Shown: positions 1 through 41,171 of the stretch, piece after piece | Numbering within the stretch: the first letter of the stretch is position 1 | How the letters are laid out: each line of letters starts with the position of its first letter | NCBI GenBank assembly: GCA_028684435.1 | Contig: JAQUFX010000002.1 | Span: forward strand, 1 to 41,171 | Direction: 5' to 3' | Source of the DNA: Bacilli bacterium | Lineage (GTDB): Bacteria; Bacillota_I; Bacilli_A; RF39; UBA660 | DNA: 41,171 nt | Program-made: the position numbers and the translations under genes | Notes under the pieces: generated by a model | What the model was told of the DNA's origin: nothing | Database searches by the model: none | Seen by the model: only the letters and a program-made list of their open reading frames with translations

Positions 1-110
1 TAGAAGTTATGATTAATGATATAGTATATGGTAAAGGTGTAGGCAAAAGCAAAAAAGAAGCTGAACAAAATGCAGCTCATGATGCAATAAAGAAAAAAGC
101 CGGTGAATGA
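1..110 (+). CDS. rnc: Ribonuclease III, C-terminal fragment (5' end outside window)
   Basis: The frame starting at nt 3 reads ...VYGKGVGKSKKEAEQNAAHDAIKKKAGE*. This matches the dsRNA-binding-domain end of RNase III (GxGxSKKEAEQxAA). The TGA at 108-110 overlaps the smc ATG at 107 (ATGA). rnc-smc is the classic Firmicute gene order. Confidence 0.8.
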   Translation, partial: EVMINDIVYGKGVGKSKKEAEQNAAHDAIKKKAGE

Positions 111-3049
111 AATTGAAACTACTTAGAATAAACATCCACGGATTCAAAAGTTTTGCTGATAAAGTAACGATTGATATAAAAGATGGTATAACTGGTATAG
201 TTGGACCTAATGGAAGTGGAAAAAGTAATATTGTTGATGCTATAAAATGGGTTTTAGGAGAACAATCGGTTAAAGATTTACGTGGGGATAAAACTATGAT
301 TGACGTTATTTTTAATGGTTCTAAATCGCGAAAACCTCTTACTAGAGCATGGGTATCATTAACTTTTGATAATAGTGATTATTATTTAAATACTGATTTA
401 TCCGAAGTTGAAATAAAAAGAGTATTATATTCTAGTGGTGATAATGAATATTATCTAAATAATGAAATAGTAAGATTAAAAGATATTACTAATTTATTTA
501 TTGATTCAGGAACAAGTGTTAATTCTTTATCAATTATTTCTCAAGGCAAAATAGGCGATATAATAAATAGTAAGCCAACTGAAAAAAGATTTATTTTAGA
601 AGAAGCAGCTGGGGTATTAAAATATAAAAAAAGAAAAGAAGAAACTTTAAGAAAATTAGATAAAACTAATGATAATTTAGTTAAAATAAATTTAATTATT
701 GATGAATTATCAGTGAATTTAGAACCGCTTAAATTACAAGCTATGGCGGCTACTAAATATTTATCTTATAAAGATTTACTTGAGGATACTGAAAAAGCTT
801 TACTAGCTTATGATATTAAAAATATTAGTGAAAGTTATGAAGATTATAAAGCTAAAGCGAAATTTTTAAATAATGAAATATTAACGATGGATAATAATAA
901 TACGATTGATTCAGCAAAAATAGAAAAACTTAAGTTAAAGTTATTAAAACTTGATGAAGAATTAAATATTAAGCAAGGAACTTTACTTGAATTATCTAAT
1001 AGATTGAGTATCATATCTTCGGAAAAACAAGTGATGATTGAAAGAAAAAAATACCAGGTTGATGATTTAAAATTAGAATCAAATTTAGTTAATTTAAAAG
1101 AAAAAGAACTTGAATATAAAAATAATATTAAATTAAATAAAGAAGAAATTAATGCAATTGAAAAAGAACTAAAAGTTAAAACGGAGGTTAATAATAATTT
1201 AATTCAAGATTTAAAATCTTTTAATATAAAAAGAAATATTTTACTTAATGATTTATCTTTACTTAATAGAGAAGATTTATCTTTAAAGAATCAAATCGAT
1301 ATTTTAAAAGAAAATATTGAAAATGATAACAAACTTCCTTATGCGGTAAAAAATATTTTAAATAATGAAAGATTAAATGGGATTCATAATTGTCTAGGTA
1401 AATTAATTGAAACTGAAGAAAAATATAGTATTGCGATTGATATTACTTTAGGATATTTATCAAATGTTATAGTTGTCGATAATGAAATAAACGCTAAGGA
1501 AGCGATTAATTATTTAAAAAGTAAATCTTTAGGAAGAGCAACCTTTTTTCCTATTAATGCTATTAAACCTCGGGGCGTAGATGCTTCAACTATAAGTAAA
1601 ATAATAAATGATTCATCTTTTATTGGCAAAGCTTCTGATTTAGTTAAATATAATTCTCTTTATCGAAATATTATTTTAAATCAATTAGGTAATGTAATTA
1701 TAATTGATAATTTAACTAATGCTAATCGGATTGGTAAATTAATTAATTATATGTATAAAATAGTTACTTTAGATGGTGATGTAATTGCAGCAGGCGGTAG
1801 TATAACCGGAGGGTCTACTAATAAAATTATAGGATTAGCATCGCAAAAATATGAACTTGAAAAACTATTATTATTATCTAAAGAAAAAATAAATAATATT
1901 AAAATAAAAGAAGAAGAAGTAAATGAAAATAATAATAATATAAAGATACTAGAAAATAAATTATTTGATAGTACTAATAATATTAATTATTTAAAAGAAA
2001 ATATCTTAAGAAAGGATAATAATTTAACTTCTTTAGAAAATGAATTAAATAATATTGTTAATGAACAAAAAGGAACATCAGGTATTTTAAATAATCGAAT
2101 TGATAATGAAATTGAAACCATTCTTAAAGAATATTATAATATCAAAGCCAAGAAAGAAAATTTAGAATTAACCATTAATCAATTAAAGTTAACTAAAAAT
2201 GATCTGCAAAGTGAAATAAATGAACTAGAAAATAATAATAAAAAAATTAATAGTAATTATAATAAAAAACTAAATGAGCTTAAAGAAGCAGAAATTACTT
2301 TAGGAAGATTAGATACTAAATTAGATAACTTATTATTAAGACTTAATGAAGAATATGGCATAACATATGAAAAAGCTATTAAAGAATATCCTTTATTAGA
2401 AGATGAAAAAGGATCTCGAAGTAAAGTAAATGCTTTAAAACATGATATTAAATTATTAGGAGATGTTAATACTGGTTCAATATCTGAATATGAAAGAATT
2501 AATACTAGATATACTTTTTTAACCAATCAAAAAGAAGATTTGTCCATCTCTATAAATGATATACTTACGGTTATTAATGAGTTAGATGAAACTATGAAAG
2601 AAAAATTAATTATTACTTTTGATGAATTAAATAAAGAATTTAGTAAAGTGTTTAGTTTATTATTTAAAGGGGGAATAGGTAAATTAGTTTTAACTGATTC
2701 TAAAGATATATTAAATACTGGTTTAGAAATCCATGCAGAACCTCCAGGAAAAGATATTAAGAGTACTAGGCATTTATCAGGAGGAGAATCAACTTTAACT
2801 GCTATTGCGCTTTTATTTGCTATTCTTAATATTAGAACAGTACCATTTTGTGTTTTAGATGAAGTAGAAGCATCTTTAGATGAAGCAAATGTTGATATTT
2901 TTGGTAACTATTTAATGAAATTAAATTCGAATACTCAATTTATAATTATCACTCATAAAAAAAGAACGATGGAATATATTAATAATTTATATGGGATAAC
3001 GATGCAAGAATCAGGAATATCTAAACTAGTTAGTGTTAAATTAGATTAA
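107..3049 (+). CDS. smc: Chromosome partition protein SMC
   Basis: 980 aa. It has an N-terminal Walker A (GPNGSGKSN), long K/E/N/L coiled-coil arms and a central hinge. The C-terminus carries the LSGGE signature and a Walker B (FCVLDEVEASLD). It lies directly downstream of rnc. It is shorter than the ~1186-aa Bacillus SMC. Confidence 0.95.
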   Translation: MKLKLLRINIHGFKSFADKVTIDIKDGITGIVGPNGSGKSNIVDAIKWVLGEQSVKDLRGDKTMIDVIFNGSKSRKPLTRAWVSLTFDNSDYYLNTDLSEVEIKRVLYSSGDNEYYLNNEIVRLKDITNLFIDSGTSVNSLSIISQGKIGDIINSKPTEKRFILEEAAGVLKYKKRKEETLRKLDKTNDNLVKINLIIDELSVNLEPLKLQAMAATKYLSYKDLLEDTEKALLAYDIKNISESYEDYKAKAKFLNNEILTMDNNNTIDSAKIEKLKLKLLKLDEELNIKQGTLLELSNRLSIISSEKQVMIERKKYQVDDLKLESNLVNLKEKELEYKNNIKLNKEEINAIEKELKVKTEVNNNLIQDLKSFNIKRNILLNDLSLLNREDLSLKNQIDILKENIENDNKLPYAVKNILNNERLNGIHNCLGKLIETEEKYSIAIDITLGYLSNVIVVDNEINAKEAINYLKSKSLGRATFFPINAIKPRGVDASTISKIINDSSFIGKASDLVKYNSLYRNIILNQLGNVIIIDNLTNANRIGKLINYMYKIVTLDGDVIAAGGSITGGSTNKIIGLASQKYELEKLLLLSKEKINNIKIKEEEVNENNNNIKILENKLFDSTNNINYLKENILRKDNNLTSLENELNNIVNEQKGTSGILNNRIDNEIETILKEYYNIKAKKENLELTINQLKLTKNDLQSEINELENNNKKINSNYNKKLNELKEAEITLGRLDTKLDNLLLRLNEEYGITYEKAIKEYPLLEDEKGSRSKVNALKHDIKLLGDVNTGSISEYERINTRYTFLTNQKEDLSISINDILTVINELDETMKEKLIITFDELNKEFSKVFSLLFKGGIGKLVLTDSKDILNTGLEIHAEPPGKDIKSTRHLSGGESTLTAIALLFAILNIRTVPFCVLDEVEASLDEANVDIFGNYLMKLNSNTQFIIITHKKRTMEYINNLYGITMQESGISKLVSVKLD

Positions 3050-3057
3050 ATAAAATT

Positions 3058-3080
3058 GGTTGAAAGAAACAACCTTTTTT
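3058..3080 (+). terminator. Weak intrinsic terminator after smc
   Basis: ggttg (3058-3062), a 7-nt loop, then caacc (3070-3074), followed by TTTTTT (3075-3080). The stem is only 5 bp. A TTGACA hexamer follows at 3083-3088. Confidence 0.4.
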
Positions 3081-3131
3081 ATTTGACATAATATTTAATA
3101 ATAAAATTATATATTAATAATAGGTGGAATT

Positions 3132-4049
3132 ATGAAAAAAAGATTTATAGCTAGGAAGAAACCTAATTTTAAAATATTAAAAATAATAATATGTCTTTTT
3201 ATTATTTATCTAACTTGTTTTTTAACGGTTAAATTTTTATTTAAAAGTCAAATTAAAATAAGTGATGAAAAAAGAGTTAATGAATATTTAGCTATTGCGT
3301 CTAATAATTTAATTGGAGAAATTTCAATAATTGATTTACTAAATATGAATTTAATAAGTCCTGATACATTTTTAAAATTATCTTTTAGTAGCTTTAAAAA
3401 GTTAAAATATAAAGACCAAAATAAAGCTATAAAAGCAAGTAAAGAAATAAAAGATCCCATTATTTATATTTATAATACACATCAAAGTGAAAATTATGAT
3501 CCAGGCACATTAAGTATCTATAATATTACTCCTACCGTATATATGGCTTCTATTATGTTGCAAAAAGCATTAGAAAAAAAAGATATTTATTCGGTAGTGG
3601 AAGAAGCTGATATAAAATCAATCTTAAATATCAATAATTTGACCTACAGTGATTCTTATCAAGCATCAAGGTTATTATTAAATGAAGCAATAAAAAAATA
3701 TCCTTCGGTAAAATATTTTATTGATATTCATCGCGATAGTGTAACTGATAGATATGTCGAAGATGATAAATCTTATGCTAAATTAATGTTTGTTATTGGA
3801 ATGAATCATGAAAATTATTTGCAAAATGAAAAATTAATGATTAGACTATATGATTATATAAAAGAAAATAAATCTGGGATTATTAAAAATAATTATTATG
3901 GGAAAAATAGTATTTATAATCAAAACTTTAATGTTAATACCATTTTAATTGAAGTTGGAGGAGTAAAAAATACCATTGACGAGGTATATAATAGTGTTAG
4001 TATTTTAGCAGATGCTATCGAATTCATAGTAGGTGATGACAATGGATAA
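3132..4049 (+). CDS. spoIIP: Stage II sporulation protein P (SpoIIP-type amidase)
   Basis: N-terminal TM segment plus SpoIIP family motifs: IYIYNTHQSENY, FIDIHRDS and ILIEVGGVKNT. RBS AGGTGG lies 6 nt upstream. Confidence 0.85.
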   Translation: MKKRFIARKKPNFKILKIIICLFIIYLTCFLTVKFLFKSQIKISDEKRVNEYLAIASNNLIGEISIIDLLNMNLISPDTFLKLSFSSFKKLKYKDQNKAIKASKEIKDPIIYIYNTHQSENYDPGTLSIYNITPTVYMASIMLQKALEKKDIYSVVEEADIKSILNINNLTYSDSYQASRLLLNEAIKKYPSVKYFIDIHRDSVTDRYVEDDKSYAKLMFVIGMNHENYLQNEKLMIRLYDYIKENKSGIIKNNYYGKNSIYNQNFNVNTILIEVGGVKNTIDEVYNSVSILADAIEFIVGDDNG

Positions 4050-4374
4050 AAAATCAACAAACAAATTTAAAATAATATTTTATATTTTATTATTAAGTTT
4101 TTGTTTTGTTTATTTTTCAGGAAAAACAGGTTATTATGAAACTAATTTACAAAAAAACACTTTACTTACCAGTGATGCCATTAAAGAATTTGAAAAAGAT
4201 GTTGCGGAAGGAAAAGCTGTTAATATTAAAGATTATATTAAAGCCGATGTAAATGATTATCATAACTCTTATTCAAATTTAGGTTTTTATATAAGTAAAT
4301 CAATTGATACTATATTAACAGATGGAGTTAGTAAGATAACAAGTATTCTTAAAACTTTATTTACGGGAGAATAA
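4042..4374 (+). CDS. Small membrane-anchored protein, in the same position as yqxA (DUF3679) downstream of spoIIP
   Basis: The track ORF is 4033-4374. I prefer the ATG at 4042 (MDKKS...) with AGGTGA 7 nt upstream. It has one N-terminal TM helix. B. subtilis has the order spoIIP-yqxA. The family assignment rests on position and size only. Confidence 0.5.
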   Translation: MDKKSTNKFKIIFYILLLSFCFVYFSGKTGYYETNLQKNTLLTSDAIKEFEKDVAEGKAVNIKDYIKADVNDYHNSYSNLGFYISKSIDTILTDGVSKITSILKTLFTGE

Positions 4375-4375
4375 T

Positions 4376-5365
4376 ATGGGGAAATTAAAAATTATTAAAA
4401 ATATAGATTTTAAAAATATGTTTAAAATAATTAAAAAAATAAGCAATAAAACGAATAAAAATTATTTCTTTACTGTTTTAGATGTTATCTATTCAGCTAT
4501 TATATACGGAGCTGGGTATTACGATTATCAAGAATTTGAATTTTATAATTTAAATCATAAATTAAGAAAAACCTATTTAACAAGAGTTAAAAATAATAAA
4601 ATAATTAGAAAATATAATGATAAAAATTTTTTTTATAAATTAGATAATAAATTAGAATTTAATAAATTATTTAAAGAGTATATTAAAAGAGATTATTTAT
4701 TTATAAATAATGATAATTATAAAGTATTTCAGAAATTTGTTAATAAACATCAAGAGTTTATTGTAAAACCTCTTGATGGTGAAGGAGGATATGGTATTCA
4801 AAAAATGCATATTAATAATAAAACTAATCTTAAAAAATTATTTCATGATTTACTTAGTAATAATCAAGTATTAATTGAAGAATATATTAATCAACATAAA
4901 AAAATAACGGAATTATATAATAATTCCGTTAATACCTTAAGATTATTTACTTTTTATGATGGTACTAAAACCTATGTACTTAATTCGGTATTTAAATTAG
5001 GTAATGGAGGAGTAATTGATAATTTTTGTAGTGGAGGTATGTATACTTTTGTAGATGACAATGGTAAAATAATTGTTCCTGCTATTGATCAAAATGATAA
5101 TATATATTATATTCATCCCATAACTAAAAAAGATATTTTAGGGTTTGTTATTCCTATGTATCAAGAAGCCTGTAATTTAGTTAAAGAAGCTGCTATTTTA
5201 ATTCCTGAAATAAAATATATTGGTTGGGATGTTGCTATAACTAATAAAGGGCCTTTAATTATAGAAGGTAATTCTTTTCCTGGTGTTTTTCAAATTAAAC
5301 CTAGTCTAAATAATAAAAAAGAAGGATTAATACCTAAATATCAAAAAGTAATGAAAATTAAATAG
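4376..5365 (+). CDS. ATP-grasp domain protein (sugar-transfer-associated / TupA-like ATP-grasp type)
   Basis: 329 aa. It shows the KPLDGEGGYGI nucleotide-binding stretch, the LIEEYINQH hinge, and WDVAIT...IIEGNSFPG at the C-terminus, all typical of ATP-grasp folds. The N-terminal ~100 aa resemble the capsule-locus ATP-grasp families. Confidence 0.6.
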   Translation: MGKLKIIKNIDFKNMFKIIKKISNKTNKNYFFTVLDVIYSAIIYGAGYYDYQEFEFYNLNHKLRKTYLTRVKNNKIIRKYNDKNFFYKLDNKLEFNKLFKEYIKRDYLFINNDNYKVFQKFVNKHQEFIVKPLDGEGGYGIQKMHINNKTNLKKLFHDLLSNNQVLIEEYINQHKKITELYNNSVNTLRLFTFYDGTKTYVLNSVFKLGNGGVIDNFCSGGMYTFVDDNGKIIVPAIDQNDNIYYIHPITKKDILGFVIPMYQEACNLVKEAAILIPEIKYIGWDVAITNKGPLIIEGNSFPGVFQIKPSLNNKKEGLIPKYQKVMKIK

Positions 5366-5421
5366 TTTTACTTGAATAAGAAGTAAATATTTAGTATAAT
5401 TATCTTGCTTCTTACAAATAT

Positions 5422-5498
5422 GTCCTCGTAGCTCAGCAGGATAGAGCATACGCCTTCTAAGCGTACGGTCGAGCGTTCGAATCGCCCCGAGGACACCA
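5422..5498 (+). tRNA. tRNA-Arg (anticodon TCT)
   Basis: 77-nt cloverleaf. Acceptor stem gtcctcg/cgaggac, D-arm gctc..gagc, anticodon stem tacgc/gcgta with loop cTTCTaa, and T-loop ttcgaat. The CCA is encoded. There is one A-C mismatch in the T-stem. Confidence 0.93.
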
Positions 5499-5510
5499 CT
5501 TTAAAATTTA

Positions 5511-5535
5511 AGCTACTATAAAAGTAGTTTTTTTA
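5511..5535 (+). terminator. Intrinsic terminator after tRNA-Arg
   Basis: agctact / agtagtt form a 7-bp stem (one G-U pair) with a 5-nt loop, followed by a T-run (5528-5535). Confidence 0.5.
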
Positions 5536-5623
5536 TTAAATAGATAAAATAGAATTTATAGATACTTATTTGAATAATATAAATTGTATTGATAATAAAG
5601 AAAAATAAGGGAATAGATGTTAA

Positions 5624-7372
5624 ATGAAATTAAATATTAAAGATATAAAAACAAAAGTAATAAAAAGTGTTAATAAAGTCCATTATGAATTTAATGATGA
5701 AGCTCCTTGGTTAAAATATTATGAAGATTTAAATTATCCTAAAAATATTAATTATCCAGAATGTACTATATATGAATTATTAAAAGAATCAGTTATTAAA
5801 TATCCGAATTATAATGCTTATGAATATTTTGGTGTTAAAGTAACCTATCAAAAATTTGATGAAAAAATAAAAAGATGTGCGATGAGTCTTCAACATATTG
5901 GTGTATCATTTAATGATACAGTTACTATATTAATGCCTAATACTCCAGAAGCTATAATAATGTTTTATGCTTGTAATATGATTGGTGCTGTAGCTAATAT
6001 GGTTCATCCTTTATCAAGTGAAGGAGAAATAGAATTTTGTCTTAATAAAGCTCAAAGTAATTATATTTTAACATTAGATGCTCTTTATGATAAATTACAT
6101 TCGATAAAAAATAAAGTAAAATTAAAAAAAATAATTTTATCTCGGGTAAATGAAAGTATGCCTTTAGTTACTTCATCATTATTTTGGTTAACAAAGGGCC
6201 GAAAAATTAAAAAAGAAAATAGTTATACAAATAATGTTATTAAATGGAAAGATTTTATTTATGAAGGTCGAAATGAAGATTTAATAATTAGTCATAAAGA
6301 TACTAAAGAACTAGCTGTAATATTATATAGTGGTGGTACTACTGGAACTCCAAAAGGTATAATGCATAGTAGTTATAATTTTAATATCTCAGCTTTGCAA
6401 AATAGAACTGTATGTCCTGGTATTGAACCTGGTAATTGCATTTTATCAATCATGCCAATTTTTCATGGTTTTGGTTTAGCAGTATGTTTTCATACGGTAT
6501 TAGTAGCGGGAATGAAAGCAATTATTATCCCTAAATTTACCCCTGACGAGTTTGGTAAATTAATTAAAACTTATAAACCTAACTTTATATTAGGAGTGCC
6601 TACCTTATTTGAAGCTTTATTGCAAACAAAATTAAAACCAAATGGATTATCATTTGTTAAAACCGTTGTAGCTGGTGGTGATACCTTAACATCAGAATTA
6701 CAATCAAGAGTAAATACCTATTTTAAAAATCATGGTTGTGATAATGAAATTAGAGTAGGCTGGGGAATGACAGAATGTGTATCTTCAGCTATTGTAACTC
6801 CAGTAGGTAATTTTCTTCCTGGTAGTATAGGGATTCCTAATCCTGATAATTTTATTAAAATAGTTAAACCTGGGACAGAAGCAAATGCTTATTATGATGA
6901 AGATGGAGAAATATGTGTTTCAGGGCCAACGGTTATGATGGGCTATTTAGATGATCCAGAAGAAACTGCTATAACACTTCGCTATCATGAAGATGGAAAA
7001 CTATGGCTTCATACTGGAGATATGGGTTCAATGAATAAAGATGGTATGATATTTTTTAAATCTCGAATTAAAAGAATGATTATATCTTCTGGTTATAATG
7101 TTTATCCAAATCATGTTGAAAATGTTATAAACTCTCATCCTAAAGTATTAACTTCAATTGTAGTTGGAGGACCTCATCTCTATAAAGGTGAAATAGTAAA
7201 AGCTTATGTGGTTTTAAAACCAGACTATAAACAAAATGATAAAATTGATAATGAAATAAAAGAGCATTGTAAAAAGAATTTAGCTAAGTATATGTTGCCA
7301 GCAACAATTGATTATCGTGAAACATTACCAACAACTAAATTAGGAAAATCAGATTATCGTAATGTTAAATAA
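5624..7372 (+). CDS. AMP-dependent synthetase/ligase (acyl-CoA synthetase family)
   Basis: 582 aa. It has the AMP-binding signature YSGGTTGTPKG, then GWGMTE, HTGDMG and the C-terminal K in LPTTKLGK. These are adenylate-forming enzyme motifs. Confidence 0.88.
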   Translation: MKLNIKDIKTKVIKSVNKVHYEFNDEAPWLKYYEDLNYPKNINYPECTIYELLKESVIKYPNYNAYEYFGVKVTYQKFDEKIKRCAMSLQHIGVSFNDTVTILMPNTPEAIIMFYACNMIGAVANMVHPLSSEGEIEFCLNKAQSNYILTLDALYDKLHSIKNKVKLKKIILSRVNESMPLVTSSLFWLTKGRKIKKENSYTNNVIKWKDFIYEGRNEDLIISHKDTKELAVILYSGGTTGTPKGIMHSSYNFNISALQNRTVCPGIEPGNCILSIMPIFHGFGLAVCFHTVLVAGMKAIIIPKFTPDEFGKLIKTYKPNFILGVPTLFEALLQTKLKPNGLSFVKTVVAGGDTLTSELQSRVNTYFKNHGCDNEIRVGWGMTECVSSAIVTPVGNFLPGSIGIPNPDNFIKIVKPGTEANAYYDEDGEICVSGPTVMMGYLDDPEETAITLRYHEDGKLWLHTGDMGSMNKDGMIFFKSRIKRMIISSGYNVYPNHVENVINSHPKVLTSIVVGGPHLYKGEIVKAYVVLKPDYKQNDKIDNEIKEHCKKNLAKYMLPATIDYRETLPTTKLGKSDYRNVK

Positions 7373-7373
7373 T

Positions 7374-7400
7374 AAAAAAACAAATTTAATTTGTTTTTTT
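7374..7400. terminator. Bidirectional intrinsic terminator between convergent genes
   Basis: aaaaaaacaaa / tttgttttttt form an 11-bp stem around a 5-nt loop. An A-run and a T-run flank it on opposite sides. It overlaps the stop codon of the minus-strand sugar transferase. Confidence 0.6.
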
Positions 7401-7955
7401 TAGATATTTAATTAAATATTTAATAAGCCATATAGGAGTTTTTATAATTATTTTTAAATCATACCAAAAAGAAATATTATCATAATATAGTTCATCATAT
7501 TTTAGTTTATCTTTATGACTTATAGTTTGAGCTCCCGTAGCTTGAGCAAGGCCAGTTACTCCTGGTTTCATTAAATATCTTTTATTACTTATTTCTCCTG
7601 GTGGTAGTATTTCATTAATTATAAAAGGTCTTGGTCCAACAAATGACATATCTCCTTTTAAGATATTAAATAATTGTGGTAATTCATTAATTCTAGTTAT
7701 ATCTATTATTTTAGATGTTTTCGAATATCTAATACAATCTGGCATACCTCTTGTGTTTAATGTTTTAGTTCTGAATTTATACATTTGAAAAGGCTTTCTA
7801 TATCTTCCTTCTCTGGGAGTTACTTCATAAAATATAGGTTTTCCTAAATTGAAATAAATAATTATACCTGTAATTATCATAATAGGAAAGGTAATTATTA
7901 TTAAAATAATTGATAAAATAATATCAAATATTCTTTTTAAAAATTTTATATACAT
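7386..7955 (-). CDS. Polyprenyl-phosphate sugar transferase (bacterial sugar transferase, small WbaP/EpsL-like form)
   Basis: 189 aa. N-terminal KRIFDIILS plus a TM helix, then MYKFRT, ELPQLFNILKGDMSFVGPRP and GVTGLAQ. These are hallmark PF02397-type motifs. Confidence 0.85.
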   Translation of the reverse strand: MYIKFLKRIFDIILSIILIIITFPIMIITGIIIYFNLGKPIFYEVTPREGRYRKPFQMYKFRTKTLNTRGMPDCIRYSKTSKIIDITRINELPQLFNILKGDMSFVGPRPFIINEILPPGEISNKRYLMKPGVTGLAQATGAQTISHKDKLKYDELYYDNISFWYDLKIIIKTPIWLIKYLIKYLKKTN

Positions 7956-8060
7956 ATTAAACCTCCTATATACAAAATAATCCTAACATAATGTTTTTAA
8001 AATAACAATCTTTACTATTAATCTATTATTTGTTAATATATTAAATATAGGAGTGGAATT

Positions 8061-8249
8061 ATGTTAAAAGATTTAGTAAATAAAGAAGTAAATGTTAGTT
8101 ATGAAGTAGGATATAATTATAAGTGTATAAAAGGTGTTGTTACTAAAGTTACTACTGATTATTTAACTATTGATAATAAAATATTAATTTCAACTAAAAA
8201 AATAATTAAAGTTGTGGTAAAGACAAAAAATAATATAATAAAGAAATAA
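8061..8249 (+). CDS. Hypothetical small protein (62 aa)
   Basis: RBS AGGAGTGG lies upstream of the ATG. The predicted beta-rich pattern is reminiscent of small Sm-like/PRC-barrel proteins. I recognise no family. Confidence 0.4.
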   Translation: MLKDLVNKEVNVSYEVGYNYKCIKGVVTKVTTDYLTIDNKILISTKKIIKVVVKTKNNIIKK

Positions 8250-8254
8250 AAGGG

Positions 8255-9205
8255 ATGATAAAAGTGAAAGTATTAGTAATAGGAAAACCAACGTATAATT
8301 TTATATTACCTCTAGATAAATTTATATCTGAAGGTGCTAAAATTAATATTAGTGAAAGACAAGAAGTCGCAGGTGGAGCTTCAGTATATGCAGCATCATT
8401 ATTAGGTAAATGGAAAGTTGATGTATATTATACTGGATTAGTTAGTAATGATCCATTTGGTGCCAAAATAAAATCCCAATTAGATAATTTTAATGTTAAT
8501 ACTAAATTTATTGAAATTAATTATGAAAATCCTAATTGTACTAGTACTAATTATATTATTATTAATAAGAGTAATGGTAGTAGTACTGAAATATTAAGAA
8601 GTGATTCCGAGATTAATCTTACTAAATATAAGTATGATTTTATACCTGATTATATTATAATGGATGGTACTGATCCAGCCGGTTCTTTTGCAGCTTTAAA
8701 TAATTTTCCTCATGCTACTAGTATTTTATTTGCTAATAAAGTATCTGAAAAACTTTATGATATAAGTAAAAAATGTAATTATGTTGTTGCTAATACTAGT
8801 TATGCTAAAGCTTTAACTAAATTAGAACTAGAAATTAAAAGACCAAAAGCTTTGGTAAATTTTATGCAAAAAATAAAAGATCTAAATAAAGCTCAATATG
8901 TAATTATGATGAAAGAAAACGGAGTGCTTTATACTAGTAATAATCAAGTGAAAATGATTCCTGCTATTCAAATAGAAAAAAAAGAAGATGATACTCATTC
9001 AGGTTATATGTTTTTTGCAGCATTTACATATGGAATCATTAATAATTATGGAATGGATAATAGTGTCAAAATAGCTAATATTGCAGCAGGATTATCATTA
9101 ACTAAAGTGGGTAGTATAAATGCTATGCTCGAATTAGCAGATGTTTTAAAATTAGCAGGTTTGAAAGAAGTAACCGAACCTGTAAATACAGAAGTGTTAG
9201 AATAA
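8255..9205 (+). CDS. PfkB/ribokinase-family carbohydrate kinase homolog with a degenerate catalytic motif
   Basis: The fold-typical N-terminus has a GG dipeptide (VAGGAS). The C-terminal signature region reads DDTHSGYMFFAAF instead of DTxGAGDxF. GTG 8264 is an alternative start with better spacing from AAGGGA. Confidence 0.75.
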   Translation: MIKVKVLVIGKPTYNFILPLDKFISEGAKINISERQEVAGGASVYAASLLGKWKVDVYYTGLVSNDPFGAKIKSQLDNFNVNTKFIEINYENPNCTSTNYIIINKSNGSSTEILRSDSEINLTKYKYDFIPDYIIMDGTDPAGSFAALNNFPHATSILFANKVSEKLYDISKKCNYVVANTSYAKALTKLELEIKRPKALVNFMQKIKDLNKAQYVIMMKENGVLYTSNNQVKMIPAIQIEKKEDDTHSGYMFFAAFTYGIINNYGMDNSVKIANIAAGLSLTKVGSINAMLELADVLKLAGLKEVTEPVNTEVLE

Positions 9206-9459
9206 TGAATTCCTTTTTAAATATTCTTCCTAAAATAGATGTTCATGGATATACTTCTGATTTAGTAATATATCCGATAAGTGATTTTATTAATGATAAT
9301 ATTAAATTAAAAAATTTTAAAATAGTTATAGTTCATGGGATAGGAAAAAGTATTTTAAAAAATACAATAAGAACTAATTTTTCAAAAGATAAAAGAGTAA
9401 AAAAGTTATATGGTGATCCATTTAATTTAGGGATTACTATTATTGAATTAAATAAATAG
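9205..9459 (+). CDS. Smr domain protein (small MutS-related nuclease domain)
   Basis: 84 aa. IDVHGYT...IVIVHGIGKSILK...GITIIEL fits the Smr pattern (DLHG ... HGxG). Its start overlaps the PfkB stop (TAATG). Confidence 0.65.
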   Translation: MNSFLNILPKIDVHGYTSDLVIYPISDFINDNIKLKNFKIVIVHGIGKSILKNTIRTNFSKDKRVKKLYGDPFNLGITIIELNK

Positions 9460-9480
9460 TTGTTTAAGATAAAAAGCTAG

Positions 9481-10756
<1,276 letters not shown>

Positions 10757-10758
<2 letters not shown>

Positions 10759-10785
10759 TACTAAAAAAATAGTATCTTTTTATTT
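10757..10785 (+). terminator. Intrinsic terminator after obg
   Basis: gatacta / tagtatc form a 7-bp stem with an A6 loop, followed by TTTTTATTT. Confidence 0.6.
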
Positions 10786-10821
10786 AATATTTATGTTATA
10801 TTATTTTTAGTGGGTGGTATA

Positions 10822-11556
10822 ATGAATAAATTTTTAGACTTATTTGAAAAAGAAAAACCGATTATTGGTATGTTACATTTAGGAAAAAGAAATCTATATA
10901 AAGATGCTTTAGATTTAACTAAATATGAACTAAATACTTATTTAGAAAATGGTATTGATGGCGTAATAGTTGAAGATTATTTTGGAGATTATAATGATGT
11001 AGAAAGAACATTAGAATACTTATATGTATTAAGAAATGATGTTATTTATGGTGTTAATTATTTAAGAAATTATAAAATTGCTTTTGAATTAGCCCAGTTA
11101 TATAAAGCCAAATTTATTCAAATAGATTCGGTAGCTGGCCATTTACTCTCTTCTCAAGATGAAAAATATGCTCAGGAATTAAATGAATTAAGAAATATAA
11201 CAAATATACCTGTTATAGGTGGAGTTAGATTTAAATATCAACCTTATCTATCAGAAAGATCGCTTAAAGAAGATTTAGAGTTAGGAATGCAAAGATGTGA
11301 TGGTATAGTTGTTACTGGTGATGCTACTGGATTAGAAACACCGCTTAAAAAAGCCGCTGAATTCAAACATATTATCAAAGATTTTCCTCTAATTATTGGA
11401 GCTGGATTAACTCCTGATAATTGTATTCCTAGTTTAACAGTAGGTGATGCTGCCATAGTTGGAAGTTATGTTAAACATAATCATAAAGATAGTGGTATAG
11501 TATCAGCAAAGCATGTTAAAAAGTTAGTTTATAAGGTGAAAACTATAAGAAAATAA
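10822..11556 (+). CDS. BtpA/SgcQ family TIM-barrel protein
   Basis: KPIIGMLHL near the N-terminus, GVIVEDYFG, and IGGVRFKYQ...VVTGDATG are typical of the BtpA family. I prefer ATG 10822 over the track GTG 10810. Confidence 0.65.
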   Translation: MNKFLDLFEKEKPIIGMLHLGKRNLYKDALDLTKYELNTYLENGIDGVIVEDYFGDYNDVERTLEYLYVLRNDVIYGVNYLRNYKIAFELAQLYKAKFIQIDSVAGHLLSSQDEKYAQELNELRNITNIPVIGGVRFKYQPYLSERSLKEDLELGMQRCDGIVVTGDATGLETPLKKAAEFKHIIKDFPLIIGAGLTPDNCIPSLTVGDAAIVGSYVKHNHKDSGIVSAKHVKKLVYKVKTIRK

Positions 11557-11619
11557 ATATATTATCACACTTCGACAATATATATATTTTTAAAAGATTA
11601 TAATATTATTGGTGATATT

Positions 11620-12069
11620 ATGAGAACTTTTTATTTATTTAAAATAAATGATGATTATAGTAATTTAACTAAGAATATACCTTTTAATCTTTATAATACT
11701 TATTTAAGTATTAAATTAAGTAATAAAAATAATCTTAGTTATCTATTTAATCAATATAAAAGTATTACTAATCAAATATTAATAACTGAATTAAATAAGT
11801 TGCTTTATTTAAAAATGAAAGATATGGATGGCTATAGTATATATAGAAATGTTCATATGTATAATAATTATTATAGTGATGAGGTAAGCAAATTAATTAT
11901 TTATAATAGTTATTTAATATTAAAAAGTAATAAATCGAATAGTACTTTTTTTACTGTTTTATATGATATCCCCAATATATTTGTTATTGATTTTGAAAAT
12001 AAAGATTATTTTTGGCTTGATAAAATTGATAATTTAATGCTTGCCCCTCAAAGTAATTATAGTGTATAA
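11620..12069 (+). CDS. sirA: SirA-like protein (sporulation inhibitor of replication, YneE family)
   Basis: 149 aa, similar in size to B. subtilis SirA (~148 aa). It starts MRTFYLFKI and has a C-terminal [12 protein letters not shown], which resembles the Bacillus AMDFNSKRYGWL. It lies immediately upstream of a yneF homolog, as in B. subtilis (yneE-yneF). Confidence 0.55.
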
Positions 12070-12089
12070 TAAAAAAAGGAGTGATATTT

Positions 12090-12299
12090 ATGTTACAAGA
12101 TATTTTATTAGTAGTATTTGGATTAATAGTAGGTGCTTTATTAGGTTTTTTTCTTTGTAAATTATATATGCAAAAATATTTAAAGAAAAATCCACCTATC
12201 AATGAAAAGATGATTGAAACATTAATGAGTGGTATGGGAAGAAAACCTAGTCAAAAACAAGTGAAACAATTAATGCAACAAATGAACCGCATGCAATAA
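12090..12299 (+). CDS. yneF: UPF0154 membrane protein YneF
   Basis: One N-terminal TM helix followed by [35 protein letters not shown], the conserved YneF/UPF0154 tail. RBS GGAG lies 8 nt upstream of ATG 12090. Confidence 0.8.
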
Positions 12300-12300
12300 T

Positions 12301-12702
12301 ATGAAAATAGATTTAAGAAAATTATATGCTTTAAATAATATTGATATAACTGAAGAAGTCATAATTCCTAAAGAATACTATAAAACTACGGATATTATTA
12401 ATCTAAAACCAATAAATGTAAAAGGTAATATTATGATTAATAATCAAGATGAAATAGTACTTAATGTTAATATTAAAGGAACTTTTATCTTACCTTGTGC
12501 TATTAGTTTAGAGGAAGTTAATTATGATTTTAATATTGAGTTAAATGAAATAATACCAGAAACTCATAAAAAAGGTGAGTTTGAACTTGAATTATTAGAC
12601 ATTTTATGGGAAAATATTGTTTTAGAGGTTCCAATTAGAGTTGTTAAAGAAAATCTTAACACTAATAATATAAGTGGCACAGGATGGGAATTAATAAGTT
12701 AA
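12301..12702 (+). CDS. yceD: YceD/DUF177 family protein (23S rRNA accumulation protein)
   Basis: 133 aa, acidic, with the LPCAISLEEV motif. It lies immediately upstream of rpmF, which is the conserved yceD-rpmF pair. Confidence 0.75.
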   Translation: MKIDLRKLYALNNIDITEEVIIPKEYYKTTDIINLKPINVKGNIMINNQDEIVLNVNIKGTFILPCAISLEEVNYDFNIELNEIIPETHKKGEFELELLDILWENIVLEVPIRVVKENLNTNNISGTGWELIS

Positions 12703-12729
12703 CTAATAGAAACGGGAAGGAGTGATACT

Positions 12730-12918
12730 GTGGCAGTACCAGCAAGAAGAACTAGTAAAACTAAAAAAAGAATGCGTCGTACACATTTAAAGAAAACAGC
12801 TCCAAATGTTGTAGTGTGTCCTAATTGTGAGGAATCAATAATGCCTCATAGAGCTTGCACTAAATGTGGTTATTATAAAGGAAAAGAAATTATAAAAATT
12901 AACAAAAAAGAAAGTTAA
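12730..12918 (+). CDS. rpmF: 50S ribosomal protein L32 (zinc-ribbon, C+ form)
   Basis: GTG start. [19 protein letters not shown] is the L32 signature, and CPNC...CTKC is the zinc-binding pair. Confidence 0.95.
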
Positions 12919-12976
12919 TTTTTTTAATTGTAAAAATATTAAAAATATAATATAATTTAACAGGAAAGGTGATAAT

Positions 12977-13582
12977 ATGAATGAAATGTATATAGAAAAT
13001 ACTTTAGAAAATTTAATTCCTTTTTTTGGACTTGCATGGTTTTTTATCTTATTATTTTTATTAATTGTATTTGCTTTATCATTGTTATTTATTATAACAA
13101 GATGGATAATATTTCGAAAAGCCGGTTTAGAAGGATGGGAATCAATAGTACCATTTTATAGTTCTTGGTCTTTAGTTAAGATTTCTGGTATAAGTTGGTG
13201 GTTTTTCTTTATTATTAATGCTCCTTTTTTTGCATTAATTCTATCTCATGGATTACTTACTCCTTTTGCTGGAATAGCAGCGTTAATAGCATCATATTTT
13301 CTTTATTATAATTTAGCTCTTAAATTTGGTAAAGAACCAATTGGTTATGGATTAGGTTTAACTTTTTTGCCAATTATTTTTTATCCGATTTTAGCATTTG
13401 GAAAAAGTACTTATAAAGATGTAAATGTAAGTTCTTATGGGCCAATTAGTGAAAACACAATAAATAATAATTTATCAACTAATGATAAAAAGAATAAAAA
13501 TAATAAGTTTTGTAAAAATTGTGGGAATCAAATAGATGAATCTAAATTTTGTTCAAATTGTGGTACTAAGATATCAAAATAA
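12977..13582 (+). CDS. Multi-pass membrane protein (DUF5684-like) with a C-terminal zinc ribbon
   Basis: It has several TM helices, the motif IFRKAGLEGWESIVPFY, and a C-terminal CKNCGN...CSNCGT. Confidence 0.55.
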   Translation: MNEMYIENTLENLIPFFGLAWFFILLFLLIVFALSLLFIITRWIIFRKAGLEGWESIVPFYSSWSLVKISGISWWFFFIINAPFFALILSHGLLTPFAGIAALIASYFLYYNLALKFGKEPIGYGLGLTFLPIIFYPILAFGKSTYKDVNVSSYGPISENTINNNLSTNDKKNKNNKFCKNCGNQIDESKFCSNCGTKISK

Positions 13583-13589
13583 TAGCGAT

Positions 13590-15023
13590 TTATTTAAGTT
13601 CTTGATTTGAATTCCAAAAATTTTTCCAAGGATCTTGTCGTCGTAATCTTTTTACTGCATCTGGCATTTTAATTTCATCGGGAGCAATTTTATTTAATTC
13701 TCTCCATGCAAGTGGCATCGAAACGGTGCCATTTTTTTTAATTCTTAGTGAATATGGAGCTACACTAGTAGAACCTTTAATATTACGCATCCAATCAATA
13801 AATATTTTATTTTTTCTTTGTGATTTTCGATCATTAGATACATAACGATCTGGCCATTTTGCTTCCATATAAAGAACTATATTTTTGGCAAAGGCTTGAA
13901 ATTTTTTCCAACTAGTTGAAGGTTTTATTGGAACTACAACGTGATAACCTTTTCCTCCACTTGTTTTTAGGAAAGATACTAATGATAGATCATCAAGTAT
14001 TTTTTTTAAATCTTTTACTCCTTGGCGAAGATCTTTTAATTCTAATTTTTCATCAGGATCTAAACCAAATACCATCATATCTGGTTTTGCTAATTTTTTA
14101 GCTTTACTTCCCCAAATGTGAAATTCAATAGAATTCATTTGTACTTCAGAAATAAGTCCAGTAATATTTTTAATATAATAATAATCTTCTTTAATTCCTT
14201 TTTCATTATTTATCATAACTTTGGCTAGACCCTGATAAATGTTTTCCATATGCTTTTTATAAAAACAAGTTCCACTTGTTCCATCAGGGCAACGGATAGT
14301 ACTAATTATTCTATTTTCTAAATAGGGAGCCATTCTTTTATACATAGTTTGATAATATATTGCAATATCCCTTTTACTAATTTGAAAATTATCAAAAATT
14401 ATCTTATCAGGATTAGTTACTTTAACATTTTCTATAACCAATTGGGAATTAACTGATTGCTTTTTAGGTAATGTTTCATTATTATTAATTTCATTAATTG
14501 TTAAACCGGTTTTTATGCTGGTATTAAATTGGCTAATATCAGCTATGTTATTACTATAATTATCATTTTCTTTAATAAGTAACCAATTTTTATTTTGCAT
14601 GTGGACTAAAGTCCAATTACCTTTAAGTCTTTTACCTTTTAAAGTAAATTTTAGAGTTCCATTTTGTAAGCCTTGCTGAGGATTATTAATAGGAATCCAA
14701 AATCCTTTATCCCAGAGCATAACCGTTCCGCCACCATACTGGCCTTTAGGAATAATACCTTCAAAATTTCGATAACTTAAAGGATGATCTTCAACATTGA
14801 TAGCAAGTCTTTTATCATGGGGGTTAAAAGAAGGTCCTTTAGGTACTGCCCAACTTATTAAAACTCCATTTAATTCTAAACGAAAATCATAATGATCTTT
14901 TTTAGCCATATGATGTTGTACTACAAAATGAAGATTAGAAGAACTAGATGTTTTTTTACCAATAGGTTCTTTAGTTTTATTGAAATTTCTTTTTTTATTA
15001 TATTTTATTAATTTATTAGTCAA
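13590..15023 (-). CDS. ligD: LigD-type NHEJ protein with 3'-phosphoesterase (PE) and primase-polymerase (Pol) domains only
   Basis: TTG start with GGAGG 9 nt upstream. The PE domain reads FVVQHHMAKKDHYDFRLE...WAVPKGPS...VEDHPLSY...GGGTVMLWD. The Pol domain reads VTNPDKIIF...KTSGGKGYHVVVP...IFIDWMRN...VAPYSLR. No ATP-dependent ligase (KxDG) domain is present. Confidence 0.85.
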   Translation of the reverse strand: MTNKLIKYNKKRNFNKTKEPIGKKTSSSSNLHFVVQHHMAKKDHYDFRLELNGVLISWAVPKGPSFNPHDKRLAINVEDHPLSYRNFEGIIPKGQYGGGTVMLWDKGFWIPINNPQQGLQNGTLKFTLKGKRLKGNWTLVHMQNKNWLLIKENDNYSNNIADISQFNTSIKTGLTINEINNNETLPKKQSVNSQLVIENVKVTNPDKIIFDNFQISKRDIAIYYQTMYKRMAPYLENRIISTIRCPDGTSGTCFYKKHMENIYQGLAKVMINNEKGIKEDYYYIKNITGLISEVQMNSIEFHIWGSKAKKLAKPDMMVFGLDPDEKLELKDLRQGVKDLKKILDDLSLVSFLKTSGGKGYHVVVPIKPSTSWKKFQAFAKNIVLYMEAKWPDRYVSNDRKSQRKNKIFIDWMRNIKGSTSVAPYSLRIKKNGTVSMPLAWRELNKIAPDEIKMPDAVKRLRRQDPWKNFWNSNQELK

Positions 15024-15451
15024 AAATTATATCCTCCATAACTTATTATTATTTTGGAATTATGATAAAAATTATACTATTATTTTTTAATATAATAGTT
15101 TTAAATATGGAATTAAGAACTAAGTTCCCAAAATAAAAAATTTTAAAAATTTATGACTAACTTTCTATTATAGGGAGGTTGTTTGTTTATAATTTTAAAA
15201 AAAAGTATCCAATTTATCAAAAATATCTTATTATATTTTCGATGTCACTAAATTGTTGCATCAAAAAAAGATACGTGCTAGGTCCAAACTTGCTCTAAGA
15301 GTATTATTAATATTATCTTCTAGTTTTTTCATTATTCTTATAATCTTTTCCATCATTAAAGGATTAGAAAATTCTAGTTGATTAAAGTTTTAATGTTCTT
15401 AACAATTTTATATTCATGTGATATAATTATTTTAGATAGAAGGTATATGAC

Positions 15452-15808
15452 ATGAAAAAAAATAAAATAATAATAAATTACTGTCCTAATTTTTATAAAA
15501 TTATTAATTTTGATTTTTTTGAAGGTGATTATATATCCGAAAAGTTAGTAAAGATATATAAAGATTTTATTTTTGATATTGATTTAGAAAATGAAGATGA
15601 TATTTATATGGTAAAACAAATGGATTTTGTGGTAAATAAATATATAGAAGATTATTATTTTCGTAAAGAAATGCAAAGAAGTATGATTAATATTAGAGTG
15701 AAAAAATCTTCTCAATTAGTTAGAGATATAGCTCAAAGTATTATAAATTGTTTTGATTTGTATGAAAATGGATATACAAGAAATATATATTTTGCCAGGT
15801 GGATTTAA
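15452..15808 (+). CDS. Hypothetical protein (118 aa)
   Basis: Its stop directly abuts the start of the next ORF (TAAATG). It is acidic and Y/F-rich. I recognise no motif. Confidence 0.5.
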   Translation: MKKNKIIINYCPNFYKIINFDFFEGDYISEKLVKIYKDFIFDIDLENEDDIYMVKQMDFVVNKYIEDYYFRKEMQRSMINIRVKKSSQLVRDIAQSIINCFDLYENGYTRNIYFARWI

Positions 15809-16690
15809 ATGATAGATGAAGATTTTTATATTGAAGAAACTAGTTCTTTAAAAGTTTTTTTAGTGTCTTTGTTAGTTTTGTTTATATTAGGAGTTTTTGC
15901 TGGTCTTTATTATTTTTATTTTTATTATAATGATGTTAAATTAAAAGATATAACGATCGAATTAGGAAATTCAGTATTTTATGATATTGATAAGTATATT
16001 ATTGATCATAAAAATGAAACTTATAAAATTGATATGTCAAATATCTCAGTTGATGAAAAAGGAAATACTAATAGTGTAGGTGAATATAGTTATTTAGTTT
16101 ATATTGGAAAAGAAATAAAAAAAGGCAAAGTTTATGTTAAAGATACAACCCCACCAATAGTAGAGTTAAAAGAATTAATTGTTGGTTTAAATGAAGAATT
16201 TGAACCTGATGATTTTTTAGCATCTTGCATAGATTTATCACAGGTATGTCATGTAAATTATATCAAAGAAACTGATGAAAATTTAAATGCTACTGTAGGT
16301 GAATATACCGTGACTTTAGAAATAAAAGATAAATATGATAATATAACTAAAAAGAAAACCAAACTAATTGTTAGTGAAACATCATCATTAAGTGCAATAA
16401 AGGCTAGTGATATGGAAATATCTAGTATATATCCTATAGATAATGATTGGAATAAAGTATTCACGATAAAATTTATAAAAGGTATATCAGAACAAGATAA
16501 TACCTTTGAACAGAAGATATTAGAAATTACCAATTTTGATTTTAGTTCGTTATTTGAAGATAAAATTAAAAATCAAACTTTATTAACTGTATATAATAAA
16601 TATAATTATGTAATAGGATTTTCTGTAAAGTTAGAGTTTGATAATGATAAAATAATTTATGTTACTGAAAATGAGTATAAGAGTTTATAA
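15809..16690 (+). CDS. Hypothetical membrane-anchored extracytoplasmic protein (293 aa)
   Basis: One TM helix near the N-terminus. DTTPPIVELKE...EFEPDDF is typical of Ig-like surface modules. No family is assigned. Confidence 0.55.
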   Translation: MIDEDFYIEETSSLKVFLVSLLVLFILGVFAGLYYFYFYYNDVKLKDITIELGNSVFYDIDKYIIDHKNETYKIDMSNISVDEKGNTNSVGEYSYLVYIGKEIKKGKVYVKDTTPPIVELKELIVGLNEEFEPDDFLASCIDLSQVCHVNYIKETDENLNATVGEYTVTLEIKDKYDNITKKKTKLIVSETSSLSAIKASDMEISSIYPIDNDWNKVFTIKFIKGISEQDNTFEQKILEITNFDFSSLFEDKIKNQTLLTVYNKYNYVIGFSVKLEFDNDKIIYVTENEYKSL

Positions 16691-16763
16691 AATGATTGAA
16701 AAAAATAAAGACCTTTGTTATAATTAATTTACCTTTTAATTTATTAATTAAAAGGTATTTAAT

Positions 16764-16840
16764 GGCGGTGTAGCTCAGTTGGCTAGAGCACTCGGTTCAT
16801 ACCCGATAGGTCGGGAGTTCAAATCTCTCCGCCGCTACCA
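16764..16840 (+). tRNA. tRNA-Met, elongator type (anticodon CAT)
   Basis: GGCGGTGTAGCTCAGTTGGCTAGAGC...ttCATac...GGTTCAAATC...CCGCCGCTACCA. The 5' end matches the Bacillus elongator tRNA-Met pattern and lacks the initiator C1:A72 feature. A lysidine-modified tRNA-Ile2 cannot be excluded from sequence alone. Confidence 0.88.
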
Positions 16841-16913
16841 AATATGAGGAACCTGCTACTCCCCTATAATTAGGTTATAAGGAGAAAGCATTTAAAATAT
16901 ATTGAATAGTTAG

Positions 16914-16952
16914 AAATAGATTGTTACCTAAGGAAAGGAGCAATCTATTTTT
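16914..16952 (+). terminator. Intrinsic terminator after tRNA-Met
   Basis: aaatagattg (16914-16923) pairs with caatctattt (16941-16950) in a 10-bp stem. A T-run runs into 16952. Confidence 0.6.
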
Positions 16953-16979
16953 AAGTTTAAATTTAAAATCATAAGACAA

Positions 16980-17156
16980 TTGAAAGCAGATAAGGAGTTT
17001 TTAGACTTTATAGGTAAAAAGAAGCCTACTATCAAAATAACAGATGGTGCACTATTAGAAATAAAGAAAACTAATATTAAAACTATCAAACCGATCATTT
17101 ATGAAATACCAGATTTCAATCTAATTATTTATCATTATGCTTGTGATAATGAATGA
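16980..17156 (+). CDS. Possible 58-aa ORF (TTG start, no clear RBS), possibly a gene remnant
   Basis: The frame is open from 16932 but has no ATG. TTG 16980 gives MKADKEFLDFIGKKKPTIKITDGALLEIKKTNIKTIKPIIYEIPDFNLIIYHYACDNE. Its TGA overlaps the ATG of the next ORF (ATGA). Confidence 0.3.
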   Translation: MKADKEFLDFIGKKKPTIKITDGALLEIKKTNIKTIKPIIYEIPDFNLIIYHYACDNE

Positions 17157-17344
17157 ATACCAATGCCATTGATGATATTATAACTGAATTTACTGATAAC
17201 AATACTAATTCATATGATGATGGTGGAACAATACTATATAAAGGTGATGTGTTTAATTTGTTAAAGTGTAAAACTCTAGATGGAAATAGAGATATTTATA
17301 TAGGAACAAAGAATATGAGATATGGAAAAGAATTTTGTAAATAA
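17153..17344 (+). CDS. Hypothetical 63-aa protein
   Basis: Its ATG overlaps the upstream stop. It is followed by a hairpin terminator. I recognise no family. Confidence 0.4.
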   Translation: MNTNAIDDIITEFTDNNTNSYDDGGTILYKGDVFNLLKCKTLDGNRDIYIGTKNMRYGKEFCK

Positions 17345-17356
17345 TTAACACCTAAC

Positions 17357-17382
17357 GATATATTTAAAAATATATCTTTTTT
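17357..17382 (+). terminator. Intrinsic terminator after the small-ORF pair
   Basis: gatatatt / aatatatc form an 8-bp AT-rich stem, followed by TTTTTT (17377-17382). Confidence 0.5.
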
Positions 17383-17557
17383 GTTGTATAATAATATTAT
17401 CTTATCGAGAGATAGGGGATAACAACTTCTATCTTATTGGTACCAAAATATAAGTAAAATGGCTTCGAAAGTTAAAAAAAAATATATTAAAAATATTTTT
17501 AAAATTAACTGAAAGGAGTCATTTTTATATTATCTACACTTCAAAAATTTATGAATG

Positions 17558-17566
17558 TGCTATACT
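17558..17566 (+). promoter_or_regulatory. Extended -10 promoter element (TGcTATACT) upstream of the PEP-utilizing enzyme gene
   Basis: TG at 17558-17559 and TATACT at 17561-17566, about 40-50 nt upstream of the start codon. The -35 is weak. Confidence 0.4.
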
Positions 17567-17605
17567 AGATTTAAAATATAAAGTTAAATGTTATAATTAA
17601 AAGAG

Positions 17606-19372
17606 GTGACATTCGTGAAAGATATAGTTGATATTAAAAATGCAAACATTGATTATGGTGGTAAAGCTTATGGATTGGCAAAATTAGCAAAAAAAGATAT
17701 TCCTGTTCCTAAAGGTTTTGCAATATCTAATAAAATGATATTTAAATTAATAACTAATGATAAAAAGGCCATTAATAATGTTTCAGTTTTTTTAAATAGC
17801 TTAGAAGATAAATTAGCTGTGCGTTCTTCAGCAGCTAATGAAGATGGCAAAAAGAAATCCTTTGCCGGAATTTATGAAACAATATTAAATGTTGAGAATG
17901 ATTTAAATAGTGTTTTAGATGCTATTAAAGTAGTTGCTGAAAGTGCAAATAGAAAAAGTGTATCTAATTATAATAAAGGAAATAATTTAATGAATATAAT
18001 TGTCCAAAATATGATTTCTCCATATATTTCAGGAGTAGCTTTTACTCAAGCAATAGATTATTTTGGGAAAACAGTATTATTAATCGAATATGTTAAGGGT
18101 ACAGCAGATAAATTAGTCAGTGGCGATGTTACTCCTGAAAGAATAATATTAAAATATTGTGAAAATGGTAATATAATACCTAGCAATAACAAACTTATTA
18201 ATATTCTTATACCTTCTATACAAAAAATTATTAATGAATTTAATATTCCTACAGATATAGAATGGTGCATAGATAAAAATAAAAAACCTTTTTTTGTTCA
18301 AGCTAGACCTATTACTCAAAAAGTTTTAATAAATAGTTTTACCGAAAATGCTAATTTTTGGTTTAAAGAATTTAGAACGCCTCTTTTCTATTCAACAGAT
18401 CCTAATAATAAAATTTATTATACAGATGTAATTTTATTTTTTAAAAATAATATTACTCATGCTTACAATTTAAATAATAAAGAAAAAAAATGTGCTTTAA
18501 GTGGATATAAAAATTTTACCAATCCGGCATGGATAAAAAAATATGAGGAAAAAATTGAAAATATAAAAAAAGAAATATATAAAACCAAAGCGAATTATCA
18601 AAATATAGTTGATTTATCAAATAAAGAATTTGTAGTTAGTTTTTTTAAATTTTTAAATTTACTATGTAAGGTTGGAAATATATATAATAAAACTGAGCCA
18701 TATATGCTTGAAAAAATAGAAAAAAATGAATTAAAATATTATGATTTAATTGAAAAAATAGGTGAATTAAGATGGGAACTAAGAAAAGAAGTTGAGTCAA
18801 CTTATCATTTCCTTTATAGTACTTTATTAAGAGAGTTATCTAAAAGATATAAAGTGAATTTATTTGATCTAAATTATTACACTTTTGAAGAACTTAAAAA
18901 TTTATTTAATAATATTAAAGTTGATGCAGCAATTATAAAAGAAAGAAAAAATGGATATGCGTTGATATGTGACAACAAAGAAAAAATATTATTAACTAAA
19001 GATGATTTTAAAATTTTATTTAAAACTATAACAAAAAATAAAGGTCTATCGGGAACTATTGTTGTACCAGGAAATATTAAAGGGATTGCAAGAGTTATTT
19101 CTCATAATAAAAGAAATCTAATAAAAGAAAATAATGATTTTAAGTTGGGAGAAATATTAATTACCGAAATGACTAGACCAGATACTATTATTGCTTGTAA
19201 AAAAGCTGGGGCTATTTTAACAGATGAGGGGGGATTAACTAGTCATGCAGCAATTATTGCTAGGGAATTGAAAATCCCTTGTATCGTTGGTTTAAAAAAT
19301 GCTACTAATTTAATTAAAACTGGTGATTTTATTGAAATAGAAGATGGAAACATCAAAATAAAAAAGACTTAG
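17606..19372 (+). CDS. PEP-utilizing enzyme family phosphotransferase (PPDK_N ATP-grasp domain + helical middle region + C-terminal swivel His domain), a short rifampin-phosphotransferase-like architecture
   Basis: The N-terminus reads YGGKAYGLAKL...IPVPKGFAIS, AVRSSAANED...SFAG, IVQNMI...SGVAFT, VSGDVTPE and DIEWCI...FFVQARPIT. The C-terminus reads GIARVI...ILITEMTRPD...ILTDEGGLTSHAAIIARELKIPCIVG, which contains the catalytic His. The likely true start is GTG 17615, 7 nt after AAGAGGTG. Confidence 0.85.
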   Translation: MTFVKDIVDIKNANIDYGGKAYGLAKLAKKDIPVPKGFAISNKMIFKLITNDKKAINNVSVFLNSLEDKLAVRSSAANEDGKKKSFAGIYETILNVENDLNSVLDAIKVVAESANRKSVSNYNKGNNLMNIIVQNMISPYISGVAFTQAIDYFGKTVLLIEYVKGTADKLVSGDVTPERIILKYCENGNIIPSNNKLINILIPSIQKIINEFNIPTDIEWCIDKNKKPFFVQARPITQKVLINSFTENANFWFKEFRTPLFYSTDPNNKIYYTDVILFFKNNITHAYNLNNKEKKCALSGYKNFTNPAWIKKYEEKIENIKKEIYKTKANYQNIVDLSNKEFVVSFFKFLNLLCKVGNIYNKTEPYMLEKIEKNELKYYDLIEKIGELRWELRKEVESTYHFLYSTLLRELSKRYKVNLFDLNYYTFEELKNLFNNIKVDAAIIKERKNGYALICDNKEKILLTKDDFKILFKTITKNKGLSGTIVVPGNIKGIARVISHNKRNLIKENNDFKLGEILITEMTRPDTIIACKKAGAILTDEGGLTSHAAIIARELKIPCIVGLKNATNLIKTGDFIEIEDGNIKIKKT

Positions 19373-19418
19373 GTTTAATATTTATAAGATATAATTTTGA
19401 AAGCAGGTTCAAATTTAA

Positions 19419-19444
19419 AGTCGTATAATACGGCTTTTATTTTA
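19419..19444 (+). terminator. Intrinsic terminator after the PEP-utilizing enzyme gene
   Basis: agtcgta / tacggct form a 7-bp stem (one G-U pair) with a 3-nt loop, followed by TTTTATTTTA. Confidence 0.55.
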
Positions 19445-19509
19445 TACTTTTTTACAATTGTTTTTTATTTATTTTTATGATAAAATTTATGAAGAATAGG
19501 AAGATAGTT

Positions 19510-21060
19510 ATGAAAATCTTAAAATATCTTATTTTTACATTAATTATTTTAGTGCCAATAAATGTTAATGCAGCTATTAGTGTAAGTTGTGATGGACCAG
19601 CAAAAATAAATCAAAGAATTTCTTGTGATATTAAAACGGATGTTAAAATTTCATCATTTAAGTCGACTTTAGTAGTAGATTCAGCCGTAACTTATGAAGG
19701 TTCTGTTGCTTCAACGAATTTTGTGCAATTAAGTAGTGGTCGTAATTTGAATTTTCAAACTGCTAATTCTAGTACATATAAAGAAGGTCTGATAGCTTAT
19801 TTAACTATTAATGTACCAAATACAACAAAATCGTCATTTACTTTATCATTTACTAATATTGAATATATTTCATTAAGTGGAAATAAAACGCAATCTAATG
19901 TATCTGAAACAGTTCAAATAATGACTACGACAAGTAAAACTACATCAACCACAAAAATAATTACAACCCAAAGTGCTACTGAAAAAACATTTACTGTAAC
20001 ACTTAATCCGAATAATAATAGTGATAATAATGAAATTATGAAATGTACAACAACTGGGTCTAATTGTAAGATAAATTTATCCAATGTTAATATACCAATT
20101 AAAAATGGGTTTACTTATAATGGTTGGGGAAATGCCACAACTTGTACCGAAGGAAGTAAGACTTCTTATACAGCTTCTGGGGATGCTACTTTATATGCTT
20201 GTTGGTTAAATTCAGGAACCGATGATCCTGATAATGGTGAAACATTATATTTGCAATCTTTATCTGTTGAAGGCCAAGAACTAGACTTTAGTAAATTTAA
20301 AAAAGAATATGATTTAGTTGTTTTATATGAAGTAGAAAATCTAATTATTATTGCTGCTCCTGCTAAAGAAGGAGTAAATGTTGATTTACAAGAAACATAT
20401 CCTTTACAAGTAGGGGAAAATACAATATTAATAAAATTATCTGATGAAAATCAAAATACTACAACTTATACTATTAATGCCAAAAGATTAAAAGAAGGAG
20501 AAGAGATAAGAATTCCTTCAACTGATGCAACTTTAAAAAAAATTATTATAAAAGGATATGATATAGATTTTAAACCTAATGTATTTGACTATACTTTAAA
20601 AGTACCTTCAGGAACAAAATCTTTAGATGTTAAAGCAATAGTAAATAATGAATATGCTGATTATAAAGTATCTGGAAATGACAATATTTATGATGGTAGT
20701 ATAATTTCTATTAAAGTTAAACCTGAAATTGGTGATGTTATAAATTCATATGATATTAAAATTGAAGTAGTAAAAGGAATTAAAGATTATTTATTATATA
20801 TAGTAGTTGGTAGTGTAATTTTAATTGGTATTATTGCTTTAGTAATTATTAATCAATCGAAAAATCAAAAAAAGAAAAATACAAAACAAAATATTGCTGC
20901 AATTGCACCAGCTAAGAAAGTACCAACCAAAATGAATAAAGTTCAAACTCCGGTAGTAAAACCGATTCCGGTTCCAAAACCAGTACCTCCCCAACCGGCT
21001 GTGGCATCACAAGTAAAGCCTTCAGAACCAAAAGATACAGTTGAAGTACTAGATTTATAA
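19510..21060 (+). CDS. Secreted multi-domain surface protein with a C-terminal TM anchor and a Pro/Lys-rich tail
   Basis: It has a signal peptide (MKILKYLIFTLIILVPINVNA) and an N-terminal beta-sandwich (cohesin-like). A T-rich linker follows. One Listeria-Bacteroides (Flg_new) repeat comes next (FTVTLNPN...GFTYNGW...ATLYACW). Two cadherin-like beta-sandwich modules follow (LQSLSVEGQELDF...; LKKIIIKGYDIDFKPNVFDYTL...). It ends with a TM helix and the tail PVVKPIPVPKPVPPQP. I prefer ATG 19510 (RBS AGGAAG) over the track start 19477. Confidence 0.75.
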   Translation: MKILKYLIFTLIILVPINVNAAISVSCDGPAKINQRISCDIKTDVKISSFKSTLVVDSAVTYEGSVASTNFVQLSSGRNLNFQTANSSTYKEGLIAYLTINVPNTTKSSFTLSFTNIEYISLSGNKTQSNVSETVQIMTTTSKTTSTTKIITTQSATEKTFTVTLNPNNNSDNNEIMKCTTTGSNCKINLSNVNIPIKNGFTYNGWGNATTCTEGSKTSYTASGDATLYACWLNSGTDDPDNGETLYLQSLSVEGQELDFSKFKKEYDLVVLYEVENLIIIAAPAKEGVNVDLQETYPLQVGENTILIKLSDENQNTTTYTINAKRLKEGEEIRIPSTDATLKKIIIKGYDIDFKPNVFDYTLKVPSGTKSLDVKAIVNNEYADYKVSGNDNIYDGSIISIKVKPEIGDVINSYDIKIEVVKGIKDYLLYIVVGSVILIGIIALVIINQSKNQKKKNTKQNIAAIAPAKKVPTKMNKVQTPVVKPIPVPKPVPPQPAVASQVKPSEPKDTVEVLDL

Positions 21061-21087
21061 AAGCATTAATGATTTTAATGCTTTTTT
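21060..21087 (+). terminator. Intrinsic terminator after the surface protein gene
   Basis: aaagcattaa / ttaatgcttt form a 10-bp stem with a 5-nt loop and a T-run. A TATAAT box follows at 21092-21097. Confidence 0.7.
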
Positions 21088-21111
21088 ATTGTATAATAAA
21101 AGAGTGATAGT

Positions 21112-22002
21112 ATGAAAGATATAATACATGAATTTTTAAATTATATTGCTTTAGAGCGTAAATATTCTGATAATACGGAAATTAATTATGAAATTGATTT
21201 ATTTAAGTATGATGATTATTTAAATAAAGAAAAGAAAAATTATTTAATTATAAATTATCAAGATATAAGTAAATATATTGTTTATTTAAGAAAAGCAAAT
21301 TATTTACCATCTAGTATAAACCGGCATTTAAGTACGTTAAGAAGTTTTTATAAGTTTTTAGAAAGAAAAGAAATAATAAATAATACTCCTTTTAATTATA
21401 TAAAAAATATTAAACAAGAAAAAAAATTACCCAATTATTTTAAGTATGATGAGTTTATTACGATGTTAGATACTCTTAATGATAATAATCCTTTAAATGT
21501 AAGAAATAGATTTATTTTAGAATTATTATTTGCAACGGGAATAAGAGTGAGTGAATTAGTCAATATAAAAATTAATAATATTGATATGAATTTAAGACAA
21601 ATTAAAGTAAATGGAAAAGGTAATAAGGAAAGAATTGTCTATTTCGGTTCTTATTGTGAAGGTGCTTTAAAAAATTATTTAAATAATTCCAGAGATATTT
21701 TATTAAAAAACAAAATATCATCTTATTTATTCATTAATAATCTTGGGGGGAATCTTACTGATAGAGGGATTAGATTAATAATTGATAATATTATTAAGTC
21801 ATCTGCTTTAAAAACAAAAATAACACCTCATACTTTTAGACATTCTTTTGCAACTATCATGCTTAATGAAGGATGCAATATAAGAAGTGTACAAGAGCTT
21901 CTTGGACATGTTAGTTTAAATACAACTAGTATATATACTCATTTAACTAATGAAGAGTTACGAAGAGTATATTTAAAAGCTCACCCTCGAGCAAAAAAAT
22001 AA
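21112..22002 (+). CDS. Tyrosine site-specific recombinase, XerC/XerD type
   Basis: The N-terminal SAM-like domain reads FLNYIALERKYSDNTEINYEIDL. The catalytic region reads ATGIRVSEL...HTFRHSFATIMLNEG...LLGHVSLNTTSIYTHL...AHPRA, covering the R-H-R-H/Y residues. Confidence 0.85.
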   Translation: MKDIIHEFLNYIALERKYSDNTEINYEIDLFKYDDYLNKEKKNYLIINYQDISKYIVYLRKANYLPSSINRHLSTLRSFYKFLERKEIINNTPFNYIKNIKQEKKLPNYFKYDEFITMLDTLNDNNPLNVRNRFILELLFATGIRVSELVNIKINNIDMNLRQIKVNGKGNKERIVYFGSYCEGALKNYLNNSRDILLKNKISSYLFINNLGGNLTDRGIRLIIDNIIKSSALKTKITPHTFRHSFATIMLNEGCNIRSVQELLGHVSLNTTSIYTHLTNEELRRVYLKAHPRAKK

Positions 22003-22052
22003 TATTTATAATATAATATTTATGGTAAAATAGTATAAGGGATGATATAAAA

Positions 22053-22724
22053 ATGAACCAAGAATTAAATAAACGGTTAAAAATTATATTAAGTGTTATA
22101 TTTATAATAATATTATTAATATTGATTTTATATTTTTTTAATCAATTTTTAAAATTAAACATTTATGAAGAAGTAGAAAGAACTACGACAACCATAAAAA
22201 CAACCAAAAAAGTAGATTATGATTTTATAGAATTAACTAATGATAAGAAAATATTTTTTAATAATTATTTAAATAACATTTTTATTTCAAAAGCTTTTAA
22301 TAATGCGATTGAAAAAAATTATAAAGTTTATAATATTAATTTAATCCAATCAGAAATAAGTAAGTTTAAATTTATTTATACTTATCTTAAACTTAAAAAT
22401 GCTGAAGAAAATATTACTTTTGAGAAAATAAATGAATATAGTAATAAATTTTTTAAAACTAATTTATATCAAGAAAATTTAAATATTTTTTTACAAGAAC
22501 AATCTTATTACTATGAATTTAATAATGAGGAACTTGATTTTTGTTTAAAAGTCAATTCAGAAAAAGATAATATTCTTTTTATAGATATGGTTAAAAAAGA
22601 AACTGGTATTTGTAATAATGATGCTCTTTATTATGATAAAAATTTAATAGTTAATCAAATTAAATTAGAGTATTTATTAATAGATGAAGAAATGATATAT
22701 TATTCATTTATGATAGTTAAATAG
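22053..22724 (+). CDS. Hypothetical membrane-anchored protein (223 aa)
   Basis: One N-terminal TM helix. RBS GGGATGA lies upstream. I recognise no motif. Confidence 0.5.
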   Translation: MNQELNKRLKIILSVIFIIILLILILYFFNQFLKLNIYEEVERTTTTIKTTKKVDYDFIELTNDKKIFFNNYLNNIFISKAFNNAIEKNYKVYNINLIQSEISKFKFIYTYLKLKNAEENITFEKINEYSNKFFKTNLYQENLNIFLQEQSYYYEFNNEELDFCLKVNSEKDNILFIDMVKKETGICNNDALYYDKNLIVNQIKLEYLLIDEEMIYYSFMIVK

Positions 22725-22735
22725 AAAGGAAAAAT

Positions 22736-25360
22736 ATGGCTAAATACGTATATTTATTTAATGAAGGAAATAAAGAAATGAAAAATCTACTTGGAGGGAA
22801 AGGATCTAATTTAGCAGAAATGACAAAAATAGGTCTTCCAGTTCCCCAGGGATTTACTGTATCTACATTTGCTTGCACTAATTATTATGATAATAATGAA
22901 TCTATTAGTGATGATATTATAAATCAAATTTTTCAATCAATGCAAAGATTAGAAAAAATAACTAATAAAAAATTCGGAGATCCAAACAAACCGTTATTAG
23001 TATCAGTACGTAGTGGAGCAAGAGCAAGTATGCCAGGCATGATGGATACAGTTTTAAATTTAGGAATTAATGATGAAGTATGTGAAGGATTAGCTAAGTT
23101 AACTAATAATCCGAGATTTGCTTATGATACCTATCGAAGATTTATTCAAATGTTTGCTGATGTTGTAATGGGTTATCCGAAAGCTTCTTTTGAAAGATTT
23201 TTTGATCATATTAAATCAGAAAAAAAGGTTAAAGATGATAGTGAATTAACTGCAGATGATATGAAAGATGTAGTAAAAGCATTTAAAGAAAATTATCTTA
23301 AAATAGCTGGAAAAAGTTTTCCTCTTGATCCTAAAGAACAATTAATTGATGCTATAAAAGCAGTTTTTAAAAGTTGGAATAACGAAAGAGCAAATGTATA
23401 TCGAAGAATTAATAATATTCCTTATTTATGGGGAACAGCTGTAAATGTTCAAGAAATGGTTTATGGTAACATGGGATTAGAATCTGGTAGTGGGGTAGCC
23501 TTTACAAGAAATCCATCAACGGGAGAGGATGAAATTTATGGTGAATATATAATAAATTCTCAAGGTGAAGATGTTGTAGCAGGAATTAGAACACCTCAGC
23601 CGATAAGTAAATTAAAAAAACAAATGCCCGAAGTATTTGAAGAGTTTATAAAAATTGCTAAGACATTAGAAAATCATTATCATGATATGCAAGATATGGA
23701 ATTTACGATTGAAAATAGAAAATTATATATGCTTCAAACTAGGAATGGTAAAAGAACTGCAAGAGCTGCTATTAAAATTGCCGTTGATTTATTTAATGAA
23801 GGTAAAATAACTAAAGAAGAAGCTATTATGCAAGTCAATCCTAATCAACTAGATGCCCTTTTACACCCGGCTTTTAGTAATGATTCCTTGCAAAATAATA
23901 AAGAAATTACTACTGGTTTAGCAGCATCACCTGGAGCGGCAACTGGAAAAATATATTTTACTGCTGAAGATATTTTAAATGCTCACCAAAGAGGAGAAAA
24001 AGATTTAATTTTAGCAAGACTAGAAACTAGCCCTGAAGATATAGAGGGAATGAATATAGCAAATGGAATAATCACCATTAGAGGAGGAATGACATCTCAT
24101 GCTGCTGTAGTAGCAAGAGGGATGGGAAAATGTGCAATATGTGGAAGTGAAGAATTAATTTTAAATGAAAATAATAAAACCATAACTACTAAAGATAATC
24201 AATTAATTAAAGAAGGAGATTATTTAAGTTTAGATGGAAGTACGGGAAAAGTATATTTAGGTTTATTAGAAACTACTACAGCATTATTAAGTAATGATTT
24301 TAAGACTTTTATGTCATGGGTAGATGAAATAAGAGATTTAGAAATAAGAGTAAATGCGGATTTACCAAGAGACGCTAAAGTAGCTAAAGAATTTGGTGCT
24401 GAAGGAATAGGATTATGTCGAACAGAACATATGTTTTTTGAAGAATCAAGAATATTTTCATTTCGGAAAATGATATTATCAAATAATACCGAAGATAGGA
24501 AAAAAGCATTAAAAGAAATTCTATCTTATCAAATAAAAGATTTTGAAGGATTATTTAGATGCATGAGCACTTATCCAGTAATAATTAGATATTTAGATCC
24601 GCCTTTACATGAATTTCTGCCAAAAGAAGAAACTGAAATAAATTTACTGGCTAAAGAATTAAAAATAAATATTAATGATTTAAAAGCAAGAATTACTGAA
24701 TTAACTGAATTAAATCCCATGATGGGACATCGAGGTTGTAGAATAGCAATAACATATCCTGAAATCACTATCATGCAAACAAAAGCTATCATAACAGCAG
24801 CTCTTAATATAACCAAAGAAGGTAAAGAAGTTCATCCTGAATTAATGATACCTTTAATTGGAGATAAAAATGAATTAAAATATTTAACTGATATTATAAA
24901 AAAAGAAGCTGATGAATTAATTAAAAATGCAAATATTAATTTAAAATATTTAATTGGAACAATGATAGAAATTCCTAGGGCAGCTTTATTAGCTGATGAA
25001 ATAGCTGAATATGCTGATTTTTTCTCATTTGGAACTAATGATTTAACGCAAATGACTTATGGTTTTTCAAGAGATGATGCTGGAAAATTTTTAACTGAGT
25101 ATTATAAAAAACAAATATTTGAATTTGATCCTTTTGAAATAATAGATAAAAATGGAGTAGGAAAATTAATTGAAATAGCTACTAACAAAGGAAGAAAAAT
25201 TAATCCTAATCTAGAAATAGGAATATGTGGTGAACATGGTGGTGAACCAAGTAGTATTGAATTTTGTTATCAAATAGGTATGAATTATGTATCTTGCTCA
25301 CCATATAGAGTTCCAGTAGCTAAACTCGCATCAGCGCAAGCTAAAATAAAGAAACAATAA
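22736..25360 (+). CDS. ppdK: Pyruvate, phosphate dikinase
   Basis: 874 aa, full three-domain PPDK. It has GGKGSNLAEM, VRSGARASMPGMMDTVLNLG, GGMTSHAAVVARGMG (the phospho-His), GLCRTEHMF and GICGEHGG. Confidence 0.96.
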   Translation: MAKYVYLFNEGNKEMKNLLGGKGSNLAEMTKIGLPVPQGFTVSTFACTNYYDNNESISDDIINQIFQSMQRLEKITNKKFGDPNKPLLVSVRSGARASMPGMMDTVLNLGINDEVCEGLAKLTNNPRFAYDTYRRFIQMFADVVMGYPKASFERFFDHIKSEKKVKDDSELTADDMKDVVKAFKENYLKIAGKSFPLDPKEQLIDAIKAVFKSWNNERANVYRRINNIPYLWGTAVNVQEMVYGNMGLESGSGVAFTRNPSTGEDEIYGEYIINSQGEDVVAGIRTPQPISKLKKQMPEVFEEFIKIAKTLENHYHDMQDMEFTIENRKLYMLQTRNGKRTARAAIKIAVDLFNEGKITKEEAIMQVNPNQLDALLHPAFSNDSLQNNKEITTGLAASPGAATGKIYFTAEDILNAHQRGEKDLILARLETSPEDIEGMNIANGIITIRGGMTSHAAVVARGMGKCAICGSEELILNENNKTITTKDNQLIKEGDYLSLDGSTGKVYLGLLETTTALLSNDFKTFMSWVDEIRDLEIRVNADLPRDAKVAKEFGAEGIGLCRTEHMFFEESRIFSFRKMILSNNTEDRKKALKEILSYQIKDFEGLFRCMSTYPVIIRYLDPPLHEFLPKEETEINLLAKELKININDLKARITELTELNPMMGHRGCRIAITYPEITIMQTKAIITAALNITKEGKEVHPELMIPLIGDKNELKYLTDIIKKEADELIKNANINLKYLIGTMIEIPRAALLADEIAEYADFFSFGTNDLTQMTYGFSRDDAGKFLTEYYKKQIFEFDPFEIIDKNGVGKLIEIATNKGRKINPNLEIGICGEHGGEPSSIEFCYQIGMNYVSCSPYRVPVAKLASAQAKIKKQ

Positions 25361-25415
25361 GATTGACGATGGGCTTTATTTTATTATATAATAATTTATA
25401 GAGAGGATTGTATAT

Positions 25416-26540
25416 ATGTTAAATTCTAAAAAGCAAATTAAAAATATTTTATTAATAATAGTTTTTGCGATAGCTCTTTTAGTAACGCTTCAAAACTTTA
25501 ATGTAGTTATAGATAATATTTTATATATTATAAAATTATTTTTGCCATTTATTTTAGGGCTTTGTCTTGCTTTTATTTTAAATGTTTTTATGAAAAAAAT
25601 TGAACAAAAATGGTTTGCAAGATTAAAAAACAATACAAAATGGTCAAAAATAAAAAGACCAGTATCACTTATATTAACCTTATTTATAGTTTTCGGACTT
25701 GTTGTTCTATTATTATTTTTAGTTATTCCGGAATTAAAAAATACCATTGAAATATTTATAAATAATATTCCTATTTATGAAGCAAAATCTCTTGAAATAG
25801 CTAATAAATTAAATCTATCTCCAAATACTATTGAAGAAATTAAAACAAGTTGGATGAATGTATGGTCTCATGTTACTGGATATTTTACTAATAATTCTAA
25901 AGATATCATTGAAGTGACTTTAGGTTTAACAACTTCTATTTTTACTAGTATAACTAATGCTATATTAAGTATTGTCTTTGCCATTTATATGTTAGCTAAT
26001 AAAGAAAATTTAATTAGACAAACTAAAAAATTGTTAACTGCGTTTGTACCAAAAAATAAAATAAAAAAAGTATTAGAAGTAGGTTCTATTTCTAACCGGG
26101 TATTTTCTAATTTCATTACCGGACAAGTTATTGAAGCATTAATAATAGGGGTTTTATGTTTTATAGGAATGATTATTATTGGCTTACCATATGCTTTAAC
26201 TATTTCAGTATTAGTAGGTTTTACCGCTTTAATTCCAGTATTTGGAGCTTTTATTGGAACAGCTATAGGAGCAGTATTGATATTTGTTATTAGTCCAATC
26301 GATGCTCTTATATTTATTATTTTTATAATAGTATTGCAACAATTTGAAGGCAATTTAATTTATCCAAAAGTAGTAGGTACTTCAGTAGGATTACCAGCGA
26401 TATGGGTTTTACTTGCTATTATTATTGGGGGAGCTATTTATGGTGTTGTTGGAATGTTAGTAAGTGTTCCATTATGTTCCATTATTTATATATTATTATC
26501 AAAATCAGTTAATGAAAGATTAATTAAGAAAAATATCTAA
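25416..26540 (+). CDS. AI-2E family transporter (PerM/YtvI-like permease)
   Basis: 374 aa and about 8 TM helices. The conserved C-terminal block reads FALIPVFGAFIG...QQFEGNLIYPKVVG. Confidence 0.8.
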   Translation: MLNSKKQIKNILLIIVFAIALLVTLQNFNVVIDNILYIIKLFLPFILGLCLAFILNVFMKKIEQKWFARLKNNTKWSKIKRPVSLILTLFIVFGLVVLLLFLVIPELKNTIEIFINNIPIYEAKSLEIANKLNLSPNTIEEIKTSWMNVWSHVTGYFTNNSKDIIEVTLGLTTSIFTSITNAILSIVFAIYMLANKENLIRQTKKLLTAFVPKNKIKKVLEVGSISNRVFSNFITGQVIEALIIGVLCFIGMIIIGLPYALTISVLVGFTALIPVFGAFIGTAIGAVLIFVISPIDALIFIIFIIVLQQFEGNLIYPKVVGTSVGLPAIWVLLAIIIGGAIYGVVGMLVSVPLCSIIYILLSKSVNERLIKKNI

Positions 26541-26567
26541 AAATCTCTATAATTTATAGAGATTTTT
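26540..26567. terminator. Bidirectional terminator between the AI-2E gene and gerM
   Basis: aaaatctctata / tatagagatttt form a perfect palindrome stem with a 3-nt loop, flanked by A- and T-runs. Confidence 0.6.
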
Positions 26568-27496
26568 TATAAAAAATACGTTTTAATAGTCAAATTATTT
26601 GTCATATACATTACGGTTTTGATGTTATAGTTTTCTTTAATTGATAAATTAATTGAATAAATTACACTTTCTATTAAATTACTGTTATTTAAATCATTAT
26701 ATAAGTCATCACTTAATTTAATTAATAAATATTCATCAGTTATTTCATAACTAATTTGTTTAGCATCATTTAAATAACTTATTAGATTTGTTTGATACAT
26801 TGCTTTACTTGTTAATTCATTTATTATAATTTCTATTTTATCTTTGTTTTGATTATTAATCATCGTTACTGGTACGTAATAATAATAATCTTTATATTTA
26901 TTTAAATAATAGATAGTTGTACTTACTGTACCTTTAAAATTAGTTACATCATAATATTTATTAATACCGTATCCTCTATCTAGAGTAGGTGGAAGTTTAT
27001 TTTTTGAATGAGGTAATTCATTTAATATAACATCTTCTACATAAATACTTACTTTATTAATATTTGGTAATCCAGTTAAAGAATAAACTATAGCACTTAT
27101 CATTTTATCTTCATTTTCTTTACTAATATTATAAAACTCTTCACTAAAATTTAGCTTTACTAAATCATTATCTATATCTACGGATAGTAATTTAGTTCCT
27201 TTTGGTATAATGGGAGTAAATCCTTCTTTTATATAAGAAGAAATTTTACTATTTATGGTTAAATAAGCTATAATTTCTCTTATTTTTTCAGTTGTTTCTT
27301 TTTTGTTAATGGCAACATTTACTCTTGATACATAATCATTATTATCAATTAAATAAATAGATACTTGGGGAATTTGATTATCTTTTTCATTTTTAATTTT
27401 ATGATTATCTTTTTTAGGAAATAAATATAAAATAAATAAAATAAATAAACAAGATAAAATTAAAAATATTTTTTTTGATAGATTTTTTTTAAGCAT
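26567..27496 (-). CDS. gerM: GerM-like sporulation/germination protein (two GerMN-type domains)
   Basis: N-terminal signal/anchor with a possible lipobox (LILSC). The GerMN-like pattern reads VSIYLID..YVSRV...IIPKGTKLLSVDIDNDLVKLNFSEEF...IVYSLTGLPNINKVSIYVE. Confidence 0.6.
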   Translation of the reverse strand: MLKKNLSKKIFLILSCLFILFILYLFPKKDNHKIKNEKDNQIPQVSIYLIDNNDYVSRVNVAINKKETTEKIREIIAYLTINSKISSYIKEGFTPIIPKGTKLLSVDIDNDLVKLNFSEEFYNISKENEDKMISAIVYSLTGLPNINKVSIYVEDVILNELPHSKNKLPPTLDRGYGINKYYDVTNFKGTVSTTIYYLNKYKDYYYYVPVTMINNQNKDKIEIIINELTSKAMYQTNLISYLNDAKQISYEITDEYLLIKLSDDLYNDLNNSNLIESVIYSINLSIKENYNIKTVMYMTNNLTIKTYFL

Positions 27497-27560
27497 TATT
27501 CAAACACCTCTATTCAAATTATATGATTCAATAATTAAAAAAAGTCGCTTAAAGCAACTT

Positions 27561-27767
27561 TTAAAGTGTTAATTCACCAATTTTTAATAATTCAATTATT
27601 GCACCAGCTCTTCCACTAACATTTAATTTTTGCATGACATTAGAAATATGATTACGGACCGTTTTTTCACTAATTCCTAATAATTCACTGATTTCTTTTG
27701 TCGTTTTATTTAATATTAAAAGATTAAACACTTCTTTTTCTCTAAGGGTTAGTATACTATTTTTCAA
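27561..27767 (-). CDS. gerE: GerE, LuxR-type HTH late mother-cell sporulation regulator
   Basis: 68 aa with a TTG start and GAGGGA 6 nt upstream. [61 protein letters not shown] is near-colinear with B. subtilis GerE ([61 protein letters not shown]). Confidence 0.88.
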   Translation of the reverse strand: [68 protein letters not shown]

Positions 27768-27800
27768 TTATGTTCCCTCACTTTCATAGTACCTTCATAA

Positions 27801-27827
27801 TATTTTATGAAGAAAGCTATTTAAAGT
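27801..27827 (-). promoter_or_regulatory. Sigma-K-type promoter candidate upstream of gerE (AC-16 nt-CATAaaaTA)
   Basis: The minus strand reads tcAC-tttaaatagctttctt-CATAAAATA. This matches the sigma-K consensus AC / CATAnnnTA with 16-nt spacing, about 33 nt upstream of the TTG start. B. subtilis gerE is sigma-K dependent. Confidence 0.35.
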
Positions 27828-27842
27828 GAGTTCTAAAGCCTA

Positions 27843-28337
27843 TTATTGATATTTAACTGTTATGTACATTTTTTCATCAAACTCTTTTTGAATAGTACGG
27901 ATTATATTATTAGCACTTTCATAAGAATTATCTTTTGCTGAAATAGTAACATTGATTTTATCATCTTTTATTTTAATAAAACTTTTTAAATTATAGGTTT
28001 TAAGAATTAAGGACTCTAATTCACTTTCTTTTCCTTTATTTAAATTAATATTAAGTAACTTTTCATAAGCATTATTTTTATCTTCGGCACTAGCTTTAGC
28101 ATCAAGTAAAGTTGATTGTAAATCTTCCATTTCGCTTAAAACGGCTTCATCATTTTCGACTCTTAAAGTTGCCAAAACATCATTTTCTGATATATTGGTG
28201 CTTACTTTATCACTTTCAGAATGTTTAGTATCTATGAGTGAAGAAAGATTTTCTCCTGGTAGAGCAACATAGTATACAGATAATACTAAAATAATACTAA
28301 ACAAAGTTAAAAACCATAAATTTTGTTTATTAATCAT
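27843..28337 (-). CDS. spoIIIAH: Stage III sporulation protein AH (SpoIIIAH/YscJ-FliF-like ring protein)
   Basis: MINKQNLWFLTLFSIILVLSVYYV matches the SpoIIIAH N-terminus (MLKKQTVWLLTMLSLVVVLSVYY). The C-terminal half (LRVENDEA...DKNNAYEKL...ELESLILK...DDKINVTISAKD) is colinear with the Bacillus protein. RBS is GGAGG. Confidence 0.8.
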   Translation of the reverse strand: MINKQNLWFLTLFSIILVLSVYYVALPGENLSSLIDTKHSESDKVSTNISENDVLATLRVENDEAVLSEMEDLQSTLLDAKASAEDKNNAYEKLLNINLNKGKESELESLILKTYNLKSFIKIKDDKINVTISAKDNSYESANNIIRTIQKEFDEKMYITVKYQ

Positions 28338-28602
28338 ACTTTATTAATCCTCCAATTAATAAAGTATATTTATTATTTTAAAAAATAGTACAAATTAAAG
28401 GAATAAACTAATAGCATATATTAGTATTTTTAATAAAATTTTAAATGACAATGTATACCTCCTTTTAATTATGCCTCATTTGAAGGTATCCCTTCAATTT
28501 TATTTGTTATATAAAATATTTTATTTCCTTTTTTTAAATTTAAAAAATAACTTAAAGGAAAATCGATTAACTTTTACAACAAATAATATTGAAAGGAAGA
28601 TT

Positions 28603-30564
28603 ATGAATAAGTATTTTATTAAACAACAAGATGAAAGTGATTGCGGAGCATGCTCGTTACTAAGTATAATTTTATTTTATAAAGGATATATACCTTTAGA
28701 AATAATTAAAATAGATACTCTTACAAATGTAAATGGAACCAATTTTTTATATATAAAAAAAGCTAGCGAAAAATATGGTTTTGACGTAACTGGCAAATAT
28801 ACTTATGATTTAAATAATATTAAATTACCTTGTATTGCACACTTAAATATTGAAGGTTATAATCATTTTGTTGTAATTTTTAATGTAGATAATAAGATAA
28901 CTTATATGGACCCTAGTACTGGAAAAGTTATAATGGATAAAAAAGATTTTGTTAATATCTTCACTGGAAATATTTTAGAGTTTATACCGAAAGGTAAAAT
29001 TATTAAATATGAAAAGAATAAAATATTTAAAAATATTTTAAAAAATATTTATCTAAATAATATAACAAGTATAATATTATTGTTTGTACTTTTAATATTA
29101 TTAATTATCTTTTCATTAGGGGCTAATTTTAATTTAATATTAATTAAAAATAATAAATTAATATGTTTAGTTTTTATAATATTAATTATTAAAGTAGTAA
29201 TAAATTATTTAAAAAATATAATTATGTCTCATTTAAATAAAAATATAAATAAAAGTTTACTAGAAAATTATATTAACCATATCTTTAATCTTCCTTTAAA
29301 ATATTTGCAATTAAAAAAACCTGGCGATTTAATTAATAGAATTAATGACTTACATAATATAAAAGACTTCTTTTCAAATGTAGTGATTGAATTATTTGTA
29401 AATATAATATTTTTTATTGGTTCTTTAATTTTATTATTTATTTTAAATAGTACTTTAACTTTAATTTTATTATCTTTAGTTTTGGTTTATTTAGTAGTTA
29501 TAATATATTTAAATAAAGATTTATATCTAAAAATTATTAATGTAATCGATTCAGATAATAAATTTATGGATTTAGTATTAGAATATTTAAATAAAATAAA
29601 TACGATTAAAGTATTAAAAAGTAACTATTTTATAAATAATATAAATACAAATATTAATAATAATCTAAATAATAAATTAAATCTTGATCTTAAAATAAAT
29701 AAAATTGATTTAGTTAAAAACTCTATAGAAGAAATAATGTTAGTATTAATATTAATAATTCATTATAAATTAAATAATGATTATATGATGATGATAATAT
29801 ATATAAGTGTTTATAATTATTTTATCCAAAGTGTAAAATTTTTTGTAAATATCATACCTAATTATTTTTATTTCAAAGATATTTACAAACGAATTAAAAG
29901 TATCTTTGATCTAGAAAATATTAAAAATAATATTAATAGATATAATGATGGTGATATAATAGTAAATAATTTAAGTTATTCTTATAATAATATTAATAAA
30001 ATATTTAATAATTTTAATTTAAAAATTAAAAAAGGAGAAAAAGTATTACTTCAAGGTTCAAATGGAAGTGGAAAAAGTACTTTATTAGGTCTTTTTGTTG
30101 GATTAGATGATGACTATACTGGTACCATAAAAATTAGCCCAAATATATGTTATATAGAGCAAAATAGTCAGTTATTTAGTGATTCGATATTAAATAATAT
30201 TATATTAGATAAAAAGTATGATAAATTAAAATTTAAAAAAATAGCAAAATTAACATTACTTAATGAGATAATTAAAAATAAACCAAATGGATATAATACT
30301 AATTTAAATTCTATAATTAATTTAAGTGGCGGTGAAAAACAAAAAATTATTATAGCAAGGGGTTTATATAATGATTTTAATATTTTAATTATGGATGAAT
30401 CACTTAGTGAAATATCCAAAAAAATTAGAAAAAAATTATTGCTTAATATTTTTAAATATTATCAAAATAAAACGATTATTTATGTTAGTCATCAAGATGA
30501 AAAAATTAATTTTAATCAAAAGATTTATTTAATTGCTAGAAAGGATAAATATGTTAACAGATAA
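28603..30564 (+). CDS. Bacteriocin-processing ABC exporter with N-terminal C39 cysteine peptidase domain (SunT/LagD/ComA type)
   Basis: The C39 motifs are QQDESDCGACSLLSII (catalytic Cys), NHFVVIF (His) and YMDPSTG. A 6-TM ABC membrane domain follows. The NBD carries Walker A GSNGSGKST, signature LSGGEKQK, Walker B ILIMDES and H-loop VSHQ. I prefer ATG 28603 (RBS AAAGGAAG). The track's 44-aa N-terminal extension from 28471 runs through a hairpin and a promoter-like region. Confidence 0.9.
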   Translation: MNKYFIKQQDESDCGACSLLSIILFYKGYIPLEIIKIDTLTNVNGTNFLYIKKASEKYGFDVTGKYTYDLNNIKLPCIAHLNIEGYNHFVVIFNVDNKITYMDPSTGKVIMDKKDFVNIFTGNILEFIPKGKIIKYEKNKIFKNILKNIYLNNITSIILLFVLLILLIIFSLGANFNLILIKNNKLICLVFIILIIKVVINYLKNIIMSHLNKNINKSLLENYINHIFNLPLKYLQLKKPGDLINRINDLHNIKDFFSNVVIELFVNIIFFIGSLILLFILNSTLTLILLSLVLVYLVVIIYLNKDLYLKIINVIDSDNKFMDLVLEYLNKINTIKVLKSNYFINNINTNINNNLNNKLNLDLKINKIDLVKNSIEEIMLVLILIIHYKLNNDYMMMIIYISVYNYFIQSVKFFVNIIPNYFYFKDIYKRIKSIFDLENIKNNINRYNDGDIIVNNLSYSYNNINKIFNNFNLKIKKGEKVLLQGSNGSGKSTLLGLFVGLDDDYTGTIKISPNICYIEQNSQLFSDSILNNIILDKKYDKLKFKKIAKLTLLNEIIKNKPNGYNTNLNSIINLSGGEKQKIIIARGLYNDFNILIMDESLSEISKKIRKKLLLNIFKYYQNKTIIYVSHQDEKINFNQKIYLIARKDKYVNR

Positions 30565-30685
30565 TGAAATGTTAAATATTGAAGGTGGAAAATTATCTTG
30601 GGGTCTTGCTGGTGCACTTGGTGCATTTCTTACCTTATTAGCTGGAATGATAGATGGATATCTAAGACCTTTAAAGTGTAATTAA
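30551..30685 (+). CDS. Double-glycine-leader bacteriocin-like precursor A (44 aa; predicted 31-aa mature peptide)
   Basis: It is not in the ORF track. ATG 30551 follows GAAAGGA and overlaps the last 14 nt of the exporter gene. The product is MLTDNEMLNIEGG|KLSWGLAGALGAFLTLLAGMIDGYLRPLKCN. It has a GG leader with the EML-x-I-x-GG pattern and a small-residue (G/A) rich hydrophobic cationic core. Confidence 0.75.
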   Translation: MLTDNEMLNIEGGKLSWGLAGALGAFLTLLAGMIDGYLRPLKCN

Positions 30686-30843
30686 TGAAATTAGAAAATA
30701 CGGAAATGTTAAAAATAGTTGGAGGTATAAATATATCTGGAACATTACTAAATTCAATTGCTAAACTACTTAGTACCTTATTTGATATTGGTAGAGCGAT
30801 AGGTTCAGCTATAAGCATGTCTAAGTCTGGACGAAGATGTTAA
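30685..30843 (+). CDS. Double-glycine-leader bacteriocin-like precursor B (52 aa; predicted 38-aa mature peptide)
   Basis: It is not in the ORF track. Its ATG overlaps the stop of peptide A (TAATG). The product is MKLENTEMLKIVGG|INISGTLLNSIAKLLSTLFDIGRAIGSAISMSKSGRRC. It has a GG leader and an amphipathic cationic core with GxxxG (GRAIG) and GxxxS. Confidence 0.75.
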   Translation: MKLENTEMLKIVGGINISGTLLNSIAKLLSTLFDIGRAIGSAISMSKSGRRC

Positions 30844-30848
30844 AAATG

Positions 30849-30869
30849 AAATATATTAAATATATTTTT
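30849..30869 (+). terminator. Weak AT-only hairpin with T-run after the peptide genes
   Basis: aaatata / tatattt form a 7-bp stem with a 5-nt loop, then TT. The structure is low in stability. Confidence 0.3.
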
Positions 30870-30902
30870 ACCATATATAAAAATTTAATGATATAATATT
30901 TA

Positions 30903-31997
30903 TTGGGTGAGTATGTGAATTCTAAAATTAAAAAAGTATTAGAAACATTAGAAAAAAATGGTTTTGAAGCTTATGTAGTAGGGGGTTATGTAAGAGATAC
31001 CTTACTAAATATTAATACTACTGATGTAGATATATGTACTAATGCTTTACCTAAAGATATTATTAAAATTTTTAATAAAAATGGGAGTAATATTAATTAT
31101 GGATCAATTTCTTTAAATGATGGCAAATATAATTTTGATATTACTACCTTCCGAAGCGAATCAAATTATGATAAAAGAAAACCATTAAATATTAAATATA
31201 TTAATGATTTAATTATTGATTTACAAAGAAGGGATTTTACCATTAATTCTTTATGTATGAATAAAGAAGGAGAAATTATTAATCTGCTTGGCGGACTAAA
31301 TGATTTAAATCAAAAATCTATTAGAATTATAGGTGATACAAGTAAAAAATTAACTGAAGATCCATTAAGAATATTAAGAGCGATTAGATTTTCAATAACT
31401 TTAGGTTTTAAATTAGATAATGAAATAATAACGTTTATTAATAATAATAAGTCTTTAATTAAAACTTTAAGCTATACAAGAAAATATGAAGAACTTAATC
31501 GTATATTTTCTTCTAAAAATGCTTATTTAGGGTTAAAAATATTAAAAGATCTAAATCTTTTAGAAGAACTTGAAATAAAGTATGATAATATTAAAGTAGT
31601 TAATGATGTTTTAGGCATTTGGGCTCAAATTGATTATAGTGATAATTATATTTTTACTAAAAGTAGTTCCGAAGTTATAAAAAATATTCGTGAAATTATT
31701 TCAAAAGGAATAATTGATAATAATGTTCTTTTTAAATATAATTTATATATATCAATGGTTGCAGGGCAAATTTTAGGAATTGATTATAAAATCATTTCTA
31801 AAATGCATGCTGATTTAAAAATAAAATCAGCAAAAGAGTTAGATATTAATTCTAAAGATATTTTTAATGTTTTAAATATCAAACCATCTCCTCAAGTAAA
31901 AGAAATAATTAAAGATTTAATAGATCAAGTATTAAATAACAATTTAGAAAACAATTATGATAATTTAAAAAAATATATATTAAAAAAATGGAAGTGA
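30903..31997 (+). CDS. cca: CCA-adding enzyme (tRNA nucleotidyltransferase)
   Basis: The polymerase-beta head domain reads VVGGYVRDTLL...DVDI...RRDFTINS...DPLRILRAIRF. The start is uncertain: TTG 30903 (track) or GTG 30915, preceded by GGGTGAG. A TGaTATAAT box lies at 30889-30897. Confidence 0.85.
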   Translation: MGEYVNSKIKKVLETLEKNGFEAYVVGGYVRDTLLNINTTDVDICTNALPKDIIKIFNKNGSNINYGSISLNDGKYNFDITTFRSESNYDKRKPLNIKYINDLIIDLQRRDFTINSLCMNKEGEIINLLGGLNDLNQKSIRIIGDTSKKLTEDPLRILRAIRFSITLGFKLDNEIITFINNNKSLIKTLSYTRKYEELNRIFSSKNAYLGLKILKDLNLLEELEIKYDNIKVVNDVLGIWAQIDYSDNYIFTKSSSEVIKNIREIISKGIIDNNVLFKYNLYISMVAGQILGIDYKIISKMHADLKIKSAKELDINSKDIFNVLNIKPSPQVKEIIKDLIDQVLNNNLENNYDNLKKYILKKWK

Positions 31998-32001
31998 TAT
32001 T

Positions 32002-32643
32002 ATGAGTAATACCATATTAGAGGGTATTGTAAAACAAAAAGATTACATTTTTAAAACTCAAATTTTTAAAATTGCTAATAATTTTAATTTTAATACTTCT
32101 GAGTTATTATTAATTATATATTTTTTAAATCAAGAAAGTCCTAGTTTCAATATTCCAGAAATTAAAAATATAACTTATTTAGATGATAAAGAAATAATGG
32201 ATGCTTTTTCATCTTTATCAGGAAAAGGTATTATATCAATTAATATTAATAAAAATGCAAATGGAATTATATGTGAAGATATTGATTTATCTAATTTATA
32301 TAAATATATTGTCAGTGATATTAATACTAGTGTTAAAAAACAAGCTAATATAAATATATTTAATATTTTTGAAAAAGAATTTGGAAGAACTTTAAGTCCG
32401 ATTGAATTTGAGATTATTAATGCTTGGTTAAAATCAGGAATAAGTGAAGAATTAATAATTGGTGCCTTAAAAGAAGCAACATTTAATGGTGTAAGTAATT
32501 TAAGATATATTGACAAAATTATTTATGAATGGAATAAAAAAGGCTTCAAAAATATGGAAGATTTACATAATCATTTGAAAAAGAAAGAACCAAATGAAAA
32601 TAAAGTATTATTTGATTACAATTGGTTAGAAGATGAAGAGTGA
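32002..32643 (+). CDS. dnaD: DnaD-domain replication initiation/primosome protein
   Basis: The C-terminal DnaD/DnaB_2 domain reads FEKEFGRTLSPIEFEIINAWLKSGISEELIIGALKEA...NLRYIDKIIYEWNKKG. Confidence 0.8.
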   Translation: MSNTILEGIVKQKDYIFKTQIFKIANNFNFNTSELLLIIYFLNQESPSFNIPEIKNITYLDDKEIMDAFSSLSGKGIISININKNANGIICEDIDLSNLYKYIVSDINTSVKKQANINIFNIFEKEFGRTLSPIEFEIINAWLKSGISEELIIGALKEATFNGVSNLRYIDKIIYEWNKKGFKNMEDLHNHLKKKEPNENKVLFDYNWLEDEE

Positions 32644-32752
32644 GATATATACTTTACTTTAATAATTTAATATCAATTCATAGGTAATTAGGCTATAAAA
32701 AGTATTATGAATTAATAATAGCACCTATATTAAGTAACCAATTAATGAATAT

Positions 32753-32786
32753 AAAAAGACAATTATTATTAAATAACTGTCTTTTT
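32753..32786. terminator. Bidirectional terminator between dnaD and ponA
   Basis: aaaaagacaattat / ataactgtcttttt form a stem with one mismatch, flanked by an A-run and a T-run. It abuts the ponA stop codon (32786-32788). Confidence 0.6.
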
Positions 32787-35542
32787 TAACAACTTGGATT
32801 AATATTTAAAGTAATATTATTAGGTATAATAGCACCATTATATTTTATAGTGGGTTTTATAGTGTAAATATTTTCATTAGTCATAGTATCGCAATTTATT
32901 TTATTATTATTATAGTAACATTCATTAGTTATGAAAATATTTTTAGTAATATCTGTTCCTGATTCTAGTACTTTAATATAAGGCTGATTTAAATTTATTA
33001 TTGATTGATAACTTGATAAGTTAACACAATTTCCGATTGATAGTTGAGCATTTATAACATTACTAACATCAATATTTTTTGATATTCCTTCACTCATATT
33101 ACTTTTAAATATAGAATAACTAGATTTTACTGTGAATGTAGCATTAGTATTTAAGTATTCATTGTAAATAAAAGTAGTTGCTGAAGTCCATCCTAAATCT
33201 CTTAATCCAGTTCCAGTATTAATATATATTTGATATCCTATATTTCCTATATTACTTGCATTATAATTAATTCTTTGAATTAAATATTTATTAGCCCATT
33301 TACCATAACCTTCATTATAATATCCGGTTAAATATTCACTACTAATAGCATCAGGAATAGGTGTTGCATTCCATGAAAGAGTAGTTTTACCATTTTCATA
33401 TTTTACTGATAAATCAGAAGGATTATTTAACTTGCTAAATCTTGTTGATGTTTCACTTGGTGCAGTTCCTTTTCTAAATAATTCAACACTTTTTAAATTA
33501 CTTGGAGTATATTCACTTGCTAGTAAGACTGGATTAGTTTCAAGTTCAATTGTTGCTGATACGACACTAGATGGTTTTTTAAATTTAGAATTTTTTTCTA
33601 AAATCCCGCTATTTAATTTTTTGGCAATTGCATTACGGGTACTAGATCCTAATGAATTAGTAAGGTAATATTCTTTAGTTATTATATCTTTATAACCTAC
33701 CCATGTTGCTATTGCGTAATCTGGAGAATATCCTACAACCCATGAATCACCAATTATATCTCCTGTTAATTTTAACTCTTTTTTTCTAGCACTATCGACT
33801 GTCGATGTACCGGTTTTACCACATAGGTCAGTACCACTAACACTACCACCAGGAACATGTCCATTTGTTATTGCAAATCTTAAAATATTATTAATCATAT
33901 AAGCAGTTGAATCTTTCATAACAGTTCTTTTTTCGGGAGTAACTATATAAGTGTCCCCAGTTTTAACAAATTCTATCTTAGTAAATGAATGAGGTTCAAT
34001 ATATATACCACCTCTGGCAAATGTTGCATAAGCAGCTGCTAGTTGAACTGGATTACTTCCGGTATATCCGCCTATACTATGGGCTTCATTAATAAAACCA
34101 GTTGAATCATATTCAGGTGTTAAACCTAAACCAGTAACAAATTCATTTATATATATTTGAGGTACAGCTTGAAATGCTTGTAAGGCTGGAATATTTCTTG
34201 AAGCGGCTAAAGCAGTTTTAGCTGTCATTATCCCGCGATAGGAATTATCAAAATTTTTAATCTTAACACCATTACTATATCCATGAACATCATCAATAAT
34301 CATTTGTCCTGTTCCCCAATTTAAATATTCTATTGCAGGACCATAATCAAATAAAGGTTTAGCAGTAGATCCTGGATGTCTACTATTCATAGTAGCAAAA
34401 TTAAATCCTAATTTTCTGACTTTATTACGTCCAGCACCTATAGCAGTTATTCCTCCGGTTTTAACATCTATAACAGCAATTCCGGCTTGCAAAGCATCAT
34501 TTGGCCATTTATAACTAGTACCATTATAGATATTATTTATTACTTCTTGTTTTTTTGGATTAAATGTTGAATATATTCTCATAGATACTAAATAAGGATT
34601 TTGATCAGTTCTATTTTCAACTTCTTCAACTATGGTGTCAATAATACCTTGATCTTGATTTATAGTTGTTGCATCATTGACAAGTAGAGTAGCGATAGGA
34701 ATAGCTTTAGCTAGTTCACACTCTTCATCAGTTATATAATTGTGACGTTTCATTAAATTTAAAACTTGATTACGTCTTGCTTCCGCTTTTTCCGGATATA
34801 TATATGGATCATAAGCACTTGGTGCTTGGAATAATCCAGCTAGAGTAGCAGCTTCAGTAAGAGTAACTTCACCAATTGATTTATTAAAATAGATTTGGCT
34901 AGCTTGTTCTATACCATGAGAGCCTCCACCTAAATAAGGTATATTTACATAAAATTCTAAAATTTGTTCTTTTGTATATTTTTTTTCAATTTTAAATACT
35001 GCCATATATACATCGGTAAATTTTCTTATAATACCTTTGATACCTGTTGCAGTATTATCAGTAAATCTTTGTTTTACAATTTGCATTGTTATAGTCGAAG
35101 CCCCACCAGCATCATTATTACCAAGTATTTGTCCAAAAGATGCCTTTAAAAATCTTGCTAAATCAACACCACTATGTTGCATAAATCTAGAATCTTCAGT
35201 TGCTAATATAGCATCAATAAATACTTCAGGTAGATCATCATAAGAAACAATTTTTCTATTTTCACTACCAAGTCTTGCATATTCATTTCCTTCAACATCA
35301 TATATTATTGAAGATTCTTTTGAATATAATGCTTCTTCGGAAAAGTTGGGAGAACCAATAATAACAATAAGCATAAAAGCAACTATTGTTAAGGTAATTG
35401 CAATTAAACCTATCATAAATATCGTTAATATTTTTTCACCAATATTTTTATTTTTAAATTTCCTTATTTTAGGTAATTTTGTTTTAGTAATGTTAATATT
35501 AGGAATATTAATTTTCTTTTTAATTGTTTTTTTCTTTTTCAT
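32786..35542 (-). CDS. ponA: Class A penicillin-binding protein 1A/1B (glycosyltransferase GT51 + transpeptidase) with an extended C-terminal domain
   Basis: N-terminal TM helix. GT51 motifs are EDSRFMQHSGVD and RKFTD. Transpeptidase motifs are STAKP (SxxK), SRN and KTGT. It follows recU, the conserved recU-ponA pair. The last ~250 aa are an N/S/T/Y-rich extension. Confidence 0.95.
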   Translation of the reverse strand: MKKKKTIKKKINIPNINITKTKLPKIRKFKNKNIGEKILTIFMIGLIAITLTIVAFMLIVIIGSPNFSEEALYSKESSIIYDVEGNEYARLGSENRKIVSYDDLPEVFIDAILATEDSRFMQHSGVDLARFLKASFGQILGNNDAGGASTITMQIVKQRFTDNTATGIKGIIRKFTDVYMAVFKIEKKYTKEQILEFYVNIPYLGGGSHGIEQASQIYFNKSIGEVTLTEAATLAGLFQAPSAYDPYIYPEKAEARRNQVLNLMKRHNYITDEECELAKAIPIATLLVNDATTINQDQGIIDTIVEEVENRTDQNPYLVSMRIYSTFNPKKQEVINNIYNGTSYKWPNDALQAGIAVIDVKTGGITAIGAGRNKVRKLGFNFATMNSRHPGSTAKPLFDYGPAIEYLNWGTGQMIIDDVHGYSNGVKIKNFDNSYRGIMTAKTALAASRNIPALQAFQAVPQIYINEFVTGLGLTPEYDSTGFINEAHSIGGYTGSNPVQLAAAYATFARGGIYIEPHSFTKIEFVKTGDTYIVTPEKRTVMKDSTAYMINNILRFAITNGHVPGGSVSGTDLCGKTGTSTVDSARKKELKLTGDIIGDSWVVGYSPDYAIATWVGYKDIITKEYYLTNSLGSSTRNAIAKKLNSGILEKNSKFKKPSSVVSATIELETNPVLLASEYTPSNLKSVELFRKGTAPSETSTRFSKLNNPSDLSVKYENGKTTLSWNATPIPDAISSEYLTGYYNEGYGKWANKYLIQRINYNASNIGNIGYQIYINTGTGLRDLGWTSATTFIYNEYLNTNATFTVKSSYSIFKSNMSEGISKNIDVSNVINAQLSIGNCVNLSSYQSIINLNQPYIKVLESGTDITKNIFITNECYYNNNKINCDTMTNENIYTIKPTIKYNGAIIPNNITLNINPSC

Positions 35543-36113
35543 AATGACCTCCTATAAAATAATTTTTAATAATTTTTATATAATCTAATGTAGGACTATA
35601 TTTTAATTTAATATTGAATCCTTTTTCTTTTATATAATTAAATGGAATACTTTTACGATTATTGTTTTTAATATATACTATTAAATCCATTCCTTTTAAT
35701 AAATAGATTTCATTATTCATTTCTATTATTAAAAAAGATATCCCACCATGTTTAATTATATTCTCAATATGTTTGATTTGGTGATGATGGATATTATTTA
35801 ATGGAAATGCTGTTTTATTAGTAGTACTTTTAGCATCGAAATCTATGTAATATCCTTTGTATAAACCAACATAATCTAAGGTAGATTTATTTTTAAAAAA
35901 ACCTTTGGTTAATATTTTTTTATCACTTTCATAGTTTACTTTACATATTGTGATTGGAGTTGGCTTTTTATAAATAATTGCTATATCATTTTCTTTATAA
36001 TATTCATTTGCTTCATCAATTAAAGATTCTAATTTCATACCTCTATTAGCATAATTAATATTTTTTTTATAAATTTTTTTATTATTGTTAGGATATAACA
36101 AATTTATCACCAA
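35520..36113 (-). CDS. recU: Holliday junction resolvase RecU
   Basis: YANRGMKLESLIDEANEYYKENDIAIIYKKPTPI is the RecU signature. Its 3' end overlaps the ponA start by 23 nt. Confidence 0.9.
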   Translation of the reverse strand: MVINLLYPNNNKKIYKKNINYANRGMKLESLIDEANEYYKENDIAIIYKKPTPITICKVNYESDKKILTKGFFKNKSTLDYVGLYKGYYIDFDAKSTTNKTAFPLNNIHHHQIKHIENIIKHGGISFLIIEMNNEIYLLKGMDLIVYIKNNNRKSIPFNYIKEKGFNIKLKYSPTLDYIKIIKNYFIGGHYEKEKNN

Positions 36114-36162
36114 TTTAATTATATATTAATTTTTACAGATTTGCTATATATTCTGTTTTAAT

Positions 36163-36191
36163 TTGCATTTTTTTACACATTTTATTATAAT
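36163..36191 (+). promoter_or_regulatory. Sigma-A type promoter for engB (TTGCAT-17 nt-TATAAT)
   Basis: TTGCAT at 36163-36168 and TATAAT at 36186-36191, with exactly 17-nt spacing. It lies 20 nt upstream of the ATG, which is preceded by GAGGAG. Confidence 0.5.
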
Positions 36192-36210
36192 GCTAGTGTG
36201 AGGAGAAAAT

Positions 36211-36804
36211 ATGAAAATAGATAATAGCTTTTTGAGTGTTATTGCAGTAAGAATAAGTCAATATCCCGAACCTAATAAACCCGAATTTCTTTTAGTGGGG
36301 AGGAGTAATGTTGGTAAAAGTAGTTTCATTAATTCATTATTAGGTAGAAAAAATTATGCTAAAACAAGTAGTAAGCCTGGTAAAACTCAAACATTAAATT
36401 TTTATTTATGTAATGAAGAATTTTATTTAGTTGATGTTCCTGGTTATGGATATGCCGCTGTAAATAAAGCTATTCAAAAAAAGTTTGGATTAATGATTGA
36501 AGAATATTTAACTCATCGTGAAAATTTAAAAAGAGTATTTATGATAATTGATAGCCGTATGAAACCGACTGAAAATGATCATATTATGTATAAATATCTA
36601 AAATATTTTAATATACCTGTAACTATCGTTGCTACTAAATATGATAAGATAAAACCTAATGATCGTGACAAGATTATGAAATCAATAGAATCTTCTATTA
36701 ATATAGATGAAAACGATCAATTAGTATATTTTTCTAGTATTACCAAAAAAGGTAGAGACGAAATATATAATATCATAAATAATGAATTACAAAAAGAAGT
36801 TTAA
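36211..36804 (+). CDS. engB: Ribosome biogenesis GTPase EngB/YsxC
   Basis: GRSNVGKSSFINSL (G1), KPGKTQ, DVPGYGYA (G3) and TKYDK (G4). Confidence 0.9.
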   Translation: MKIDNSFLSVIAVRISQYPEPNKPEFLLVGRSNVGKSSFINSLLGRKNYAKTSSKPGKTQTLNFYLCNEEFYLVDVPGYGYAAVNKAIQKKFGLMIEEYLTHRENLKRVFMIIDSRMKPTENDHIMYKYLKYFNIPVTIVATKYDKIKPNDRDKIMKSIESSINIDENDQLVYFSSITKKGRDEIYNIINNELQKEV

Positions 36805-36828
36805 AATTCTTTTTTTTTATTGTATAAT
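36800..36828 (+). promoter_or_regulatory. Candidate promoter of the pilin operon (TTTAAA-17 nt-TATAAT, TG adjacent)
   Basis: TATAAT at 36823-36828 is preceded by TG, and a -35-like TTTAAA lies at 36800-36805. RBS AGGTGG precedes ATG 36850. Confidence 0.4.
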
Positions 36829-36849
36829 GATTAAGATAGGTGGTATATA

Positions 36850-38709
36850 ATGAATAAAAAAGGGTTTACTCTTATAGAAGTTTTAGTAGTTATAACAATT
36901 ATCGGTATATTAACAGCAATAGCAATACCAGCGGCACAAGGTATTAACAAAAAAATAAGTCAAAAGTTATATAATTCTAAAATAACTTTAGCAGCTGAAG
37001 GAGCTAAAGTTTGGGGAGAAGACCATAAAAAATGTTTCACATGTAGTGGAGCATCTTGTTCAAGCAAATGTGTTGAAGATTTATACTGCGATCCTACTTT
37101 AGATTTTGAAAATGAAAAAATATGTGAAATAACTATTGAAGTTTTAGCAAAAAATAAATATATTAAATATGATGATGAAGCAAATAAAAAAATTGTCGAT
37201 CCAAGGAATAAAAACAATTTGTTAAATGATAAAAAAATAATAATAGTATATAATAAAAATTATAAAACCGTAAATACTGGTTATGATTATTATTCTTTAT
37301 CATTTGATGGTAATGGAGCAACTAGTGGTGAGATAAAGCCGAAAACATGTAAAGCAGATACATTATGCCCTATACTTAGTAATAGCATTTTTGAAAGAAC
37401 TAATTATGATTTTGTTGGATGGTCTTTAACTCCAAATGGTAGTGTTGATTATAATAATTCAAATTCTATTAAATTAACAGCAGATACAACGCTTTATGCT
37501 ATATGGAATTTAAAAAAATATTCTTTATCGTTTAATAGTAATGGAGCTACTGGGACTATGGGTTCTATAAAATGTGAACATGAGCAACCATGCTTAATAC
37601 CTAATAATAAATTTGAAAAAATTGATAATAAATTTATTGGATGGAGTACTACTTTAAATGACAAAGTTGAATATAATTCTGGAGATTCAATAAGATTAAT
37701 TGCTAATATGATTTTATATGCTAAATGGTTAGAAGTTGATACAAGACCACCCACTATTTTAATTACTAATACAAATACTTTATTATCTGGAACTGATATC
37801 TATTCTAGTCCAGTATCTATAAAAATAAGTGCGACAGATAATTTATCAGGAGTAAAAACAATTAAATATTGTACTACTACTGCATCTACATGCACACCAA
37901 CAACTAATATATCTAATGGAAGTAATATTTCTGTAACTGGTAGCACAACAACGGTATTAGGTAATACTATATGTGCTATTGCAACAGATAATTTAGGCAA
38001 TACAATGACTACTCCTACGTGTGAAACTTATAAAATAGATAATCGTAATCCTAGTATAACATGTTCTAGTACTGGGGATTGGAGTAATACCTCATCACAT
38101 ATAGATTGTACTGGAACAGATTATTTTGGTATTAGAAAATTAGAATGGAGCTTTTACAATAATAATTGGAATACATTTAGTACTATAAATGGAAGTGGAC
38201 CTTTTTCTACACCTTATAATGCTGGTTTTAATACATCAAAATATCAAAATTATGTTAAAGCAACTGATACTGCCGGCAGAACGTATACAACTAATGCTTA
38301 TAGTAAAATAGATACTTTAACTCCTTTTCCACCAGCATTAGATATTTACGGAATAATTAATGATACTAATAGCAATATTAGCAATGTCACTTGTACTAAT
38401 AATAAATATTTAGCAGATGGAACTAATAACCCAAATTATAATAAAAATGTTAACACTATTTGTAGGTTAACATATATAAATTATTATAACAGTTATACTT
38501 GGAGTTGGTATTGGGAAGATGACTGGAACGCTGATTCTGGATATTCTGGTATAAGTCATTTGACTTATAACGGATCTTGTTCTTCAAATTATTATACTGG
38601 TGGAAATGTTCCTTGCTTAAGTATTGGTTCAGGATGTTATGCGGATTTCTATGCAGTTGATGCTGCCGGCAATAAATCCTTAACTTATTTGAGAATATAT
38701 GCGCCATAA
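36850..38709 (+). CDS. Large modular type IV pilin / pseudopilin (619 aa) with a prepilin N-methylation signal
   Basis: MNKKG|FTLIEVLVVITIIGILTAIAIPA is a class III signal: Gly at -1, Phe at +1, Glu at +5 and a hydrophobic alpha1-N helix. A ~135-aa pilin head follows. Next come two Listeria-Bacteroides repeats, then two Ig-like modules (DTRPPTI...SGVKTIKY; DNRNPSI...ATDTAGR), then a W/Y/C-rich C-terminal module. Confidence 0.8.
   Translation: MNKKGFTLIEVLVVITIIGILTAIAIPAAQGINKKISQKLYNSKITLAAEGAKVWGEDHKKCFTCSGASCSSKCVEDLYCDPTLDFENEKICEITIEVLAKNKYIKYDDEANKKIVDPRNKNNLLNDKKIIIVYNKNYKTVNTGYDYYSLSFDGNGATSGEIKPKTCKADTLCPILSNSIFERTNYDFVGWSLTPNGSVDYNNSNSIKLTADTTLYAIWNLKKYSLSFNSNGATGTMGSIKCEHEQPCLIPNNKFEKIDNKFIGWSTTLNDKVEYNSGDSIRLIANMILYAKWLEVDTRPPTILITNTNTLLSGTDIYSSPVSIKISATDNLSGVKTIKYCTTTASTCTPTTNISNGSNISVTGSTTTVLGNTICAIATDNLGNTMTTPTCETYKIDNRNPSITCSSTGDWSNTSSHIDCTGTDYFGIRKLEWSFYNNNWNTFSTINGSGPFSTPYNAGFNTSKYQNYVKATDTAGRTYTTNAYSKIDTLTPFPPALDIYGIINDTNSNISNVTCTNNKYLADGTNNPNYNKNVNTICRLTYINYYNSYTWSWYWEDDWNADSGYSGISHLTYNGSCSSNYYTGGNVPCLSIGSGCYADFYAVDAAGNKSLTYLRIYAP
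37291..37728 (+). repeat. Tandem pair of Listeria-Bacteroides (Flg_new) repeat modules inside the large pilin gene
   Basis: YSLSFDGNGATSG...YDFVGWSLTPNGSVDY...TTLYAIW (aa 148-219) and YSLSFNSNGATGT...NKFIGWSTTLNDKVEY...MILYAKW (aa 224-293). Confidence 0.7.
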
Positions 38710-38719
38710 AGGAGAACAA

Positions 38720-39106
38720 ATGAAAATTATTAAAATATTAAATAAAATATTAATTGTTATAGTTGTATTACTTATTATAGGATTAATAACGCTTCCTTTT
38801 ATTTCTAAAGAAGATAAAAATCAAGGAGAATCTAAAATAAATAATAAAGAACCAAAAACAACTAAAAAAGATCAAAAAATTTTATTAACTGATAAAGAAG
38901 TACTTGATTTATTAATTATTTATAAAGATAACAATCATGATTTTATTATAAGGGATAAAACAAATAATAAATATATAATAGAAAGAAAGAATTCTGATAC
39001 AGGAAATATTGATATGATTTTTGAAGTGAATCTTGCAACTAATGATTTTAAAATTGTTGAGATAAAACCTAGTCAAGGGATTTCTGGTGGTGGAAGTGGA
39101 GAATAA
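38720..39106 (+). CDS. Hypothetical membrane-anchored protein inside the pilin operon (128 aa)
   Basis: AAGGAG lies 6 nt upstream of ATG 38720; the track start 38699 is an upstream extension. It has one TM helix (ILIVIVVLLIIGLITLPF), a K/E-rich linker, a small globular domain and a C-terminal GGGSGE. Confidence 0.6.
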   Translation: MKIIKILNKILIVIVVLLIIGLITLPFISKEDKNQGESKINNKEPKTTKKDQKILLTDKEVLDLLIIYKDNNHDFIIRDKTNNKYIIERKNSDTGNIDMIFEVNLATNDFKIVEIKPSQGISGGGSGE

Positions 39107-39551
39107 AGGTTTTACTTTAGTAGAAATTTTAGCAGTTATAACTATAATAAGTTTGTTAGTTCTTATTGCTATACCTGCATCGCAAAGCATTGCTAAAAAA
39201 ACTAATGAAAAAATGTATATATCAAAATTAGATATTGCTAAACAAAGTGCAAAATTATGGGCTATTGATAATATTGAATGTTTTAAAAATCCAATTTGCA
39301 AAAAAATTATTCCTGCAGAATGTAAAATTACTAAAGACAATATTAAGTGTTATACCATTACTTTAAATGCTTTAGCAGAAGAAGGGTATTATGATTATGA
39401 TGGTTATGATGATGAAGGGAATGGAAGAATAATAGATCCAAGGAATAAAAGCGAAGAAAATGATTTAAATGATACTCCTTTATTAATTAATTATAATACT
39501 AATACTAAAAAAATTGATTTTATAACTATTGAAAAGTCTTTGATTAATTAA
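39087..39551 (+). CDS. Type IV pilin / pseudopilin (154 aa), paralogous to the N-terminal domain of the 619-aa pilin
   Basis: MVEVENKG|FTLVEILAVITIISLLVLIAIPA is a prepilin signal. The GTG start is 39087, 39090 or 39096. It overlaps the preceding gene by 20 nt. ...KKTNEKMYISKLDIAKQSAKLWA...ITLNALAEEGY...RIIDPRNK aligns with ...KKISQKLYNSKITLAAEGAKVWG...ITIEVLAKNKY...KIVDPRNK of the large pilin. Confidence 0.75.
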   Translation: MVEVENKGFTLVEILAVITIISLLVLIAIPASQSIAKKTNEKMYISKLDIAKQSAKLWAIDNIECFKNPICKKIIPAECKITKDNIKCYTITLNALAEEGYYDYDGYDDEGNGRIIDPRNKSEENDLNDTPLLINYNTNTKKIDFITIEKSLIN

Positions 39552-39576
39552 TTTTGTGTTTTATACTTTTACAAAA

Positions 39577-39604
39577 AAATCCTTTAATATTAAGGATTTT
39601 CTTT
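39577..39604 (+). terminator. Intrinsic terminator closing the pilin operon
   Basis: aaatcctt / aaggattt form an 8-bp stem with a 7-nt loop, followed by TTTTCTTT. Confidence 0.65.
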
Positions 39605-39660
39605 GCTTTATTTTTAATAATTTAGTATGCTAATAACATAGAAGTTAAGGAATGATGGAT

Positions 39661-40977
39661 ATGAGAAAAACAGTATGTTTAATAGGAAGACCCAATACAG
39701 GAAAATCAACTCTTTTTAACAGATTAATAAAAGAAAAGAAAGCTATTATTCATAATTTACCAGGAGTTACTAGAGATCGAATTTATGGGATTGTTAATTT
39801 TGATAATAAAAGTTTTCATTTAATTGATACTGGGGGAATTGATTTAGGAGAAGAAAAATTCAATAAGAGTATTAAAATGCAAGCCGAGCTTGCAATAGAT
39901 GAATCAGATGTTATTGTATTTGTTATTGATGGAAAAACCGAATTAACAAGTAATGATATATTAATAGCAAATATGTTAAAGAAAACTAATAAAAAAATAA
40001 TTGTTGCAGTTAATAAAATAGATGATAATAAACATGATGATAATATATATAATTACTATGAATTAGGTTTTGATGCCTATATTCCAGTAAGTGGAGAACA
40101 TAATCGCGGTATTAATGAATTACTTTTTGAAATCACCAATGATTTTAATCCTTATACGACTGAAGAAGATGAAAGTATTTTAAAATTTAGTATAATAGGA
40201 AGACCTAATACTGGCAAAAGTTCACTAATAAATGCTTTACTTAATGAAGAAAGAGTTATCGTATCAAATGAAGCAGGAACAACAAGAGATGCTATAGATA
40301 CAAGATTTACTTATGAAAAAAATAATTATATTGTTATCGATACTGCGGGAATGAGAAAAAAAGGTAAAATATATGAACAAGTAGAAAAATATAGTTTAAT
40401 AAGAAGCTTAAAAGCTATTGATAGATCTGATGTCTGTGTTTTGATTATTGATGCTAAAGATGGCATAATTGAACATGACAAACATATTGCATCTTATGCT
40501 CTTGATGCTGGAAAAGCAATAGTTTTAGTAGTAAATAAATGGGATTTAATAAAAGATAAAAATATTCAAATGAAAAAATGGATTAAAGATATTAGAAATA
40601 ATTTTCAATTTATTCCCTATGCTAGTATAGTATTTTTATCTTCATTAACAAAGGCAAGGATTCATACTTTAATGCCAGAAATATTAAAAGCCTATGAAAG
40701 TGCTACTAAAGAAATAAAAACATCAGTCCTTAATGATATTATAAGAGATGCCTATGCATTACATCCAGCTCCTAGTTATAAAGGAAGAAGATTAAAAATT
40801 TATTTTGTCCATCAAGAAGGGACAAAACCACCGAAATTTAACTTTTCAGTTAATAATAAAAAATTAGTCCATTTTAGTTATGAAAGATATTTAGAAAATA
40901 AAATAAGAGAATCTTTTGAATTAACTGGAACTCCAGTAATAATAAAATTTACTAATCGAGGTGATAAAGATGAATAA
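39661..40977 (+). CDS. der: Ribosome-associated double-G-domain GTPase Der/EngA
   Basis: It has two G domains (GRPNTGKSTLFN...DTGG...NKID and GRPNTGKSSLIN...DTAG...NKWD) plus a KH-like C-terminus. I prefer ATG 39661 (MRKTVCLIG); the track starts at 39652. Confidence 0.95.
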   Translation: MRKTVCLIGRPNTGKSTLFNRLIKEKKAIIHNLPGVTRDRIYGIVNFDNKSFHLIDTGGIDLGEEKFNKSIKMQAELAIDESDVIVFVIDGKTELTSNDILIANMLKKTNKKIIVAVNKIDDNKHDDNIYNYYELGFDAYIPVSGEHNRGINELLFEITNDFNPYTTEEDESILKFSIIGRPNTGKSSLINALLNEERVIVSNEAGTTRDAIDTRFTYEKNNYIVIDTAGMRKKGKIYEQVEKYSLIRSLKAIDRSDVCVLIIDAKDGIIEHDKHIASYALDAGKAIVLVVNKWDLIKDKNIQMKKWIKDIRNNFQFIPYASIVFLSSLTKARIHTLMPEILKAYESATKEIKTSVLNDIIRDAYALHPAPSYKGRRLKIYFVHQEGTKPPKFNFSVNNKKLVHFSYERYLENKIRESFELTGTPVIIKFTNRGDKDE

Positions 40978-41171
40978 AAAAACGATATTATTATTTGTGT
41001 TTTCATTCTTAATAGTATTTATAGCTATCTATATAATGTATGTTATTGAAAATAAAAATAAAGAGATTGACTTTTATGCTGTTATTGTAAATGCTAATAA
41101 GCAAAGTTATTTAATAAAACCATTTTCAAGTGAAGAATTAATAAGTGGTTATCAAGAGATATCAATTACAT
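40970..41171 (+). CDS. Hypothetical membrane-anchored protein, 5' fragment (runs off the window)
   Basis: ATG 40970 overlaps the der stop. MNKKTILLFVFSFLIVFIAIYIMYVIE... contains one TM helix. The frame stays open to the end of the window. Confidence 0.4.
   Translation, partial: MNKKTILLFVFSFLIVFIAIYIMYVIENKNKEIDFYAVIVNANKQSYLIKPFSSEELISGYQEISIT

Follow-up and report, generated by a model that had tools for sequence, protein, structure and literature searches.

Class IIb bacteriocins, among them lactococcin G, plantaricin EF/JK, lactacin F, and ABP-118, consist of two unlike peptides whose prepeptide genes lie next to each other in one operon, with an immunity gene always alongside the two structural genes in that operon and a gene for an accessory protein beside the transporter gene or close to it (PMC2850506). 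The prepeptides carry double-glycine leaders of 15-30 residues, a dedicated ABC transporter removes the leader and carries the peptide out of the cell, and the mature peptides are cationic and helical, 30-50 residues long, with GxxxG or GxxxG-like motifs (PMC2850506). Both peptides are required in approximately equal amounts for optimal antibacterial activity, which involves membrane permeabilization (PMC2850506). The locus described here resembles these systems in encoding two unlike prepeptides with double-glycine leaders, pepA and pepB, from adjacent genes in one operon with a dedicated C39-ABC exporter. With a probability of roughly 0.6, we take its product to be a two-peptide bacteriocin, class IIb-like but of a new sequence family, made from a coupled exporter-pepA-pepB operon. 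It lies in a stretch of 41,171 nucleotides, hereafter the window, in which an earlier note had proposed such a pair.

The exporter gene occupies positions 28603..30564 of the plus strand and encodes 653 aa, as delimited by its Pfam domains, its match to PCAT1, and the gene calls in relatives, whose exporters are called as 653 aa. The mechanically called ORF begins at 28471, but translation probably starts from the ATG at 28603 (MNKYF...), which is preceded by GAAAGGAAG. The 3' end of the exporter gene (30564) overlaps by 14 nt with pepA (30551..30685, plus strand; ATG at 30551, stop at 30683-30685), which encodes a 44-aa prepeptide, and holds a Shine-Dalgarno-like AGAAAGGA, read from the sequence at 30538..30545 of the same strand, with a 5-nt spacer to the pepA ATG. 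With the alternative TTG at 30533 as start codon, the pepA leader would be 19 residues long; this start has no ribosome-binding site, and the resulting form is absent from the protein collection. The stop of pepA and the ATG of pepB (30685..30843, plus strand; ATG at 30685, stop at 30841-30843; 52-aa prepeptide) share a single A (TAATG), i.e., a 1-nt overlap. Judged from this layout, the exporter, pepA, and pepB form a translationally coupled operon, and the coupling of pepA and pepB would favor equal production of the two peptides.

Both small genes overlap a 62-aa ORF on the minus strand (30630..30818), which leaves a choice of strand. Against six related lineages, the plus-strand frames of pepA and pepB give dN/dS values of 0.09-0.39, with dS reaching more than 1 and as many as 27 synonymous differences in a gene. 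In the same six relatives, the start codon of the antisense ORF is changed from ATG to ATA in every case and internal stops are found in three. The plus-strand genes are the ones called by gene callers everywhere among relatives, whereas the 62-aa antisense protein was not found in a collection of 15 billion proteins. The idea that the plus-strand ORFs are chance and the minus-strand ORF is the real gene has only the greater length of the latter to recommend it; we give it practically no credence, and reject a minus-strand gene on the decay of its start and reading frame in relatives together with the selection on the plus frames. pepA and pepB are real genes under purifying selection, and the antisense ORF is spurious. 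The two plus-strand genes that the earlier note had read under this ORF thus stand, at the coordinates given above and with exactly the translations it gave, and the comparison of both strands in relatives that it had suggested came out in their favor. It had also called the genes unannotated, which is true of the ORF track from which it was made but not of the public record: the exact pepA and pepB peptides are in NCBI (MDD2409172.1 / MDD4406638.1 and MDD2409173.1 / MDD4406637.1) from a MAG labeled "Bacilli bacterium", with pepA named "class IIb bacteriocin, lactobin A/cerein 7B family" and pepB "hypothetical protein".

We defined a PCAT as a protein with PF03412, PF00664, and PF00005, i.e., an N-terminal C39 peptidase with catalytic Cys and His, a transmembrane domain of six helices, and a nucleotide-binding domain with Walker A, signature, and Walker B motifs. 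The exporter matches all three above the gathering thresholds (Peptidase_C39, 8.5e-23; ABC_membrane, 1.2e-20; ABC_tran, 6.2e-20). Its best match among solved structures is PCAT1 of Clostridium thermocellum (4RY2), which it matches over its full length (E 4.6e-50), as it does ComA of Streptococcus (E 1.8e-43). The C39 motifs that hold the Cys, His, and Asp, DCGA(C), HFVV, and DP, align with those of PCAT1, and the ATPase motifs GSNGSGKST (Walker A), LSGGEKQ (signature), and ILIMDE (Walker B) are present, all of these being shared with PCAT1 and ComA, although those two proteins are longer (717-730 aa vs. about 653 aa). On this evidence, the exporter is a full PCAT with intact catalytic motifs, and leader cleavage is predicted. 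Its scores against specific NCBIfam PCAT models are at most 230 bits where the cut-offs are 500-853, and since these scores fall far under every cut-off, we place it in a divergent PCAT subfamily.

The leader of pepA is MLTDNEMLNIEGG (13 residues, 30551-30589) and that of pepB is MKLENTEMLKIVGG (14 residues, 30685-30726). Both have Gly-Gly at -1/-2, Ile at -4, Met at -7, Glu at -8, and Leu at -12, and in a six-frame scan of all 41 kb, pepA and pepB were the only short ORFs with a leader of the form [ED][LIVMF]xx[LIVMF]xG[GAS]. The predicted core of peptide A, KLSWGLAGALGAFLTLLAGMIDGYLRPLKCN (31 aa, 30590-30682; about 3,264 Da predicted), has a charge of +2 and a GRAVY of 0.73, forms a hydrophobic, transmembrane-like helix by prediction, and carries an invariant DG..RP..C tail. 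The predicted core of peptide B, INISGTLLNSIAKLLSTLFDIGRAIGSAISMSKSGRRC (38 aa, 30727-30840; about 3,966 Da predicted), has a charge of +4, is amphipathic with a hydrophobic moment of up to 0.58, and has a C-terminal Cys; for this peptide, AlphaFold2 run with a 119-sequence alignment predicts a single long helix at residues 18-48 with block-mean pLDDT of up to 96. Small-xxx-small motifs occur in A (GLAGA, AGALG, and GALGA) and in B (GRAIG, GSAIS, and SAISMS). Each of the features that the earlier note had listed here, namely canonical double-glycine leaders, a neighboring C39-ABC exporter, cationic cores that are hydrophobic or amphipathic, and small-residue packing motifs in both, was borne out.

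The family placement of the two peptides is uneven. No Pfam model matched pepA or pepB at E ≤ 1. pepA scores 24.9 bits on the NCBIfam model TIGR03949 (cut-off 21.5), and its NCBI name follows from that score, whereas pepB had no match to TIGR03949 at E ≤ 1 and matched NCBIfam in its leader only. The TIGR03949 match spans residues 2-36 of pepA, i.e., the leader and a Gly-rich hydrophobic stretch but not the DG..RP..C tail. The model was matched at E ≤ 0.01 by 13 of 16 pepA homologues, the lactococcin G-beta model NF038034 by 12 of the 16, which is about as often, and TIGR03949 was also matched at E ≤ 0.01 by 19 of 119 pepB-family peptides; one of four homologues tested against the cut-off (from locus L018) scored 15.2 bits, under it. 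Because the tail is left uncovered and because of the NF038034 and pepB-family matches, we regard the pepA match as generic rather than as a sign of specific kinship. The pepB family falls into 240 clusters at 50% identity and into no fewer than 1,103 at 90%, all unnamed and covered by no Pfam or NCBIfam model, and its members come from MAGs of uncultured low-GC Bacilli and from metagenome assemblies (the metagenome scan was queried with a subset of pepB sequences). By these searches, the pepB family is new and the pepA family only partly so, and the novelty suggested for the pair in the earlier note is accordingly secure for one peptide and partial for the other.

Conservation extends deep into the mature peptides across divergent relatives (NISGTLLN, GR.xGSAI, and DG..RP..C). 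Eight positions of pepA are invariant in 16 diverse homologues (G12, G13, G32, D35, G36, R39, P40, and C43), as are G14 and C52 of pepB across 119 sequences. A near-invariant C-terminal Cys, one per mature peptide, is found in 51 of 55 A sequences and 52 of 53 complete B sequences. A full-text literature search for core motifs (GSAIRR, ISGTLLN, DGYLRP, and others) retrieved nothing relevant.

The pairing of the two peptides appears obligate, in support of the earlier note's reading of them as a pair. Of 75 informative loci, 72 have pepA immediately 5' of pepB, a PCAT is upstream of the pair in 59 of 61, and two sequences (P0086 and P0201) are natural read-through fusions of A and B. In most of the distant relatives, the cassette has five genes: the exporter, a one-transmembrane protein of about 145 aa (133-154 aa) between exporter and pepA, pepA, pepB, and pepC. 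The last of these, which directly follows pepB in many relatives, encodes a small membrane protein that is a leaderless pepB paralogue; roughly three in four of the pepC sequences recovered have a Cys close to the C-terminus. The window has a three-gene form without the one-transmembrane protein and pepC, common to at least seven lineages whose pepB is 65-96% identical, and a further, independent reduced lineage (L018/L019) also has intact genes. The best explanation of this distribution, as far as sequences can tell, is that the window locus arose by reduction from an ancestral cassette of five genes, one that is widespread among uncultured low-GC Bacilli. When the accessory and pepC proteins of relatives were searched against the window by tblastn, all matches were at chance level, no HlyD-like or MAG1140-like gene is present in the 41 kb, and no immunity or accessory candidate was found in the exporter operon or the window; an accessory gene between exporter and pepA is in any case precluded, since the two overlap and leave no room.

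Compared with class IIb systems, then, the window locus has the adjacent peptide genes, the C39-ABC transporter gene, and GxxxG-type motifs in cationic, predicted helical cores of 31 and 38 aa. The Gly-Gly motif is canonical, but the leaders, at 13 and 14 residues, are shorter than the class IIb range, and immunity and accessory genes are lacking. The class IIb signature that the earlier note had seen is thus present in its pair, leaders, exporter, and motifs, and absent in its immunity and accessory genes. The locus further differs from the class in that the cores have no detectable homology to those of any named member, that pepA and pepB come after the exporter within one coupled operon, that each has one near-invariant C-terminal Cys, and that the locus lies on the chromosome in synteny and is strongly conserved instead of varying between strains. 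The five-gene cassettes of relatives come closer, as they encode an accessory-like protein and a small membrane protein besides the exporter and the two peptides. Even so, HlyD-like accessory proteins such as ComB or LcnD are roughly 450 aa, against about 145 aa for the one-transmembrane protein, and the immunity candidate, pepC, is a paralogue of peptide B.

In the bacteriocin reading, we infer that the leaders are cleaved, that the cores are exported, and that the two peptides kill in synergy. Translation of pepA and pepB would yield prepeptides, and the C39 cysteine peptidase of the exporter would bind the leader helix through the hydrophobic residues at -4, -7, and -12 and cut after Gly-Gly. 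The transporter would then export the cores, A as a small-residue-rich hydrophobic helix and B as a cationic amphipathic one. The two may act jointly, packing helix to helix through their small-xxx-small motifs in the target membrane, with a conserved membrane-protein receptor as the probable target and a leaky membrane as the outcome. Support for this reading comes from the restriction of the leader motif to pepA and pepB, the exporter's domains and PCAT1-like catalytic motifs, the gene coupling and purifying selection, the constant pairing with its upstream PCAT and its fusions, the charges and helix types of the cores, the passing of a class IIb model by pepA (generic as that match is), the class IIb composition of the relatives' cassettes, in which a small membrane protein follows pepB, and the lack of a kinase, a regulator, or anything else that points to signaling. 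It is weakened by the missing immunity and accessory genes, the short leaders, the unusual conservation of the mature peptides over deep divergence, and a genomic setting that is more like that of a core function than of a strain-variable island.

That setting is a conserved chromosomal synteny among housekeeping and sporulation genes. Across divergent lineages, the neighbors are spoIIIAH-like, gerM, and GerE-like genes, or rpsU-yqeY-yabP-yqfD, and a search of plasmid and phage collections gave no match to the pepB-family consensus, for which reason we set aside a mobile-element origin. These observations raise an alternative in which the PCAT exports peptides that are no weapons and that serve the producer, either as small proteins of the membrane or associated with the envelope or as a secreted signal linked to sporulation or cell-surface biology, the cassette being a vertically inherited core function. 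The strongly conserved mature sequences, and the persistence of purifying selection in a lineage that has no immunity gene, would suit such a role, for which MAM of Faecalibacterium, a non-bacteriocin PCAT substrate encoded near sporulation genes, is a precedent (PMC8836110). We nevertheless consider it unlikely, because a transmembrane-like peptide combined with a cationic amphipathic helix is the typical design of a pore-former and not of a pheromone, the full cassettes of relatives hold exactly the class IIb gene set, and the linkage to sporulation is not universal, other loci adjoining ftsA/ftsZ, rpe, or tRNA synthetase genes. Next to the cassette there is no gene for a sensor kinase, a response regulator, or another receptor, and a quorum-sensing pheromone in particular was rejected on that absence and on the transmembrane-like or amphipathic cores.

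The shortness of the window cassette could instead mean decay, the remainder having become non-functional, or being on its way out, after the loss of the accessory gene and pepC. The five-gene form is that of most distant relatives, and damage does occur elsewhere: an inserted element splits pepA at one locus (L032), pepA is broken at another (L071), and an extra gene separates A from B at a third (L043). In the window, however, all three genes are intact and the exporter retains its catalytic and ATPase motifs, while the recurrence of the reduced form in at least seven lineages, at dS above 1 with low dN/dS, and again in L018/L019 makes decay improbable. Nor is there much to be said for two independent one-peptide (class IId) bacteriocins that share an exporter and are each active alone. 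Loci with several bacteriocins and one shared PCAT are common, and one cassette (L026) does contain an additional, unrelated double-glycine-leader peptide; yet two unlike families that keep the same order at nearly every locus, with exactly one near-invariant C-terminal Cys each and a coupling that favors equal production, fit this arrangement poorly, and we hold it to be a slim prospect.

The single Cys residues of the two peptides bear on a more specific version of the two-peptide bacteriocin, which we put forward tentatively and think doubtful as a whole. A and B may be joined by their C-terminal Cys in a disulfide heterodimer of about 7,227.5 Da, i.e., a covalent two-chain bacteriocin, and pepC may act in full cassettes as decoy immunity, a leaderless membrane-anchored B paralogue that would sit on the surface where A or the receptor binds B. 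Lineages like that of the window would then have lost pepC and the one-transmembrane protein together while the pair was kept under selection, implying either another route of self-protection or a non-lethal, producer-serving role of the heterodimer. No earlier example of a disulfide-linked two-peptide bacteriocin turned up in literature searches.

If active, the pair would be the founding member of a very large uncharacterized family of two-peptide, membrane-active agents, unusual for class IIb in its conserved cores, its invariant Cys in each chain, its candidate immunity gene derived from a toxin peptide, and its natural three-gene form without recognizable immunity. That form is small enough for direct synthesis and expression, which makes producer self-protection and a conserved receptor testable. 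Should the two peptides lack antimicrobial activity, they would form a conserved pair, exported by a PCAT, with a role inside the producer, which would be the more surprising outcome.

A kinship to the Mbov_0121/MAG1140 system of Mycoplasma is a lead only. On NF045998 (Mbov_0121 family PCAT), the window exporter scores 228 bits where the cut-off is 500, and generic bacteriocin-exporter models score equally. Four of 16 one-transmembrane proteins of relatives match NF045999 (MAG1140 family protein) over the full length, with E values of 3.6e-6 to 4e-3 and scores under the 35-bit cut-off, and the window has no counterpart of this protein. Literature searches on Mbov_0121 and MAG1140 found nothing informative.

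Several candidate signals flank the operon, and an Rfam search of the 41-kb window returned two tRNAs only. About 60 nt without an ORF separate the pepB stop from cca (30903-31997). Directly 3' of pepB, an AT-only hairpin read from the sequence, AAATATAT-TAA-ATATATTT followed by TT (30849..30867, plus strand), is possibly a weak terminator; our terminator scan, which needs at least three G-C pairs, does not report it. Just 5' of cca, a promoter-like TTACCA-18-TATAAT with an upstream TG (30868..30897, plus strand) suggests that cca is transcribed apart from the exporter operon, this being a consensus match in AT-rich DNA where the promoter scan gave 36 sites vs. 32.8 expected, not above shuffles. 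In the 5' leader of the exporter gene, a hairpin, TTGAAGG-TATC-CCTTCAA followed by a T-run (28480..28507, plus strand), may have a regulatory role, as its 3' arm can instead pair with the exporter's ribosome-binding region.

Re-reading of the plus strand at 30551-30843 reproduces the earlier reading of this region exactly at the sequence level. The first gene, pepA, runs from an ATG at 30551 to a TAA ending at 30685 (+), with AGAAAGGA located 5 nt 5' of the ATG, and the second, pepB, runs from an ATG at 30685 to 30843 (+). The pepA TAA and the pepB ATG have one A in common, closing the former and opening the latter, and the two genes are therefore translationally coupled. The exporter ORF extends 14 nt into pepA, its last base being 30564. 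When all 41 kb of the window were scanned in six frames, double-glycine leaders on short ORFs were found in pepA and pepB only. As computed, the predicted mature peptide A is a hydrophobic helix of 31 aa (charge +2, GRAVY 0.73) and the predicted mature peptide B an amphipathic helix of 38 aa (charge +4, hydrophobic moment up to 0.58).

To determine which strand is coding, the window was compared with six related lineages of identical gene layout. In the plus frames of pepA and pepB, most changes are synonymous and replacements are few (dN/dS 0.09-0.39, with dS >1 for the more distant pairs). The 62-aa minus-strand ORF (30630-30818) has ATA as its start codon in all six relatives and internal stops in three of them. 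Gene callers picked the plus-strand genes in all related contigs, and both peptides, but not the minus-strand protein, were found in a 15-billion-protein collection. The antisense ORF is spurious and the plus-strand genes are real, as the earlier note had proposed; the check it suggested, synonymous versus nonsynonymous change in relatives, gave a purifying pattern, and the opposite outcome, broken plus frames beside a conserved minus-strand ORF, was looked for and its reverse was seen in the six lineages.

The C39-ABC exporter said to lie beside the peptide genes is indeed there. Peptidase_C39, ABC_membrane, and ABC_tran domains were found in the ORF upstream of pepA (28603-30564, +, 653 aa), i.e., a PCAT (ABC transporter with a peptidase domain); among solved structures, its closest relatives are two bacteriocin exporters, PCAT1 (E 4.6e-50) and ComA. 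In the alignment to PCAT1, the peptidase keeps its DCGA, HFVV, and DP segments and the ATPase its Walker A, signature, and Walker B motifs. Its true start is most likely 28603 rather than the mechanical 28471, since relatives are called at 653 aa. GC content falls to 12.6% at 29001-30000, in the TM/linker part of this gene (window mean ~24%).

pepB has many homologues, with 240 clusters at 50% identity in a profile search and at least 1,103 clusters at 90% identity in a second search from a 119-sequence alignment, where no functional name occurred among the listed matches. Its consensus begins with the GG leader followed by (I/L)S(G/A)TL(L/I)N(S/A)I and (D/E)(L/I)GRx(L/I)GSAIRR and has a Cys no more than a few residues from its end; invariant in the 119 sequences are G14 and C52. 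AlphaFold2, given this alignment, predicts B as one long helix (residues 18-48, block-mean pLDDT up to 96). Homologues of pepA combine a hydrophobic helix, variable in sequence and with many small residues, with an invariant tail, G..DG..RP..C. Of 78 related loci gathered from genomes and metagenomes, 75 include upstream sequence, and in 72 of these pepA lies directly 5' of pepB. The three exceptions are L032 (~3671-4000), where an inserted element interrupts pepA and leaves only the remnant ...GYVRPLKCN, L071 (~3660-3990), where stops break pepA, and L043 (600-1311), where an additional gene separates pepA from pepB. The L032 element ends in a long ORF, a putative recombinase C-terminus. A same-strand PCAT is upstream in 59/61 loci, and A-B read-through fusions were found in other lineages. 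Across 55 unique pairs, exactly one Cys is present in 51/55 mature A and in 52/53 complete mature B sequences, median mature lengths are 31 (A) and 39 (B) residues, and both peptides are usually cationic. One relative, L026, has a further double-glycine peptide, its third and an unrelated one, MKELENNELKEINGG|CLWSKKIIHAVTKLIYGFINRLAII, encoded between pepB and pepC (3402-3524).

In the majority of distant relatives, the cassette has five genes: exporter, a one-TM protein, pepA, pepB, and pepC. The one-TM protein, encoded between exporter and pepA, is 133-154 aa long with a single N-terminal TM helix (~145 aa in L001 2826-3275, L017 1912-2343, L020 5416-5847, and L033 391-843). pepC, which overlaps the pepB stop, encodes a hydrophobic protein of 49-60 aa (L001 3584-3742, L016 1765-1923, L020 ~6163-6324, L022 ~6154-6318); it also occurs in many of the loci L030-L065 and is often overlooked by gene callers. 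Full-length homology links it to pepB (hhalign probability 93%, E 3.6e-7). Its GG site is gone, its N-terminal half is a membrane anchor, and the G...G(S/T)..R motif is retained, usually plus a Cys near the C-terminus. Both genes are present in 19 loci, neither in 14, the one-TM protein only in 5, and pepC only in 1 (Fisher p 1e-5, ignoring phylogeny); they are gained or lost together, and pepC is a candidate immunity module. The one-TM protein, short and accessory-like, is also distinctive, weakly resembling the Mycoplasma MAG1140 family (NCBIfam NF045999; full-length, sub-threshold matches for 4 of the 16 sequences compared). The number of NF045999 directly follows that of NF045998, the model for Mbov_0121-family PCATs, a hint that Mollicutes may have a related cassette. 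The window and closer relatives of its layout have exporter, pepA, and pepB only, and a separate lineage (L018/L019) is likewise reduced. The gap between pepB and cca (30903-31997) is ~60 nt, and no sequence like pepC or the one-TM protein was found in the 41-kb window.

The description of the genes as unannotated did not hold, as NCBI already contains the two peptides in identical form, from MAGs labelled 'Bacilli bacterium', with pepA called 'class IIb bacteriocin, lactobin A/cerein 7B family' and 'hypothetical protein' given for pepB. The pepA name derives from a match to NCBIfam TIGR03949 (24.9 bits; cut-off 21.5). This match does not indicate specific kinship, because it spans the leader and Gly-rich hydrophobic stretch and leaves the family-specific tail outside, the lactococcin G-beta model is matched by pepA homologues about as often, one pepA homologue scores under the cut-off, and 19/119 pepB-family peptides match TIGR03949 too. 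In Pfam, one of the HMM collections suggested, neither pepA nor pepB had a match. A full-text literature search for the core motifs gave no relevant match. The cores show no specific similarity to named bacteriocins, curated models reaching the leader and Gly-rich segment only, in agreement with the earlier note, which had recognised neither core.

New double-glycine peptide pairs are routine in genome mining, but the family size, the family conservation, and the immunity puzzle are not. The class IIb gene complement consists of two peptides, immunity, exporter, and accessory genes, an immunity gene in the operon being constant and an accessory protein usual (PMC2850506). The five-gene set of the relatives equals this complement. 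The window has the peptide pair, GG-leader motif, and exporter of the proposed class IIb signature, and coupled peptide genes; neither an immunity gene nor an accessory protein was found in it, and for this reason we do not file the locus as a proven class IIb member. That it works like a class IIb bacteriocin is the best-supported reading. One conserved Cys per chain, the pepB-derived pepC of relatives, and the minimal three-gene form are distinctive. Coupled translation would give similar amounts of both prepeptides, the C39 domain would cut after GG, and the transporter would export 31-aa A and 38-aa B, which, in the manner of class IIb bacteriocins, may jointly act on the membrane of a target, with presumed synergy and killing. 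Because the short motifs of the cores are strictly conserved, the partner may be a specific protein and not lipid alone.

The window is otherwise housekeeping in content, encoding a XerC/D-like recombinase, PPDK, an AI-2E transporter, GerM, a GerE-like regulator, a SpoIIIAH-like protein, cca, dnaD, PBP1, RecU, EngB, pseudopilins, and EngA, and no kinase, response regulator, Abi protein, or HlyD-like protein was found in it. The stable chromosomal position amid housekeeping and sporulation genes, the unusually conserved cores, and the immunity and accessory genes missing from the window are the main objections to the bacteriocin-like reading, and plasmid and phage collections also gave no match. 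All this would suit peptides that serve the producer in a role that is not antimicrobial, to which we assign a small but appreciable chance. It is unlikely that the locus is a bacteriocin cassette in decay, as several lineages have the reduced form intact and purifying selection acts on it there.

Divergent from the exporter (26567-28337, -) lie a SpoIIIAH-like gene (164 aa), a GerE-like HTH regulator gene (68 aa, 27561-27767, -), and a GerM-like gene. Other spoIIIA genes are not near the SpoIIIAH-like gene of the window, and a spoIIIAH-like gene adjoins the exporter even in the distant relative L001, whose downstream neighbours differ. In the exporter 5' leader (28465-28602, +), a hairpin with a T-run behind it, TTGAAGG-TATC-CCTTCAA, is conserved; the counterpart arms in L014 are GAGAG/CTCTC. 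Folding of this leader is better than that of shuffled sequences (z = -3.06), and the minimum-energy and consensus structures instead have CCCUUCAA paired to the exporter's ribosome-binding region, UUGAAAGG. Such modelled folds may represent an attenuator, or a switch hiding the ribosome-binding site. Between the spoIIIAH-like and exporter genes is a conserved micro-ORF (28395-28451, -) with a strong GGAGG ribosome-binding site, encoding a hydrophobic peptide of 17-18 aa, (M/L)SFKILLKILIYAISLFL, which is retained in L002, L007, and L011 and conservatively altered in L014 (MFAIFMKIVIYAISLFL) and L015 (MFKIIIKIVIYAIGLLL).

Follow-up and report, generated by a model that had tools for sequence, protein, structure and literature searches.

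The window, 41,171 nucleotides in length, is the whole of contig C22 from the genome of an uncultured Bacilli bacterium (0.95 Mb, 24% GC, 84% complete). Three genes, here called P1, P2 and P3, lie on the plus strand between engB (36211-36804) and der (39652-40977). P1 (36850-38709) encodes a modular type IV prepilin of 619 aa with the leader MNKKG|FTLIE (Gly-1/Phe, Glu5), P2 (38720-39106) encodes a bitopic protein of 128 aa with one N-terminal transmembrane (TM) helix, and P3 (39087-39551) encodes a small prepilin of 154 aa (MVEVENKG|FTLVE) that occupies the engB-der slot. The sizes, order and position of the three genes are as described in an earlier account made from the DNA letters alone, hereafter the sequence-only reading.

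That reading took the three genes as a self-contained unit with its own -10 box, ribosome-binding site and clean terminator. The region upstream of P1 (36800-36849, plus strand) does contain a -35-like TTTAAA (36800-36805), a -10 TATAAT (36823-36828) and a Shine-Dalgarno sequence, AGGTGG (36838-36843). However, promoter-like matches in the AT-rich stretch were not enriched (27, against 30.2 in shuffled sequences), and an independent promoter is not demonstrated. No terminator was found between engB and P1, so read-through from engB is possible. Furthermore, the gap between the two genes is just 45 nt, and in relatives with a single pilin, its ORF overlaps the engB stop codon. Therefore, self-containment is not shown. 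At the other end, an AT-rich hairpin with a U-rich tract behind it (39576-39600, plus strand) is a probable intrinsic terminator; it folds better than shuffled sequences (-9.6 kcal/mol, z -3.55, 0/200 shuffles as good) but was not called in a canonical terminator scan. P2 is preceded by its own Shine-Dalgarno sequence, GGAG (38711-38714). The 20-nt overlap of P2 and P3 holds if P3 starts at the GTG at 39087, and in-frame GTG codons at 39090 and 39096 would shorten it to 17 and 11 nt, respectively. Overlap or abutment of the two genes is kept in relatives, and P3 is translationally coupled to P2. There was no sign of recent horizontal acquisition: the GC content (24-29%) is like that of the flanks, and no Rfam element was found.

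Domain content of P1, P2 and P3

P1 and P3 are both prepilins, as the sequence-only reading had proposed. The N-termini, MNKKG|FTLIEVLVVITIIGILTAIAIPA in P1 and ...ENKG|FTLVEILAVITIISLLVLIAIPA in P3, are canonical class III signal peptides, with a short hydrophilic leader up to Gly, about 21 hydrophobic residues and Glu at +5. Both proteins exceed the gathering score of Pfam N_methyl (21.2), with 34.7 bits for P1 and 27.1 bits for P3. In addition, G5, F6 and E10 of P1 (G-1, F1 and E5) are invariant across six orthologs.

The pilin module of P1 (aa 1-146; 36850-37287) is a paralog of P3, with 42-48% identity (E 1e-21 to 4e-26). In the AF2 model, alpha1 forms a helix at residues 8-58 and strands follow as far as residue 143, which gives the helix and beta head of the lollipop pilin fold; the fold of P3 is carried over from its identity to this module. 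Behind the pilin module lie two Listeria-Bacteroides/InlB B-repeat domains (Flg_new, PF09479; aa 148-292; 37291-37725), detected together at 68.4 bits and placed at 37291-37500 and 37519-37725 in the genome search. They are followed by two Ig-like beta-sandwich domains of OmpL47-type/DUF7743-like character (aa ~296-487; 37735-38310), for which the NCBIfam OmpL47-type barrel scored 27.3 bits, under its cut-off, and DUF7743 was weak. The protein ends in a Cys-rich domain (aa ~488-619; 38311-38706), which is conserved in orthologs. The model as a whole has a pLDDT of 73.7 and a pTM of 0.38, with low confidence in the terminal domain. Since P1 joins a pilin module to domains that are not pilus-specific, the Flg_new pair and the Ig-like domains, it is a modular pilin.

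The best-conserved portion of P1 is its C-terminal 324 aa (296-619). Identity in orthologs is 82/81/75/62/48% over this portion and 70-73/55/44% over the whole protein. The orthologs, at 44-73% identity, retain the full length and 15 invariant cysteines. No other copy of the C-terminal modules was found in the same genome by tblastn, and Flg_new alone occurs in three further ORFs. Elsewhere, repeats of the Ig-like domain occur in many large surface proteins, and the terminal trio of domains is also present in other pilins and in P0064, a protein with a Sec signal. The surroundings of a distant Flg_new pilin, P0044, contain no similar partner genes. A Foldseek search with the P1 model returned the tandem-Ig adhesins GhpA, SiiE and MpIBP. 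Thus, Pfam domains, AF2 model and Foldseek agree with the earlier suggestion of an adhesin in that the architecture of P1 is modular and adhesin-like, and the likeness to tandem-Ig adhesins supports a putative role of P1 in adhesion.

P2 is different from the two pilins. In its AF2 model (pLDDT 73), a TM helix (2-28) is followed by a disordered linker (29-56), a domain of one helix and four beta strands (58-115; helix 58-63, strands 73-81, 84-91, 97-104 and 109-115) and a GGGSGE tail. P2 belongs to an orphan family confined to the genus, and no significant sequence or fold neighbour was found in the PDB (best Foldseek E 0.097). Paralogs in a related genome (G010) match the P2 HMM, G010a at 1e-11. 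G010a also aligns with positions 1-57 of the 60 positions of PepSY (PF03413; E 6.4e-5), at 23.6 bits, just under the cut-off of 24, whereas P2 itself gave no PepSY match. P2 resembles small PepSY membrane proteins of the Bacillus YpeB/YpmB type in its TM anchor, its linker and its modelled ~60-residue unit of a helix and four-stranded sheet, although it falls under PepSY detection and has no PDB neighbour. P2 is tethered to the membrane and probably PepSY-like. We found no literature linking PepSY to pilins. A P2 profile search in 80 genomes of the family returned mostly noise (TM or low-complexity matches) and one credible homolog (G054), which lies between uvrC and mutL with no adjoining pilins. 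Two other identities for P2 were rejected. It is not PilN, PilO or PilM, as it had no family match in the PilM and PilN searches and has no cytoplasmic N-terminus, and its linker is disordered and not a coiled coil. It is not a degenerate ComGG-like pilin either, as it has no Gly-1 or Glu5, its linker breaks any alpha1 helix and it has no family match.

Filament machinery and the engB-der slot in relatives

The window contains no assembly machinery, as noted in the sequence-only reading; all matches to T2SSE, T2SSF and Peptidase_A24 lie on other contigs. Searches of the genome for pilB, pilC and pilD identified a PilB/GspE-type ATPase (C46:4034-5380; T2SSE 425 bits, TIGR02538 485 bits), which is intact and has Walker motifs and a tetracysteine, a PilC platform protein with two T2SSF domains (C35:18567-20165) and a PilD peptidase with an A24 domain, the GGGDIK motif and an N-terminal Cys4 (C35:20172-20930). 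The genome that encodes P1 and P3 thus holds a cognate peptidase, ATPase and platform, consistent with the proposal that the cassette relies on machinery encoded elsewhere. PilD was found in 14/14 genomes of the genus and the ATPase in 13/14; the ATPase of G009 is 97% identical. A cassette that is non-functional for want of a prepilin peptidase or an assembly ATPase, as had been considered, can be dismissed, because ATPase, platform and peptidase are intact on other contigs and conserved in the genus.

The sequence-only reading saw a special sign in the detachment of the pilins from their machinery. In this genome, all type IV filament genes lie scattered between housekeeping genes: C46 has the ATPase by itself, C35 has PilC and PilD together, and pilins are on C7, C22, C25, C35 and C65, the one on C25 being a second modular pilin. 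Small pilins other than P3 lie at C7:207, C35:14835 and C65:5395. Detachment is therefore the rule in this lineage. PilT was not found, the only other T2SSE-family ATPase being VirB11/TadA-like; PilN had no match, and the only PilM_2 match was an FtsA-like frame of 424 aa. Searches for PilM, PilN and PilT thus did not recover the alignment-complex proteins PilM and PilN or the second, PilT-type ATPase of type IVa systems, although this does not prove that the genes are absent because the genome is 84% complete.

Comparison with relatives separated the three genes into two groups. P3 orthologs or slot pilins were present in all loci of the genus that were examined, and of 29 loci in other genera at least 8 have a pilin between engB and der. 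The small pilin at this site is ancestral in the genus, and P3 fills the slot. P1 and P2, on the other hand, vary within the genus. Both are absent from all four single-pilin loci that were read (G003, G007, G008 and G013), and in G001 and G004 P1 matched the small pilin alone. The P1-P2 pair is duplicated in G010. In G012, only the pilin module of P1 is left and P2 has an in-frame deletion; the ATPase was not found in this genome, which is 89% complete. Thus, the locus is not one accessory cassette, and just P1 and P2 are accessory. P2 co-occurs with P1, is co-duplicated in G010 and is co-truncated in G012, in line with the earlier idea of a dedicated partner; from this pattern P2 appears to behave as the dedicated partner of P1, perhaps in an escort or shielding role. 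The cassette evolves faster than its flanks, as identity between our locus and that of G009 is 70/77/74% for P1/P2/P3 against 95% for engB and 93% for der. The pilin-module tree is poorly resolved, and support in this tree and in the engB/der flank tree was too weak to order gain, duplication, gene conversion and loss.

A putative tip-adhesin pair and alternative readings

We propose that the locus is a resident engB-pilin-der slot to which a variable pair, a tip adhesin of a type IV filament and its partner, was added, and we give this reading a probability of roughly 0.65. P3 is the small pilin of the slot, and P1 would have arisen from a duplicated pilin module onto which five beta-rich modules (two InlB-type, two Ig-like and the Cys-rich end) were grafted. 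P1 and P3 are predicted to enter the membrane via their class III signal peptides and to be cleaved after Gly-1 by the PilD of this genome. Their assembly into a filament of type IV would then fall to the PilB-type ATPase and the PilC platform from the other contigs. By analogy with PilB and PilC of S. sanguinis, P1 may be too bulky for the shaft and sit at the tip, where it would present a stalk of ~470 residues and the end domain to a ligand. P2 perhaps holds or shields the bulky module of P1 at the membrane before loading.

An unlikely alternative is that P1 is a cell-bound adhesin whose pilin-like N-terminus, whether cleaved or not, is just a membrane anchor, with the stalk reaching through the wall and P2 an unrelated neighbour. 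The stalk of five beta domains is indeed like that of cell-anchored tandem-Ig adhesins, P0064 carries the same C-terminal trio behind an ordinary Sec signal peptide, and the searches for PilT and PilM/PilN described above would fit a protein that is not part of a pilus. A simple anchor does not need Glu5, however, and the class III motif of P1, Gly-1 and Glu5 included, is complete and invariant in all orthologs. P1 has also kept a pilin head domain paralogous to P3; PilD, PilB and PilC have been retained across the genus, and P2 co-varies with P1. These observations argue against the alternative.

Slightly less probable still is a Com-type DNA-uptake pseudopilus, in which P3 would serve as the major pilin, similar to ComGC, and P1 as an accessory receptor that might, for instance, bind DNA or mediate attachment during uptake. 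The Com pseudopilus of Bacilli (ComGA-GG, ComC) is found in the same bacterial class and works with a similarly minimal machinery of ATPase, platform and peptidase, without PilM/PilN or PilT matches here; ComEC is present in the genome, and ComGC is the best specific NCBIfam match of P3. But all Com equivalog scores were under their cut-offs (ComGC 33.9 bits against 75, ComGD 30 against 70, ComGA 271.8 against 300, ComGB 152 against 240), and the C46 ATPase scored ~480 bits with the PilB and GspE models. The genes are scattered and form no single comG-like operon. The modules of P1 are adhesin-type and not known DNA-binding modules, and modular adhesin-type pilins such as P1 and the C25 pilin are outside the canonical Com set. 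Finally, it is very improbable that the cassette is a decaying remnant without current function: the trimmed locus of G012, the failure to find an ATPase in that 89%-complete genome and the several genus members without P1 and P2 would fit decay, but here the three ORFs are intact and their ribosome-binding sites good, the P1 orthologs keep their length and cysteines with the C-terminal part more conserved than the rest, and the machinery genes are intact.

P1 makes the locus a new example of a modular pilin design that is already described, not a new kind of system, and the sequence-only reading is partly supported overall. Published modular pilins are adhesins that sit at the tip (PMC8179133, PMC9934059). 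In S. sanguinis, the extra module is vWA in PilB and a lectin in PilC (Raynaud et al. 2021 PMC8179133; Shahin et al. 2023 PMC9934059), and the architecture IPR012902-IPR013378-IPR013378, a pilin with two Listeria-Bacteroides repeats, is listed for 9 proteins in Dataset S1 (PMC8179133). The S. sanguinis pilins likewise have a small partner pilin adjoining and share the tip-adhesin role predicted for P1. P1 differs from them and from the catalogued architecture in that its repeats are followed by three more domains, the Ig-like pair and the Cys-rich end. Unlike theirs, the genes of P1-P3 are not part of a pil locus but sit between engB and der, and a non-pilin bitopic protein, P2, is intercalated and co-varies with P1. 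The type IVb pilins CofB (ETEC) and TcpB (V. cholerae) also consist of a pilin module followed by beta-repeat or beta-sandwich domains and have a proposed tip site; large minor pilins of this type initiate assembly or adapt a partner protein (PMC8179133). No sequence relationship between P1 and CofB/TcpB was found. In contrast to those systems, the host is monoderm, the machinery is PilB/GspE-like and not T4b, and the partner P2 is membrane-tethered, whereas CofJ/TcpF-like partners are secreted.

The pairing of P1 and P2 may be the sole new element. If the pairing stems from genuine escort or chaperone activity, it would point to an unrecognised accessory step in the display of bulky tip adhesins; otherwise, the finding is routine annotation of a locus with a modular pilin. 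More speculatively, each large modular pilin of this lineage might need a co-encoded, membrane-anchored non-pilin partner, P2 for P1 and an arylsulfotransferase-like beta-propeller protein for the C25 pilin, which would escort, shield or activate the effector module before tip loading. This idea is tentative; if true, such partners would be a class of accessory component not described for type IV filaments. The locus also offers a traceable case in which a resident small pilin seems to have been duplicated and grafted with five domains, and then re-duplicated or trimmed in sister species. Furthermore, a streamlined lineage of uncultured Bacilli with a genome of ~1 Mb keeps a complete yet fully dispersed set of type IV filament genes.

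A pilin slot between engB and der

Reading of the ORFs bore out the three genes between engB (36211-36804) and der (39652-40977), with the lengths and prepilin leaders given in the sequence-only reading. P1 (36850-38709; 619 aa, leader MNKKG|FTLIE) encodes a large prepilin, P2 (38720-39106; 128 aa, GGAG 8 bases 5' of its ATG) a bitopic protein, and P3 (39087-39551; 154 aa, leader MVEVENKG|FTLVE) a small prepilin. Pfam N_methyl is over threshold in both P1 and P3. P3 has alternative in-frame GTG starts at 39090 and 39096, with which its overlap with P2 would be 17 or 11 nt, not 20. The bases coding the conserved GGGSGE tail of P2 (39084-39106) are also the SD-like GGTGG and GTG start region of P3, and conservation of the tail may be partly due to translational coupling, not protein function. 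The proposed signals of an own transcription unit held up in part. TATAAT is present at 36823-36828, but such matches are no more frequent than in shuffled sequence, and nothing resembling a terminator is present in the engB-P1 gap. The supposedly clean terminator is an AT-rich hairpin (39576-39600), although its fold beats all shuffles (z -3.55).

The order recU-engB-[pilin(s)]-der is kept in all loci examined in the genus, and we call the place between engB and der the slot. Four relatives have the three genes (G009, G006, G011, with P1 running off the contig end, and G005, with the slot divided between two contigs). In G009, P1, P2 and P3 are 70, 77 and 74% identical to those of the source genome, versus 95% for engB and 93% for der. 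A P1-like gene runs off the contig end in G002. The slot holds a single small pilin in G003, G007, G008 and G013, and its ORF overlaps the engB stop in G007 and G008; in G001 and G004 the sole search match to P1 is a small pilin. G010 has two big-pilin/P2 pairs and one small pilin, in the order engB, 724-aa pilin, P2-like, pilin of at least 677 aa, P2-like, small pilin, der. The slot of G012 is degraded: P1 is a 145-aa pilin-only ORF plus a remnant of the last 22 codons, and P2 has an in-frame deletion leaving 88 aa. In this genome (89% complete) PilD was found but a PilB-type ATPase was not, and its filament system may be in decay. In other genera, a small prepilin lies between engB and der in 8 of 29 engB loci, and engB abuts der in 6. 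The engB-der arrangement is nothing unusual in this lineage. The slot forms in the genus, together with the small prepilins at the slot in other genera, show that P3 occupies an ancestral pilin slot, with P1 and P2 as the variable addition.

The pilin module of P1 is paralogous to P3, at 42-48% identity, and the pilin modules of the whole genus form one clade with weak internal branching. In the engB plus der tree, three-gene G006 falls among single-pilin genomes (support 85/88), so that there must have been losses or else recombinational exchange. At L017 (G007, 569-1096) and L020 (G008, 2247-2756), the slot pilin is separated from der by a gene of 169-175 aa; its product (MYKNFKIVKINSDYCDYLR...) presumably resembles AbiQ/ToxN-type toxins.

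Dispersed pilus machinery

The window carries 0 components of pilus machinery, as had been noticed. The source genome (945,727 bp, 70 contigs, 24% GC, estimated completeness 84%) encodes them on other contigs. A 448-aa PilB/GspE-type ATPase (C46:4034-5380) has Walker motifs and a tetracysteine, and scores 485 bits with TIGR02538, 480 with GspE and 272 with ComGA (cut-off 300). A 532-aa PilC/GspF platform protein (C35:18567-20165) adjoins a 252-aa A24 prepilin peptidase, PilD (C35:20172-20930), whose sequence includes a GGGDIK motif as well as an N-terminal Cys4. PilD occurs in 14/14 genomes of the genus and the ATPase in 13/14, with 97% identity in the closest relative. Since ATPase, platform and peptidase are found and kept in the genus, the non-functional cassette that a lack of peptidase or ATPase would have meant does not apply. 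In the 84% complete source genome, PilT was not found, PilN had no match and the sole PilM match was FtsA-like. ComEC is encoded.

A motif scan of the source genome revealed seven prepilin-like ORFs over five contigs: two on C7, P1 and P3 on C22 (the window), and one each on C25 (a 626-aa modular pilin), C35 and C65. All are flanked by housekeeping genes; one single pilin lies between cdaA-cdaR and gpmI-glmM and another ahead of ftsY, and the solitary ATPase gene adjoins tsf and rpsB (neighbour names were read off ORF translations, without family search). PilC-PilD lies downstream of glmM. The cassette is therefore detached from its machinery, as proposed, but this is not exceptional, because all filament genes here are dispersed; pilin genes apart from machinery are the usual state in this lineage. 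The single other T2SSE-family ATPase is VirB11/TadA-like. At C11:17382-24647, genes for a VirB11/TadA-like ATPase (366 aa), a surface protein (1055 aa) and small membrane proteins cluster together and may form a Tad-like or conjugation-type system separate from the PilB system.

P1 as a modular pilin

P1 carries two Flg_new (Listeria-Bacteroides/InlB B-repeat) domains in Pfam. In the AF2 model (pLDDT 73.7), helix alpha1 (8-58) and a pilin head to about residue 143 are followed by the two Flg_new domains, Ig-like sandwiches at 302-394 and 402-484, and a beta domain of lower confidence at 512-618. Foldseek with this model retrieved the tandem-Ig adhesins GhpA, SiiE and MpIBP (an ice-binding adhesin). 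Only six full-length orthologs were found among 5.8 billion proteins, and those with a source name are all "MAG: Bacilli bacterium"; 15 cysteines are invariant among them. The C-terminal 324 residues are conserved more strongly than the remainder. This region turns up again in a small number of prepilins (P0057, P0136) and, in P0064, downstream of a Sec signal peptide. One P1 ortholog (55% identical) lies, with engB and recU beside it, at L054 (CAZZNR010000102.1). This contig bears the title "uncultured Muribaculaceae bacterium" in spite of its Bacilli-type gene content, and the MAG label looks wrong. The Flg_new repeat was also observed in three further ORFs of the source genome (window 19990-20199, in a 543-aa frame; C35:9629-9808; C56:1459-1635).

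Modular pilins were defined by Raynaud et al. 2021 (PMC8179133), who found >1,200 such proteins in 264 architectures and argued that they are effectors located at the tip. A pilin plus two Listeria-Bacteroides repeats is already catalogued there (Dataset S1, IPR012902-IPR013378-IPR013378, 9 proteins). For modular PilC, located at the tip, Shahin et al. 2023 (PMC9934059) showed that its pilin moiety is bound and stabilised by a small pilin, PilA. P1 with P3 fits this scheme. This literature describes no intercalated, co-varying non-pilin partner like P2. The proposal of an accessory adhesin module is largely right for P1 and P2, but not for P3, which occupies the ancestral pilin slot. A modular pilin paired with a putative dedicated membrane-anchored partner is a modestly novel lead.

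Putative membrane-anchored partners

The P2 family is confined to the genus. Family-model searches, including Pfam, assigned P2 to no family, and its model (TM helix 2-28, disordered linker, a helix plus four strands) had no significant neighbour in the PDB. Two G010 paralogs match the P2 HMM (1e-11 and 2e-5), and one of them reaches Pfam PepSY with E 6.4e-5 and 23.6 bits (cut-off 24). P2 itself does not match PepSY, and we give a PepSY-like nature of P2 an even chance. A literature search found no paper connecting PepSY with pilins.

The same kind of pairing, modular pilin next to membrane-anchored partner, is seen a second time at C25:5008-8853 (minus strand). There the gene for a prepilin of about 626 aa (MKRKG|FTIIE) directly precedes one for an arylsulfotransferase-like (ASST) protein that is membrane-anchored and 625 aa long. 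The order tuf, big pilin, ASST-like, femAB is repeated in other Bacilli MAGs (P0035, P0037; related loci L064, L066-L068).
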